A stretch of 63,663 bases of DNA, counting the filler, from Globobulimina sp. (lineage: Eukaryota): assembly GCA_003354225.1 (NCBI GenBank). It is 34 parts of 34 records of this genome, joined end to end, with 100 filler letters (N's around TTAATTAATTAA, not from the genome) between each part and the next. Parts side by side here need not be neighbours in the genome. Positions count along the whole stretch, not along the records: positions 56,268 to 58,041 come from PIVH01012097.1; 33 more parts are not named here. The stretch is one strand, 5' to 3'. The notes under the pieces were generated by a model. That model was not told where the DNA came from. It saw nothing but the letters and a program-made list of their open reading frames with translations, and did not search any database. Numbering within the stretch: the stretch's first letter is position 1; each line of letters begins with the position of its first letter. Shown one piece after another: positions 1 to 63,663 of this stretch. Both the position numbers and the translations under genes were made by a program.

Positions 1-3
1 TGA

Positions 4-1500
4 AAATGTACAAATAGCAGCCTCAGTTTTTATCATTGTATCAATGAAGACAGTCCGCTACATCCGTCTGGATTTGATGTGTGTTTGCCGTGTATAGAAG
101 ACATGAAATGCAACGCAATGAATAGTTCTGATGTTCTGAAAAGCAACGAAAACGACATCCGGTATAGTTTTGGACTAAGATATGATTATTGGTCACTACA
201 GAAAAATGGTCGTACGGTCGATGTCAGCGATATGAAACCTAAATATGTCTCATTATCCGAGGAAGTGGTAACAAATAATATTCATAGAATAGAAAAAACT
301 GCATTTAATAATGCTACACAAAAAGCGCAGAATTTATTGGAAACCTCCGTCGAAATAAAAGCGATGAAATGTAGGTTTGCGCACTCTGCAAAATATTATA
401 ACATCGATAAAGATGCTCCATTGTCAATCTACCACATTTTAGCGGTTGTATTGTACACTGATTTTGATACTTTATCATATAAATTCAGTGAAACATTCAG
501 AAAAATAAATCCATTGGAACAAAGGGCTCAGAGTGCAGCGAGAAACATGGAATACGGAAATTGGGCAAAATATTTGATGGAAACGGTAAATTGTTATGGA
601 ACAACAACGAATGATTCCAATATTAATGTTTTTTATCATGGTGTCTCATTTATGCATTTTCAAACATTTATGTCAACGTTTAATTGTCCATTATCAACAA
701 CCACCAAATTGCAGGTGGCCGCTGTATTTGCACGGAATGATGGACTCATTTTAGAGTTATTTGCACGGGATGGAGGCATTGGAGGGCTGAGGTATTTTAA
801 TTGTAGTTTTTTCAGTTATTTTGCGAATGAAGATGAACGATTATTCATTGCGCCACCGTATTGTTACGGCCAGTATTTACAAATCGTAAATATTCGATAT
901 TTAGCGATGGATGAAAGTTATAAGTCATTTATTTATATCTTATCAATGCTCCATCAGATATTAACTGATGTTTATGGCGCACGTATTGAATGTAACGAAA
1001 TATCAACGAAATCGGATGTGATTTGTTGTATGAATGAGTATATGGACTCTTTGTGTGAATTTAAAGGAATTTCTAAATCTTATTCGAAATATATTGCCAT
1101 GACATTACAAAAATGGGCCAATTCTATCACGGCGATTTCGGTGAATATAGAGCTTATAAACAAAAAAGCGGCAGATTTATTAATTCGGGGTATTTCACCA
1201 AATAATTTGTTGGATTATCCTAAATTCAATATGATGTGCAAACGATTGCAGAGTGTGCAGTGTGGCTCTGTTGGTATTGTCGGAGTGTCCTATTTGAATG
1301 CTTTGCTATCAATGTTGAGATCTATTAAAAAAATGGATTATTCGCAATTGCAAACAATACATTTATATGGTGTAGATACTAAATATTCTTCAGCAGAATT
1401 TGTAAAATATCAATCTTTATTTCATCAAAATGGATGGAAAATGGAAGAAAAACATATTAAAAAAGAAGAATATAAAATAATATTTCAAAATTCAAAGTAA
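4..1500 (+). CDS. ADP-ribosyltransferase-fold (R-S-E clade-like) protein with N-terminal Cys/His zinc-finger-like remnant; 5' end uncertain
   Basis: Motifs LYTD, FYHGV (634-642), PLSTTT (694-702) and NEDERLF (829-837) follow the YRG / STS / ExE order. The frame is open from nt 4 (FYHC...HPSGFDVCLPC). Confidence 0.6.
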   Translation, partial: KCTNSSLSFYHCINEDSPLHPSGFDVCLPCIEDMKCNAMNSSDVLKSNENDIRYSFGLRYDYWSLQKNGRTVDVSDMKPKYVSLSEEVVTNNIHRIEKTAFNNATQKAQNLLETSVEIKAMKCRFAHSAKYYNIDKDAPLSIYHILAVVLYTDFDTLSYKFSETFRKINPLEQRAQSAARNMEYGNWAKYLMETVNCYGTTTNDSNINVFYHGVSFMHFQTFMSTFNCPLSTTTKLQVAAVFARNDGLILELFARDGGIGGLRYFNCSFFSYFANEDERLFIAPPYCYGQYLQIVNIRYLAMDESYKSFIYILSMLHQILTDVYGARIECNEISTKSDVICCMNEYMDSLCEFKGISKSYSKYIAMTLQKWANSITAISVNIELINKKAADLLIRGISPNNLLDYPKFNMMCKRLQSVQCGSVGIVGVSYLNALLSMLRSIKKMDYSQLQTIHLYGVDTKYSSAEFVKYQSLFHQNGWKMEEKHIKKEEYKIIFQNSK

Positions 1501-1777
1501 ATCGTGTTGGAATGAACAATGACAGCCTTATTGTGAGAACATACAAATATTTTGAATAATTATGTGTCATAAATAATTTCATTGTGTAAAGTTTGATATT
1601 TTCGTGCCACTTCAAAATTCCACTGCCAAGAGCAGATTATGACGCATTTTTGGTTAAATCAATAGGGTTTTTGCTTTTAGTTCATTTCTTCAATCAACAT
1701 TTAAATTTTCTATTTTTACTAACATTTGAGTGCTTCACTTTGTAACTAAGTATGCTGACCATGGGCAATAACTCTTT

Positions 1778-1877
1778 NNNNNNNNNNNNNNNNNNNNNNN
1801 NNNNNNNNNNNNNNNNNNNNNTTAATTAATTAANNNNNNNNNNNNNNNNNNNNNNNNNNNNNNNNNNNNNNNNNNNN
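1778..1877. other. Artificial contig spacer (N44-TTAATTAATTAA-N44), first of 33
   Basis: Identical 100-nt spacer with stops in all six frames recurs about every 1,875 nt; contig lengths fall monotonically from 1,777 to 1,774. Confidence 0.99.
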
Positions 1878-3038
1878 TATGAAAAGGCAAAAACATAGAA
1901 AGGTATATGTAGAACTATATTTTTCATTTTTATATTGTTCTACGCCATAATAACTCTATCCATGGACCCACACCCACTAGGTTCTCGTCCTGGGTCTGTA
2001 AGTATTTCACTTTACATGCATGCCTTCACAAAGTGATATACAACCGAAGTGGAGTTTCCCCTCCAATAAATTTAACTTAACTCTTCACAATCAAATCTAA
2101 CCAACTCATTTACTTACTATAATCTACTCTAAATTAACTCTCCCCTCCTCCCATAGGATGCATCCCATGTGAATCTGCCTATGTAGTGTATGTACCAGGT
2201 ATATTTGTATTCCACGTGTGCAGTGCGCCATGAATGAAACCCATACTAACTTATTGCCCGACTAATATGCCTTTTATCATCATAGCACGGAGTTTGCAGT
2301 GTGTACTAAAATACTAATCTTAACGTATGCTGAAATGTCTACTAAAATATTAACCTCTAATAATCCATTAAATGTTTTACTGTGCCGTATCCGTCCGTTT
2401 GTGCAGTGTTTACGGAAATACTAACTCTTAAACCCATATAACATCAGTGTTTGGACCGTAATGTGATACCCCACCATCTGACAGGTCGACCGAGCATGTG
2501 GCCTATAATCTAACACCAAAGAACAAAGAAGCCGATAAAGACCCCACACCTGGTACCCTCCAACAAGCTGTCAAAACCTGACACCATGCAAACCGACGCC
2601 AGACCACCTCTCAAAACAAAGCTGGACTCTTGGAACTGATACCAACTCATTTGATTCGATCTTATCTCAGCAGGGGACTGTGCAATTGGTCTAAAACCTG
2701 GAAAAATCCACTGAACGAAGAAGGAAACAACAAACAATTGCATGGTTGCCCGAAACAGCTTGAATGACATTAATATAACACCTTGTTTTTGTTTAGATAC
2801 CTTACAATACAATAAATGCCTGACTTTTATCTTTTAGAATAATATGGAACTGACGGGTAACAGGGGGATTGTGTCGAGTCCTGCACCTCCTGACAGGCAC
2901 AATCCAAGCTGATCAGTCGGGATTCGTTCTGCCTGTTACCTGCATGCATGAGCTGATTGGTGAAGGGGTTGCTCCTGGCTGCGTCCGGTGATTAAACCCA
3001 CCACGTGTAACCCGGGTCAGTCTTACCTTAACTTATAA

Positions 3039-3120
3039 CAACACTCTTGTGATAAGTTAACTCATTTCAACACTTATGTGATAAGTTAACTCATGACAAC
3101 ACTCTTGTGATAAGCTAATT
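3039..3120. repeat. 29-bp tandem repeat, about 2.8 copies (CAACACTCTTGTGATAAGTTAACTCAT-like)
   Basis: Units start at 3039, 3068 and 3097; core ATAAGTTAACTCAT is near-palindromic. Confidence 0.9.
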
Positions 3121-3199
3121 TAAGACTGGGCGAAAGGCTATGACTAACCCTGCAGTGAGAGTGCCTTAGGAAAGTACTCTCACGGGCTCGTGTGCATGA

Positions 3200-3580
3200 C
3201 TAACATTTCAGATGGCGATGAAGACAAAGGCTTTACTCAACACTCAACTGTTTCTTTTATAGATTCTTTACAGTTTAGATAACAAAAATCCCGTTATTGT
3301 TATCATTGTGGACTTCTCGTCGACTTTCTCTCTTCATTAATGAAACTGTCATGTGAAACAATTGACTCAGATGCAGAGAGAAATCGAGCAAGTAAATCGC
3401 CGAGAAAAGATAGCTGAAGCTGAAGGCCAAACAACAGACAGAAGACTGGAAACGAGAAAAAATGGAAATCATCAGTCCACCACTTCAGGAATACCCCCAG
3501 ATCTTATAACTAACACGTCCCACCATCTGCACACTTGCCTTCGTCAATCGACCCCTCATAGGTGGTCCGATCGTTGAAGG

Positions 3581-3609
<29 letters not shown>
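3200..3609 (+). mobile_element. Probable 3' end of a retroposed (LINE/SINE-like) element with terminal stem-loop and poly(A)
   Basis: Hairpin 3538-3580 (CCTTCG..ATCG / CGAT..GAAGG) directly followed by A29 (3581-3609); 5' boundary unknown. Confidence 0.5.
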
Positions 3610-3611
<2 letters not shown>

Positions 3612-3911
3612 TGAATGTTTTATAACACGCTTTATATACGAGTACGGCTGACATNNNNNNNNNNNNNNNNNNNNNNNNNNNNNNNNNNNNNNNNNNNNTT
3701 AATTAATTAANNNNNNNNNNNNNNNNNNNNNNNNNNNNNNNNNNNNNNNNNNNNGCTGCTGCTGACAAAGGCATATGCTTTCGATAACGAATAGGTGTAT
3801 TATTATGAGCGGAATAGCGCTCTTTGTTCAAGTCCGAATCAACAACATTTATTCTTTCGGACTTTATCGGACGTTGCGGATTTACTGAGTAGTGTTTTGA
3901 CTTACTTAGGT

Positions 3912-5315
3912 CTAATAAAAATCCTCCGAATCGTTATCGTTGGCTTCCTCCGTATCGGTAGCGATAACCTTCGAATCCTTAATGTCTAAACTTTTAATAT
4001 CAATTTCATGGATTCGATGGTATCGATTGTTACCATTATCGTTGCCATTACGCTGAGGCCGTGGCTGACGCGGTGGTCGCTCCTTAAATGCTTCTTTCTC
4101 TTTATCGTTGTGATAGAATTTGCATTTTATTCCATAACGGCAGCCTTTACCATGTCTGCATTTTGGAAGATATGGCTGTTTATATAGGGGTTTCTGTGGC
4201 TGTTTACGAGGTCTAAATCGAGGATTCCTTTCTAACGATCCTTGGAATTTGCCACTAAACCTATTATTTAATTGATTTACCTCGGCTCGCAATTGAAGTA
4301 ATTCCTTTTCATGCTCTACGTCCATCCGATGATCAACGTAGTTATTTATGGCATTAATACGGTGTGTGGCTCCTATGGAATCCAAATAAGTTTCCTGCTC
4401 CACAAATTTAATCAAAATCAGCTCTAATTGTTCCATTGTAATGGCCGGAGTATTAAAGGTATTCACTGCTTTATCGATAACGCGGCTCCGTACCTCTTTG
4501 CCAAGGCCTTTAATAAAATGCTCCGCTGCCTCATAAGAACCAATATTTTGATATACAAATCCGTTGGCAGTCTGCACTCTGATTTCAATGGTTAATCTCT
4601 GCAGCAATTCTTTATATGATTCTAAATATAATTTAATTGATTTGCTACTTTGCGTACTTGCTTGAATAGCACGCTTGTAATTAATTACTTGATTCAATTT
4701 GCCATATTTCGATTTTAATGTTGTCCAAATTAATGCTAATTTGTCCTCCACAGGAATCTGTGCACTAAGATCTAAATCTTTTGACTGTAACCATTTATAC
4801 TGCTTTTCGGCCAAAATCTTTCCATTCATTATCAATTTTAATAACATGGCTGCATTGATATCATTATACATACAATATTTATTGATATGCAATTCAAAAT
4901 GATTTATATTCTCTTCCGCTTCACCTTTAAATTTAAACGGAATATTCGTGATCGCTAATTGTGCCAATGCATTCTCGATCTGACGGCTTGTATTATTCGC
5001 CATATTATTTCGTTCGTTTCCACGGTTTCGTGGATCAAATTCAATTATTTCTTTCTCCTCTTCTTCATCATTGTGATTCACTAAAAAATGATCAATGATT
5101 ATAATTGCATCCTCCATCAACTCTAAAAAATCTGCTTCATTGTCGATAATAATTTTGTCGGTATCTCCATTCATCAAATATTCGAGACGAATGATAACGG
5201 CAAAATCGAATTTGGCAATAATTTGATCTTTAAATGCCTCAAAACTACGTAGCGAGTCTGGAGTGAACCTAATTCTTCTTGTTTGATTTCCTGATTTTAT
5301 CTTAAACCAAGTCAT
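3912..5315 (-). CDS. Gag-like protein: PB1 domain, capsid-like region, CCCH zinc finger
   Basis: N-terminal FKIKSGNQTRRIRF...LEYLMNGDTDKIIIDNEADF (PB1); FKFKGEAEENINHFELHI (retrotransposon gag-like); CRHGKGCRYGIKCKFYH (4110-4160); intronless. Confidence 0.75.
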   Translation of the reverse strand: MTWFKIKSGNQTRRIRFTPDSLRSFEAFKDQIIAKFDFAVIIRLEYLMNGDTDKIIIDNEADFLELMEDAIIIIDHFLVNHNDEEEEKEIIEFDPRNRGNERNNMANNTSRQIENALAQLAITNIPFKFKGEAEENINHFELHINKYCMYNDINAAMLLKLIMNGKILAEKQYKWLQSKDLDLSAQIPVEDKLALIWTTLKSKYGKLNQVINYKRAIQASTQSSKSIKLYLESYKELLQRLTIEIRVQTANGFVYQNIGSYEAAEHFIKGLGKEVRSRVIDKAVNTFNTPAITMEQLELILIKFVEQETYLDSIGATHRINAINNYVDHRMDVEHEKELLQLRAEVNQLNNRFSGKFQGSLERNPRFRPRKQPQKPLYKQPYLPKCRHGKGCRYGIKCKFYHNDKEKEAFKERPPRQPRPQRNGNDNGNNRYHRIHEIDIKSLDIKDSKVIATDTEEANDNDSEDFY

Positions 5316-5431
5316 TTTAGCTATATACTAAATAAAATATATATGCAAATGAAGGTTTCGTCGAATTATTTTCTTCACGAATATAATGGAATAAGTTTCC
5401 TAGTCGGCTGTTAATTGATATTGGTCGTTTC

Positions 5432-5449
5432 TTTCGGGTGGAAGCGCCA
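5432..5449 (-). promoter_or_regulatory. Putative tRNA primer-binding site
   Basis: TGGCGC... begins 1 nt after a CA dinucleotide, about 120 nt upstream of the gag ATG. Confidence 0.6.
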
Positions 5450-5631
5450 ATGACTTATGTTGTTGTTTTAGAGGATAAGAGAAGAAGTAAAGAGTTTTAA
5501 TTTAAGTTTAAATAATACTGAGTTGAGTGACNNNNNNNNNNNNNNNNNNNNNNNNNNNNNNNNNNNNNNNNNNNNTTAATTAATTAANNNNNNNNNNNNN
5601 NNNNNNNNNNNNNNNNNNNNNNNNNNNNNNN

Positions 5632-6523
5632 TTCATAGATTCTTCAATTTTTAATACATTCGTAGGATATACATGTTGTGCAAAAAATGATTGCTCCATT
5701 AATGTAAATCGAATATGAGGCACAAACCCAACCATTAAAGTGGTCCAATTTGATTTATCTGTCATTTCGCACCATTTCCTGCAACTGCTCCAAATATGCT
5801 TTTCCTTTTAAAAATATATATACAAATAACAAATCACAGAACATATATCATAAGATATCATACATTGACACTGAATGAGTTATTTTGTATAAGATTTATA
5901 ATTAATTCTTGTGATATTGATGGCGATGACAATGCATTGGACTCTAAAATGAGTAAACTAGTTTCTACGGTTAACCAGGAACTAAATGCTTTCATTACAT
6001 ATTCCAATTTAAATCCAATTGCTTTGCTTTGAATGGATAGTATTTCATTAATGTTATTTGTTTTAAGTCGAAGATGAATAAAAGCTTTGCAATCTGCAGC
6101 CAAATGAGTTAAACAATATTTACCGGCAGCATGTAATACATCCACTACATTATCAACAATAACATCTGGATATAATCTGTAAACATACTTATAAATGAAT
6201 TCAAATGCTAATTCTGTAACATCTTGCTCTGTGACTCGACGCTGTTGATTCATCATTGTAACATCCCGCCTCTCTTCTTGCTTTGCTTCGTGATTTTGCT
6301 CTCCACCGAACAAAATATCTCGAAAATATTTGCTATGCATTGCAAAAATACCTCCGATTGCTGGGAATTCTTTACTATTTTTACCAACAACAAATGTCAC
6401 ATCGGATATATCCACATTCAGACATGCTCGTTTAGCATTATCATCTAATACGTGAGTGTTACTGTTGATTATGTTGTTGTTTTCAATGTTTTGTATAAGC
6501 ACAGTGGGCATCGCGCTGCACAT
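5632..6523 (-). CDS. BTB/POZ-BACK domain protein, 3' partial; intron 5805-5863
   Basis: SDVTFVVG...FAMHSKYFRDILFG...VLHAAGKYCL; removing the 59-nt GT-AG intron gives VNEKHIWSSCRKW...HIRFTLM (BACK). Confidence 0.9.
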
Positions 6524-6644
6524 CGTTTGAAAGGAAAGTACTGAAAGTTAGAGGATTTAGAGCCTACACAAGTGAATTAGTCACAAGTAGTTATTATTGT
6601 GAGCAAGTTGGTAAGCACAGCTAAAAAACGGTTTTGTGTAAACA

Positions 6645-7408
6645 ATGGCAGTCTCTGGCCAAGCAGCAGAAGCAAACCTAATGTTACAAATGTCTCAAGA
6701 GACAAAAACTGATAATGAAACAGATAAAAATGAAACATCTGCACCGTCTATAAAAGAAGAACGCGAATACCCAATAAAGGTTGGTTTAGCATTTATCATC
6801 GATCAATTATGTGACATCAACACAGTAACCCAAGAATACAAAATGGTCGGTACATTAAGTATCGACTGGGAAGCAACAAAAGCGGATTTGGATTTTTTTC
6901 AAAGAGATCCAGAAAATTTCGTACCAGCTGTCTGTCCAGCATTAGATGTTCGAAATGTTGTGGAACACCATATATCCATAAAAAAATGGGTTGGCGGTAA
7001 CGGTTATTGTATCCGTCCAGGTGACAAAAATCGCGCTTCCTGCAATGGCAAATATTATAACTTCCATCGTTGGGAAATAACCGCATTATTCAGTGAGTTG
7101 TTTGAATTAGAAAACTTCCCCATGGATGTGCAAGATTTATCATTTTGTTTCCAAGCGTCGGCGGGTTGGAATGCTACAAAAGCATTATTGACACCAACGC
7201 ATGTCTTGCAGCAGTCATTTATGTTAGATTTGACCTATTCCGCTTTGGCAGACTGGGCCTATGAATCACAGGATGCTATATTCCGAACTACGGACTGGCG
7301 ATACGAGAAATATTTAATCGAGGACACCACCGGTAATTGGCATCGCGTGACCACTTGGCCTGATGCTTGCTCAGCATCCTGGCCTTCTCCTGCGCGACAA
7401 CGTCGTCA
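6645..7408 (+). CDS. Pentameric ligand-gated ion channel (Cys-less, Pro-loop type) extracellular domain, 3' partial
   Basis: DINTVTQEY..GTLSIDW and ELFELENFPMDVQDL (FPxD Pro-loop). The last ~100 nt are GC-richer and may be chimeric. Confidence 0.8.
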
Positions 7409-7508
7409 NNNNNNNNNNNNNNNNNNNNNNNNNNNNNNNNNNNNNNNNNNNNTTAATTAATTAANNNNNNNNNNNNNNNNNNNNNNNNNNNNNNNNNNNN
7501 NNNNNNNN

Positions 7509-7759
7509 ACAATTGTTTTGTGTTGTAATTCTTTGATGAGAATCGCATCAATTGCTTTATAAATATCTTCGGAATACTTATTATTTGAAGTAATGAACAG
7601 ATCACCGATGGTTTTTCTTAATTGTCGAATATGTAAATATTGTTGGTTTAAATTGAAGTATTTGGCAAGAACAACGATGTTTGAATGATATATGTTTGAA
7701 TTCACAGTTTTGACAATTTTATCAATCATTACGATGGCAGGGTGCTCTTGCTTTGCCAT
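7509..7759 (-). CDS. Hypothetical protein, N-terminal fragment
   Basis: ATG-initiated ORF running off the contig end; no motif recognised. Confidence 0.4.
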
Positions 7760-7968
7760 GTTGACAGTCTGACAATGTTATACGAAAAACATTTACTTTC
7801 TCATGTACAAACATCTGAGAATCACCGCTGCGGAATGCGTTGAAGGAATTATGTTAATTATTAAGCGGTTTACTTTAGTACGTTTTTGTCCTTGCACATT
7901 GCACTGAATTTGTAAAACTGACTAAAACATCTATACAATATACGCACATATATATTAATAATATTAGG

Positions 7969-9238
7969 TCATTCAATATAATCTTCATCATCGTCATCAG
8001 AAAAAAGACTCGCAGCCTGCTGAATTATTTGGAATACACCGTTACCGGTTGGCGGCGAATATGCTTTCAACATTCTATATTCTTTGCTCTGTTTAAATCT
8101 TGTAAATGACGCACAAATCAATGATGTCATATGTTCAATACATGGATTAAACAAATAACTGCATATATAATCCCATACAACATACATAATATAAGTATCT
8201 TATACACATACTTAACTACAATTTTTTTGGATCCTCATACACAATGTTACCCCTCCAACTTTGCTCATTTTCAAACAAATTTCTATACATAAGCCTCGCT
8301 GCGTAATCAATATTAATTTCCAACGTACATCCAATTCGAATATATTTGCGATATAACTTAATTGCCATCGTTTTATAATCACTATTATTCGGTGCGTAAA
8401 CAATGACAGATCGCGGACACTTTTCATGCAAAATCAAGAATCGATCAGAATCTTTTTCTTCATTGTCATGTCCCATGGCAATGCTTCTTTGCCTCAAATG
8501 TGTATTTAGTTTTTCTCTGCAAATTCGTTGCTTAAACTGAAGCATTTCAATCATACTCAACAAACATTCAGAACAGTACTCATTCAATAACCGTCTCATA
8601 AATGCATCAAACATTTTCTCCTCCATTAAGATGTCCCGCATTTGCGTCCGCAATGACGAATCACCAAAGGTCTTGTTTGAACTGCTCATGTCTTGCAAAG
8701 CAATGTATGTTTTCTGGTGAACCAAGGAATGCATCTCATCATCGGTCATTGCTTTAGATTCATTCAATAATATACACGGGAAATGATTGAGAACCCATTG
8801 GGTGTGCCTCCAATTACAGCACGAAAATATCACACGGATAATTACAAAACATGCCTGATATACAATTTTAAATGCTACTATTTCATCGTATGAATGCAAG
8901 ATAAAAAATGCGCAAACAGTGAGATATGACATTATCACAAAACAATAGAATAATATTAATGTAGGTTTTAATTCTTTTTGTAAACCAATCTCGTCGTCTA
9001 ATTTTGGTATATTTTTATAAATGAAATAATATAAATAACCGGGTATGAACAAAGTAAATGTAATTGCTATAAACGCACAAATTATATATAAAAACCATAT
9101 AGAAACACTAAAATTGCATATTCTGATTTGTTGCTGAAGTACAAAGACACAAATAATGCATAGATAACATAGGAAACCGATGATAATTATGCGCGATCGC
9201 AACCACCTCCAACTGCCATATTTCTTTCTATTTCGCAA
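7969..9238 (-). CDS. Multi-TM protein with C-terminal RGS domain (7TM-RGS-like), 5' partial; probable intron about 8159-8218
   Basis: Hydrophobic helices, then FDAFMRRLLNEYCSECLL, LYRKYI...LEINID, and in the last exon LICASFTRFKQSKEY. Confidence 0.85.
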
Positions 9239-9399
9239 ATACTAATCTTTTGACTCTGTGGACGGATTAATAATACTTTGACATNNNNNNNNNNNNNNNN
9301 NNNNNNNNNNNNNNNNNNNNNNNNNNNNTTAATTAATTAANNNNNNNNNNNNNNNNNNNNNNNNNNNNNNNNNNNNNNNNNNNNCGCCTGGCTCAAATC

Positions 9400-10964
9400 A
9401 TGGCCAAAATCATGAATATGTTCCTCAAGCAGAAAATACTCCATTTGCTTATTCGGTGCCTCGCACCAGCGGATGCTGTTGCAATGCATAACTCAGTTGA
9501 GAACAGAATGTGGGTCTCCTTTAAAAACGGAGTGTACGATATCACGGATTATTTGCAGAAACATGTTGGTGGCCCAAAATATATTGAATTAGTGGCCGGA
9601 GGCAGATTAGAATCGTTTTGGAGTTCATTTAACTTTCATTTAAACGATAGTGACATACAGCATTTATTGGAACAATATCGTATCGGTGATTTGAGGATGT
9701 CTGATCAGATAGCTTTAAACGATGATAATTTGCAACAATTTGAATTTGCAAATGAGCCATTTGCGGAACGACCTTATGACAAATTAATAGTTATGAGAGA
9801 TAATCCATTTTTAAGTGAAGCAAAAAACGAGTTATTGGGAGATTCCTTTATCACAGAAAATGAATTATTTTATACCAGAAACCATTTCCCTGTTCCAATT
9901 GCATTAAATGAAGCAAATTACAAATTAGATTTACATCTTAATATTGGCACAAATATAGATTTTACTGAAATGAATGATAAATGGGATGATGTAAACTGTG
10001 ATGCTTCGTTATCTTTGAATGACATTAAAAATAAATATGAGAATGTCGAGCTTATTGCAGCATTGCAATGCAGTGGAAATAGAGGATATGCATTGAGGTA
10101 CCACCTATTTTTAAACTCAATTTACTTTTACAACAAAATTACAAAAACACTTAAAGAGACCCATTAGGTTTAAAACATACATTGTGCCAAAATGGATTTA
10201 TATCCAATGCACATTGGAAAGGAGTAAGAATTCGAGATATCTTAATTGATAATGGATATGATGCGAATGATAAAAAATTTGATAAATATAAATATATTAC
10301 TTTTTATGCCTATGATACAGATGTCAGTACATTGCATTATGCGATGAGCACTCCGATTGCACACATTATGAACAAGTCAAATGATTGTTTACTGGCTTTC
10401 GAAATGAACGGAAAACCTTTGCCAAAAGATCATGGCTACCCATTAAGAGTATTATTTCCTGGCATTGCCGGCTGTCGATCGGTCAAATGGTTGGCCAAAA
10501 TGCAATTAACTGAAAGCGAAGTGAATAGTCCATGGCAAAAGGTAAGCTACAAACCATTTAAATATAAGCTCTATGATATGCCAATCACCTCAGTTATAAC
10601 CAGACCAATGGATGGGGATAAATTGAAGCAGTCAGATAATAATATTGTGAGTGTGAAAGGGTTTGCATGGAGTGGTGGAGGGAGAGGCATTGTTCGTGTC
10701 CAATTGAGTGTGGACGGCGGTGATAATTGGAAAGTTTGCGAATTGCAGCAAACTGAGCAAGAAAGAAATAGAGCGTGGTCTTGGACACTATGGAATGTTG
10801 ATATTGATGCGAAGGATATTAAAAGAGACAGAAACGGAAAGTGTAGCATTGTGTGCAGAGCAACTGACTCATCATTTAACTCACAGCCAAAGGATGTCAA
10901 AGATGTTTTGAATGGTACCATGTATGTAAATAATTCATGGCATTCAGTGAATGTTCAGATATGA
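9400..10964 (+). CDS. SUOX: Sulfite oxidase family protein (cytochrome b5, Moco and dimerisation domains); intron 10098-10156
   Basis: GVYDITDYLQKHVGG (b5), FYTRNHFPVP, LQCSGNR (Mo-ligand Cys), DHGYPLRV..PGIAGCRSVKWL, GFAWSGGGRGI; the 59-nt intron joins the two ORFs in frame. Confidence 0.92.
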
Positions 10965-11265
10965 TGAGATTGTATTTTATGTGCACATTGATCGAATAAT
11001 ACATATACATTTTCAACCATTGTTGAAAGTCAATTAGGCAAAAAACATCCAGGCTAAGTTTTTACTCGCTACTACTTGAATATTTGGCGGAGTTTGACAT
11101 AAAAACGCTAAAAACAAATAATTGGTCCTATTCACATGTTACTTCTATCATTGCCACCATNNNNNNNNNNNNNNNNNNNNNNNNNNNNNNNNNNNNNNNN
11201 NNNNTTAATTAATTAANNNNNNNNNNNNNNNNNNNNNNNNNNNNNNNNNNNNNNNNNNNNCAATA

Positions 11266-13036
11266 TCATTGGAGCTCTATGTTTTGTGTTATACTTTGCA
11301 TATAAACAGGATTGTTATCGTTTTTGCATTGATTACAATTAAAAACATTGTTCATTCCAATTCTTTGTGAACTCTTTGTATATAAATATAATGTATATGG
11401 TATGATTAATAAAGGAGAGAATGACAGAATTATGATAATGTATTCGATTATATTTTGATTATCAAATATTGGAGACGTGTATCCAAATACAGAGATTATA
11501 AAAGAGATAATTAATAGAAACATTTCAATTTCATTATTTAATCTATTTTTAAATGGCATGATTCCCACATGAATTAATAATAAAATTAACTGAAAATATC
11601 CAATATATATTGCGTTATTGATCCAAAATAGTATAATTAACGGAATTCCTTTTCGAATAAAACTAATTATTTCATATTGAGGCCATATTGATTTCCGATA
11701 TCCATATAAAATAAAACTTAAATTCCTTTCCCTTTTCTTTTGAAAATAAAAACACAAATAACACGGAAATACAATTAATCCAAATATCGCAATAATCATT
11801 GATAGAATCTGTTGAACATCATAACATTTAACATTTCAGTTCCAACCCATTATTTTCATACCAAAAGGGTTTATATTAACACAATGAGATAACTTCATAA
11901 AAATAGAAAAAGTGTGCAAATCTGTTAGTGTTAGAACATGCCATATAGTACATTTCAACGCATTCTTTGCGTTTTCATATTCATTTATTTTATTTTTATA
12001 TTTTGTGTTTAATACGAAATACAATGTACATAAAATAACAATAAACATAAAAACTGGACATAATAATACTATTAATTTACCTCTGGATGTTATATTTGAT
12101 CCCAGTGATATGTTAAAAAGAAATAAATTTAAATTTGCAATATATGATAACAACTGTTTTGATTGCAATTCCAATCCATAACTATGTAAATATAGCATTG
12201 TTTGATAAAATGTTAATAAATTAAACCAAATACAGACCACAAATTCATTTGCATTTGTTGAAGAGTCTGGATCTTGTGTTTCAAGGTAATAGTTAATATT
12301 ATATACAATCCATACTAAAACTACACAAATTACAAGATAACATGCAAAAAATAAAAACAATTCTATACCAGCTGCAGTGTGTTGATCATCACACGTTACA
12401 CAAATCCCATTCATACTATTTATAGTTTCGCAATATCCATTGTCACAGGAAGTGCATAATAAAGTGGAACTGTTTCGGTGTTTGATACACATATTATTTG
12501 ATATGGAACATCCTTCATCATTATTGCAACAATAATTTGATAAGCAATATGCAGTTTGAATTGTACCGTTTATATTTATTCCATAATAATGTGTTTTAAT
12601 GGAAACATTATTTCCATCCAAACAAGTCATTGCATGGTTGCATTGTTTGCATTTGTTTGTATGCATTGAATATGTGTTGTTTTCACAAAGAGTACAATTA
12701 AATGATAAATTATTGCCATTTTGATAATAGCCATCATGGCAATTTGTTAAATTGATACGTATGGTAATGTTATTGGATAATGTTGATGGAGAATATAAAG
12801 TGATCAAACCCTCAGAGTTAGATGGAAATGAGTTAATTTTTAGAGATAATGTATTCATGGAATTGTTTATCTGAGTGAAATGTTGAAATGTTGCATAATT
12901 TAATGATGATAAAGTATATGTTATATTGTAGTTATTCTTTGGTAATAACATTGAATTGTTGTCCCATCCACAGATATAAAATTCATGAATCGATTGTGGA
13001 GAATCGTTAACGATTAGATTGTTTGCTAAATGTTTT
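11266..13036 (-). pseudogene. Cys-rich ectodomain plus multi-TM protein with one in-frame TGA (11836-11838)
   Basis: CxxG...CxxC repeats followed by TM helices; ORFs 11836-12951 and 11266-11799 share a frame (GWN*NVKCY). Confidence 0.6.
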
Positions 13037-13136
13037 NNNNNNNNNNNNNNNNNNNNNNNNNNNNNNNNNNNNNNNNNNNNTTAATTAATTAANNNNNNNN
13101 NNNNNNNNNNNNNNNNNNNNNNNNNNNNNNNNNNNN

Positions 13137-14912
13137 TGCCACCAAAAATCTCCGAGACAGTGCCACAAAAAGCCATATTGACCATAGCTACGCCACCGGC
13201 CGAGACCGAAAAAACTAAACGAAAAAAAAAAAGCAGCACAAAAACACCCATAACGCAGCCAAACATACCAGCAATATCCGAACCAGCCACATTCGACAAT
13301 ACATTAACATTTACGTACGAATTGACATTACGCATCGAAACCTGGCTCAAAAAGAACAACTTATACTTTCCAACAAACAACAAAGGACACCAACTGCTGA
13401 CTGCATTGTTGGACTCCGGCATCGAAAACCCTGTGCCTGACCTGTCCCTTTTGTCTGCCTATCCAGACTTGCATGAAATTGCCGCCATGGCACACTTGAA
13501 TATATTGGAAAGGAGGAAGTTTATCAATGCCGCACATCTCAACATCACTGCATTCCATAACAATACCGCCACTGCGACAGAACCGACACCAAACACCAAT
13601 AAGAAGGTGGTTGTGATGAGCACGGAGGAGCAGCAAGCTTTAGCTCGCATGGATTGCATCATTGAGCAGTTGAAAAACACGCGAAATCTCATAAAACACC
13701 GCATTTCGCATATGAATGACGGCGGTGTGGCGTACGAGAAAATAATACGGAGGGAATTCGCGATACTGCGACATTTATTATGTCAGCGTTAACAACAATT
13801 AATCGATGAGATGAAATCTAAAATCAATGCTAAGATCTCTATGCTGAATGACTTGGATCATGACTTATTGATGACTTTGGAGGCATGTCAGCAGAGCAAG
13901 ATCAATGCACAAAAGCTGATGAAAACCAATGAGCAGCCTCGCGTTTCTCGGCAGAAATGGCGCGTATTGCAGGGGAGGAAGAAAAAGGTAATCAATATCA
14001 TCGAAGACTGTGTGTCGCAGAACGTGATGCAACATGCAAATAAAAGTGTAGCTTCGTTGATCATTTCCAGTATGTCTATGCAGGACATTATGCCCACACT
14101 GCCACAGCCGCTGATTGCGCAGTATCAGCCCAGTAAACATCGGATTTATTCCTATCCACATCATCACAAACGACATTACGACTCGTTGAACAACTATTTG
14201 TTGAATATATTTACTAAGAACATGGAGCAGATCCATATGGAACTGAGTGTGCCGGGCTTTGCCTTCAATTATACGCAAAGGAGCAAAATGCATAAACTGC
14301 TGACGCAGTATGGCGTGATTTGCGATGTGGAGCAACAATTAACGGCACAGTTAGTCACATTGTTCCCTGCGCAGTTTGGCCAAATGGACAATGACGAGAT
14401 TATGAATGCGGTGAAAGGCTCGAAAAATAAGCATCAATATACGAAATCTATCAATTTGAATTTGGCCACGAAAGCGAATAAAAAAAAAGTGAGGGAAAAG
14501 GAAAAAGAAAAGGAAGTTAAGGAAGGCCCTGAAGTTGAAAACATTTTGCCGTTAAGTTCCGGGGTGTTATCGCACGACATTTTAAGTGCGGATTTTAAAT
14601 TAATTAATCCCGAGGATTGGGAGCAGCAAATTATGGATAAAAAGAAACGGAAAAGTCGGAAAGGAGTCGACTGGAAACCATATGCGAGTTTGACAGTGAA
14701 TGTGTTGTTGAAAGAGAAGGACATCAATGAATGGCAATTAATTGAACAGAAATTGAAAGAGTTTGCAGAGAGCGAGGAGCGGAAAATCAAAAAATTGAAT
14801 CGGTTCAATGAGGATAGGTTCAATGAGTTGGACGATTTTGATGCAAAGGAAAGCTTTAAATTAGATAAGTTTTTCGCGAATATTGTGGCCAACGAACGGA
14901 AGGATGTGGTGC
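13137..14912 (+). pseudogene. SAM-like plus coiled-coil protein with one in-frame TAA (13790-13792); partial at both ends
   Basis: IETWLKKNNL...DLHEIAAMAHLNILERRKFINA (SAM-like); LCQR*QQLIDEM continues in frame into ORF 13811. Confidence 0.55.
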
Positions 14913-15304
14913 NNNNNNNNNNNNNNNNNNNNNNNNNNNNNNNNNNNNNNNNNNNNTTAATTAATTAANNNNNNNNNNNNNNNNNNNNNNNNNNNNNNNN
15001 NNNNNNNNNNNNTTCATTATAAATTTCTCCAATCCCTAAAATGTCTCCTTTGCTCCACTCCATCCATATTTCATTTGTGCCAAATTTATGCAATACAATT
15101 TTTCCATTAATGCAATCCAAACTGGCCACTCGGTCAAATTTTTTTTTTAGAGGGAAACACCAATAATCTGGCATCAAAGTACTGTAAATAGATTGCGAAT
15201 ACAACCTGCGAATAAATAATCACTCTTATTACCTGGAACAAGATGATAAAACACATAAAGGCACACGAAAAATGCATAGAAATGTCTTTAAAAAGGAAAA
15301 GGTT

Positions 15305-16788
15305 TTAAATAAAATCGTGTTGACTATATTGGCTGCTCACAATGCTTTGCTTCCTCAATTCATACGTTCTCTCGATTGTAAATAGAGTAATGATGTAAAA
15401 GAGATACTGCATTTGCGTTTTGTAATTTAGCTGAAATAAATTGGAAACCCCAATGGATTCTGATTCCTCGCAATTAATATTTGCTGCTCTCAATAGGCCA
15501 ATTCTTTTCAAAAACGTAACAAATTTCCGCTGAAACCCGCCGAAATCCTCCATAATTAATGGTTGATACAAAAGGCCGTCAACGGCATTATTCCTGATGT
15601 AATTATCGTATTTATTTATTTTGTGATTGTAGAAATTATTTGCCGCGGACAATTTCTTGTTGGCCGCCGCCTGAACCCTTGAACTGCACACGACTGAGCA
15701 CACACCAACGTCAAGAGCGACTGACCCCAATTATTAATATAGATGTCGGCTGGCTTCATATTATTCGCATCAAATAAATGCCGCCGCTCAATAGAATGCT
15801 CAATATCTGCGGACTTCAATAATGTTGATATGCCATAGACAATCTCGTCGTGTTTGTAAATAATGCCGGTTCCATGCTTACATATGACGCCATGGTCCGC
15901 CATATTATCGACCAACTCGTCACACGCGATGCATTTCCTGTTGTTAATAACTAATTGATGCCGTAATTTCCGTTTGCATAATATCCTAAATTCAGGATTA
16001 CTAAGCACCAACCCATAGCCATGGATCATTGGTGCGTTTAGCCACGCATTCGCGTTGCGGGTACCCTGTGAATAGAGAGCCGCTTTGTGGGCACCAGATT
16101 TGGTACTCATAAACCGATTTAATACGCGCGTTTGTATGGCGTTGACCATCCATTTCGTAGTGTGTTTCTCCGGAATGAATACATCAATTTTATAACTGGT
16201 TGATACGTTTGCATTGTACAACGACGTGCTGTATGCAATGCGTTGTTCGATCGTAGGTAAGAATGCGGCAAATATTTCTTCTGAAACAAGTGTCTTCGCA
16301 ATGGCTGTCGACGCATGAAGAGCTGGGAGATAGATCGCGCTTAGTTTGTTGGTAGCGGTGCGTAATCCAAATCCTGTCTTTTTTATCGATAATCCACATT
16401 GTACAAACTCCTCCTCCGACAGAATAAATCCAAACATACGGGATATAATCTCTCGTAACTGGCTGTCGTAAAACCTCGCGATTTCCATAGTTATGTCGGG
16501 AGGGACAGAACTAAACCAATATATGAGTCGTGAATCATTTATAAAGTCTCTCATTATTTTATATTGAGCCTGGGCTAATTGTAGGGTCGCAATGCGCGAT
16601 ATACTGCGTTTAATGTCCGTAACTTTCTTGCGAAGCTGTAAGATAACGAAATCCTGAGAGCCAATGGGTATGCTCAGGCATTCCGTGTTGCCATGTTCAT
16701 TGACTTTAAATTGTTTTAATGAGTCCGATAACAAATGCTGAATCGATTCAGCGCTCCAGGCGCACGTTATAATGCTTTTTGAGGCGTT
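15305..16788 (-). mobile_element. Degenerate non-LTR retrotransposon with restriction-like endonuclease (CRE-like): RT C-terminus, CCHC finger, RLE
   Basis: LSIPIGS, GFGLR, CIAC...DHGVIC...HDEI, KPADI..(frameshift)..ALDVGV, KINKY, PLIMEDFGG, and a second frameshift before FQFISAKLQNANA. Confidence 0.85.
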
Positions 16789-17245
16789 NNNNNNNNNNNN
16801 NNNNNNNNNNNNNNNNNNNNNNNNNNNNNNNNTTAATTAATTAANNNNNNNNNNNNNNNNNNNNNNNNNNNNNNNNNNNNNNNNNNNNATAAAATAAGTA
16901 AAGTAAGAAGGGTCATGCTGATATTCAAGCACGTAGACGAAAAAAACTACAGAAAACTAATTCGATTAGTGATTTTACTTTCAATTCACTTAAATGCACA
17001 AACTCTATTATCAAAATATATGATCAATATATGATCAAATTTTTAAACTCAACTTGGGCATGATTTAGAAGGGAAAACTGACACCTTCCCATTAGGCTAA
17101 CTAGGACCACATTCCTCTTAGGGTTTGGTTCAAATAAACCTCGACCAACATTGTCACCAAGCCCCGTCATAAATAAATCTCTGTTTTTCACAACTGTGAT
17201 TTGTTTGTCTTGGGGAGAAACAGTGTAGTTTTTAGCTTAAATTTA

Positions 17246-18416
17246 ATGAGGCTCGCCCAAAACGCTAAACGCTGTTTCTTTATCGCATCATTCTTTATCG
17301 CATCACTCTTTATCATGTCGTATCCCGCGGTATTCAACAGGTACGTACGGTCATTGTGATAGCTGACTGGTCGCCGAAATGAGCTGCTCGATCAGGTTAT
17401 AATTACCCTAATTAAATGCATACAATCTGATCTGATCGGGACTAAATTAGGTCAGGTATTGTCTAAATCTGACTGGTCTGAATAATATGCTGACCGCAGA
17501 GCTAAAGGGAAATTACTATAGGAATAGCATATTGGTATGCTGACCGGTCAGATTTGTTCCTTCGGTCACTGCATTTCGCTGCGCTGACCAGTCAGCCATC
17601 ACAATTCAGGTCATAATCAACTGACTGATTTCATTCTGATCTCTAAAATTCTGACCTGACACTGACAGGCTGTTGACCATCAACAATGACCGTCCGTTTC
17701 TGGTATTCGATGCTTCAGCTGATCACAAATGGAATATTTCCTGCGGTGAACCTCGCCCTCTCATTTTCATCCACATTCAAAAAAATGCTGGTGACTCAGT
17801 CTGGCACTTCATGAAAAGGCATGATTTGTGGCACAACAAACACCCAAAACATTTTGCTGCAGAAACAGCGGCCTCATATTATTCTGCGAAAGAATGGAAT
17901 GAGTCTTTTAAATTTGCATTTGTTCGCAATCCGTGGGCAAGAGTACTTTCTTGGTATTCAATGTGGATCGTAGCTAATCAAGGAAGGGGGCCGGGAGTTA
18001 ATGGCATATTGAAACATTGTAATTGTTCCATTCAATGCTCATTTCATCATTTTGTGACTCAATGTCAAGAGACTGCTGTTTATAACCGCGGGAAAGCTAA
18101 TTTTAAAGGTATTAAAAAAAAGGGTAAAAAAGGTATTACGAGAAGTCAGTTGGAATATTTTGTGAGTATGAATTCCTCCAATCAAATATTGCTAGATTTT
18201 GTGGGTAAAATGGAAAACATAATGGTTGATTTGGAGACTGTGTTAAAAAGATCATGTAATTATTACGATGGAATATTGGACTCATTTCCTCATATTGTCC
18301 ACGGATCGAATCACTCCGATTATCGCAACTATTATGACAATGAAACGCAAGCATTAATTGCTCAGTGGTTTGCTGCAGATATTGAAATGTTTAATTATTC
18401 ATATTCAACTAATTGA
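17246..18416 (+). CDS. Golgi-type sulfotransferase (Sulfotransfer_2 family); exon 1 17246-17340, intron 17341-17668
   Basis: Exon 1 encodes a signal anchor (MRLAQNAKRCFFIASFFIASLFIMSY); splicing is in frame; PAPS motifs FIHIQKNAG and FVRNPWARVLSWY. Confidence 0.9.
17353..17605. mobile_element. MITE-like element inside the sulfotransferase intron
   Basis: ATTGTGATAGCTGACTGGTC ... GACCAGTCAGCCATCACAAT, 19/20 inverted match; CTGA/TCAG-rich interior. Confidence 0.7.
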
Positions 18417-18565
18417 GGTCTTATTATACTGATTGTCAAAAGTGTTTTGCACTACATACTAAATATCATTATATACAGTATACAGTATACATAAACAATA
18501 TACAATATACAGTATACATCGATATACAATAAATGTATACAAATAATAATATAAAAATGACTTTT

Positions 18566-18600
18566 TAAACACTTCTTTTGGGATTGGCAAGGTTTTTGGG
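18566..18600. repeat. Copy of the terminal sequence of the hairpin element at 59789
   Basis: TAAACACTTCTTTTG(G/T)GATTGGCAAGGTTT(T/C)TGGG is shared with 59774-59808. Confidence 0.85.
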
Positions 18601-18626
18601 TCGAAAGAAAAAGTTAGTTGGCATGG

Positions 18627-18658
18627 TCAAGATAACTAAATATATTTAGTTATCTTGA
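18627..18658. repeat. Perfect 32-bp palindrome
   Basis: TCAAGATAACTAAATA-TATTTAGTTATCTTGA. Confidence 0.95.
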
Positions 18659-19127
18659 TATCGTNNNNNNNNNNNNNNNNNNNNNNNNNNNNNNNNNNNN
18701 NNNNNNNNTTAATTAATTAANNNNNNNNNNNNNNNNNNNNNNNNNNNNNNNNNNNNNNNNNNNNCAAGCATGCAGTTGGTCGAATTATCAGAACGTTTTT
18801 AGTTTAAAAAAAATAAATTGAAGATATTAAAATATTAAAAAAAAGTATCAAAAAAACAAGAACAAACCTTGTTTTGGACAATTTTAAAAAACACACGAAA
18901 CGAATAATTGAAGCATCAACAGAAAAGTCTTAAGAATTCCAGAACTTCAATTATTTCAAAAAGTGTTAGCCATCGGCAAAAAACACACAATTTAAAAAAA
19001 ATAAACAAAAAAAGAATGGTGTAATCATTAAATCACAGAAACACCATATTAACAATAAAAACAATATAAATCTCGTACACAATGTATACAAAAAAAAACG
19101 TTATTGTACATGTTGCATTTTATTTTT

Positions 19128-19995
19128 TTAACGTTTTCTTCCAAAATACCGAGCAAATAATTGATTTTCTCGTAGAAAAACAAAGAATTTATAAACAAAA
19201 ATAGCAAAAATAAACATTTTAAACGCATTTTTCAAATAATGGAAATACTCTGAATTTTTGTAATATGGCTTTTCTTGTTGGTTGCGCATAAAAACAAATG
19301 GTGAATGAAAGCTAGTTTGCATGATATTCGTTGGCTGTACCTTATAAACTTCGATTTTAAAGTTTAATAACTCAATTTCGGACTGTTTCCCCTGCTCTTT
19401 GTGGCTAATTTCATTTCGTAACTTACTCACTGTCGCTTCCATTTTATTGAAATGTTGTTGCAAATCATTTTTATTTCTTGTTAAGTGTCCCATTTTATCT
19501 TCATATTCACTCTGTAATTTATTAAATTCATCATGTAATTTATTATATTTTTCATTCTGTTGATTATATTCGATTTGTTTAGCATTAATATGTTGTTTTA
19601 ATTCATTTATTGTTTGATTTGATAATTTTGATTTGGTTGAATATTTTTCGAATTCTACAACTTTTGATTCAATTTCTTGATCCAATGAAGCTTTCGAAAT
19701 ATTCCGTTCTTTTTCTAACTGCGCGATATCATTTATTTTGACTTGAAATAGTAAATTCAATTCGTTATATTTTCGTTGTTCAACTTTATTATTTTTGATT
19801 TGTTGATTAAAATTACCTTTTAATAAACTTATTTCTTCCTTATTTTTTGCAATTACATGAAGTAATTGTTGCTTCACATTTGCTAATTGAGTATTTTTCG
19901 TGTTTAATTCTTCATTTTCGTCGGTTAATGTTTTAATTTTATCGTTTAAATCATTTATATTCACATCATTGTGAGATATTATGTCATTTAAACAT
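19128..19995 (-). CDS. Eukaryotic coiled-coil protein C-terminal fragment with hydrophobic tail
   Basis: AT-rich, K/E/N/Q heptad-rich ORF ending FIFAIFVYKFFVFL. Confidence 0.6.
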
Positions 19996-20219
19996 TGTAC
20001 TTCGTTTTCAGAAAAACGCTGCCAGACATTCATCTCCGTTAACAGTGTTTTTGACAGGTGCGTCATGGCAATATCTCTGCCATCAAAGTCCGGGTTCTCA
20101 ATGGTTTTAAGAGGCTGCTTCTCAACCAACGCCACACTTAACCCAGACTCCGCCAGCAACAGCGCAAAACTTAAACCAGCAGGACCTGCGCCGACGACAA
20201 CAATATCTTTTTTATTCAT
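19996..20219 (-). CDS. Bacterial FAD-dependent ubiquinone hydroxylase (UbiM/UbiH family), N-terminal fragment
   Basis: DIVVVGAGPAGLSFA...VEKQP...FDGRDIAMTH; higher GC; GAGG upstream of the ATG. Confidence 0.85.
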
Positions 20220-20357
20220 TCTCGGCCTCAACATTGACTCATTTTCATTCGAATCAGAATATAGAACACGAAACATATTTATGTTGATCTCCATCAATAC
20301 GGGCAATCAGTGGGTGGCGATAATCTAGACATACGCTCACAACAAGGAGATTCAGCC

Positions 20358-20540
20358 ATGCTTTCATTGAAAGCCTGCGACATCATGTCCTGCGATTTAC
20401 TTTACGCCAACGAGGGCTGGTCAATTCACCGGCTGGCTGAATTTTTATTGCAGAACAAGATAACCGGCGCGCCGGTCATCAGTACTGACGGCACATTAAC
20501 CGGAGTAGTCAGCACCACCGATATTTTTCAGTTTGAAAAC
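20358..20540 (+). CDS. Bacterial CBS-domain protein, N-terminal fragment
   Basis: Shine-Dalgarno AGGAG at 20345-20349; ACDIMS...ITGAPV...LTGVVSTTDI. Confidence 0.85.
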
Positions 20541-20641
20541 NNNNNNNNNNNNNNNNNNNNNNNNNNNNNNNNNNNNNNNNNNNNTTAATTAATTAANNNN
20601 NNNNNNNNNNNNNNNNNNNNNNNNNNNNNNNNNNNNNNNNC

Positions 20642-21046
20642 TTTTTAATATTAACGCATGTGGCAGAAGAATAGGAACATAAAGCAATTGCTAAATGTAA
20701 GCAGTTCTTTGCTAAAGGCGATATTTATCAAGAAAACTATTTAGCGCATCATTACCTGGGATTAGCGTATGCTTTGTTGAGACAGCATGGCAAAGCAATT
20801 CAAGAATTTAAAGAATCCATTAAATACAGCAAAGATAATATATTTTCGTCAGAAGTATATATGGAATTAGGCGTAGAAACAGTGCGAGATGATTTAGACG
20901 AAGCTCTGTCATATGTATTAAAAGCCAGAGAATTGCGAAGTGATTTGCCGTCTGTTAATTATAATTTAGGTGTTTTATATGATAAGAAAAATGATTTAAA
21001 TAATTCAGAATATTATTATAGATTAGGAATTAAGGTACGAATATGA
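20642..21046 (+). pseudogene. TPR-repeat protein fragment
   Basis: AHHYLGLAY...AIQEFKESI and VNYNLGVLY; in-frame TAG at 20672 and a degraded 3' continuation. Confidence 0.65.
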
Positions 21047-21214
21047 CTTAATTTATAAATCCTAAAACCAGCACAGAAACAGTTGTATAGAAATCTGATT
21101 TTAGTATTTATAAATTTTTCCTTTGTGCAAATGATGACAATGTACCTCAAAAGCAACAACCATGGGATCATAAATCATATATTAATATCACATTATGTAC
21201 ACAAACAAAGAAAA

Positions 21215-21802
21215 TCATGGCTTAACTAATGAACTCATCATTTGACGAAATAAATTTGCTATCGTTTGTTCAGAAAGCTTTTGATCGCCAGATATTGTGT
21301 CAAATAGTTCTCCGCCGCCACAATAATTCATTACAATGTATAAATGTTGAATATCTTCAAAAACCTGGTGATACGTAATAATATTCGGGTGTTCGTGTGC
21401 TGCGGCTAATAATTGTGTTTCTGCCCGTAAGCCGCTGAATAGCTGATACGTGAATTTTGGATCATTGTACTTGTGTTTATTAATAATTTTAACTGCAAAT
21501 TGTTTTTGATAATTTATACTTTTTTTATCGATGCAAATCGCTTCTTTGCAAATTCCGTATTGATCAGGGTTTCCCAACACTTTTTTGAGTGTATAATATT
21601 TGTGGATAGCTGGTGTTTTGCGGAGAACGAATAACGAGTGTTTTTTGTTACATTCTTGCATTTGTTTTGCTGCTTTCACGTAATCATCAGACTTTTCCTC
21701 AAAATTTACCCATAATTTATTTAATTCATCTATTGAAGCGGATTTAGATATTTTTTCTTTATTTTTTAATAAATGTTCAGCAACTTCAATTTCTGCAAAC
21801 AT
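21215..21802 (-). pseudogene. CAMK/CDPK-type Ser/Thr kinase, N-lobe only
   Basis: FAVKIINK, HPNII, LYIVMNYCGGGELFD; no HRD or DFG motif recognised downstream. Confidence 0.7.
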
Positions 21803-21976
21803 AGTGCGTAACCTTACAAGTTTTGATAAGAAATTATGCGATTATTAATTATGAGCACAAATCCGTGTAGCTGTAGCATGATAATATTTAATAATTTAGT
21901 GACTGCAGTGATTTTGAGCGATTTTCGAGATGGCAAGTTTTCCACCAAATGACTTAATAATTACAAAATCTTGAAA

Positions 21977-22416
21977 TTATCGTTCAGAGGATAATAATTG
22001 CAATAAACACAAGAATAGATTCACGATATCAAGATATAAATTTATCGCAGCAAGTATCCAATCCCCGTCAGAGTAAACATTGCTTTTTCTTAACATCCAC
22101 CATGTGTCAAATATAATAAACAAACAAAATACAATTGCTCCAAATAACGAATATAACCAAATCATCTGGAATCCAAATATAATGTTTATGATTCCCCAAA
22201 TAATTAATATCCACAAACATGCAAATAATCCGACTCCCAAAAAACTAAAATCCCATTTACTTTGCATTGTAAATACAGTTAATGAGATAAATAAAATAAT
22301 GGTCAATACAAATGCTTGGATCACAACACTTTCATATCTTGCGGCCACATAAAAACCGCAAACCACGCCAATAGTATATGCCTCCACCAATGTCCATATC
22401 AATAAACATATCAAAT
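21977..22416 (-). CDS. Bax inhibitor-1 / Lifeguard (TMBIM) family protein, 5' partial
   Basis: QSKWDFSFLG, FIIFDT, AAINLYLDIVNLFLCLL. Confidence 0.92.
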
Positions 22417-22588
22417 NNNNNNNNNNNNNNNNNNNNNNNNNNNNNNNNNNNNNNNNNNNNTTAATTAATTAANNNNNNNNNNNNNNNNNNNNNNNNNNNN
22501 NNNNNNNNNNNNNNNNTGGTTTTCTGGAGTAAAATGCTTTAACATTTGTATTTTATTTCTTTGATATTGTTACATTTTGATTTTAATA

Positions 22589-22895
22589 TTTGTGCGTCGA
22601 TCGATTGTAACTACGGTAACTCTGAGCGTTTTCTGCACCGACGATGCGTCAAGTTCCGTTGCGTAAATTTAAATTGCGCCGGCTGATTTTTTTAATTCGT
22701 AGAGCGCTAATCATCATATGAGATCACTCGAGACAAGTTGAAGATTTAAAAACAATTAAAATGAAATTTCTAACGGAATTATATGGTTTGTATCTCTTTT
22801 AATTAACTGTATTATTATATTTTAAAGTTTGTGCGTCGATTGTAACTACTGTAACTTTGGGCGTTGTTTTATTCTGCGCCAATGCGTCAAATTCC
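22589..22895. repeat. Diverged direct repeat of about 68 bp (22589-22657 and 22828-22895)
   Basis: TTTGTGCGTCGAT..TGTAACTAC.GTAACT..G.GCGTT...ATGCGTCAA.TTCC in both copies. Confidence 0.85.
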
Positions 22896-24392
22896 TTAAA
22901 TATACAAATAAACTTTTTGATCGATTTTCGATCGGCCGTTTTGACTTTTAATAATATAAAAGCAATTTTTATCGAACAAAATGATTTAAAATAAAAGGGA
23001 ATATTTAATGTAATGGCCAAATTAATTTTATTTATTAAAAGAGGAGTGAAGAAAGGAAAATCGAGGCTGCGGTAAGATTTATAAATCTTTTATTTTTTTG
23101 AGCAGTTTGCTGGTGTTATTTTTAATTTCCAGGAATAATGGCATACATCTATCGTCGGATGGGTGGTTGGCCGCATTAGGAAAGAATGTCACAAATAGAA
23201 GCGAAGCTATGGATACATTAATGCACAAACAAATTTCCAACTGGTCAAACCAAATTATTATTATATTTATTTTTCATCTCATCAAATTCAAGTGACGAAA
23301 GTTGAAAGAATTGGGTAATCTATTTTAGTTTAAATCAATTTTTTAAACAATAAAAACAACTTATTATTAGCTCAGAATAGCTTAATAATTGATCTTTGAC
23401 TTATTATTTTCTTCTGAATATGGTACTGCTAACATAACAAAGCCAGTTTTTCACTAAATTCGGTCAAGAAAAAGTGACAGAAAGAACCACATTTTTGAGC
23501 TAATAATATGAATGTATTATTATTTATTATTGGTATCAGACATAGGTGGATGACTGGGTTTGAGGGCCCCGACTTTGCTGCTCCCATCCATGTGTAGGCT
23601 GGGAAAATTAATCTTTTTAGTTCCCTAAAAAAGGATACCTACTAAAATTGACATCAGTGCCGCGAAAATGTCACTAAATCAGCTCTGGGGGAGTCTTTTG
23701 GAGGTTTTCGGTCCAGGGGGGTGTTTGCCAATTTTTCTCTATATGGGTAAAATGCCCCATAAACCCCTCCGAATGCAGGTTAAGTGTGGCATGTAGTAAG
23801 GTACTAGTAGTCCAGCCAGGGCCATTATGATATATATGGTACCACCGTTTGAGAGTGAATTTGAAAAGGTACCCTTTTGTCAATGGTTAAATTTTTTCGT
23901 TATTGTTGAAGTGGTTGGTCGACCATGTTGGGGGGCCTCCCTCCCCCAATGGGGGGGAATCGATTGCCCTGGGGAATTGTCGTAAAAATGTTATGGGGCT
24001 CTATTTTTGGCCGAATAATTGCCAAAATGGCTCAAACTTTTCTGGCACGCTGGAAAAAATCGACAATTTTGACAATTCGAAATTTTCTCACACATTCATA
24101 TCCTTTTCAACAGAAAATTTGCATAGCCCATACATGGGCGAGGGGGGTCCCACCAGTGCCGAAATCCAATCCCCCGATCCGCAAAAGTGGGGGGAGGTGG
24201 TTAACATTTTATCCCCTTCTGGCAGACGTGCGCACCATTTTCGGCTTGGGGAGGGCCGATTTTCAAAATTCTAGGGAGGTGCTGGCAGGCTTNNNNNNNN
24301 NNNNNNNNNNNNNNNNNNNNNNNNNNNNNNNNNNNNTTAATTAATTAANNNNNNNNNNNNNNNNNNNNNNNNNNNNNNNNNNNNNNNNNNNN

Positions 24393-25062
24393 ATCTGTTT
24401 TATTTTGATATCTTGCAAACTATCCACTTTTTTAGGTCTTGTTATTGCTTCACATGAATATCCATGGCCACATTCACCAATATAATTGCATCCAAATGTA
24501 TATATATTGCCATTGGAACATAATAAAATTGAATAAGCATAAACACCGCAACAAATATCAATGACAGAAATCTTGAATGGAATTACTGTTGGTTTAATAT
24601 GTGGATTCTTGTCTTTTGTATCTAATCCTAATTGTCCTCTATCATTACGTCCGAATGATAAAATATTACCATTTGAATCTAAACAAAGAGAATGTTGAGA
24701 ACCACTGGCAATTTTTGCAATATTTGTAAGTTTATGCGTTTGTTTTGTAAACCATCCGTCTTTGACTGTCCATTGGATACAATTCCATCTTTTTGCTCCA
24801 TTCGCGATTCCTTGTAATGATTTGATATTGGATGCTTTCATGATTTTATCTTCTTTCTTTTCTTGAATACACGATCCATACTCATTATCTCAGCAGAATA
24901 AAATCTATTGTTTGAATCTTGATAAATACTGAATCCCCATCCATTATAAATCTGTGAAATTCGTAGGTTCTGGGTCCAATTTGGTGCACTTAATTGTTTT
25001 ACATCTTTTGTATCGCCATCACCAAACTCACCATCAGCATTACTACCAATGAAATAAAGCAT
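24393..25062 (-). pseudogene. RCC1-repeat protein with a frameshift near 24890, 3' partial
   Basis: GSNADGEFG, IASGSQHSLCL...FGRNDRGQLG; one missing base at YSA(G)DNEYG. Confidence 0.8.
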
Positions 25063-25478
25063 GTTGTTGAATACGATTGGTTGCGAGAGGCACTATATGG
25101 TTTATGAAAGCCGTTGGAGAACTGTGGGAAAGAATTATTTAAAACAATTGAGTATGTCTAACTAAGCTCTAACAAACTTTTTTAATTTTAGACTTCAACA
25201 ATCACAAAGTTATTTGTACTAAAATAAACAACAACAAACAAAGATGATTAAAATGTTAATAAACAAAGTTTTTGTAATATTTTTTGAGTAACTTTCGAAC
25301 ACCTTCTAGTGGAGAACAACAATAGCAATTATGATTATTTTCACAACAAAACAGATGATATACACACTTAAAACAATAAAATATTTAAAAACTAAAACAA
25401 TTGGAAGAGGTAAATGGTCGTCAAATAAACAGTGCTAAACTCCTAGTAAAGCAACTACGTTACACTGCGTTTGCTTTT

Positions 25479-26050
25479 TTACCCAGGAGGATAGTTATTA
25501 ATAACATATTTGATATGATTAAACATTTCAAGTTGCATAGTTTTTATTTGTTTATATAAAACAGGCTGATATGCAGCGCGGATATTTTTCAGATTGACAG
25601 CGAGCAAATTGCCCTGAACATATTCTTGGCCAAATATAGCATATCCATGATCTCCTTTTAATGCTGCTTTCATCATAAACATTTCAGGATATACTCTCAA
25701 TAACTTTGGCCTGCCTCGAACATCGAACCCATATTTCTTGTCAACGTGGCAAAATAACTCGTTCCCCTCCCATTAAAAACAAATCATAACCGAGTGATTC
25801 CAAATATTTAGCCATATCTCCTTGACTCCAATGAGTAGAATGCCTTCCATCCGCCCAAGTGCCTTCCATCCGGACACAACATTTACTTCAAATCCTTCAA
25901 CATCAATCAATACATAATCCACAATCCGATTATGGTGTTCATAGTGTAATATATGGTCAAATGTAGTGGTTTGTACCATACCTCGAGCTCTGAATTTCGT
26001 CTTGTTTGCACGTTTAATTTTAACGTCATGGAGACCGCCACCACCACCTA
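25479..26050 (-). pseudogene. FkbM-family methyltransferase C-terminal remnant, frameshifted
   Basis: TTFDHIL...DYVLIDVEGFEVNVV, then YLESLGYDLFLMG in another frame. Confidence 0.6.
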
Positions 26051-26340
26051 AGTCACTGTAAACAGGTACAGTAGTGTTCCCGATAAGAGGTACGCATATT
26101 AGTACTAATATATATATTAGTTGTACTAATATATTTATAGAATGGAGCACATGTCACGCATTTTTTTANNNNNNNNNNNNNNNNNNNNNNNNNNNNNNNN
26201 NNNNNNNNNNNNTTAATTAATTAANNNNNNNNNNNNNNNNNNNNNNNNNNNNNNNNNNNNNNNNNNNNAAAACCGTAATTTACGAATAACTAATCATTGC
26301 TGTCGTTCTGAAATCGCAATAGAAATAGTCTCAATAAGTC

Positions 26341-26674
26341 ATGCCTAAAGTTCAAGGGCCAGATCTCAAAAAATACATGGACCAAAGAATGAGAGGTAAT
26401 GATATTTCATTCATTGCAATGTGTCTTTTCTGTAAAAATAATCCTTGCACTGAATTACAATAACTTGTTATAATAAACCCATGCATGCACAGTGCTGTTA
26501 AATGGCAAACGTGAAGTAACGGGAGTATTGAGAGGATTTGATCAGTTTATGAATTTGGTATTGGATGATACGCAGGAAATTGTGAGCAAGAAAGACAAAA
26601 ATGACATTGGAGTGGTTGTAATCAGAGGAAATTCAATCATTCAAATGGAATTGCTGGAAATTAGTACACTTTAA
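26341..26674 (+). CDS. SNRPG: Small nuclear ribonucleoprotein G (SmG); intron 26396-26492
   Basis: Spliced product [44 protein letters not shown]...VVIRGNSI. Confidence 0.95.
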
Positions 26675-27345
26675 TCAGTATCGATCCAAATTTAAAATAA
26701 TCAATGTTTAAAAATTACTTATTTAACTGTATTCAACTGAAGATTGTTTGTTTTCAACTGGAGAGCCTTTGGAGCACAGTCGTTTGCCGAAATCCGTATT
26801 CATAAATAGTTTTACAATCAAATATTTAATTATATAGATTGCATTTTTCTATGTAACACCACGTGTGTAACACCAAGTTATTTTTCCTGATTTATTTGCT
26901 GTAAATTAAAATAAAAATGATTCATTGGATCGTATTATATTTCATGACATTTGTTTGGTCAGAAAGTAGAGATTGCTTTCAAAATCATTGTTATTTTATT
27001 CCTACTTCCTGCACAAACAGATATATTGATTGGATTGTATTGGATTTATTAGATCCACTGCAAAGATAAATACATCAATTTTATTTTAATAAACAGCAAA
27101 CGAAAGAATCAGGAAATATAACTTATCAGTCATAGACACTGCTGCCCGTGTCATGTAAATTGCTCTTCAATCACTATGTAAATAGACTACAAATAAGATC
27201 TCCATTTGCTTCGTCAGCAAAACATTTTAAACATCTTTAAGTGCTTCAAAAAAACATCTGACTTAGGCAGTGACAACTAACAACATAACACATTTGTTTG
27301 GGGTGTTGCGCAGCACTGAGACTCAAGAAGTACATTTCGCAGAGA

Positions 27346-28044
27346 TGAATATTTATCAAACAATGAGTGTTGTATGTGCCATATTGGCGGTACCATTAGA
27401 TTTGTTTTTTATGTATTATTTGCATCGAATTGCAGTGTGTATTCCCTCCCCAAATCAAGATGAACCGACAGAAAAAAGGTCACCGTTACAATATACAATT
27501 AATACAAATAACAACTGCTGTGATAGATTCATTACATTATCATATCCATCTTATTTTTTTAAGCCAGCCACAGATACGGAATTGTCTCCAATTGGCACTG
27601 TAGGCACTGTACTGTCTGTACAAACCAATCAATATAACATATCAAAATCGCGATGTAGTGTTTTAAATTGCAGAGCAGAAACATTTTTAAAGATTTTCAA
27701 TTGCTGGAATGTGATATGTGGTTTATTATTTATGGTATTACAAATTGCATTTATGATCAATTTGGTATTCCAATTCCTTGTCGCATGTGTCGGGGAATCA
27801 GCACTGGCGATAAAAGTCATTGGTATCGTTGTGGCATTATTTATAGGTTACATATTTTGGTATGTATTGAGACAATCATTCAACGCAACATTATTAGTGT
27901 GGCATAATGTGAGTAACGAATTCAATACAAACATTCAATACGTATGGACTTTCTGTCATATATTAATATGGTTTCTGTATTGCTCTGTTTGTCTCGCGGT
28001 GGAAAAGGATACTTTTGACAGAGCATTTTGGCCGACTTTATTGA
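27346..28044 (+). CDS. Hypothetical multi-pass membrane protein, 3' partial
   Basis: Long ORF with several hydrophobic segments. Confidence 0.55.
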
Positions 28045-28144
28045 NNNNNNNNNNNNNNNNNNNNNNNNNNNNNNNNNNNNNNNNNNNNTTAATTAATTAA
28101 NNNNNNNNNNNNNNNNNNNNNNNNNNNNNNNNNNNNNNNNNNNN

Positions 28145-29484
28145 ATCAAAATTGGAGAATATTGCAAAATAAAATGATAATAAATATATACAGATACTGT
28201 ACCTAAGACATTACAGTCCAATAATTGCTGTTTCAATGAGCTTTTGTTGTCGTATGCCTCCAATGCGTAAACAGCGGAGTATATGGCATCATAGGCATAG
28301 CCAACTATCGTCGATATGATCTCAAAATCCTCCAATGGATCTTCTTTTATTTTTCTTTTAAGTTTGGCCGTAACATTTTTGTATATCCCGTTTGACACAT
28401 TGTATATTGTCATGTTTGCATCATAAATATTACTCTCTTTATATGCTTTTCTTGTGAACATTGCCGGACTGCCTGGCATTGTACCGACAAATCCAACAGT
28501 CACATTTGCAATATTGCTGCTAATTATTTCTCCCGCATCGAACCAGGCATCAATCCCAATAAAAAAGTATGGATAGCTAAAATTCTGCAGAGTAAAAAAA
28601 TTATATACATCTGAACCCTGAGCAATTAAAATTGTCACATAAAGTTTTTCGTTTTTAATATGATTTGCTGCCGCTTGAATTGAATCTGTGTCATTAAAAA
28701 AGAATGATTTTGAATGAACATGAATGCAGTCGATACATTCTTTACCCTCTTTGTGCAGTAAATTATATTCATCTGCTTCTTCTTGAATAACTTTATAAAA
28801 ATTCTGTCCGTAATTGTCTGTGTATATATATATAAAATATAGAGAGTTATGTCATGTGCATAGTGCATACCATTTTGGTATACCACCCCAATTTTTTGCC
28901 ATCCGAATCTGATGCAAAGCTCTATCAATGCCTTTCCCTGCACGTTGTCGTTAGCGATCGTTCTGTAAAAGGATGAATAGTTATCTTTCTCTGAGAGAGC
29001 GGGTGATGTCGAGGATGCAGATATTTGTAATAAGTGATAGATGTTGAACACTCTCGATGTTAATACGGAGAATGACGACCATGGAGCACCTTTAATTGTT
29101 GTTATTTGAATGTATTATATATTTGAAAAATGTTCTTGTCTGTTATTTGAATGATTCTTCATAGTTCATACCCATCACAATCGGTGCAATCAATGAAGAA
29201 TTCTGTTTGCGTGAACAATCATCATATAATTGGGATATATTTATTGCATTCTCCAATGCTGTCTCACTGTCACCCAAAGAATCAAGTACTTCCAGTGTAA
29301 GGTGATAATCTCTTAGAATGTGAGGATTTGCATTTATTTCATCAATTGCAATCTGTTGAACAAATTCACTGGTTTTCCTTGTTGAATTATCAGCTGATGC
29401 GGTGATTTTATATATAGTCATATTTGTTTTAGAACACTTGGCCAATGTTACAAATAGCAATAACAATAAAACTGTCATTGCCAT
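28145..29484 (-). CDS. ANF / class C GPCR (GABA-B-like) Venus-flytrap ectodomain, 3' partial; introns 29090-29171 and 28818-28870
   Basis: Signal peptide; AIDEINANPHILRDYHL; QISASSTSPALSEKDNYSSFYRT; FGWQKIG; YAYDAIYS. Confidence 0.9.
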
Positions 29485-29528
29485 TATTAAAGTTAATTGT
29501 CTTTTAATCTCACTCAATTTCAACAACC

Positions 29529-29920
29529 ATGGCAGAGCAAGGTGGTCAAGCCCAACCAGCAGGGCAACAACAAGGATGGTATGCAATATGCATACACCAA
29601 CACAATAAAAAAAACACATAAAAACACATGACATGTACTGTACAGGATGTCCACTCTATTAAAATGGGCAATGATGTACTTTGCCATAAACATGTTTATG
29701 AGCAAATGGCGGGGCAATCCACCTCCAAAAGTACAAACAGACAATGAAGGCAATCCCATACCAATCCCAATCGGGCAACAGCCACATTCTCCGCTATGGA
29801 AATCCAATGTTCATTATAACATAAGGTACAACACCTATACGCACATAATAATACATATACACACATTTCTATCCTTGCACTCAGGATTTATTTATCGGAA
29901 CAACCTGATTTAGACTCCGT
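29529..29920 (+). CDS. CLPTM1-family protein N-terminus; introns 29579-29645 and 29826-29884
   Basis: Spliced MAEQGGQAQPAGQQQGWMSTLLKWAMMYFAINMF...HSPLWKSNVHYNIRIYLSEQ. Confidence 0.7.
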
Positions 29921-30021
29921 NNNNNNNNNNNNNNNNNNNNNNNNNNNNNNNNNNNNNNNNNNNNTTAATTAATTAANNNNNNNNNNNNNNNNNNNNNNNN
30001 NNNNNNNNNNNNNNNNNNNNA

Positions 30022-30585
30022 GCAAATGATAATTCATTATTTAATCTATTTAATTATTATTGGAGTTTACAATGTTTTAAGACTTTACCAATTCACATAA
30101 TCACTGATAAACGATATGCAAAGTTTGGTAATTTTAATTTAAACGGCACTGCATTTAGTATTAATAAATTAGATATGAGCATCAATGAATTTTGTGATAT
30201 GCAAAATGATAAAATGTATAGGAAATATATTCAACCAAATACCAAAGATATTGATTTTGAACAGTTTAAATCTCTTAATTTAGTGTCACCATTCTTCGTT
30301 AAAGAAGAATCAAAAAATGATCAAGATTATAATGTTGCGCAGAGATTTTTATTTTTAGGAAAGATGTTGCAAACATTATGTGGTGATACTGATAGCTTGT
30401 ACTCATTTCATGCGAAAGTATTAAAAATTCGGGATTATTCATACTTGGCTCATCCACATTATCCAGGAGGACCAGGACAAGTTTGTGGTCATGGATATGC
30501 CGTATTGTTTAGAATTGGAGATGATGCAGAAAATAATGACATGTTTCTAGTTATGGCGTTTTGTGGCCAGGGCATTGGTCTGTAA
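30022..30585 (+). CDS. Hypothetical protein, C-terminal part
   Basis: Frame open from the contig start; no family recognised. Confidence 0.5.
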   Translation, partial: ANDNSLFNLFNYYWSLQCFKTLPIHIITDKRYAKFGNFNLNGTAFSINKLDMSINEFCDMQNDKMYRKYIQPNTKDIDFEQFKSLNLVSPFFVKEESKNDQDYNVAQRFLFLGKMLQTLCGDTDSLYSFHAKVLKIRDYSYLAHPHYPGGPGQVCGHGYAVLFRIGDDAENNDMFLVMAFCGQGIGL

Positions 30586-30774
30586 TGTTTTGATTAGTGG
30601 TTTTTTAGCTATAAAAAAACGAAAAACATTAGTTTTTCAAAGTCGATGCTGTAATTGTGTGCAAGGATAATGTGTGAAATTATTATGTAATTTTAATGGT
30701 AAATTATTAATGTCTACGAAAAAAGGAAAAGTTTATAAATCATGTAGTGTATATATTGTAGACTGTGATGTCGT

Positions 30775-31415
30775 TCACCTTTTGCAACAATAACATCCAA
30801 ACCGAACATTCTCATTCATAGATTTATTTTCTTTGTGAGCGCCCCATGTACTTCTTTTGCAAAAACCCCACCAAAAAATATATGCATATATACCCAATCC
30901 AAAATAAAGTGCCTGTACAAAAATAACAAATGCCCATAAGAGATTTTCTGAGGTTTCATCTTGCTCCTCGAATTTATCATATTTCCCTTGGCCATATTCT
31001 TCATTTAAATCCTCATCATCTGACTCATATGCTTTTAAATCACAAAGTTTTGGTAAATGTTCAATGTCAATATCACTCTCAGATTCATAATCTTGTGATA
31101 AAATTAATTCAAATATCGTTCCTGCTGCGTCTCTGTGTATTATTTGAAACAAAAAGCAGATACCCATCTGATATATATTTCAAATATAATTAAAACTAAC
31201 TTGTGATCCTCATAAACAGATAGTTGTTCCGGGCTAAGATACATTGTATCATCAACCATACAATGGACATAAAATGACGTTTCATCATCAACCATGCAAC
31301 GATATGTTCCTGCAGATAATGTGTTTTTTTTACATTCGTTTTTTAATCCATGTTTTTCTGGCACACTAAACACACAAATTGTAAGTAGATACAACAGTAT
31401 TGATGCAATAATCAT
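30775..31415 (-). CDS. Small type I membrane protein; intron 31133-31200
   Basis: Signal peptide, Cys-containing ectodomain, acidic stalk, one TM; a 68-nt GT-AG intron joins the two ORFs. Confidence 0.65.
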
Positions 31416-31517
31416 GTTGGTTACGATATATAGAGTGATTGATTGTGGCTATGCTTAGTATGGTGAGTTATTTTTAATTTAACTTAACTTTCTGTCTAAA
31501 AACCTCAAGTCACGAGA

Positions 31518-31796
31518 ATGAGAGCGTTACTAGTCTCATTTTTATTTGTCATTTCATCAGTGATTGGAAACGGCGCCGACTATTATTATGTCAATAAGCT
31601 GTTGTCGTGGTCAGATGCAAGAGCGTATTGCCAAGTTCAATGCGACAGTGATTTAGTAAGTATTGCAGATGCGACAGAATTCAGCAACATACGATTAAAC
31701 ATTCCATCTCGCACAAGTTCTACGTGGGTGTGGATTGGATTGCATTATGACGGATCTTCATTTGTGTGGTCTGATCAAACACCTTTCCATTATACT
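31518..31796 (+). CDS. Secreted C-type lectin domain protein, 3' partial
   Basis: Signal peptide; LSWSDARAYC...DLVSI...VWIGL...FVWSD. Confidence 0.9.
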
Positions 31797-32011
31797 NNNN
31801 NNNNNNNNNNNNNNNNNNNNNNNNNNNNNNNNNNNNNNNNTTAATTAATTAANNNNNNNNNNNNNNNNNNNNNNNNNNNNNNNNNNNNNNNNNNNNTCTT
31901 CCATTTTCAACTATTAATTTTTGTCTAGTTGTTATTTTACTTGTTTTTGGTATATTATGTGTCAGAGAAAGAGTTTGATGGTTTTTCAGTTGGAAGTTTT
32001 CAAATAATAGC

Positions 32012-32332
32012 TATTACTACTTTCGAAACGATGCAACTTTGTAAGTGTGGCTTTTTTTGATTCCTCAAAACTTTTAAATTCCTAAAAACAGTACTTTTTT
32101 CGATTTTTGGATTTCCGTGAAAAAAATAATTCCCATGATTCCATTAAAAACAATAATTCCGATGATTCCCTTGAAAAAAAGACGGAAAAAAGTTGAAAAG
32201 AATTATTGTTTTTAATGGAATCATGGAAATTATTGTTTTCACGGAAATCCAAAAATCGAAAAAAGTACTGTTTTTAGGTAATTAAAAGTTTTGAGGAATC
32301 AAAAAAAGCCACACGTTTCGAAAGTAGTAATA
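32012..32332. mobile_element. Foldback / MITE-like element with inverted arms of about 140 bp
   Basis: TATTACTACTTTCGAAACG... / ...CGTTTCGAAAGTAGTAATA; arms differ by a few substitutions and a ~15-nt indel. Confidence 0.85.
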
Positions 32333-32419
32333 CCCTCATCAAACAATGACAGATATATACTTGTATGGCATCTGCAGACTGCAGCTGTATTATGTTAAAT
32401 ATGCATAATTCCGAATTAA

Positions 32420-33151
32420 TTGCATAAAAATAAAATTGTGTTACGACTCCTGAGCATCATGATGTTATTACAGACTCCTTCCAAACTCCAATGGTTGCAA
32501 TTGAAATTAAAGTTAATTTTGCTACAAATTAGTTATTATGAATACAGGACACACATATCATTGAATGGAATTTCAATATGGATTATTGTTTTTGTATTCA
32601 CATTCGTTATACTATCCAGTTTCACATTTATTTTTAAGCCGTGGCCGTGGGTGAAGATTTATTTTGCATTTGCAGCAATGCAATGTTTTTTACTTTATAC
32701 CGATCGATGGATTACTCCGTTGATTCAAAACTTAAACAATTTCGATAGAGAAAAGATAAAAAGTTTGGTAACAAACTATCAAATTACTGCTACCAAATTA
32801 CATAAATATCAATCTGAAAAATATCAGAAATTATTGTTATTTTTGAGTGAAAATAGTCTGCCAAACGAGATTGATGAGTTGTTGTTAAATTTTGTAATCA
32901 AATCGAAAAAAACTGCAATATTGGAACTGGCACGTTTGAATCAAGCAAATATTCGAAAATTGCCATTGTTTTGGATTTATGATAAAATTTCGTTATTTGT
33001 TCTTACCATACAAGTGATATTTGTATCAATTATATTGTTGTTTGGATTGAATTTCATGATAGATTCATACATAAATTATTGTTCTGAATTCAGTTTTTTT
33101 GTGATAGTTGCCATATTTGACAGATTGTTGTTTTTTATGTATTTATACTAA
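32420..33151 (+). CDS. Hypothetical membrane protein (possibly a pseudogene)
   Basis: ORF with TM-like segments; poor continuation downstream. Confidence 0.4.
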   Translation: MHKNKIVLRLLSIMMLLQTPSKLQWLQLKLKLILLQISYYEYRTHISLNGISIWIIVFVFTFVILSSFTFIFKPWPWVKIYFAFAAMQCFLLYTDRWITPLIQNLNNFDREKIKSLVTNYQITATKLHKYQSEKYQKLLLFLSENSLPNEIDELLLNFVIKSKKTAILELARLNQANIRKLPLFWIYDKISLFVLTIQVIFVSIILLFGLNFMIDSYINYCSEFSFFVIVAIFDRLLFFMYLY

Positions 33152-33521
33152 TTGTCAATAATAATTACTAAAATCTACGCGAACTCGACCAAATTAAGCG
33201 AGGTGGAGTTTTCGGTGAAGTAAGTCACATTATCTTATTTTCATAGAGTCATAATGAATATTAAACATTGGGAAAAATATTTAACACCTTTAGATAAAAC
33301 AGAATTGAATGTTTATCCAGATTTCTTTATACATTTATTTATTACTATTTTCGAAACGGTTTGGTTTTTTTAAGGATATTGATCCGCTATTTTTTTGTGT
33401 TTTTACCTGTTTTGTTTCTGAATTTTTCTATCCATTGTATGTCTTGAATCCATTTGATTTCTTCATAATAACCAATACCAATACCAGTAATACAATATCC
33501 AATCTTTCAAACTTGTCTTGC

Positions 33522-33596
33522 TTTGTCACAGGATGCCATCATGACTGCATTGCTAGTGAGCTCAAAAATCTTAGTTCATTTTAAATGGATGCTTGA
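33522..33596. repeat. Dispersed repeat; inverted copy at 43147-43217
   Basis: GACTGCATT.CTAGTGAGCTCAAAAAT..TAGTTC.TTTTAAATGGATGCTTGA matches the reverse complement of 43147-43217. Confidence 0.85.
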
Positions 33597-33877
33597 TCAT
33601 GGTACAGCCAATTTGGGTATTTCTGATTGTGTTAATATTGGCATATAACATCTATACATCACATATTAAACNNNNNNNNNNNNNNNNNNNNNNNNNNNNN
33701 NNNNNNNNNNNNNNNTTAATTAATTAANNNNNNNNNNNNNNNNNNNNNNNNNNNNNNNNNNNNNNNNNNNNCACAGCATTCTCGTCAGATCTTTTAAGAG
33801 CAGGCGAGATATCTGGCAATGTATTTGATTTCTGTGATCACTTAGATCTGGCTCAAACAGGTCCAATTGGCGGAGTA

Positions 33878-35272
33878 TTGGCGGAACTTCTGTTGGAACT
33901 TGAGGATGAAGATTACAGTCACAATCACACCCACACCCACTTATCTTCAATAACTCGACACATGGCAAAGTTTGATTTGCTAAACCAAAAAACCTATTGG
34001 GATAATTTGCCATCAACCTTGAGCTTAATTGAAACACTAAACTTAACCTCAAACCACTTATTCATGTTATTCAAACAACTGGGCCTCCAATCTATTTCCA
34101 TTAGAGGTTGCACGTCCATCTACTATGAATATCCTAGAAAGGATCAAGCATTTAAATTTAAACTGTTATCATTGGTATTATCATCGCGTGCCTTGCTGCA
34201 TGTGTATTACCCAAAAAAAGAAATAAATTCTTACAGGCTGAATTACGCGTATTTCAACAACAAACAGAGATCACAGCCAATGGCTGATTTCCCGTGGATT
34301 GATATGGTTGAACACCTCCAAGACGACATTATCCCCAACAAAAGACAATTGACAGAGATCAAAGTTTATCCAAAAGGTCTATGGCAGTATTCAATGGCAG
34401 TGTTGTTTGAAACTGCAATGACTCTGTTTGCATTCAAGAATAATGAGCAGAAAGCACACATGACACAACGCCACGGATTTATCCAATGGAGTAATCCCAC
34501 CATTCAAGGCATAAAAACATATTATATCAAAACGTGGCTTAAGGAGACGGATGGGGCAGTCACACACTTCCCGCAATTAATACGTGATATGAATTCACAT
34601 TCACTTTTGGCTAAGGATGATTATGATAATTTGGTATTAGATCGTTTATTGGATTTCACACAACTTCCGTTTTTCGACATGAATGAAGGAACTTTTTATA
34701 AAATGTTTGCAAATCAGTATCATATGGATTGGATATTGGGATTGTTTGATGGATTTGACAAAGTCAGATTGCTACCAAGAGATATCAAACAAATCAGAAC
34801 TCCGGGAATGGTCAATTTGGTGCTTAAGATGGCCTTTACTCAGTGGGAGACCGAAGATGATCGATATCGCAGAATATTGGAACTTTTAAAGCATCCAATA
34901 ATGTACACAGATGGTGATTCTTCAAATTCAGCTAAATTATTTAACTTTCAATTAGGTAGAATGTTGAGGAATGATGAACAGTACAATGAGTTATTGTATA
35001 TGTTTAAAGTGGATGCGTTTGAGAGTTTGGAATGGATGGAATTTATCCCTTCAACGAAGCGGTGTATGGACAGATTGATTGTATTGTTATATAAAATAGC
35101 AGATAAAAAAAGTTATCGTATTTATGAGCCAGAGATATTATCCGTAGTTTATCATTTAAGGGTATCAGGATTTAATGCTACGCAGCAACCATGGAATTTT
35201 GCGATAAATCTGCTAAATCACCCAAATATTACTGAAGGACAAAAACTTGAATTGCGTGGTGCTATGCTATAA
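33878..35272 (+). CDS. Hypothetical protein, intronless, 5' end uncertain
   Basis: 464-codon ORF with no recognised motif. Confidence 0.65.
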   Translation: MAELLLELEDEDYSHNHTHTHLSSITRHMAKFDLLNQKTYWDNLPSTLSLIETLNLTSNHLFMLFKQLGLQSISIRGCTSIYYEYPRKDQAFKFKLLSLVLSSRALLHVYYPKKEINSYRLNYAYFNNKQRSQPMADFPWIDMVEHLQDDIIPNKRQLTEIKVYPKGLWQYSMAVLFETAMTLFAFKNNEQKAHMTQRHGFIQWSNPTIQGIKTYYIKTWLKETDGAVTHFPQLIRDMNSHSLLAKDDYDNLVLDRLLDFTQLPFFDMNEGTFYKMFANQYHMDWILGLFDGFDKVRLLPRDIKQIRTPGMVNLVLKMAFTQWETEDDRYRRILELLKHPIMYTDGDSSNSAKLFNFQLGRMLRNDEQYNELLYMFKVDAFESLEWMEFIPSTKRCMDRLIVLLYKIADKKSYRIYEPEILSVVYHLRVSGFNATQQPWNFAINLLNHPNITEGQKLELRGAML

Positions 35273-35646
35273 ATCTGATGCACAGATTCCTTTGTTATTT
35301 TTTTTTAAAGATTTTTTAATTGTTTTTTTTTGAATTTGTTGTTATTTTATTTTTGTTTATTTCATTTGGTTTGAATTAAAAATAAACTCTGAGCGCCAAT
35401 AACGACGCTACACTCCTTATATTTAATTTTCCAAAGTCCATGGATTAGTTTAATTTTTCAAATTTAAAGTCCAACTATTAATATATACGAACCTAAGATT
35501 TGATTTTAGATAAATTAAACGTAAGGAACCTCGCGAAAGGTTGAAANNNNNNNNNNNNNNNNNNNNNNNNNNNNNNNNNNNNNNNNNNNNTTAATTAATT
35601 AANNNNNNNNNNNNNNNNNNNNNNNNNNNNNNNNNNNNNNNNNNNN

Positions 35647-35874
35647 ATGTATTTGCAAATTTGGAAAAAACAATATGATGTTGCATTAAATAAGAAAATG
35701 ATACAGCAACATAACAATGAAGAAATAGCCAATAAACGCGGCGATTTGGCGTTAACGAAGCGTGTGATGATAAGATGGAGGCAAAACGCGGAAAATGCGA
35801 GGAAAGAAAAGATCAAAGCTAGAACGTGGAGGAAAGTTGAATTGTGGTTGACTGAATTAAGAGCAAAGCGATGA
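35647..35874 (+). CDS. C-terminus of a Trp-repeat (Sfi1/CCDC191-like) coiled-coil protein
   Basis: LQIWKK, VMIRWRQ, RKVELWL spacing. Confidence 0.4.
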   Translation: MYLQIWKKQYDVALNKKMIQQHNNEEIANKRGDLALTKRVMIRWRQNAENARKEKIKARTWRKVELWLTELRAKR

Positions 35875-36044
35875 GTTTTTTATATTGATATAATGCTATT
35901 TAAATAGATTTACATATTCATATATCGGCGTTAAGTACCACTCTGCTGATAATATAGTGAAAATTTTCAGTTTAAAACGTTTTGTTTATTTGCTTAGCAG
36001 CATCACAGAACTTTTTATTTACACTCACATGTAATTTGTTACTT

Positions 36045-36965
36045 TTATGGTTGACTCGTAACATTTGTAACTTCTATGCTATTTCTTCTCCGTTTTAAAT
36101 CTATGATTTCTGGTTTCTTTGCAGTTAATATATGATATGTTTTTCGAATAATTAATATGGTCCACGCCAATTGCATCATAGTATTAAAAGATATAACAAA
36201 CACAGCGCCAATAAACTTATGTATAGGATATTCATTAAACAATCTTTCCCCATACATAATAATCCATATTACCATACCAATGCTAGCTGGACAACGAAAT
36301 GAAAACCATGTCATTAAGAATCCCAATTTAAATTTCCTAATCACTGACTCTTTACAAAGATACCATTTCGCAAAAAACGCAGCATCTAAAAACAAAGTTG
36401 ATACTTCCATTCCATACGAGAGCGTTATCACAAACCAAGCAAATGTCGGATTTGGTATTATCATCCATGGAATAGCACAAAATGAAAACGAATGATGAAT
36501 TAGTTGATCATACCGAAATGATGCCAATTTATGCACAAAATGTACGACAATATCTGCTGATAAATCAACAATAAAATATGCTTCAATTGCACAACTTGCA
36601 TAAAAGGGAATTCCCGGTGTGCCATATATTGGATCTTTCCAGTATTGATGATAAAATATTGATAATGATGCAAATGAACAGATAGTTGCATTTATTAATG
36701 AACACGTAACTGATGTATACTTCATACAATCTGATGGTGACTGGGTGTCTCTCAATTCTAGGTCTTGATTGTGCATTGCTTTGTTTTCATTGATTGTTGT
36801 TGTTTTGCCACCAAATTGTATTTCTTTTGCAGTGTTTTCTCTGTTGATGTTTGATAGTTGTTTTCGAAATACAATTGTATATATTGTGCAATATGCAACA
36901 ATGCTACAAAAAAATATAATGAGCCAATGATGCCATAGTTCTGCCGTCTCTTTGGATACCATCAT
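36045..36965 (-). CDS. TLC (TRAM/LAG1/CLN8) domain membrane protein
   Basis: YFIVDL, LIHH, MEVSTLFL, FLMTWFSFR. Confidence 0.88.
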   Translation of the reverse strand: MMVSKETAELWHHWLIIFFCSIVAYCTIYTIVFRKQLSNINRENTAKEIQFGGKTTTINENKAMHNQDLELRDTQSPSDCMKYTSVTCSLINATICSFASLSIFYHQYWKDPIYGTPGIPFYASCAIEAYFIVDLSADIVVHFVHKLASFRYDQLIHHSFSFCAIPWMIIPNPTFAWFVITLSYGMEVSTLFLDAAFFAKWYLCKESVIRKFKLGFLMTWFSFRCPASIGMVIWIIMYGERLFNEYPIHKFIGAVFVISFNTMMQLAWTILIIRKTYHILTAKKPEIIDLKRRRNSIEVTNVTSQP

Positions 36966-37097
36966 TCACAAAAATGTTTTTTTAAGTAACTGCTAGCTTT
37001 GTACTTATTTTATTTGTCGATCGGATTAAACTAGAACAAAAAGATTTATTTATATAAACGTTAACACCATAAAATATATAATAAATAAAGACCTATA

Positions 37098-37421
37098 TCA
37101 TGGTACTTCATCATCCTCATCCTCGCCATCATCTTGTTGCTGCTCAGTTACTTCAGATGCAGTTTGTGCTTTGACCATTGCATTAATATTGTTTGTAACT
37201 GTTAATTCTGTGGTTTTCTTGGTTGAATAGTAATTATCCATTGTTCCAATACAACAACAAATATGATCAAGACATTTACAATAACAATATTTGCCAAACG
37301 GTTTACATAATATTCCAACCCATTTATTTATTGCAATATCACCAGTTCCATTATGCGGTCCAAATGCAGCCAACAATGCAATAAAATAAACCAAAGCAAA
37401 AAATAAACTAAAAAATACAAC
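37098..37421 (-). CDS. Membrane protein C-terminal fragment
   Basis: TM end, Cys cluster, acidic tail. Confidence 0.45.
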   Translation of the reverse strand, partial: VVFFSLFFALVYFIALLAAFGPHNGTGDIAINKWVGILCKPFGKYCYCKCLDHICCCIGTMDNYYSTKKTTELTVTNNINAMVKAQTASEVTEQQQDDGEDEDDEVP

Positions 37422-37707
37422 NNNNNNNNNNNNNNNNNNNNNNNNNNNNNNNNNNNNNNNNNNNNTTAATTAATTAANNNNNNNNNNNNNNNNNNNNNNN
37501 NNNNNNNNNNNNNNNNNNNNNGTGTTAGGGTTAGAATTGTTTTTATTTTATATTCCAATTATACTTCGTCACTTTTTCTTTTTTATTTGGTATTACTGTG
37601 TGACGCTTTTAAATTAATTTCCAGAAATTCTCTTTTTGATTAATGTTGTTTGTTTTTGTAAGGGCTACTTGTGCCAAGGAGTAATTTATAAAAAAGTTAA
37701 GATATTA

Positions 37708-39296
37708 CTAAATCGTGTCATCGTGGCAACAATCACAATCACAATCATTGGTACAGCCACAATTCTTTCTGTCAGACTGTGGATTAATGTTTGGTGAAAT
37801 TGAATTATATGTTGGAAATCGTATAGTTTTCATAGTATCCTTCAATCGTCGTTCGGCAATAACTTTCTTTGGATCAAACACAATAATTAATAAGATACTA
37901 AACAATAAAATAGCAGCAATAATCCATGTAAATGCTTGCCACGAATTATCATTCATTTCATACATTGCATACAATAAATGATTGCATATGCAACAAACAA
38001 TAATAATGGCAAAAACATCTGCAATTAAACAATAACCAACAATGTACCCATTATATCTATATCCAAATACTATTGCTATCAATGATGGATATAATATCCA
38101 ATCACATCCAATCGCACAAAATATGATAAATATCCATATTATATACAAAAACTTAAATACTTTGCATAACGATATGGATGCAATAAAAACACATGAAATC
38201 AGATTGATAGCAAACAAAATAATTTTTTTCTTTTTTATTCGATTCACATTTGAAAATAATTTATTCCAAATAAATCGAAATATTCCATTCAAAATGAAAG
38301 CAATCGAAATAATAATTGTTAAATATTCATCATTATAAATAGACACATATTGAATGGCAAATATTTTCCAAAATAATATCACAAAAAAATACGCCATCAT
38401 ACAGCATAAATGTATCATCCATAAAGTCCAAAACTTACCATTTAATAAGATTTCATATGGTTTCATTTGGTAATATGCGGTATCTCCGCCGTACGATATG
38501 TCATAAATGGAATTATACGCAATATATTTTTTCATCCGACAAGAACATGAATGCGGTGTCATTGCAACATGCATATTATCACAGATATTATTATTGTCGT
38601 CGGATGTTTGTAGCAATGGGTTACTAATCAACAAAATAGCAATAAATTGCATCACAGCAATAATTAAAGTAAAATAAAGATAGGAGAAGGGAATATTTTC
38701 CATGACACGCCGATGTGGAATAAAACCATAATTTATATGAATGGGCATATTGTTTGGATTTATAATCAATAACTGAATGGGCGCAAATATGAATGGTGAA
38801 CATGCAAAACAAATATTTAATAACACAATGACGAGATCGCCTTTTTCCTTGTTATTTTTATCATTTTTAAACCACGCCAAACAGGACACGAATGAGATTG
38901 GATAAGCAATGCCGGCGCCACATCCAAATAATAAATAACAAAATATTAATGCATATAAATTGACCAATGTAAAATAACACAATAATGAAGCAACGCACAT
39001 TAACAGACATGATAATATTAATGTTATCTTCACGCCAATTTGTTGCTGAATGTGTGCTCCCATTAATGACGAGAAGGTAAACACAATATAACAGGTTGTA
39101 AATATCCAATTACATTCGCTTAGATAGTAGATGTACAATGTATTGGCATCAGTAATATTAGCAGACGTGTTTTGTTTGTCTTGTTTTTCCAGAGATAAAT
39201 GATCCATATGAGCGTAAGCTAGATATGATGCTAGATATGGTATTGAATTACCGACTACAAACATAGAGCCTATTGATAATTGAAGAACAATGCTAC
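37708..39296 (-). CDS. MFS transporter (OxlT/MCT-like), 5' partial
   Basis: GNSIPYLASY, LFGCGAGIAYP...AWF, INPNN, and a multi-TM pattern. Confidence 0.85.
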
Positions 39297-39396
39297 NNNN
39301 NNNNNNNNNNNNNNNNNNNNNNNNNNNNNNNNNNNNNNNNTTAATTAATTAANNNNNNNNNNNNNNNNNNNNNNNNNNNNNNNNNNNNNNNNNNNN

Positions 39397-40582
39397 GGGT
39401 TATGTACCTTTTGTAGTTATAGTGGTAAGCATCGGAGTTGTGTTATCTCTGATATTGGCATTGTGGGCTGCTGGATCTATGATGTCTTCATGGAGCGCAT
39501 GGTTCGTTGAAATGTTTTTCAATCAAAGATATAAATGGGTGGATAAGCCAATGTTTTGGCATATTATTGTCAATAATTTTTTGTTGATTGAGGGTCTGAA
39601 TAACAAAAAAGATTTGATTTTAAGATTATGCATTGTTAATTATATATTGTCGCAAACCACAGAGAGTGAGTGGGTCAAACGAATGTTTATAGACTTTAAT
39701 AGTTTTATGGCTGTCAATGAATATGTCGTGTTTCATGATCCAAAGTATAAAATGACATTAGATACATTGCGGAATCAATTTGGTGACAGTAAGGGATCGG
39801 CGCGGACAATGTTTGGCTGCATATTGAGAGATTATATGGACCACGTTCGGAATTTGCAATGTTTCTCTGTCGATTTTTTTGTAAATTGTACATATTTTTT
39901 GATATTATTTATTGGCATTCCATTATATATATTATCAAGAATCATAACATTATTATATCCATTTTGTTGTGTTATATATTTTTTGTGCAATCACATTGAT
40001 ATACCAATTTTTTGTGTAATTACAACATTTATATATTGCATTTTAGTTTTAATATTATGGATAATTGGAAGTAAATTGTATCGTTTAATGAATATTTTAT
40101 GGCATATAATGCCAGGAAGCGAGAAGTTGGTCAAATCATTGATTGTCGATAAACCTGATTTGGATTATTTGACGCAGTTAAATGCGATGTATTATTTCCA
40201 TATGAACCGACCAGTAATATATGAAATTCTGGGCCGTAAATTCTCGTCGGATGTCGGCAAAATTATAAGTATGTATTTACCACGGACATATTATGAAGAA
40301 TGCAATGTTAATCATCGAAAAAGGAAATCCAAAAAAAGGAGAAAATCAAGATCTAGAAACAATAATTATTTAACATATTCAACATATTCAAATACACCAT
40401 CATCATCACCACATTTAGCCATTGATTGTGTAGATCCATTACCCCCTTCATCGAGATATTATGCAGATGCCTATGATAATATATTCAGTGGCACTCAAAT
40501 AAATATGACTGTTCCGCAGTTTGCAATCCCTGACAATTGTGTAGATCCATTGTCACTTTTAAATTCTAAAGTCTTTACATAA
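39397..40582 (+). CDS. Hypothetical multi-TM protein, 5' partial
   Basis: Long ORF with TM segments and a basic, Ser-rich tail. Confidence 0.6.
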
Positions 40583-40672
40583 TTTAAATGAGTGATCTAT
40601 TTAGTTTATTAAGCGATAAATACACCACACTAATGTTGTAAATTGATATCTGAGTGACTATTACGGAATACT

Positions 40673-40762
40673 CAGAGATGCCGTGCTCGACTTTTCGTCA
40701 CTGAGTAGGAGCAAGCAGCAGTCGAGTCGAGTCAAGTCGAGTCGAGCAGGACGGCAACTTTG
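40673..40762. mobile_element. 90-bp GC-rich mini-element with terminal inverted repeats
   Basis: CAGAGATGCCGTGCTCGAC ... GTCGAGCAGGACGGCAACTTTG; internal (GTCGA)n. Confidence 0.5.
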
Positions 40763-41271
40763 TTACTTTTTTACGGCTGTTGGACAAATTCTGGGTACAA
40801 CTAGTAAATAATCAACAGAATATTTGAGTGAAAAGGTTCTGTACATATTCAAAAAGTTATTTGAATATTTCTGAACGTGTTGTTTCAGTTGATAATATCC
40901 ATCGAAATCCGATCACCGAAAACTACAAACAGGAATCGACAATGAGAGAACAGAGAACTGGAAACTGGACACTTGCAATCACAGGAGATACCATTATCAA
41001 TGGCGGTTTCAATTATTAGAGCAGCGGTTGATCTGGCTTTATCCTCATGAAACTCAATATGATCAACACCGTCAATTTTGGCCTTCGAATCCGGAATGTC
41101 AACCGGATTGAGATTGCTATCAAAGCCTCGCTCGTTATCAAGAGTGCCACTTTCCAAGGCCTTTAAGAACTNNNNNNNNNNNNNNNNNNNNNNNNNNNNN
41201 NNNNNNNNNNNNNNNTTAATTAATTAANNNNNNNNNNNNNNNNNNNNNNNNNNNNNNNNNNNNNNNNNNNN

Positions 41272-43046
41272 TTGTATATTTAATGTTTTCTTTTTATTAG
41301 TTGGCTTTTTGCGTGGTTTTGGGGTGTAATTTATGTCGATATCCGCTTTATCGACGTATTCCAATGAAATTGAGTTAATGTTATTGCGCGTAATCTCGCC
41401 GATAATATCAATATCATTCAGTGCGATATCCTCGCACTTGGCTTTGATTTCATTTTCTTCAATTTTTGTGCTGATACTATAATTGGTGCGGTCGCTCTCG
41501 CGTTGATTGGCCCAGTCTGTCCAATAATTGTTATCGATATATGGAGCGAGAATATTTGTATCTGGTATTCGAATAAATTTCGACCAAAGGTTTGCTTGCC
41601 GATATTCCACATAATCATCAAAATTGTGCCACTTAATTTGCATTTCCATAATATGGAGTGGTGCGGAATTGTCACTGTCACCGTTACTAAATCGAATCAT
41701 ATCGTTATATAATGACTTGATTTTTGATCTAATATTTGATGAAGAAGCGCCCCATAATTCGATGCCATAGAATTTCGGGAGAATTAGTGATTTGAATAGG
41801 TGTTGAATCCATGTGGCTTTTATGGATTTTGAGTTGCCGAGTTTTTACATTTATGATAGATTTTTTTCATCCATAATTCTAATGTCATATGTACGTCCAT
41901 CCATGCACCTAAATATTTGACGGCGGTGTATTCGCGGGTGATTGGTGCGAATTTGTTATCCAAATCTTTCAACATCACTATATTTAAGTAGTTGGCGGAA
42001 TGATTGTAGGATGGCGGTATGATTTTGCTGGGTAGCCATACGATATATTGCTGCTTCGGAACTGACATAAGGAGCTGTTTGCTGCGGATTATATAAGTAA
42101 TTATCCGTAGCGCGAGATTAAAGTTATCTGTTAATATGATATGGTCAGTGATTTGACCATTGGATATTATGCCGTTATCATCGGCAAATGTTACCAATGT
42201 GATGCCTAAATCCATATTATTTAATATTTCCATGTCTTTCTCACCTAACAAGCAGAGGACGCTTGAAGGTGACCAACCTTGTCCTAATCCAATTGTTTCC
42301 TGTTGCCATTTTGTTTTGTATCCATTGACAACTACGCGGATCCAGCGATTATTCAATGCTGCATAATAATATTTGAATATATTGCTAATGTTAATAATAA
42401 AATGTTAATGGTTCCCGATGAAACACAACCTTTAACAATTCAATTTTGACTTTCAATGTTTTTATTTTGAATAATCTGTGAAAAACTGTAAATTCAAAGA
42501 GTTTGCAGTAAAAAACAGTAATTTCAAACTGAAAAGCAAAAAGTTAAATGTTACCTTTAACATTTTATTATTAACCTATTTTCCTTCCAAAATCAGTTAG
42601 TTTGATGTGACCCAAATTGACTGCGAGGCGTAAAGTACGGCGTGCGATGATTTTATCTAAAGGCTTGATAAAATTAGATCCAATTTGGAGTGGTTGTAGA
42701 TTCTTCATCTTGCGCTTATCTTTGCCACTTTTTGGCTTAAAGTGGACTTCTCCCAAATTTGATTCATCCATACGTAGCCCGTTGAGATATAGCATATTGT
42801 AAAGCAAATAAAGTGGGCGTTCGATGGCTTCGTAGTTACGTTGCATAACTTTGTTTGAAATGTGATTGTGACAGATAGCTTTATTTTGGCCGAATGAGAA
42901 TACAGAATTCTTGATTTCGGCGTTTGATAATGGCGCATTCGCGTATCTTAATTCGCGAATCAATTTTGTGGATGGAATGGCTTGTTTGCGCTCTAAGCGC
43001 CAATCTTTTAATAATTTGTTGATGATTTGGTTCTCTTTAATTTGCA
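41272..43046 (-). mobile_element. Degenerate LINE reverse transcriptase interrupted by an insertion
   Basis: EIKNSV...KA, KPKSGKD...NLQPLQI, GLGQGWSPSS, TFADD, VKYLGAWMD; frameshifts present. Confidence 0.88.
42390..42575. mobile_element. AT-rich MITE nested in the LINE RT
   Basis: GTTAATAATAAAATGTTAATGGT / ACCTTTAACATTTTATTATTAAC, 22/23 inverted match. Confidence 0.75.
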
Positions 43047-43727
43047 NNNNNNNNNNNNNNNNNNNNNNNNNNNNNNNNNNNNNNNNNNNNTTAATTAATT
43101 AANNNNNNNNNNNNNNNNNNNNNNNNNNNNNNNNNNNNNNNNNNNNTCAAGCATCCATTTAAAAAGAACTAGAATTTTTGAGCTCACTAGGAATGCAGTC
43201 AGGAGTCCAGTGACAAATGATATATAGTGGTTGCTTTGTAATACCTAATATTAAATGTTAGTAATTTCGGCGAGATGTGCGTACTTTTTCTTTTTCGTAT
43301 TTGATTTATTATTTGATTCAGCGGAAAACGGTATTATACCGTAGGTATTTAATTGTTGTTTGTTTAAGGTGGTTTGGTTGCTTCTATTACGAGAGAATTG
43401 CGACCGTTTGAACGCTAAAACGTACATCGTGAATGAGCGCGGTTCGCGCTTTCAATCACTGTGTGTATCTAAGTAAAAATATCCAAATGTTATAATAATT
43501 TCTGATATTATTTTGTTGCATGTACATGTCGGCCATGTCCCATAAAGTGAGATTTGCAGCATTTTTGCAATTTATAAGTGTGTAATAGTTATGGTGATTA
43601 AACAAGAAACAATATAGGACACAATCTTTCAGGTATTGGTTCTTGACCGCAAAGATCCAAAACCTTCTATTGATGCTTGATTAATTCTATTCACATAAAA
43701 TTAATCGTATCTTTGGGATGACATTCT

Positions 43728-43820
43728 GGAAAGACATGAATGACAGATGTAGAAAGATACATTGGCGTTGTGGAAAGACACAATGACTTTATGGAAAGAC
43801 ATAATGACAGCTGGCAAAGA
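43728..43820. repeat. Degenerate tandem repeat of about 21 bp (GGAAAGACA.AATGAC)
   Basis: Four to five imperfect copies. Confidence 0.6.
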
Positions 43821-44105
43821 CCGCAACAGAAATCTCAGTGTCTGATTGATGATCCAAGATACCTAAATTGTTTATTTTTTTGCTCCTATATGTTTAATAT
43901 ACTTGTTACTGTCACCATGGAGCTCTTGTCACACTGACAGTGATTCAATTGACTTATGAAATGGCCAATAACGAACAACAAATTAACAGAGTTTTTCATT
44001 TTGCAAGTAGTCTACTTTAGTTTACAATGGTTTGTTGACTTATTGAACCATCTTACATTTATAAACCATACACATACACATATACTCAATATCATATTCA
44101 TACAG

Positions 44106-44921
44106 TCAGTGGCCTGTCCTTGGTCCGATTATGGGTGTCATGAACCAGTGCCATATGCAGACTTCAAAACGCACGTTGAATCAGACTTTTTTAATCACGC
44201 ATCGATGAGATTTGATTTTGTCGCCAATAAACGCAGCGAATGGCTCGAACAATATGAAGACGACAAAAAAGAAATTCACAACAAATTGGAAGAAATCAAT
44301 GATTTAAACATCAAAGAAAACTTAAAAAACGTAAAATTTTTAGCCTCTTTGGTTGAAAATCAATGCAAAGAAATCCAAGAATTAAAAAATGAAAATAAAC
44401 AAATTGAATACTTAAAAAAAGAGATATCGCTTTTAAAAGAAATAAATAAATCTCAAAACCAACAAATTGCGAAATTAATGACTTTAAATGATAAATTTCT
44501 ATCTTTATCCCAACGCATCGGCAAAACGGAACAAATGGAGAGCGATTCGCTTTTACGCGTACAGTCTTTGGAAGCAATTAACTCTGAAATAACAATAAAA
44601 CTACACCACGTCGACCAAATTGCCTCTCGCGTCTCGCTACAAAGCGCAGATTTCAACGAAGCCGACCTCACCAACCAAGACATGAGCGGGCAAGATTTAT
44701 CTGGCTCTTCTTTTAAAAATGCAAAATTGTGCGGTACAAACTTTACAAACAGCAATCTAAGTAATGCAGATTTTACCTCTGCAGATTTGAGCAATGCCAA
44801 TCTGTCCAATGCGAATCTGAGCAATGCCAACTTGGAAGGCAGCATTTTGAATGGCTGTCAGTTGCGAAACACTGTGGTGAAAGGCGTGAAATTATCCAAT
44901 GTCGATTTGAAAAATATGGAT
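44106..44921 (+). CDS. TRAF-type zinc finger, coiled coil and pentapeptide-repeat protein, partial
   Basis: CPWSDYGC...HVESDFFNH, then A(D/N)L(S/T)x pentapeptide repeats. Confidence 0.85.
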
Positions 44922-45021
44922 NNNNNNNNNNNNNNNNNNNNNNNNNNNNNNNNNNNNNNNNNNNNTTAATTAATTAANNNNNNNNNNNNNNNNNNNNNNN
45001 NNNNNNNNNNNNNNNNNNNNN

Positions 45022-46212
45022 GGGAAATGGCTAATAATTCTGACCCAAACACACCGGAACTGATATTGAAAGGACATAAAAAAGACGCTGTATACGCACT
45101 GGGTATATATCCTTGCACTCACTATACCGAAATATAAATATAAAATCTAAATAGATTTCAGCCACACAGATTGTTGCGTGGCCTCAGGAAGCAAAGACAA
45201 TCGGATTTGTGTATGGAACATAGGCGATTATGGCACAATATTATCATCGTCAAATGAGCCCTCATCAACGGAGAGATTCGTGCCATTAAGTAAGCCGTCA
45301 CCAAAGTTAAAGCCACGTATTATTTTACGCGGACATGTGAATGAAGTGAGTGACGTTGAATTTGCGCCATATTCACCAAATATTATCGCATCTGTGTCCT
45401 ACGACAAATCATTTAAATTATGGGATATGAGAGTTAGTGCTCACAATCAAGAGCTGGCAGAGAGGGAAATCAATGAATGTATGGCCGATTTTGGTCTCGA
45501 TAAAGAAATTACAAATATGTCATGGAATTTGTTTAATAATAATCACGTTTTAGCTGCGACCATAGATGGTACTATCAACTTGATAGACATTCGCAATATG
45601 AGACAATTTAAAGTTGTTAAACAGTTTGATGTGCATAGTGGGAAAATATCGTCGTTGGAATGGAATCCCTCGCATATAAATAGTAATTATTTCTTATCCT
45701 CTTCGCACGACGGAAGTGTTGTAATTTGTGATGTAAATAAGGAAAAAAGTAATATATTATTTAAACATTGTGGTCATATGAACTCAAAGGGTTGCGAGGT
45801 AATCCACAGTTCCTCGTGGATTAAGAATGATAATTCGTTTAGCATTGCATCTACATCTTCGCCAAACCCATTTGTACCATTCTTTTGGTCTTCTTCTTCT
45901 TCGTCAAACCACAAAAAAAATAATGACGATGATGATAATAATAATCATCCCAATCCAAATGACATTTCACAAGGTGGTATTATGCATATTTGGACACCAA
46001 ATAAATTGTTGAAAATGGATAGAAATGAGATTCTAAAACATTTGAAGGAAAAGAAATCGAATCAATTTGTTGATGACTTAAAAAAAAAGAAAAAAAAGAA
46101 TAATAGTAATACTAATATGGGTACAGTACAAAGTCAAAATGAAATGGAGAATGAAGATATTGACATACGAATGATTGATATAAATAAGAATGAGAATAAT
46201 AAAATTGTTTAA
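45022..46212 (+). CDS. WD40 protein of the MSI/RBBP4 type, 5' partial; intron 45103-45154
   Basis: PELILKGH...YALDF...ASGSKDNRICVW and LRGHVNEVSDVEF...ASVSYDKSFKLWDMR. Confidence 0.8.
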
Positions 46213-46896
46213 TTGTTTCATTTCGCTTTTGTTTTGTTTGTATTTATTTAAAGTCAAATCTAAAGAAAATACTACAAAATAGAAAAGTAAAGCTACTACT
46301 TTGATATTAAAAAATTATATACTCCTGATTCGAGTCCTGAACAGGTCATGTCAGATCATCTGATAATTCTGATTGCCATGACATATTCAATCACAACTGT
46401 ATCAACTTGGACTCAGTGATTGATTCAGAATAAAGGCAGATGTTATCCCATAATGCAAGATGTTATCCCATAATACACGAATGAATCCACGTATTTAAAA
46501 CAAAAAGGATAGCTTGATAAAGTTAGTTATTTGTGGGGTATTTGTGATTGTGCATACTCTCAGTGTATGGACACTATTATTGTCATCTCTGTCTTGGTTC
46601 TATTCCGACGATGTCAAATTTTCTGAGTTTATGATTCTTCTCAACCTTTTAGTCTTAATTACCGCCAACAAGCCCATCTGTTGTGTCCTTGGGAAAGGTC
46701 AATTAAGACACTCTCCATTGCTATAAACAATTGCAATCCTTCTTTTTTTTTGTTTATTTAACAATTATTAATATACATATACCAGCTGGTTATTACNNNN
46801 NNNNNNNNNNNNNNNNNNNNNNNNNNNNNNNNNNNNNNNNTTAATTAATTAANNNNNNNNNNNNNNNNNNNNNNNNNNNNNNNNNNNNNNNNNNNN

Positions 46897-48541
46897 TTTA
46901 AATATATTGTCAAAAAAGCAAAATCTGATCGTTCTTTGGTACATATTATATTTATTATATATCCATCCTTGCACTCTCCACATAAATTATTAATACATAG
47001 AATGTCATCGCCAATGAAGAACAAAAAGCGTTAATTACAATGGATAGAAAGATCCAATCAATCGAGCAATCCATGCAAAACATTGACGAAATACAAAGAG
47101 GTAAAACTGTGATAATATATTACAGCTCATTTGATATTTATTGTGCCATAATTCATAAATATAACAGGAATTGATGAACAAATTGCAAACTGTAGCAAAC
47201 AAATTGAAGCCGCATTTTTTGATGCAATCACTGCATTGAATAAACGCAAAACAACATTAATAAATAAATTAAAGCAAACCGCAAATGTTTACAAACAAAA
47301 ACTAAAGAATAACAACAAACAATTAAATCAACAACACTCTCAATCCAAAAAGGTTAAGTTTTCCATTTATATATTAATTATATACGATATTTGGGTGTTG
47401 TTTACCACAGAAATTGGATTCTTGTCATAATTTATTGCGAAAACCAGTTGAAATCCAACATATGGACCAAAGGAAAAAGGTGATATTAAATATGGCCAAA
47501 GATGTAAACAATATAAATATTCCAAGTATACGTCCCGACGAATATAAAATTAATATATCAATGGATAAAAGTGAGCTTATTCAAATTGTAAATAATTTTG
47601 GTGAGGTTTCAGTAGCAACCATACCAACACCGATATTATTATCCATCGACAGTTCGACCCATCCAATAAAATTGCAGTGGAAATTACAAAATTATGACGA
47701 AAACAAACAGGCAAACAACAGGAATAAAAAAATCAAAGTAGAATGGACCAAATTAGAGTTAAAAGAGAATGATGGCATTGATGGGGATGAGGACGAAAAG
47801 GAAATGAAAGGAAATTTCAATAAGAAAGAAATATTTGCTGTAAATAATTATAATGATAATGGCAATGAGATATTATTAAATATTGGAGATGCAATCGGTA
47901 AATATATTTTTAAATTGCATTATTTTGCTTCAAACTCTTGGTCTCTTCCAAGTAATATACAATCAATCAAATGCAAAAAGCGATGTTATGAGATGCGGTT
48001 TGATAACACTCAGAAACATGGCGATGATTTACAGTTTATTGGGGATAATATTGTTAAAAAAATAAACAATGACAATTGGTCAGTCTGTTTATTTGGAAAT
48101 GAAATAAATGATACAATGTGTAATCAGTTTAAAATGTCCATACAAATTACAAACTGTCCAACAAATGGTTATTTTAAGTTTTTAATGGGTTATATCACTT
48201 CGACGCCAGATAATTCGATTAAAGATTGGAATGACTATCTAGGAAATGGTGCGAATCAAGAAAATTCAGTTGGAATTTATGTATATTCTGCATACAATTA
48301 TTTTGCATCACAGATCAAAAACAAATACACAGATTTAACTAATTATAAAGCACCAAATAAATTTAAGAAGAATGATACATTTATGTTGTTTTTCAATTTT
48401 GAAAGCGATGAATTAAAAGTTTATCACAATGGAACAGCGGCAGAAACATTAACATTGGCTGGCTGTAAAAAAATTGTTTCTGCTTTTTCAATAAGTGACA
48501 AAGATACAGAAATAAAAGTATCAAAATGTGAGTTTTTGTAA
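46897..48541 (+). CDS. Coiled-coil plus FN3-like plus SPRY-like protein, 5' partial; introns 46939-47000, 47101-47167, 47353-47410
   Basis: Three GT-AG introns restore one frame; B-box-type coiled coil, WSLPSN, and a beta-rich C-terminus (FNFESDELKVYHNG). Confidence 0.65.
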
Positions 48542-48771
48542 ATTCTAATTAATAGTATATTATTCCACGTTGCTTTGCCAATATAATAATTGTTTTAAAG
48601 CTTGAGTCTCGCTGTTTTAGGTTCGTTGAATCATGGCATTCAATATTTTGCTAAGCATTATTATTTCATTTNNNNNNNNNNNNNNNNNNNNNNNNNNNNN
48701 NNNNNNNNNNNNNNNTTAATTAATTAANNNNNNNNNNNNNNNNNNNNNNNNNNNNNNNNNNNNNNNNNNNN

Positions 48772-50153
48772 TTGTAGATCTCATTAGTCCGTGCTTCGCC
48801 CGCCATGCCATCCGCCAAAGCAGCAGCGGGTATGGCCGCAGCAAAGGTTTTATGATCCATAAATCCATTCAACTTCCTTGCAATTTTCATGTCAAAAATA
48901 GTACACAAATCACGCACAAAATGTTGACAGTTGTTCTTTGTGATGGAATATCTGTGGTTGCCATTCATTGATAGCCATTTTATGACCAACTTACCAATAC
49001 ATTCAATACTTATTTTACCGACATATATAGTCTCAATATTGACCCATTTGCTTGTGAAATAAGTGTGATTATCTTTATCTTTTTCAGGTGGCCACCAACA
49101 CCAAAATATCCTACGATGCATGGACGTGTTTGCGAATATTTGCGTCGTTACAATTCCATGGTTTTTGTTGTGTGCAAAGAATTCAATGGTCGCTAATTGC
49201 CGTTTTCCTTCGAGTTTGATGGCCCAATGATTGAATTTAAACAATCGCGCTGATGTATCATTGACCGGTCTGCGAACAATGTAAAGTGTGTGGAATATAT
49301 ATTCATCGCCTGATTTGTTTAATAATTTGGATGGATCTCTGATGGTTTGCTGCTTGGAAATGCTCTCGAAAGCCTCTAATTTATTTATTGCCAATGAGCG
49401 TAATAATAATTGCAAGTTTGTATCAAATGATAAGGTCTCAAAAACAAATGTTTCTTTGCATAATGATGGTGATGAAAATATAATATTTAAATATTTGGCG
49501 ATTGATAATAAATCGGATAATTTCGCTGCTTTTATGCCACCGAATAATTTATTTTGTTTTTGCGGCAATTTGGGTTTGTTTATGAATTTTTCTTCTTCGT
49601 CCATTTGTGATACCATTTCAGATCCACGTTTTTTTAATATGGATGCATATTTTTTGCATTTGGAGATCGATGGATAGGCCTCGTTGTATGCAAAATATTT
49701 ATGCCCCGATGACATATGTTTAATTATTGCAGCATCAATTTGTTGTAATTGATGGTAAGAAACACGAAATGTTTTATATGCATATGTTTTTTCTAATTTA
49801 TATTTGGAGTTTTTAGATTTTTGATGGTGTAATGAATGGGGGAAGAATATATTGCACGTAAATTCCCAGTCACTATGTGGCATTGATATCGACCTTCCGG
49901 TTATATGTTGAGTTGTTAACAATGATTCAGAATCAAATCTGTCTTTATATTCTTGTACTTGGTACGTTGAGGCCACTGTTAATTCTCCATTTTTAATCAT
50001 TTTATTAATTAAAATATCGGTTGGTTTTGGTTGTAGTGGTGGCAAATCATTGTATGATATGGTTGTTTGGCATGACTTACCAATTGGGTCGACGCTACCG
50101 CTACATCGTGTTGACACGCTACTTCGTGCCAACATTATTGCATTTGTTTTCAA
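48772..50153 (-). CDS. PX-like domain plus permuted papain-like (PPPDE/LRAT-type) domain protein, 3' partial
   Basis: FRVSYHQL...PKLPQK...YLNII (PX-like); HWAIKL...YSITKNNCQHFV (His before Cys). Confidence 0.65.
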
Positions 50154-50484
50154 TAGTGGAGTGACACTGGAGTCGCGAAAACGTTTTTAGTTTTATGTTC
50201 AAGAATACTAAATAACAAGAATATGTAACCAAGCTGAAAACCTTGTTCAGTTTGTATTGACTGTTGATTGAGCAGGAAAGCTCTTAGTATGTTGTTCCTG
50301 GTGTGCTAATTAGTCTGTTTGCTAATTTTAAGCAAATTTCATTTCATTAATGTTTGTAATAGATAGAAATTTCAGCGGCATATAGAAACTCAATGGACAA
50401 TAAAGGCGAAACAACTACAACCCACAATTTTAGATTCAACGCATCTAAATACGATTTATGGTCAATTATGGATGATATTAAAAC

Positions 50485-50545
50485 TATCGCCTAGCTCAAG
50501 TAGAGCACTGGATAGATATATCCAGAAGATTCAGGTTCAAAGCCT
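50485..50545 (+). tRNA. tRNA-like fragment (pseudo-tRNA or SINE head), truncated at the contig end
   Basis: A-box TAGCTCAAGTAGAGC, stem CTGGA/TCCAG, B-box GGTTCAAAGCC; abnormal 8-nt anticodon loop. Confidence 0.5.
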
Positions 50546-50645
50546 NNNNNNNNNNNNNNNNNNNNNNNNNNNNNNNNNNNNNNNNNNNNTTAATTAATTA
50601 ANNNNNNNNNNNNNNNNNNNNNNNNNNNNNNNNNNNNNNNNNNNN

Positions 50646-52197
50646 CATTCCCATCCTCCTCCTCCTTTACAATCGTGACAGCATAGGAATGATGGAAACT
50701 TATCTCAACCACTCTTAACGTCACGTGCTGGTTCGGATTCTCTGTTAAACGTTGAAACTGCGGCTCATACGGCCGCAAAATGATAGATTCCTTCACATTA
50801 TTAATCAAATTCAGTATATCATTATCACTCACATCCGGATGGAATAGCAAGCCAACAATGGATAAATTATGACACGATCGAACCATGAACTCAATCCCTT
50901 GTAAGATGTGCATCGTAGAATGGAAATATCCTTCAAAAGATTTCAATTTCCTACAATATTTCGCCAAATGCTGCAGCGTCTCAGAAGTGTATGAACAGGC
51001 AATAAAGTCAGGATGGGCACTGCCAAAATATAAAACCACATGAAACTCCTCAATATTTGGCAGATTCATGATGCATTTATGCACAAATTCCAGTGGAGTT
51101 TGCGCATCGAAGCCACGGAATGATTTCAAAGTGGCTGGCAACGTGGCAGGAATGTTCCAAAATGATTTGGAGTCCCACCGATCGTCCGTGTTGTTGTAGA
51201 TTAATGGCACGAAGAAGTGTTGCAACTGCCGGGCACAGGATAGCAATGCTACGATATGGTTGGGCATGACGCCCGGCGCACACTCAATGCGCGTGATGGG
51301 CAATATGTAATTGTCACAATTACAGTCACCGCTCCCTACTGAATGCTGCTTGACATTGCGATACAAGTCGTTGCAAATAGGCGATAATTGATTGAACTCA
51401 AACTTCCAGACACCGTCATAGAGGCCGATATGGATATTTTTTAATGTTAGGCAATATTTTGAGATTAAGTGCCAGATGATTTGCCAACTTATTTTGTCTT
51501 TTGCAAGACATTCAAAATCGAGTGATTGCAAATTTGTGCATGAGCGAGATAGAAATAATTCAAATTCGAGCTGGTAATATGGAATATTTGTGTTGATTTC
51601 GTAAGAGGTTAAGGACAATTCCTTCCATACTAACGAGTCTGAAGATAATTCATTGAAGAAAGTGTTTAAAATGACCAAATTGCGTATTTTGTCTTTTTGG
51701 GTTAAGTAATTTTGGAGGATGTAAATCCAACAATTTTTACCGATTGATTTGTAATCTATCACTTCGTTTTCGTTTTCTTTTTCCTTTTCTTCTTTGTTTT
51801 CGTCGGTGGTCTCACTGTCTGGACTCACAGATTTGTTGTTTTTATTTTTATTTTTGTTTTTATGTTGATTTAGTAGACAGATCCATTCAGTCTTTAATTT
51901 TGATTCTTGGATACTGTTATTTTCATAAAAAGATAATGTTTGCTGGTTATTGTTGTTGTTATTATCATTATCATTGTCGTTGTTGTTGACTGTGATGGTG
52001 TGTTGTTGTAATTCGCTTCTTAACGGATGGCAGGCTGTTAATGAATAAATGTATTCACAAATAATAAATCGATATAATTCACTACTTTTAGTATGAAATA
52101 AATTATTTATTCCAATATCTGATGCTTCATTGATTTTGTTTAATAAAGACGCTTGAAATACATCTGCTGTTTGATAACGACCACTTTTTAAAGCCAT
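50646..52197 (-). CDS. F-box plus LRR-like protein, partial
   Basis: IGKNCWIYILQNYLTQKDKIRNLVILNTFFNELSSDSLVWKELSL, then LxxL..C.xL repeats. Confidence 0.75.
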
Positions 52198-52749
52198 AAC
52201 ACTCTCTTTATACTCAAAGTTTTTTAATTGACAATTTTCGAAGAAGAAGATTTTGTTTGCTTAGATTAAACGCTCCGACAACAAATAAATAGGAACAGAA
52301 ACATACACAAACATGCATTCATGGGATCAAACATATTCAATGGTACAACAAAACAATGGATCTGCCACACATTATTATTTGTCAAACAAAAGAAGATTAT
52401 TATTTCCATATTACCAGCANNNNNNNNNNNNNNNNNNNNNNNNNNNNNNNNNNNNNNNNNNNNTTAATTAATTAANNNNNNNNNNNNNNNNNNNNNNNNN
52501 NNNNNNNNNNNNNNNNNNNATTCTGTCCTGGTTGCAATTGTGTATTTTGTTTTTGTTTCTGTTGAACATTCACTTCATAAATTGATGCCTTCTTTTTTCC
52601 TCTTGCTTTTGCTCCTGGATAAGCCATAAATTATTTATGATTTTGAAAACTTCGGGAAAAGGTACTAAATAATACTGCGAATTTGCGACAAGTGCGTAAC
52701 GTGCAATAATCACAATCGATTTTAAATAAAAAAACCAGCTACAATCACT

Positions 52750-54234
52750 TCAATAATCATCCATAGTGCCCGCACTCACAAACGTATTCAATTTCGATCT
52801 CGTAAAAGTCGGATTTTGTGCATTATAATAATTCTCCATCCTGCCACCATAACTTGCATTTGAATCATAGCGTATTGCGCCTTTAAACACTGGTTTTGCG
52901 CCAACTTTTTTACCCTTTTTTTTCTTCCTTTTCCATGCCTTCAATTCCTCTTTATATTCCAGCATTAATTTTTCTTGGTGTACTTCAAATAAACTCCTCC
53001 TTTGTCCATTGTCATTATCCTTTTCCTTTTCCATTACATCCCTATTATTATTCACATTTTCTTCGACTTCAAGCGTATTTTTGTTGTGTTGTTTCACTGT
53101 CGGCAGTCCAATTTTTTTCAATTTCTTATTTGTATCCTTATGTATTCTCATAATCCGTTTCTTTTCTTTCCTTTCTTTTATGAGATCATCAGGTGTCTCC
53201 ATCCATGTTTTATCCATTTTTTGTTCATTCGAATTCATACTAAAAGCTCTGTTTTTAGCTTTATCAAAATCAGATAAAAATGAATCTGGCATCGTTGTGA
53301 TCCATTCTTCTCTTTTATTGTTACTATTATCCAAAACTTGTTCGCCTTTGATTTTTTTACTCATTTCATTGTAGATTTTTGTGTGTGTCATTTGTAAGTA
53401 ACGTTTGTTGTCATCTCCATTCACAACATCCGGACCATAATCATCGTCCTCCTCCCCCTCTGATGAATATTTGTTATTTAATAAATCATCATTTGTTGGC
53501 ATTGCAACTCCGATAAACTCAGAGTTGTCCGATGACTTAATGTCCGATGTTTGTATAATTGGGTTTGATGGCGGCATTATAGGGCCGATAAAATTTGTGT
53601 TTTTAAGTGTTTTTATAGTGGGAACAGGTTTTTTTAATTCGGATTTGAACATAGATAATAAAGAGGTGGATTTATCGTTTCTGGTGTAATGTATTTGATC
53701 ATTGGAGTGCAACGATAAAAAAGTAAATATCATTTTTAGTGGTTTTTGATATTCGAGGTTTTGATTGGAAATAGATATTGATTCGTTATTGTCCAATTTA
53801 GTAAATATGTTTGTCATAAATTGTTTTGTTTGATCATTATCACAAAACATATTCAATACGGATTTAGCATTAGTTATCATTTTTTGTTGTGTGTAATGAT
53901 CTGTTTTGTTATTGTTTAATTTCCTTTTTTTGTGTTTTGGCTGTTGTTCCTTTGTGAGTGAGTTTGATTTATTTTGATTACGATGTCGTTTTTTGGAATG
54001 TTTATGCTTGGTTTTGGATTTGGATTTTTTGTGATGTTTTGATTTTTTTTCTTTCTTATGCTTTTTATGTCGTTTTTTCTCTTTGTGTTTATGTTTGTGG
54101 TGTTTGGATCTGTGCTTTTTTCGTTTGTGTTTAGAATGATAGTCAGAGGACGAGGATGATGAATCAGAGTATGAATCGAAGGAAGATGAGTCGCCGCTGC
54201 TGCAGTAGTTATGTTTCGATGACATGTTGAACAA
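52750..54234 (-). CDS. GPALPP1: GPALPP-motif protein 1 (DUF3752) homologue
   Basis: FIGPIMPP, FIGVAMP, DDDYGP, REEWITTMP, WMETP, SLFEVHQEK; Ser- and Lys/His-rich N-terminus. Confidence 0.75.
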   Translation of the reverse strand: MFNMSSKHNYCSSGDSSSFDSYSDSSSSSSDYHSKHKRKKHRSKHHKHKHKEKKRHKKHKKEKKSKHHKKSKSKTKHKHSKKRHRNQNKSNSLTKEQQPKHKKRKLNNNKTDHYTQQKMITNAKSVLNMFCDNDQTKQFMTNIFTKLDNNESISISNQNLEYQKPLKMIFTFLSLHSNDQIHYTRNDKSTSLLSMFKSELKKPVPTIKTLKNTNFIGPIMPPSNPIIQTSDIKSSDNSEFIGVAMPTNDDLLNNKYSSEGEEDDDYGPDVVNGDDNKRYLQMTHTKIYNEMSKKIKGEQVLDNSNNKREEWITTMPDSFLSDFDKAKNRAFSMNSNEQKMDKTWMETPDDLIKERKEKKRIMRIHKDTNKKLKKIGLPTVKQHNKNTLEVEENVNNNRDVMEKEKDNDNGQRRSLFEVHQEKLMLEYKEELKAWKRKKKKGKKVGAKPVFKGAIRYDSNASYGGRMENYYNAQNPTFTRSKLNTFVSAGTMDDY

Positions 54235-54393
54235 AATTTTGGTATTAAATAAACAAACTTACAGTGAGTGCACTACTGGAAAACCATCAAAGTNNNNNNN
54301 NNNNNNNNNNNNNNNNNNNNNNNNNNNNNNNNNNNNNTTAATTAATTAANNNNNNNNNNNNNNNNNNNNNNNNNNNNNNNNNNNNNNNNNNNN

Positions 54394-54764
54394 TTAGTGC
54401 AGAGCTTGCGATAAAAAATAAGGTTGTTTGTGAAGAGAAGAAACGGAATAATGGATTTAAAGAAACAATGGAAACGTTGGAAATACGGAATAAGAAATTG
54501 ATGAAAGAGAGGGATGGATTGGAAAGGAAAAATAAAGCAAAAGAGAGACAAATGCAACAGTTGTTGCAACAGTTAGGATTGCAGCAAAAGAAAGAGAGGC
54601 AGAGTCAAAAAATAAATGATGATGTCAAGTGTGATAATGTTGCGATTGAGAGAGGGGATAATGAATCAAATGGGAGTTGGCTTGCTGTCTCAAATCGGTC
54701 GGATAGTGGTGGTAATAATCAACAATTACAGGCAAGACCAATAAATAAAAAATCGAATAAATAA
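54394..54764 (+). CDS. Coiled-coil protein C-terminal fragment
   Basis: K/E/Q-rich heptads. Confidence 0.45.
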
Positions 54765-54866
54765 TTATAATTGTGTTCACCTTTTTGTGTGTAGAACTTT
54801 TATATTTTTTTCTCTAAAAAACTGTACGTAAATAAAAAACGCCGCTCCTGTTTTCAATTAATTGCT

Positions 54867-56167
54867 ATGTTTCCTTTGAACCCCGGTGTGTGGGTCCTTT
54901 GTGTTATACAGTTATCAATATCAATGCATATGGATAGAATGATAATGGTGGATCCATTGGAAATACAGAGTGTCAGTAATCGAATATCCATTACATACGG
55001 GATGCATTTGCTTCGTCCATATGAGAAAGCAGTGTTGTTTAACAGGAATATTAATAGAGATGATTTACCAAACACAGATTTGTTTGTATTTTCAGATAAT
55101 ATTTATTCAATCACAGATAAAATAGATCATAGTGACATTGAATTAATGCGTTATCAAAAGAGAGTATGGAAAAACATGTTTGAAGCAATTCGTTTCCACG
55201 ACAATAATCTTACAATTTTATTAAATCCGCATTTTTTTAATAATGACATTACTTCCGGTTTATTTCAGCGTATTGTTGAAAGTAAGAAAGAACACAATCT
55301 GTGTCATATCGTTTTGTACATTGATGATGGATTGGAAATTGGTCTAATCATCAAACAAATGATTGAAAGACTACTGAATGTATCACAGTTAATTGATGCC
55401 ATCATTACCACCAAATCGCATTCTACTAAAAAACGCAAAGTATTGATGGATATAGAAACGCAAATTAATCGCCAAGCAGGACAGGACAGACTGGATCTAA
55501 CCAAATACAAACAAATCAAATTGTATTATGATCAAAGTTTTAATGTTGAAATAAATAAACCACGCTGGAGAACAAACTTATTTGTGCAAAACACCAGTTG
55601 TCATCAGTTTGATCCGTGGAATACTTTACAGTTTGCATCTTGAATACAAGATAACTGATTGTTTGCTTTTTTGTGCATCTTTCTTTATTTTACGGTTTTG
55701 AACTAGAGTGGATATACATATTTTATCTACAAGGAATGTCCAAAAGGGAAGAACTAATATTCACAATCAAATCGTGTGCCTGTGAAGCAATCAATGGTGA
55801 GTATGGTACTAATTACTTGTTGGTAGATGAAGAATTTCATGCGTTTCTAACTAAAAATATAAATAAACGGATGGATGACAACAATGACAGTTATTATATA
55901 AGGAAACTTCATATATTTGCACATAAATTGTTTGGTAATTCAGTCGCAAATAAAGAAAATAATTATCTTTTATTTCTTTGTCAAAATAAAGTGACCAATT
56001 TAAAAAACAAATGGTATGTAGCAAAATACAGTGGAAATGAGAGTGATATTGAATTAATTTATTATGCGAATGATAGAATATCTTCCAGCAAATATTTTGC
56101 ACCAATAATAGGATGGAAACCATATAACGATACAATCAAAAACGAAATAATAATCAATTTATTTGAT
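54867..56167 (+). CDS. Hypothetical protein with N-terminal hydrophobic leader, in two ORFs (intron or lesion near 55630-55710), 3' partial
   Basis: Consecutive same-strand ORFs 54867-55643 and 55673 onward. Confidence 0.45.
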
Positions 56168-56313
56168 NNNNNNNNNNNNNNNNNNNNNNNNNNNNNNNNN
56201 NNNNNNNNNNNTTAATTAATTAANNNNNNNNNNNNNNNNNNNNNNNNNNNNNNNNNNNNNNNNNNNNCGTACATAAACAAATCAAATCAAATATAAATCA
56301 AAACACATTACAA

Positions 56314-58041
56314 ATGAAAGGATGCACATTTACAAACACTTCGCGCAAATCAAATTGTTCAATTTGCAATTTATCCTATAAACAATCTAAATCATATAAA
56401 ACAAAACAACCAAAAGCCGCATTTATTAGACCCAGTCCCCATAACAAAGGATTTAGTAATAAACCTAAAAATTCTCCAGTCACATTAGCTGATTTTTGCG
56501 ATAATATTATGCATCAATTAAAGCCCTCAGTACCTGTATGGATATGTAATGTATGCACATATTGTAACATTCAGCAACTACCACTCTGTCAAATGTGTTT
56601 TAATCCATATTCATTGAATGAACAACAAGATTATGAATATGTTAGCTCCGCGGAACAACAACTTATCATTGACAGCGTTAATCTGTCTAAAAAACAACAA
56701 ATCGACACAACGGATATAAAAACGAAAAAAAGAGCTAAATTCAGTGTGGATAAATTAATAAAATTAAGAGAAAAACAATGCGAATCAATGCCAGAAAATA
56801 TCATCAATGAGATACCTGATATATTATCACCTGGTTTAGGTAGAAAAATGCCGCCAAAATCACACGAAAACAGAGCGAAATTTAGCATGGATACATTGAT
56901 GAAATTACGTCGCAACAAACAATGCGAACGTATCCCTATGAATGTAATCAATGAAATGCCAAAAATATTGTCGTTCGGGTTAGGTCGTATACAGTCCACT
57001 GCAAAAAGAGCGAAATTTAGTATGGATTCATTATTGAAATTGGAAAACAGCGAAGAATGTGAATTAATGCCGCAAAATATCATAACTAATATACCGGAGA
57101 TATTATCACATGAATTTGGGGTAAAAACGGAAGAAAAATCGAAGAAAAATCGAGCAAAGTTTAGTGTGGATAAATTAATTAATTTGCGGCATACAGAATT
57201 ATGTCAATTAATGCCAGAAAATATAATCTATGAAATACCGGCGATATTATCACTTGGTTTAGGTCTGCGAATACAGCCAAAATGTGTTGCGAAACGTGAT
57301 AAATTTTCAGTAAATGAATTAAAAAAATTACGAGATTGTGAATCGTGTAAATTAATGCCTGCAAATATAATAAATGAAATACCCCATATATTATCACCAG
57401 GTTTAGGCATAAAACGCATCAAATTTAGAATGGATAAATTGATGCAATTACGACACGATACACAGTGTCAAATAATGCCAGAGAATATAATTAATAGTAT
57501 ACCAGAGATATTATCCTTTGGTTTAGGTATAAAAACGCAAAAATTACAGAAAACAGACGAAAAATGCATAGCAAATGCAAAACGAAGCAAATATGCGATA
57601 TCAAAATTAATGGAGTTACAACAGTGTAAGGTCTGTCATGCAATGCCATTGAATATAATCAATGAGATACCCGAGATATTATCATTTGGATTGGGCCATA
57701 AACATAGAAATCCAGCAAAACGAATAAAATTTACAATCAATCGATTAATTATATTGAGATATGAAGGGAATGGACGACATGGATTTAGTTTGAAGAAATT
57801 AAAAGAATTAAGATTTGCGGATGGATTTGATTCAATGCCGGATGATATTATTAATGAAATACCGCAGATATTAGCACCTGGATTGGGGGTAAAAGAGAAA
57901 AAAGAAAGGAATGGATTTGGATTGATTATGAAAGCGAGATTATTGAGAAATAATTATAGTGAAATAAATAGTAAACAAGAAACAGAGACAGTGATTGCGG
58001 AACAGATTGAAATGAATGGTAATGAGAATATGGATAAATTT
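56314..58041 (+). CDS. RanBP2/NZF zinc-finger protein with a tandem array of ~40-50-aa repeats resembling eIF4E-binding modules, 3' partial
   Basis: CTFTN...CSIC and WICNVCTYCN...CQMC; repeat consensus R.K(F/Y)S.D.L..LR....C..MP.NIINEIP.ILS.GLG. Confidence 0.85.
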
Positions 58042-58534
58042 NNNNNNNNNNNNNNNNNNNNNNNNNNNNNNNNNNNNNNNNNNNNTTAATTAATTAANNN
58101 NNNNNNNNNNNNNNNNNNNNNNNNNNNNNNNNNNNNNNNNNCTTCAATTTCTGTATCATTAACACAAGGAACGAAGTCATTCAATTTTGATGCGTGTTGG
58201 TTTATCACTGATTATCTACAAGCAATGCAACAAGCATTTAACTATGGAATGGTTATGATTATGTCCTACTGGGTATGCAGTACTATGCACATATTTAAAT
58301 TGGACTTAATATTATACACTCTATGTTTTTTAATAGGGTGACACCTGGGATACAATGAATTGGTTGGATAGAATGACTGGATGTGCAGGTGATTGCGATG
58401 TGAATGGACAAGCAATTTTCAGTGATATCGAAATTTCGTAGAAAAACGTTTTTGAGATTTTCAGTAAAGTTTTTCAAAAACTAGCCTTCATCAAACTGCT
58501 CGCATCATACAGTCGTCATAAACAAATCTAAACC

Positions 58535-59051
58535 ATGCCAGGTCTACCAGCCGATGTTCAGGAAGAAGTAAAAGAATGTTTTGATTTATTTGACAGAACA
58601 GGGTCCGGCAAAATAGTGGTTGATATGTTAGGGAGAATAATCCGTTCCGTAGGCCAAACGCCATCGAATGCAGAAGTCGCAGATTACATAAAAGAAATTG
58701 ATTCGGATTCAGCGGGAACTTTTGATTATGCCTCGTTAGTTGCATTGTTAGAGCGGCATTGGAAACCGCCAGCCGATGCGGACCAAGTTATTGAAGCGTT
58801 TAAAATATTCGATCCCGATGGCACAGGAATGATATCTTCAAATGAAATGCGCACTGTCATGACCAATTTAGGTGAAAAATTAACCAACGAAGAGGTGAAT
58901 GCTATGTTAAAAGAAGCGGATCCACAAAATAGTGGCAAAATTAATTATGCAGGTTTGTCATTTATTGACTCGCAAATTCGCAAATTTTAATTGTTTTTTT
59001 ATCACAGAGTTCGTAATGAATATGGCGAAGCAAACACTAAAATTAAACTAA
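58535..59051 (+). CDS. Calmodulin-like EF-hand protein / myosin light chain; intron 58953-59007
   Basis: [58 protein letters not shown]; spliced end INYAEFVMNM. Confidence 0.9.
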
Positions 59052-59214
59052 ATTCATCAAATATACTTGTTTTTTTTCTTCTGAAGCACTAAGAAATCAA
59101 TTTATTCAATGTATGGATGTTTTGTGTTTGGATTTGTTTTTGTGTTGATTGCAAGAGATGTGTTTAAATTACAATTTTCTTTCGGATTGACAAGAGAATA
59201 TTTTAATTTACAAA

Positions 59215-59660
59215 CTATTTACGTCTAAAATGAATAACAACATTGGATATATTCTTACGTCATTTTGAACTGCAAATATTGATGGATTGGCGACATTATC
59301 CTCCAATGAATCATATATTAATCCATCTGGTTTTTTTTGGCAATGTTGTCAATTGAAATCCACCATTTCCTACATTTCTTTCCCCACAAATAGCCAGACA
59401 CTGAAACATCTTAAAGACCATTCGTATTTAAAGAATAACCAACTGAATAATTGGCGCCCGCGCTAAATATGTCCCTTCAGAAAACCTTCTTTCTCAACGA
59501 ATGCCATGACTTGCTCACTTTTCGTTCCATGAAATACATACCGGTATCTTACATTCAACGTATTCTCTCCAAAAACTTGGAAAACTGCTATTCGCTACCG
59601 GTAATATCTATACAAATTAACAAATTTTTCATCTCTTTGTATGATAATGATTTAAGCATG
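59215..59660 (-). pseudogene. PARP catalytic-domain pseudogene (not in the ORF track)
   Basis: Across frameshifts: YVFHGTKSEQVM..VEKEGF, EGTYLAR..NYS, KMFQCLAICGE, YDSLEDNVANPSIF...IYPM. Confidence 0.85.
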
Positions 59661-59788
59661 ATAATATATGAAATACACTCAATTCAAATAAATTATGACC
59701 AAAATATCTCCCAAAGCAAGTTAATATTTTTAATGGTTTGCAGCACTCATTTGACTTTTTAGGCTTAAACTTCTAAACACTTCTTTTG

Positions 59789-59914
59789 TGATTGGCAAGG
59801 TTTCTGGGTTAGTTAGAGTGGTTTTCAACCTAGTATTCGAACTTAACCTAGGTTTCGAATCCTAGTATTCAAAGTCGAAAACCCCTATAGCTAACCCAAA
59901 AACCTTGCCAATCA
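59789..59914. mobile_element. Hairpin / MITE-like element
   Basis: TGATTGGCAAGGTTTCTGGGTTAG ... CTAACCCAAAAACCTTGCCAATCA inverted repeat; internal CCTAGTATTC twice. Confidence 0.8.
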
Positions 59915-60015
59915 ANNNNNNNNNNNNNNNNNNNNNNNNNNNNNNNNNNNNNNNNNNNNTTAATTAATTAANNNNNNNNNNNNNNNNNNNNNNNNNNNNN
60001 NNNNNNNNNNNNNNN

Positions 60016-61789
60016 TACGGGCAAATGGCGGTACTTTAGATATTGGTTGTTCATCATTGGACACTTCAACCGCTCAATGTAACAATCCCGGCCTATGTGA
60101 CGTCGATCGAACAATTGACATTATAACGGACGCCAATATGCAGGGACAAATCAAATTATATTGGGCTGGTTATTTAAAACTTTGTAACGCCAAACTTAGT
60201 GAGATGAAATTTGGTGTAATCTCTGAATATTATGGTATGAATACTAGCATATTTATAGACAACTGCGAATTTCATGACATGCCCAATTATGCAATTTATA
60301 TCGTTCAAGGCTACGGTGCATATTTTGAATATCAACAAAGAAATAATCCATATCATATCATGGATACTAAATTCGTAAACTCTCAAAGAGCGATACATGC
60401 AATGGACGGATCCGTCCACGTTGAAAATTGTGTATTTGAAGGCATAATGGACCAAGGTTTGATAATAAAATTGTGACATACAACAGTTGCAAACCGTTAG
60501 TACTTTAACAAAAACAGGTTATGATTATGAAAGTATTTATATTGGCGATCCAGACTCCACTGTCAGTGATTGTGTATTTAATGGTAATTGGTACAATAGC
60601 TCTTCTCCAGAATTTACTGCGATTTCTTGGGATGGCTATGATGGATTAATCGAAAGAAACACATTCAATAATTGGCACATTGCAATTAGAGCCAACTCTA
60701 ATTTAACAATTATCAATAATGTGTTTAATAACAGCAATGAATGTGTGGTGCTTGAAGCTGAACGCGAACAACAAGTAATTCATGTGAATTATAATAATTT
60801 TTATAACAGTATTTGGAGTATTTTTTTATTGCGTGACGCCGATCAAGCAAATTGCAACCATAATTATTACGGCACGGCATCCAGTGATCAAACAGTTGTT
60901 TCCCAGCAGATATCTGATATTTGCAATGGAGGCTATCGAGGGTTGGTAACGTATTGGCCATGGTATACACAGCCAATTGATATTTCTGCTGATCCACCAT
61001 ATCCAACTACGTATTTAATCACATTGACAATGCAAACATTACTATGTTTAGGGCCGGATAATCATCCTTCGATAAGTGGGAATAAATTGGATGTCTTAGT
61101 TTACGAAGATATAACATTGAGTGCCCTGTCGACTTATTATATAGTTTATGATATTATTGCCACCGCACTGATAACTGTAGAAAATGGCGCAGAAATAATA
61201 TTTGCTGACAGTTATTTTTTAGATGTTCGAAATGGTGGAATATTGGATATGGGATGTAATGAATTGGATACTTTTAGTTATACAGCAAGAGGTAAAATGG
61301 GTGCAATATCTACAAATGTTCATTCCGTGGCAACATTAACTAACTATGGAACTCAGTTTTATATTGGTTCTGGCGGTGAAGCATCATTTTGTAATGTTTT
61401 CTTTCATGATTTATATGATGTAATTTATGTTTCGCAAAGTGCGAGTAAAGAATTGTTGGTTGATAATTGTGTGTTTGATGGCAATAGATATGATATATCA
61501 GTTTATCATGATGGTGAGCACAGTATTACAGATTCTGAGTTTTCTAACTCAGAGCAGTGTGTTTCTGGAAGCAATGCCCTTATTCACAATAACGCATTTT
61601 CCGCATTTGAAGATAACGCCCTTAGTGTTGGAAACTGCAATGTCACCAACAATTTAATAACGGATACTTTACAATTTAATAACGTAACATATTATTTATG
61701 GGAAACGTGTGTTTATTTATATGAAAATAATTGGTTTGAAGACAATGAGATCAATGGATGTTATTATGGCATTCGCTCTGCTACAAAAA
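60016..61789 (+). CDS. Right-handed beta-helix (pectin lyase fold, PbH1) repeat protein, partial; intron 60457-60517
   Basis: Repeated I(D/E)NC.F motifs; duplicated module NGG.LD(I/M)GC..LDT; the 61-nt intron joins the ORFs. Confidence 0.8.
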
Positions 61790-61913
61790 NNNNNNNNNNN
61801 NNNNNNNNNNNNNNNNNNNNNNNNNNNNNNNNNTTAATTAATTAANNNNNNNNNNNNNNNNNNNNNNNNNNNNNNNNNNNNNNNNNNNNTCGCCGAGCTG
61901 AACGAGCTGCTGA

Positions 61914-63320
61914 TCTAGACAAAGCCATGACGATGACCATTGCATCATTGACGAAGCAGGACAGTGCACAGAACCTGACATTCTAATCCCTTTGATCTAC
62001 GATATCGACAGTGTGGTCTTAGTGGGCGACCCGCAGCAATTACCAGCCACTGTATTCGCGCAGGGACCGTCTGCCTGGCTGTACGAGCGGAGCTTGTTTG
62101 AGCGGTTAATGAGCGCGGGATACCCGACGCATTTATTGGATACACAGTACAGAATGCATCCGGAGATCTCCTTCTTTCCCAACTTGCACTTTTACGGCGA
62201 CAAACTGAAAAATGGGCATAATGTGCTGGGGCCGAAGTATATGTTCAACTTCCATTCGCATGTCAGTGCGTTGTATAAACCGTTTCTGTTTTTCAACATT
62301 TCGGCTTCGAGCATGAAGTATGGCGCTGGAGGACATTCGCTGTATAATCGGGATGAGGTTGCTTTCATTACACAGCATTTGGAATCTTTTTATTCCGACA
62401 ATCAGTATACGGAAGTGAATGAGATGCAGATTGGGGTTATAACTCCGTACAAACAGCAGCAGAAAAAGATAATTGATGCGTTGCAGTCGAAACAATACAA
62501 TTTGTCGTCTAAGAATATTGAGGTGGCCACGGTCGATTTTTATCAAGGTCGGGAGAAGGACATTGTCTTTTTTTCCTGTGTGAGGGCAGGCGGTCAGAAT
62601 GGGATTGGCTTTTTGTCGGATATTCGAAGAATGAATGTGGCCATAACGAGGGCAAAGTACTCGTTGTGGATTGTGGGGAATAATATATCTTTGCAGAAGA
62701 ACCCGGATTGGAATGAGTTGATTAAACATGCAAAAAATAGAAAGTGTATGAAAATTATTAAGTATAACAAGCAAATGAAAAGGTATTATGCCGTTGGTAA
62801 TAAACGCGAGAATAAGATAGTTAGAATTCCGAGGCCTACGTTGTTAACAGATAATAATCTGAATAGACATAATCAGAATGGCAATAATCAAAATAGGCAT
62901 AATCAGAATAGGCACCATCAGAAGAATAATAATCAGAATATGCACAATCAGAACAGTAACAATCAAAATGGCAATAATCAGAATAGGCACAATCGTAATC
63001 ATAATCATAATAATCAGCATAGGCATAATCAGAACAGTGTCTCTGTTCCAATGATTATTGATTATGGAAATATGAATCACTTTAATCAGCATCGCAATCA
63101 TCATCATCACCATCTCCAACAACCACCGCCAGTACCACCGCAACAGCTGGCTCGTATAATAATGCCTCATCCACAATATATGCAACCACATATAATTATT
63201 CACCCGAACCACCCGAGAAATGTAATGCAACAACTCCAAATACAGCAGAATGATGCTATGATGATTGATTATACGCGGAATCAACCGAATCATGCAAACA
63301 GTTCCGCTTTTGATGATTAA
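61914..63320 (+). CDS. Sen1/senataxin-type SF1 helicase C-terminal half with N/Q/H-rich tail, 5' partial
   Basis: IIDEAGQCTE, VGDPQQLPATV, SLFERL, QYRMHPEI, GVITPY, EKDIVFFSCVRA, IGFLSDIRRMNVAITRAK. Confidence 0.9.
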   Translation, partial: SRQSHDDDHCIIDEAGQCTEPDILIPLIYDIDSVVLVGDPQQLPATVFAQGPSAWLYERSLFERLMSAGYPTHLLDTQYRMHPEISFFPNLHFYGDKLKNGHNVLGPKYMFNFHSHVSALYKPFLFFNISASSMKYGAGGHSLYNRDEVAFITQHLESFYSDNQYTEVNEMQIGVITPYKQQQKKIIDALQSKQYNLSSKNIEVATVDFYQGREKDIVFFSCVRAGGQNGIGFLSDIRRMNVAITRAKYSLWIVGNNISLQKNPDWNELIKHAKNRKCMKIIKYNKQMKRYYAVGNKRENKIVRIPRPTLLTDNNLNRHNQNGNNQNRHNQNRHHQKNNNQNMHNQNSNNQNGNNQNRHNRNHNHNNQHRHNQNSVSVPMIIDYGNMNHFNQHRNHHHHHLQQPPPVPPQQLARIIMPHPQYMQPHIIIHPNHPRNVMQQLQIQQNDAMMIDYTRNQPNHANSSAFDD

Positions 63321-63663
63321 TTCTATTCTTGTTTTCGACTCTTTTGTTTTTTTTTTCTGGCTGCGCTCATATTTGCTCGTGGTACACAAATCCATCCGTT
63401 TCTTGCAGTTTGAAGAAGAAGAATTTTTCACAGTTTTTCTTTGTGCTAAAATTATCTCGGTTCACGTTTGTTGCAAACGTAAGGGAAATAGTCGGTGTTA
63501 TCTCTCTGAATATATCGTTAACCTACTTCGCTCACTTGATGAAAACTTCAATATCTAAGTTCTCACGAGTTAGACTTTGCTAAACAGCACTATCAATTTA
63601 CTAAATTGAATTGCAACATTGGCAGAATTATTTAGCTGTTTTTTAGGCACCGCGGGGTTTAAA

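Follow-up and report, generated by a model that had tools for sequence, protein, structure and literature searches.

The window, a stretch of 63,663 nucleotides of DNA from Globobulimina sp. (assembly GCA_003354225.1), is made up of 34 unrelated contigs of 1774-1777 nt (~1.78 kb) and the 33 linkers between them, each linker being 100 nt long and consisting of 44 N, TTAATTAATTAA and a further 44 N. Since the contigs are joined by linkers, the sequences flanking positions 3755-5531 are not genomic neighbours of the contig that lies there. That contig carries an open reading frame (ORF) that we describe here as a gag-like gene, with margins of 157 nt past the gag stop and 216 nt ahead of its ATG (Table 1). 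The ORF is on the minus strand, a point that the sequence-only reading had left unsaid. The window as a whole is AT-rich, as in an AT-rich eukaryote, with a GC content of ~26-39% per 2-kb window, and its other ORFs include BTB, kinase and WD40 genes and one sulfite-oxidase-type ORF.

Table 1. Features of the gag contig, with positions counted along the window.
Feature	Position	Strand	Basis or remark
Source contig	3755..5531	.	1777 nt; sole contig with a gag finding
gag-like ORF, 467 aa, ATG to TAG	3912..5315	-	Intact; phmmer relatives
PB1-fold domain, residues 1-80	5076..5315	-	Pfam, AlphaFold2, Foldseek, conservation in 21 rows
Acidic N-rich linker, then long helix at residues 98-123	4944..5075	-	AlphaFold2; low confidence at ~residues 90-95
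CA-like all-helical two-lobed region, residues 125-330	4326..4943	-	Model, Foldseek, BFVD, Pfam
Helix 333-353, then disordered basic proline-rich linker 355-384	4164..4325	-	AlphaFold2; pLDDT <50 at 355-380
CCCH finger C-x5-C-x5-C-x3-H, residues 386-402	4110..4160	-	Regular expression, PDB sequence match, family
Disordered tail, R/P/N-rich then acidic, end D-F-Y	3915..4070	-	AlphaFold2, sequence
-1 frame relative to gag, candidate pol start	3755..3933	-	Open for 59 codons to contig end
T5 run at gag stop (GAT TTT TAT TAG)	3917..3921	-	Sequence, gag frame
Predicted RNA hairpin ~50 nt beyond gag stop	3832..3862	-	Folding of 116-nt stretch
Candidate PBS-like TGG-led 19-mer	5431..5449	-	One base downstream of a CA dinucleotide, 116 nt upstream of ATG

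When the protein was used as the query in a library-wide phmmer search, 29 relatives were found at E<=1e-3, with 17 at E<=1e-10, 7 at E<=1e-30 and the best at 2.7e-52. The relatives are mostly 350-560 aa long, and nearly all are stand-alone proteins. The family is diverse, with identities to the window Gag of 17-39%, and some of its members are truncated. P0018 and P0021 are identical at 341 of 342 positions and divergent afterwards, which is the pattern that decayed or duplicated copies would give. The family alignment, A1, has 28 rows, and AlphaFold2, run on these aligned relatives, returned a confident model of the protein.

Word-indexed searches recovered far less. A single Gag query found 0 matches among 7294 candidate proteins, the A1 profile found only P0029 among 7999 candidates, and a search for longer relatives found none among 7486 candidates. 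No fused Gag-Pol relative was seen among proteins of 1235-3525 aa, which is weak evidence. The blanks of these searches weigh little because the library-wide phmmer search gave 29 relatives. Scans of prokaryote genomes with the single Gag protein and with a smaller alignment, A3, detected no relatives.

Domains of the Gag protein

The sequence-only reading had seen PB1 features in the first ~75 amino acids, and the structure search bears it out. Pfam PB1 (PF00564) matched residues 3-70 of the window Gag with an E-value of 3.1e-4 and 21.1 bits, below the cut-off of 23.6 bits that relative P0001 exceeds with 25.4 bits. PB1 was found at E<=1 in 4 of the 28 family members, and it was the sole beta-grasp family that Pfam reported for the window Gag and its relatives. 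In the AlphaFold2 model, residues 1-80 have pLDDT >90 and form a ubiquitin-like beta-grasp with the topology b1-b2-a1-b3-b4-a2-b5. The best PDB matches to these residues in Foldseek are PB1 domains, which take ranks 1-3 and 5-12 and make up 26 of the 35 matches listed; the top matches have a probability of 1.00, with TMt values of 0.73 for the NBR1 PB1 domain and 0.74 for that of Par6. The Foldseek E-values are modest (best 5.9e-3, none <=1e-3), and further down the list stand DREP3 (CIDE-N), Afadin RA1, ubiquitin, NEDD8 and BAG1, among others. When the A1 profile was compared with PDB sequences, no PB1 or capsid chain appeared among the 12 matches at E<=10.

The N-terminal domain is retained in 21 of the 28 aligned rows, and several of its charged positions are well kept among those 21. 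Basic residues (K/R) stand at R14 and at R16, both on the b2 strand, in 19 rows each and at K35 in 18, and position 46 is tyrosine in 18. D51, E60, D62, E65 and D69 make up an OPCA-like acidic patch, with D or E at position 51 in 12 rows, at 62 in 16, and at 65 and 69 in 17 each. The lysines of b1 are poorly kept, with K/R at K5 in 7/21 rows and at K7 in 6/21. A lysine on b1 is the hallmark of type-B PB1 domains. The domain resembles the PB1 domains of NBR1, p62-type receptors, Par6/aPKC, MEKK2/3-MEK5, p40/p67phox and ARF/Aux-IAA in fold, in topology (TMt up to 0.74) and in combining basic residues with an OPCA-like acidic patch on one domain. It differs from them in sequence, with identities of 10-20%, in its Gag context, and in that the family's conserved basic residues lie on b2, whereas the hallmark lysine lies on b1. 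A complex prediction with two copies of residues 1-88, run without the family alignment, gave a score of 0.00 against a mark of 0.32, and is neutral either way.

The helix at residues 98-123 runs into the capsid part of the protein. Here the earlier claim of a capsid-like segment was upheld by Foldseek: residues 100-330 were modelled with a pLDDT of 91.4 and a pTM of 0.76, and 36 of the 38 PDB matches listed for them are retroelement or retroviral capsids. These capsid matches include Copia (probability 0.99), Arc, dArc1, PNMA2, PEG10, MOAP1, Ty1-CTD, Drt2 and retroviral CA, with TMt values of 0.57 for both dArc1 and PNMA2, 0.65 for the PEG10 CA-CTD and 0.67 for Drt2, which is derived from the Ty1 CA-CTD. 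As with the PB1 part, the E-values are modest (best 2.3e-2, none <=1e-3). Retroviral and metaviral Gag proteins stand at the top of the BFVD list for the same part. The Pfam family Retrotrans_gag (PF03732) scored 12.0 bits on the window Gag (E 0.25), far below its cut-off of 24.1 bits. It scored above that cut-off in relatives P0004 (30.0 bits) and P0005 (26.2 bits), and it was found at E<=1 in 17 of the 28 family members.

C-terminal to the capsid part lies the C-x5-C-x5-C-x3-H motif that had been read as part of a nucleocapsid-like tail. The motif is indeed present, its spacing is common to 15 of the 28 relatives, and it was modelled with a pLDDT of 86-96; a conserved E-x3-F extension follows it to ~residue 410. 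The closest PDB sequence to the finger is that of ZC3H12A (Regnase-1; E 4.8e-5, 26.5 bits), and the family profile matches the fingers of ZC3H12A, ZC3H12C and Roquin-1 (E 2.5e-4). The window's score for Pfam zf-CCCH is below the curated cut-off. The finger has the same Cys/His spacing as the Regnase-1, ZC3H12C and Roquin-1 fingers and a strong local similarity to them. Unlike those proteins, the window Gag has no PIN/NYN or ROQ domain, and its finger follows a capsid. The PIN/NYN ribonuclease domain defines the Regnase family, and for the window ORF Pfam reported no such domain at E<=10. The likeness to Regnase is confined to the finger, and the Gag protein is therefore not a Regnase.

The sequence-only reading had further proposed that the CCCH finger stands in place of the CCHC knuckle. 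This is right for the window ORF, where the knuckle pattern C-x2-C-x4-H-x4-C has 0 matches, but too simple for the family, in which zinc-finger content differs among members. Classic CCHC knuckles occur in 3 of the 28 relatives: P0020 and P0025 carry them together with a CCCH finger, and P0018 has knuckles only. The tail of P0018 also contains a D-I-G-A stretch that we take to resemble the retropepsin motif; as a protease candidate this tail was rejected, having no Pfam protease match at E<=10 and no PDB sequence match. The last 114 residues of the window Gag include 14 K, 12 R, 10 P, 9 N and 9 D, and a C-terminal F, or F plus one residue, is found in 11 of the 28 family rows.

The ends of gag

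The -1 frame opens 7 codons ahead of the gag stop. When the 179-nt tail was shuffled, this frame was free of stops in 384 of 20000 shuffles (~2%), and inside gag the same frame has 53 stops in 467 codons. The 59-aa peptide that it would encode matched 0 Pfam families, and BLASTP against the family gave nothing meaningful (best E 0.61). This frame is a candidate sign of pol, and the sole one seen on the contig. The slippery site claimed at the end of gag is one of the weaker parts of the sequence-only reading: in the frame of gag, the T5 run does not make up a canonical X XXY YYZ heptamer. A 116-nt stretch examined for RNA structure has a folding energy of -23.4 kcal/mol (z -2.62), which was equalled in 1 of 200 shuffles. 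The predicted hairpin was rejected as a classic stimulator of -1 frameshifting, since its distance from the T-run, ~50 nt, is too great.

The PBS-like motif ahead of gag, which the sequence-only reading took for a PBS, is likewise one of its weaker parts: ARAGORN found 0 tRNA genes in the window with which it could be compared. No repeat was found between the two ends of the contig, no LTR pair was seen, and no second gag copy was present among the 34 contigs. The 32 other long ORFs scanned from the window gave no match to protease, reverse transcriptase, RNase H or integrase at E<=1e-5.

Interpretation of the Gag architecture

The order of PB1, capsid and CCCH finger is a real and apparently undescribed Gag architecture that is common to a small family, and it is supported by Pfam, by AlphaFold2 with Foldseek and by conservation within the family. 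We suggest that the ORF is probably gag (ORF1) from a lineage of LTR retrotransposons, encoding three folded modules with disordered linkers between them. The PB1-fold domain would occupy the place that a matrix-like or unstructured N-terminus has in other Gag proteins, and the two-lobed, all-helical capsid domain would build the particle shell. The basic proline-rich linker and the Regnase/Roquin-type CCCH finger, in the nucleocapsid position, would most likely bind the RNA of the element, and ribosomes that shift frame close to the T-run, where gag ends, may read pol from the -1 frame. Because the PB1 domain lies upstream of the CA-NTD, it would decorate the exterior of the shell and so be found on its outer face. 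There, the basic residues of b2 (R14/R16, with K35) and the acidic OPCA-like patch could drive electrostatic front-to-back contacts between PB1 domains, either from Gag to Gag, concentrating Gag for assembly, or from Gag to a host PB1 scaffold. The roles that the sequence-only reading proposed for the domain, in polymerisation, in condensates and with autophagy receptors, are putative.

Several other readings of the same protein were weighed against this one. The ORF might be a domesticated, stand-alone host gene derived from Gag, of the type of Arc, PNMA or PEG10, that is no longer mobile and in which the gain of PB1 allowed a capsid-like protein to dock onto PB1 scaffolds of the host. The intact ORF, the stand-alone relatives of 350-560 aa and the absence of any pol among the sequences searched are in keeping with such a gene, as is the presence of Arc, dArc1, PNMA2, PEG10, MOAP1 and Drt2, all domesticated, among the structural matches; these proteins share with the window Gag both the CA fold and the stand-alone ORF. 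No PB1 domain in them turned up in the titles and abstract beginnings of the literature searched. Against domestication, the -1 frame is open across and past the gag stop. The diversity and truncated members of the family, the near-identity of P0018 and P0021 before they diverge, and the variable zinc-finger content also speak against it, as do the breaks at either end of the 1.8-kb contig, which may reflect a repeat, since assemblies often break at repeats. We therefore consider domestication unlikely. Far more remote is an assembly or gene-model chimera, in which a host PB1 exon was accidentally fused to a gag fragment: the shortness of the contig and the fragmentary make-up of the window would fit, yet a single unbroken ORF encodes both the PB1 domain and the capsid part, and the same domain order recurs in 21 of 28 independent relatives. 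We disfavour this explanation strongly.

A different question is whether the N-terminal domain is simply a generic ubiquitin-like beta-grasp of the RA, UBL or CIDE-N-like kind, serving as a ubiquitin-like tag or other adaptor with no front-to-back PB1 pairing. The sub-threshold Pfam score of the window Gag, the few family members with any PB1 match, the other beta-grasp proteins at the lower Foldseek ranks and the poor conservation of the b1 lysine could all be read in this way. Against it, PB1 domains dominate the structural matches listed, including nearly all of the highest ranks, and Pfam found no beta-grasp family other than PB1. Moreover, the basic residues of b2, Y46 and the acidic patch are conserved at the positions expected of a type-AB PB1 domain. 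On balance, a generic beta-grasp appears distinctly improbable.

Returning to the gag gene of an LTR-retrotransposon lineage, a bolder version can be proposed, in which a Gag with a front-to-back, type-AB PB1 domain is combined with a packaging finger related to those of Regnase and Roquin; taken as a whole, we regard it as possible and rather doubtful. Here, the type-AB PB1 domain would replace the usual N-terminal part of Gag and would polymerise in the manner of p62/NBR1 filaments, and the condensates that it drives might nucleate particle assembly. Alternatively, Gag might co-polymerise with the PB1 domains of host autophagy receptors or polarity scaffolds and in this way evade selective autophagy or gain transport to the germline. 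The finger, akin to the fingers of Regnase and Roquin, which are host proteins of RNA decay, would have become a module for genome packaging.

The N-terminal regions of Gag proteins determine the place and the manner of retroelement particle assembly. PB1 domains pair with one another and join scaffolds, and they are best known from auxin signalling, polarity complexes and autophagy receptors. The conservation of a PB1 domain at the N-terminus of a family of Gag proteins points to a route to particle assembly or to host engagement of which no report was found in the literature searched. Neither a Gag with PB1 (by full-text search, with titles and abstract beginnings judged) nor a CCCH-bearing Gag (with titles and abstract beginnings judged) was reported in the literature searched. 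The zinc module of the nucleocapsid is also exchangeable or open to supplementation, as CCHC only, CCHC with CCCH, and CCCH only are all seen within one family. The protein is small and confidently folded, and these ideas are therefore directly testable at the bench.

Compared with known LTR-retrotransposon Gag proteins (PF03732; Ty3/gypsy, Copia/Ty1), the window Gag shares the two-lobed all-helical CA fold, a zinc module, presumed to bind nucleic acid, on the C-terminal side of CA, a -1 frame that overlaps the gag end and, in some relatives, the CCHC knuckle. It differs in its PB1-fold N-terminus, in having CCCH and no CCHC, and in its low PF03732 score. PB1 has been joined to a transposon-derived protein before, in MUG7 and MUG8 of the plant MUSTANG family, which are domesticated MULE transposases with PB1 in angiosperms (PMC8616336). 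That review calls PB1 'usually not associated with TEs' and states that its gain in MUG7/MUG8 was probably by transduplication; unlike the window Gag, these are domesticated transposases of a DNA transposon and not a retroelement Gag (PMC8616336).

Precedent for LTR elements gaining host-like modules comes from the bdelloid rotifer retrotransposons Juno, Vesta, TelKA and Mag, which, according to the paper, carry extra host-like dUTPase, DEDDy and GDSL domains (PMC5408684). They differ from the element proposed here in that PB1 and CCCH are absent as words from the main text of that paper (PMC5408684). The bdelloid gags are described there as having a CX2CX4HX4C knuckle in all but Vesta1b, which is thus a known Gag that, like the window Gag, has no CCHC knuckle (PMC5408684).

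Domain order of the window Gag

AlphaFold2 modelling of the 467-residue window Gag on A1, a 28-row alignment of its family, gave a mean pLDDT of 81.3, with disorder at residues 90-95, 329-332, 355-380 and 422-465. Residues 1-80 have pLDDT above 90 and follow the order b-b-a-b-b-a-b. PB1 domains led the Foldseek comparison of the window Gag with the PDB, including NBR1 (2bkf, E 5.9e-3, TM-score 0.73), MEKK3 and Par6 (TM-score 0.74). The 35 listed rows, classed by description, comprise 26 PB1 domains, three capsids (Copia 8vvw_A at rank 4 with probability 0.99, dArc1 and Arc) and six others, mostly ubiquitin-like. The PB1 fold that the sequence-only reading had placed at the Gag N-terminus is borne out; Pfam adds a sub-threshold PB1 match over residues 3-70 (21.1 bits, where the cut-off is 23.6 bits; E 3.1e-4).

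PB1 domains of type A are marked by an acidic OPCA motif that follows a conserved Tyr, and those of type B by a b1 lysine with b2 arginines in support; domains of type AB, that of p62 among them, polymerise front to back. Measured against these types, the Gag family combines an acidic patch with a basic one, though the latter lies on b2. Among the 21 A1 rows that hold the domain, K or R is found at R14 and R16 (19 rows each) and at K35 (18), Y46 is Y in 18, and D or E occupies positions 51 (12), 60 (11), 62 (16), 65 (17) and 69 (17); at K5 and K7 on b1, just seven and six rows have a basic residue. These patches fit a pairing module, short of proof.

The capsid-like middle proposed earlier proved to have the CA (capsid) fold. 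Residues 120-320 are all helical with pLDDT above 90, and a separate model of residues 100-330 reached pLDDT 91.4 and pTM 0.76. Capsids make up 36 of the 38 PDB rows listed for this segment, among them Copia, Arc, dArc1 (TM-score 0.57), PNMA2 (0.57) and MOAP1, C-terminal lobes (Ty1 CA-CTD-derived Drt2, 0.67; PEG10, 0.65) and the retroviral CA of HIV, SIV, BLV and HTLV; the other two are a Plasmodium adhesin and MarE. Against viral models, retroviral Gag (E 2.1e-3, probability 1.00), fungal metavirus ORF1 and caulimovirid coat proteins came out on top, with an off-target herpesvirus protein at rank 4. Pfam places a sub-threshold Retrotrans_gag match at residues 199-243 (E 0.25). The best Foldseek E-values for the window Gag are all above 1e-3, and the case for the folds is built on how consistent the lists are, on high model confidence and on agreement with Pfam.

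The C-x5-C-x5-C-x3-H motif lies at residues 386-402 (pLDDT 86-96) in a tail that is, as had been read, nucleocapsid-like, K, R, P, N and D being abundant in the final 114 residues. Several CCCH-finger Pfam families match below threshold (E 0.015 to 10). Among PDB sequences the Regnase-1 (ZC3H12A) finger is the best match to residues 378-415 (E 4.8e-5, 26.5 bits), with TTP-type fingers behind, and the top five matches of the family profile are ZC3H12A, ZC3H12C and Roquin-1. The resemblance to Regnase is limited to the finger, since the window Gag has no nuclease domain attached. P0024, a 255-residue phmmer match from outside both the Gag family and the window, lacks a Gag part and bears two copies of an extended module, C-x5-C-x5-C-x3-H then a conserved E-x3-F, as in the window Gag. 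Therefore, the module occurs outside the Gag family too, and P0024 is perhaps another mobile-element ORF.

Relatives and precedents

A word-indexed protein search with the window Gag gave no match, where library-wide phmmer over 1.84 billion representatives gave 29 relatives at E<=1e-3, 17 of them at E<=1e-10 and seven at E<=1e-30, with top matches at 2.7e-52 (39% identity) and 7.1e-52. A scan of prokaryote genomes found none. The relatives are mostly 350-560 residues long, and the alignment begins at their own N-termini. Two finger-only matches were excluded from A1, in which 21 of 28 rows have the N-terminal domain and 15 the exact finger spacing. Some rows lacking the domain look N-terminally truncated; P0006, for example, lines up with P0007, to which it is 65% identical, only from P0007 residue 144. 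By Pfam, Retrotrans_gag is above cut-off in relatives P0004 and P0005 and PB1 in P0001; at E<=1 they appear in 17/28 and 4/28 rows, respectively.

The suggestion that a CCCH finger stands in for the CCHC knuckle holds for the window Gag, in which no C-x2-C-x4-H-x4-C was found, but not throughout the family: of the three A1 rows with knuckles, P0020 and P0025 also have the finger and P0018 has knuckles only. P0018 and P0021 agree at 341 of their first 342 residues and are unrelated beyond, and from this they may be two copies, of which one has decayed, or one element with two gene models. P0018 continues in frame for 705 residues, past two CCHC knuckles into a D-I-G-A stretch that matched no protease family. 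Eleven of the 28 rows end in F, or F plus one residue, mostly preceded by an acidic residue or N; that the last residue ahead of the stop is conserved may point to a constraint on the gag terminus, such as a pol-frame entry site.

In titles and abstract openings of open-access full texts on PB1 (or Phox and Bem1) with retrotransposons, no Gag with PB1 was evident; those on CCCH with Gag and retrotransposons concerned host restriction factors, with no CCCH-bearing Gag evident. The closest precedent in this material comes from plants: MUSTANG MUG7/8, a transposase that has been domesticated and bears a PB1 domain (PMC8616336). Bdelloid rotifer LTR elements are described with a CCHC knuckle in all gags but one, and PB1 and CCCH are both absent from the main text on them (PMC5408684).

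A mobile element or a domesticated gene

The 63,663-nt window is not one stretch of genome: it strings together 34 contigs, each 1774-1777 nt long and placed in order of length, through 33 identical 100-nt linkers (44 N, TTAATTAATTAA, 44 N), and the gag finding is confined to the third contig, 3755-5531. Because the contigs are joined, readings that span a linker or use "neighbouring" genes are unsafe, and the flanks of 3755-5531 are not readable as its neighbours. Coordinates are collected in the table.

Features of the window
Feature	Position	Strand	Remarks
Linkers	1778-1877, 3655-3754, 5532-5631 and onward		N/TTAATTAATTAA/N pattern
Run of ~35 T	about 3580-3610	minus	contig 2
Predicted RNA hairpin	3832-3862	minus	~50 nt after gag stop, in open -1 frame
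gag ORF, intact	3912-5315	minus	ATG to TAG, 467 aa
Counterpart of family C-terminal F	3915-3923	minus	directly before gag stop
Candidate PBS-like TGG-led 19-mer	5431-5449	minus	one base after CA; upstream of gag
Cytochrome-b5 ORF and Mo-co oxidoreductase ORF (sulfite-oxidase-type gene)	9385-10961	plus	contig 6; different frames, abutting at ~10155-10182
Pentapeptide-repeat ORF, bacterial-type	43953-44921	plus	contig 24; Pfam E 1.3e-22

Past the end of gag, stops come at once in the zero and +1 frames, and the -1 frame, a candidate pol start, is open for 59 codons, beginning seven codons ahead of the gag stop and running to where the contig ends. Within the 467 codons of gag, the -1 frame is interrupted by 53 stops and its longest open run is 30 codons; when the 179-nt tail was shuffled by mononucleotides, 384 of 20,000 sequences were stop-free. 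The 59-codon peptide matched no Pfam family. A slippery site had been read at the end of gag; the T5 run there, GAT TTT TAT TAG when read in frame with gag, departs from the canonical X XXY YYZ pattern. The predicted hairpin is stable, its 116-nt stretch having a z of -2.62 with one of 200 shuffles folding as well, but it is some 50 nt downstream. The TGG-led 19-mer has the placement of a PBS at an LTR end; a search of the window yielded no tRNA genes to compare with it. No pol-type domain was found in the 32 other long ORFs scanned from the window, and no second gag copy among the 34 contigs.

We consider it reasonably probable that the window gag is the ORF1 belonging to a lineage of LTR retrotransposons in which an ordinary capsid core is combined with a PB1-fold N-terminus and with a basic linker plus Regnase-type CCCH finger as nucleocapsid; pol would be translated from the -1 frame. 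The CA N-terminal lobe has an outward-facing N-terminus in the solved capsids of Ty3, Copia and dArc1, and the C-terminus faces inward; given that orientation, PB1 would lie on the shell's outer face and the finger in the interior, next to the RNA. A domesticated Gag gene, the main rival, seems to us rather unlikely. Still less probable, in our estimate, is that the N-terminal domain is a generic beta-grasp and not a working PB1, which would be compatible with either an element or a domesticated gene. The architecture noted earlier is confirmed, and the interpretation given with it partly supported.

The window contigs look eukaryotic in character. GC is ~26-39% per 2-kb window, and other genes include BTB, protein kinase, WD40 and MFS. 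Contig 2, with its T run, has GC above that of its neighbours in the window and is without a long ORF. The cytochrome-b5 and Mo-co oxidoreductase ORFs form one gene over two frames, and a very short intron could account for the frame change. The pentapeptide-repeat ORF stands amid otherwise eukaryote-like contigs and may stem from contamination or from gene transfer.

What the first reader, a model, noticed from the sequence alone, without database searches (positions are those of the whole stretch)
56728..57888. Tandem array of eIF4E-binding-like modules fused to NZF zinc fingers
Seen: 8 full and 1 partial repeats such as KRAKFSVDKLIKLR..QCESMPENIINEIPDIL and KRSKYAISKLMELQ..VCHAMPLNIINEIPEIL, behind two RanBP2-type fingers (one with the T-Y...M pattern of ubiquitin-binding NZFs). 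Established: eIF4G, 4E-BPs and 4E-T bind eIF4E through basic residues plus YxxxxL-phi, followed by a Pro-containing elbow and a hydrophobic non-canonical motif (IPGVT in 4E-BP1), usually as one module per protein. Inference: each repeat has this bipartite layout (F/Y-xxxx-L, mostly followed by a hydrophobic residue, then P, then IPxIL). The protein could be a multivalent eIF4E sponge or scaffold linked to ubiquitin or RNA recognition. I do not know of such a tandem array. Most repeats have F rather than Y, which may weaken binding.
Basis: partly seen in the sequence, partly recalled or inferred. Interest (0 to 1): 0.8.

Follow-up and report, generated by a model that had tools for sequence, protein, structure and literature searches.

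The report
Tandem eIF4E-binding-like modules in a foraminiferal protein
A foraminiferan-type gene encodes two ubiquitin-binding-type zinc fingers followed by eight copies of a 40-residue module that looks like, and in a computer model docks like, the peptide that translation regulators use to grip the cap-binding factor eIF4E, so the protein may hold many eIF4E molecules at once.

Summary
ORF 56321-58041 (+) carries eight in-register copies of a 39-41-residue module (consensus KRAKFSxDKLxKLRxxxxCxxMPxNIINEIPxILSPGLG), one half copy, and two RanBP2/NZF-type fingers. The window is 34 unrelated ~1.77-kb contigs joined by spacers, so there is no gene neighbourhood. The contig cuts the gene at both ends.

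An exhaustive profile search of 1.84 billion proteins found 15 hits, 13 of them credible. The four with species names are all Foraminifera.

Two results bear on function:
- One hit is a stem-loop-binding protein (SLBP). It has a single Tyr-bearing module just before its RNA-binding domain, conserved in 6 of 6 complete sequences.
- ESMFold2 docked repeat 1 on a stand-in eIF4E from a metagenome. The score was 0.78 against a best control of 0.03. Contacts matched human H37-L39, V69, W73 and L135 plus the lateral surface.

Limits: there is no sequence homology to 4E-BPs, Phe replaces Tyr in 7 of 8 repeats, and the docking may reflect memory of solved complexes.

Verdict: probably a new, lineage-specific, multivalent eIF4E-binding scaffold. 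This is not proven.

The parts
56268..56320 (+). 5' piece of the contig that other runs do not share. It ends in AG, so it is probably the end of an intron, or else an assembly break. The ATG at 56314 lies inside it.
   Evidence: contigs of X1, X2 and X6 fit only from 56321 on and carry a different 30-base loose end before it. Sequence.
56321..58041 (+). Open reading frame of the NZF-array protein, cut by the contig end at 3' and continuing upstream at 5'.
   Evidence: No joints inside it in 4 runs. The indels seen in related runs are in frame (+6 in all at 57010-57011, -24, -27).
56323..56367 (+). C-terminal two thirds of zinc finger 1 (C-TFT-N-x6-C-x2-C). The W-x-C-x2 part lies off the contig.
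   Evidence: alignment with P0002.
56539..56598 (+). Zinc finger 2, RanBP2/NZF type, with T-Y and Q-M-C at the positions of NPL4 T-F and E-M-C.
   Evidence: NPL4 NZF is the best PDB match, E 0.55; invariant columns.
56632..56679 (+). Conserved helix Y-E-Y-x-S-x-A-E-Q-x-L-I-x-x-S-V between finger 2 and the array. Function unknown.
   Evidence: Invariant columns Y107-V122; predicted helix 112-130 at low confidence.
56719..56841 (+). Module 1. This is the repeat used in the co-fold.
56863..56985 (+). Module 2
56998..57120 (+). Module 3
57142..57264 (+). Module 4. It shares NIIY-x-IP and a similar downstream linker (RIQPKC here, KIHPKC there) with the SLBP module of P0014.
57286..57408 (+). Module 5
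57406..57528 (+). Module 6, abutting module 5.
57574..57696 (+). Module 7, the only window copy with Tyr (K-Y-AISK-L-M).
57718..57759 (+). Half module: the basic/F-x4-L-x2-L-R helix without the MP...IPxIL half.
   Evidence: The relative P0005 has a fuller copy, with the C-x-x-M-P half, at what looks like the equivalent place.
57766..57888 (+). Module 8

Best explanation
The gene encodes a Foraminifera-specific scaffold. It has two NZF-type zinc fingers followed by an intrinsically disordered array of eight or more copies of a portable ~40-residue cassette. Each cassette is proposed to bind one molecule of an eIF4E-family cap-binding protein in the bipartite way of 4E-BPs, eIF4G and protist 4E partners. 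A basic-F/Y-x4-L-x2-L-R helix would sit on the dorsal surface (H-P-L motif, Val/Trp of helix alpha1, helix alpha2). A Met-Pro turn would follow, and then a hydrophobic N-I-I-N-x-I-P-x-I-L-x-P-G-L-G element on the lateral surface. The protein would then gather many eIF4E molecules, and the capped mRNAs on them, at one place. It would compete with eIF4G and so act as a repressor, storage or transport scaffold, possibly aimed by ubiquitin through the fingers.

Shown here: the repeats, their conservation, their restriction to Foraminifera, and the same cassette as a single copy in SLBP. Modelled only: the docking on eIF4E. Inferred: multivalent sequestration and the ubiquitin link.
For: 1. Conservation falls on the positions that matter in known motifs. 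Of 21 modules: F/Y(0) in 21, L(+5) in 21, L/F(+8) in 19, R/Q/K(+9) in 19, K(-1) in 18 and R(-3) in 20. The papers read (passages only) give YX4L-Phi with R/K at +2 and +9, an elbow loop with a Pro at its tip, and a lateral element (PMC4573856). They also report a basic residue at -1 of eIF4G pairing with eIF4E Asp143/144 (PMC10810786).
2. Co-fold (ESMFold2). The score was 0.78/0.77/0.78 against a best control of 0.03. Partner pLDDT was 70-72, and the runs agree in at least 91% of contacts. By the tool's own counts the mark was reached by 51 of 78 solved complexes and 2 of 108 mismatched pairs, and on eukaryotes by 39 of 65 solved pairs with no like complex among older structures and 2 of 126 unrelated pairs.
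3. Contact residues of the stand-in eIF4E map onto human H37-Q40, V69-D71, W73-L75, E132, L135-E140 (dorsal) and 61-66, N77-L81, 84-85 (lateral). I mapped them by hand from the alignment. Module F8 touches the H-P-L stretch. L13 touches the residues equivalent to V69 and L135.
4. The module is portable and sits in a translation protein. P0014 has SLBP_RNA_bind (PF15247, 64.6 bits, cut-off 27) with one module ~12 residues upstream. In the SLBP alignment all 6 sequences that are complete at the N-terminus keep R-K/Q-Y-TLKD-L-N-x-L-R...C-x-x-M-P...I-L/F-S/A-P-G-L-G-L, and the 7th is cut there. Direct SLBP-eIF4E binding has a precedent in T. brucei SLBP2-EIF4E2 (passages of PMC7139794, and of bioRxiv 10.1101/2022.05.10.491326).
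5. No autonomous fold is predicted. AF2 of the whole protein gives mean pLDDT 40.6 and pTM 0.19, with only short helices. One module alone gives helix-turn-helix at pLDDT 70.4 and pTM 0.28. The only two Foldseek PDB rows for it are eIF4E-bound peptides (T. cruzi EIF4G5, C. elegans Mextli), but at E 5.4 and 7.5 they are not significant.
Against: 1. There is no detectable homology to any 4E-BP family. Pfam gives nothing relevant at E up to 10 on the protein or on the single repeats. A PDB profile search gives only two chance-level rows.
2. Phe replaces Tyr in 7 of 8 window repeats and 20 of 21 modules, so the Tyr hydroxyl contact is lost.
3. Position +2 is hydrophobic, never R/K (0 of 8). Position +6 (Phi) is K in 2 of 8 window repeats, K in 7 of 21 overall, and N in the SLBPs.
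4. The eIF4E in the model comes from an unidentified metagenome eukaryote, not from a foraminiferan.
5. The tool warns that peptides and disordered chains are untested, and that pairs resembling solved complexes can pass from memory.
6. YX4L-Phi-like strings are common: about 15% of yeast proteins carry one (PMC7139794 passage).
7. The T. brucei SLBP2-EIF4E2 contact is reported to use a segment without the canonical motif, so that precedent is loose.
8. The exhaustive search found no eIF4G-like protein carrying the module.
Confidence: 0.55

Rival explanations
1. The module is a lineage-specific docking peptide for a partner other than eIF4E. Candidates are a MIF4G-type protein such as the SLIP1 partner of metazoan SLBP, or another mRNP or transport factor. 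The array would then be a multivalent scaffold for that partner.
For: The module has no homology to known 4E-binding families. It departs from the consensus at 0, +2 and +6. Vertebrate SLBP is described as reaching eIF4E through an unknown intermediary factor rather than directly (PMC7139794 passage); that this factor is SLIP1 (MIF4G-type) is my recall. The strongest conservation lies in the second half (M-P, N-I-I-N, I-P-x-I-L-x-P-G-L-G), which has no sequence counterpart in the 4E-BPs that I recall.
Against: The co-fold with eIF4E passes far above its controls, and the expected residues are in contact. No alternative partner could be tested here.
Confidence: 0.24
2. The module is a small autonomous helical-hairpin domain, and the array is a structural or nucleic-acid-binding repeat. 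It would not be a binding peptide.
For: About 15 of 39 positions are conserved hydrophobics. AF2 of a single module gives two helices at pLDDT 70.4.
Against: The whole protein is predicted at pLDDT 40.6 with no packing between repeats. pTM of the single module is 0.28. No PDB fold matches at E <= 0.001. Linkers between modules vary in length, and orthologues and related runs have lost or gained pieces in frame, as expected for beads on a string. The alignments behind the models were shallow (8-9 rows), which weakens these points.
Confidence: 0.12
3. The protein is a nucleoporin-like factor: RanBP2-type fingers plus FG-type repeats, as in Nup153 or Nup358.
For: It has RanBP2-type fingers. Nup153 is the second PDB row for the finger region (E 4.7). 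S-F-G-L-G ends 3 of 8 window modules.
Against: The orthologues have A-P-G-L-G, without Phe, in most modules (P at that position in 16 of 21, F in 3 of 21). The conserved part is 35 residues of non-FG sequence. The same module sits in SLBP.
Confidence: 0.03
4. The repeats are tau/MAP-like microtubule-binding repeats. Each ends in P-G-L-G, much as tau repeats end in P-G-G-G (the tau motif is recalled).
For: Only a recalled likeness of the repeat ends and of the repeat length.
Against: There is no Pfam hit to the tubulin-binding repeat at E up to 10. The SLBP context and the eIF4E co-fold point elsewhere.
Confidence: 0.03

Closest known systems
Bipartite eIF4E-binding regions of 4E-BPs, eIF4G, Mextli and protist partners (TbEIF4G5 79-116, Leishmania 4E-IP1)
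   Same: The region is about 40 residues long. It has an amphipathic helix with aromatic(0), L(+5) and R/K/Q(+9) and a basic residue just upstream, then a turn containing Pro, then a second hydrophobic element or helix. The modelled contacts lie on the dorsal and lateral eIF4E surfaces.
   Different: There is no sequence homology. Phe replaces Tyr in most copies, +2 is not basic and +6 is not always hydrophobic. The second half is a strongly conserved N-I-I-N-x-I-P-x-I-L-x-P-G-L-G, unlike any non-canonical motif I know (recall). There are eight to ten copies per protein rather than one or two. My phrase search found only 'two eIF4E-binding motifs', in 3 papers, and no hit for the tandem, multiple or multivalent phrases.
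T. brucei SLBP2-EIF4E2 complex
   Same: An SLBP-family protein is joined directly to a cap-binding protein. Foraminiferal SLBPs carry the module next to the RNA-binding domain.
   Different: The trypanosome contact is reported to use a central segment without a canonical motif. Binding of the foraminiferal SLBP to eIF4E is untested.
NZF (Npl4-type) ubiquitin-binding zinc fingers
   Same: The Cys and Asn spacing is exact. T-Y/T-F and a hydrophobic residue between the last two Cys align with the T-F and M of the NPL4 NZF.
   Different: The match is below significance (E 0.55), and the Pfam model is reached only weakly, in one orthologue (P0006, 17.5 bits, cut-off 27). Ubiquitin binding is untested. 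No known NZF protein carries 4E-binding motifs, as far as I recall.
4E-T and Cup (scaffolds that hold eIF4E-bound mRNAs silent in granules)
   Same: The proposed role is the same: a long, disordered protein that holds eIF4E away from eIF4G and gathers mRNPs (PMC7263148, search listing only).
   Different: 4E-T and Cup have one canonical plus one non-canonical site, or two motifs, and recruit DDX6/CCR4-NOT (recalled). None of those other motifs was looked for or seen here.

Membership tests
eIF4E-binding proteins (functional class defined by the bipartite 4E-binding region) | Canonical motif Y-X4-L-Phi | tested here: inconclusive
   In the window, aromatic(0) and L(+5) are present in 8 of 8 repeats, but Tyr in only 1 of 8 (Phe in 7). 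Phi(+6) is hydrophobic in 6 of 8 and K in 2. Over 21 modules: F 20, Y 1; L(+5) 21; +6 is K 7, L 5, M 4. The definition comes from PMC4573856.
eIF4E-binding proteins (functional class) | Extended consensus: R/K at +2 and R/K/Q at +9 | tested here: inconclusive
   +9 is R or Q in 7 of 8 window repeats. +2 is V, M, I or L in 8 of 8, never basic.
eIF4E-binding proteins (functional class) | Elbow or linker with Pro, followed by a hydrophobic non-canonical element 15-30 residues downstream | tested here: met
   M/I-P lies at +17/+18 and I/M-P-x-I-L at +25 to +29 in 8 of 8 window repeats.
eIF4E-binding proteins (functional class) | Physical binding to the dorsal and lateral surfaces of eIF4E, competing with eIF4G | not testable with these tools
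   Only a model exists: score 0.78 against a best control of 0.03, on a stand-in eIF4E, with contacts equivalent to H37-L39, V69, W73, L135 and lateral 61-66 and 77-85. The tool states that a pass supports binding but does not show it.
Pfam eIF_4EBP family, and the eIF4G and 4E-T 4E-binding regions (homology) | Significant sequence or profile match | tested here: not met
   No such family appears at E up to 10 for the whole protein or for any of the 8 repeats. The PDB profile search returned 2 rows, neither a 4E-binding peptide.
RanBP2-type / NZF zinc finger | W-x-C-x2-C-x3-N-x6-C-x2-C | tested here: met
   Finger 2 is an exact match. Finger 1 is complete only together with the loose end seen in 3 runs. 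The Pfam Zn_ribbon_RanBP model is below its cut-off (17.5 bits against 27, in orthologue P0006).
NZF, ubiquitin-binding subclass | T-F dipeptide after the second Cys and a hydrophobic residue between Cys 3 and Cys 4 | tested here: met
   Finger 2 has T-Y and Q-M-C, aligned to NPL4 T-F and E-M-C. Finger 1 has T-F and S-I-C. That these residues define ubiquitin binding is recalled, not tested.
SLBP family (for the relative P0014, not the window protein) | SLBP RNA-binding domain PF15247 above the curated cut-off | tested here: met
   64.6 bits, E 8.4e-18, cut-off 27, residues 91-157.
FG nucleoporins with RanBP2 fingers | Many FG dipeptides in low-complexity spacers | tested here: not met
   F-G ends 3 of 8 window modules. 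At that position F occurs in 3 of 21 modules and P in 16 of 21.

The most novel reading that the evidence does not exclude
Foraminifera evolved their own portable 40-residue, two-part eIF4E-binding cassette. It was placed once in SLBP, tying the 3' stem-loop of histone mRNAs directly to the cap-binding protein. It was also multiplied eight- to ten-fold behind ubiquitin-binding NZF fingers. The result would be a scaffold that can hold about ten eIF4E-capped mRNPs at once, for storage, for long-range transport in the reticulopodial network, or for ubiquitin-triggered shut-off of initiation.
Probability: 0.3. Interest if true: 0.85.

Novelty: new variant of a known kind. Interest (0 to 1): 0.7.

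Why it matters
The eIF4E partners I read about or recall carry one bipartite site, or at most two motifs. My literature phrase search found nothing on tandem or multivalent arrays.

A natural protein with eight to ten sites would be a new way to control cap-dependent translation, through stoichiometric capture or clustering of eIF4E-mRNPs. It would be a ready-made test case for multivalency-driven mRNP condensation.

The single copy in SLBP would give a second, independent example, after trypanosomes, of a direct 3'-stem-loop-to-cap bridge.

It would also be among the first translation-control features specific to Foraminifera. My searches found nothing in print on their eIF4E partners.

Tried and rejected
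- Whole genome of the window: none is held. Earlier findings: none.
- Gene neighbourhood: meaningless, because the window is 34 joined contigs.
- Pfam on P0001-P0007: no family above cut-off for the array proteins. Pfam on single repeats: only SCIMP at E 0.11.
- PDB profile search with the repeat: two chance-level rows. One was a ribosomal protein with 'IPRILGPGL' (E 0.78), judged coincidence.
- Metagenome scan for relatives of the array protein: 66 pattern matches, none confirmed.
- ESM Atlas search with the C-terminal region of P0003: no usable hit.
- Looking up the number in a source's protein name as a taxid: it was a cloning vector, irrelevant.
- Sequencing runs: 8 holders in 4 studies, and no RNA holder listed. 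Three are only guessed to be RNA, so expression is not shown.
- Foldseek of the single-module model: no match at E <= 0.001.
- Obtaining a foraminiferal eIF4E: I found no route, so a stand-in from a metagenome contig was used. It was chosen from 115 loci returned by a degenerate motif scan. I checked 9 complete ORFs and all 9 were IF4E by Pfam.
- The alignments handed to complex prediction were not used by the tool.
- Tau-like and FG-nucleoporin readings: rejected; see the rival explanations.
- A UIM reading of the conserved helix at 56632-56679: the spacing does not fit the motif as I recall it. Not tested further.
Full report
**What the window is.** The 63,663 bases are not one piece of genome. 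The string TTAATTAATTAA, flanked by runs of N, occurs 33 times at a spacing of about 1,875 bases. It divides the window into 34 contigs of 1,774-1,777 bases with unrelated content. The finding lies in the contig at 56268-58041. There is therefore no gene neighbourhood to read, and no whole genome is held.

**The observation.**
- The + strand frame starting at 56314 is open to the end of the contig.
- It holds eight modules that align in register over 41 residues with one single-residue gap, at 55-73% identity to the first. The consensus is KRAKFSxDKLxKLRxxxxCxxMPxNIINEIPxILSxGLG.
- A half module (helix part only) lies at 57718-57759.
- At DNA level the copies are old. Tandem Repeats Finder finds no such period. 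Identity by codon position is 0.66/0.75/0.51, with amino-acid identity of 0.53. This is consistent with the protein rather than the DNA being kept.

**The zinc fingers and the 5' end.**
- Finger 2 fits the RanBP2/NZF pattern exactly. Its best, though non-significant, PDB row is the NPL4 NZF, with T-Y aligned to T-F and Q-M-C aligned to E-M-C.
- Finger 1 lacks its first two ligands in the window. When contigs of four public runs were laid on the stretch, those of X1, X2 and X6 all left it at 56321 with the same 30-base loose end.
- I read that loose end by hand. It continues the frame and supplies the missing W-x-C-x2 part. The window has AG just before 56321.
- So the contig most likely starts inside an intron, or at an assembly break, and the ATG at 56314 is not the start.
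- No joints were seen inside the ORF, and the three indel events in related runs are in frame. The kinds of the runs are not on record, so I do not claim expression.

**Relatives.**
- A word-indexed search found two proteins of 870 and 985 residues at 41-42% identity, with the same layout and then a long C-terminal region.
- An exhaustive HMMER search of 1.84 billion cluster representatives with the profile of the eight window repeats returned only 15 proteins at E <= 0.001.
- Twelve are the same family or fragments of it. Two (P0015, P0016) are low-complexity repeats that I discount. One (P0014) is different.
- Four members carry EukProt species names, and all four are Foraminifera: Ammonia sp., Nonionella stella (twice) and Bolivina argentea.
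- The window organism is therefore, by inference, a foraminiferan or a close relative. The family appears to be confined to that lineage at the sensitivity of the search.
- The repeats of the orthologues align position by position, so the array predates the split of these species.

**The SLBP link.**
- P0014 is a 283-residue protein with a clear SLBP RNA-binding domain (PF15247, 64.6 bits, cut-off 27) and a single module about 12 residues in front of it.
- In an alignment of seven such sequences from several sources, all six that are complete at the N-terminus keep the module. They have Tyr at position 0: R-K/Q-Y-TLKD-L-N-x-L-R...C-x-x-M-P...I-L/F-S/A-P-G-L-G-L.
- Outside the RNA-binding domain it is the best conserved segment.
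- The module is thus a portable unit used in a protein whose job is mRNA 3'-end binding and translation.
- Passages of a review and of a preprint report that T. brucei SLBP2 binds the eIF4E paralogue EIF4E2 directly, although through a segment said to lack the canonical motif.

**Anatomy against the known 4E-binding region.**
- Passages of PMC4573856 define the canonical YX4L-Phi helix, the extended consensus with R/K at +2 and +9, the elbow loop with a Pro at its tip, and the linker that reaches the lateral surface.
- Passages of PMC10810786 describe protist versions as helix, loop, second 'lateral' helix over about 38 residues. They also report a basic residue at -1 of eIF4G that pairs with eIF4E.
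- Met, over 21 modules of equal length from three orthologues: aromatic(0) 21 of 21, L(+5) 21 of 21, L/F(+8) 19 of 21, R/Q/K(+9) 19 of 21, K(-1) 18 of 21, M-P at +17/+18, and N-I-I-N-x-I/V-P-x-I-L-A/S-P-G-L-G nearly invariant.
- Not met: Tyr (1 of 21), a basic residue at +2 (none), and a reliably hydrophobic +6 (K in 7 of 21, N in the SLBPs).

**Fold predictions.**
- AlphaFold2 on the whole protein with nine homologues gave mean pLDDT 40.6 and pTM 0.19, with only short helices over the F-x4-L-x2-L segments. It gave no sign of a solenoid or of packing between repeats.
- A single module with the eight-repeat alignment gave two helices (10-23 and 28-39) at pLDDT 70.4 and pTM 0.28.
- Foldseek against the PDB returned only two rows, both far from significant (E 5.4 and 7.5). 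Both are eIF4E-bound peptides: T. cruzi EIF4G5 and C. elegans Mextli. I treat this as a curiosity, not as evidence.
- The alignments were shallow, so 'disordered' is a prediction only.

**Co-fold with eIF4E.**
- No foraminiferal eIF4E was within reach. I scanned the metagenome contigs with a degenerate pattern for a conserved eIF4E motif and got 115 loci.
- I picked out complete ORFs and checked nine by Pfam. All nine are IF4E at 175-206 bits.
- One from a 33% G+C contig (L066, residues 36-226) was folded with window repeat 1, an F-type copy.
- ESMFold2 scored 0.78, 0.77 and 0.78. The three controls scored 0.00, 0.00 and 0.03. Partner pLDDT was 70-72, and the runs shared at least 91% of contacts.
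- The tool's mark was reached in its calibration by 51 of 78 solved complexes and 2 of 108 mismatched pairs. On eukaryotes it was reached by 39 of 65 solved pairs without an older like complex and 2 of 126 unrelated pairs.
- I mapped the contacts by hand through the phmmer alignment to full-length human/mouse eIF4E. The contacted residues correspond to H37-Q40, V69-D71, W73-L75, E132 and L135-E140 (dorsal), and to 61-66, 77-81 and 84-85 (lateral).
- Module F8 touches the H-P-L stretch. L13 touches the V69 and L135 equivalents. L16 and R17 touch the W73 equivalent. Residues 19-38 lie on the lateral side.
- This is the bipartite mode of 4E-BPs.
- Cautions stated by the tool apply in full. Peptides and disordered chains were not in its calibration. 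Many eIF4E-peptide complexes are solved, so the pass may reflect likeness learned from them. The alignments I supplied were not used. The eIF4E is a stand-in from an unknown organism.

**Reading.**
- I put about 0.55 on the modules binding an eIF4E-family protein.
- If they do, the array is a multivalent holder of eIF4E. By competing with eIF4G it would act as a repressor, storage or transport scaffold.
- The NZF fingers would then give it an address, ubiquitin being the obvious candidate from the T-F/Phi signature. That this signature marks ubiquitin binding is recalled, not tested.
- The main rival (0.24) is that the module is a docking peptide for some other partner.
- A free-standing mini-domain (0.12), an FG-nucleoporin (0.03) and a tau-like repeat (0.03) fit the data less well.

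**Novelty.**
- The family has no Pfam model and no name in any source I saw.
- Full-text searches for tandem, multiple or multivalent eIF4E-binding motifs found only three papers, all mentioning two motifs.
- Searches on Foraminifera or Reticulomyxa with eIF4E or translation initiation found nothing on such a protein.
- I saw passages or listings only and no supplements. Subscription journals are not covered.
- I file it as a new variant of a known kind: the bipartite 4E-binding region in a new sequence family and in an unprecedented copy number.

Noticed in passing
window 1-63663: The window is an artificial concatenation of 34 contigs of 1,774-1,777 bases, sorted by length and joined by N50-TTAATTAATTAA-N50 spacers. 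Any reading across a spacer is meaningless.
   Followed up: yes
window 56632-56679: A helix Y-E-Y-x-S-x-A-E-Q-x-L-I-x-x-S-V between finger 2 and the array is nearly invariant in three orthologues. It has no family match, and its role is unknown. A UIM-like reading does not fit the spacing as I recall it.
   Followed up: partly
P0002 (~640-870), P0003 (~500-985) and P0004 (~480-925), outside the window: The full-length orthologues continue after the array with an acidic stretch and a conserved C-terminal region (for example ...EIGFIAK...YNKYTKSYYYRDK... and a final ...RYVxxKWxAYWK). It has no Pfam or Atlas match. The window contig ends before this region.
   Followed up: partly
P0016 (141 aa) and P0015 (350 aa): These are two unrelated-looking proteins with short tandem repeats containing P-[ST]-N-I-I-[NT]. 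They weakly match the second half of the module (E 1.6e-4 and 5.2e-5). Probably low-complexity chance.
   Followed up: no
PDB 8q87_Bv: A solved 217-residue ribosomal protein chain contains 'RPKFSV' and, 50 residues later, 'IKQIPRILGPGL'. This resembles the two halves of the module (E 0.78). Judged coincidence.
   Followed up: no
window 58535-58990 (+), a different contig: An intact 151-residue ORF that looks like an EF-hand calmodulin or myosin-light-chain-type protein, judged from its translation.
   Followed up: no
window 41272-43046 (-) and 15013-16788 (-), different contigs: ORFs that look like reverse transcriptase or retroelement proteins (an F-A-D-D-containing stretch), judged by eye.
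   Followed up: no
window 61890-63663 (+), a different contig: A 468-residue open frame with superfamily-1 helicase motifs (DEAGQ..., VLVGDPQQLP), Upf1/Sen1-like by eye.
   Followed up: no
window 57010, 57478 and 57915: Contigs of related runs (X6, partly X8) differ from the window by in-frame indels (+6 in all at 57010-57011, -24, -27 bases) and about 5% substitutions. This suggests that a sister strain or species keeps the frame.
   Followed up: partly
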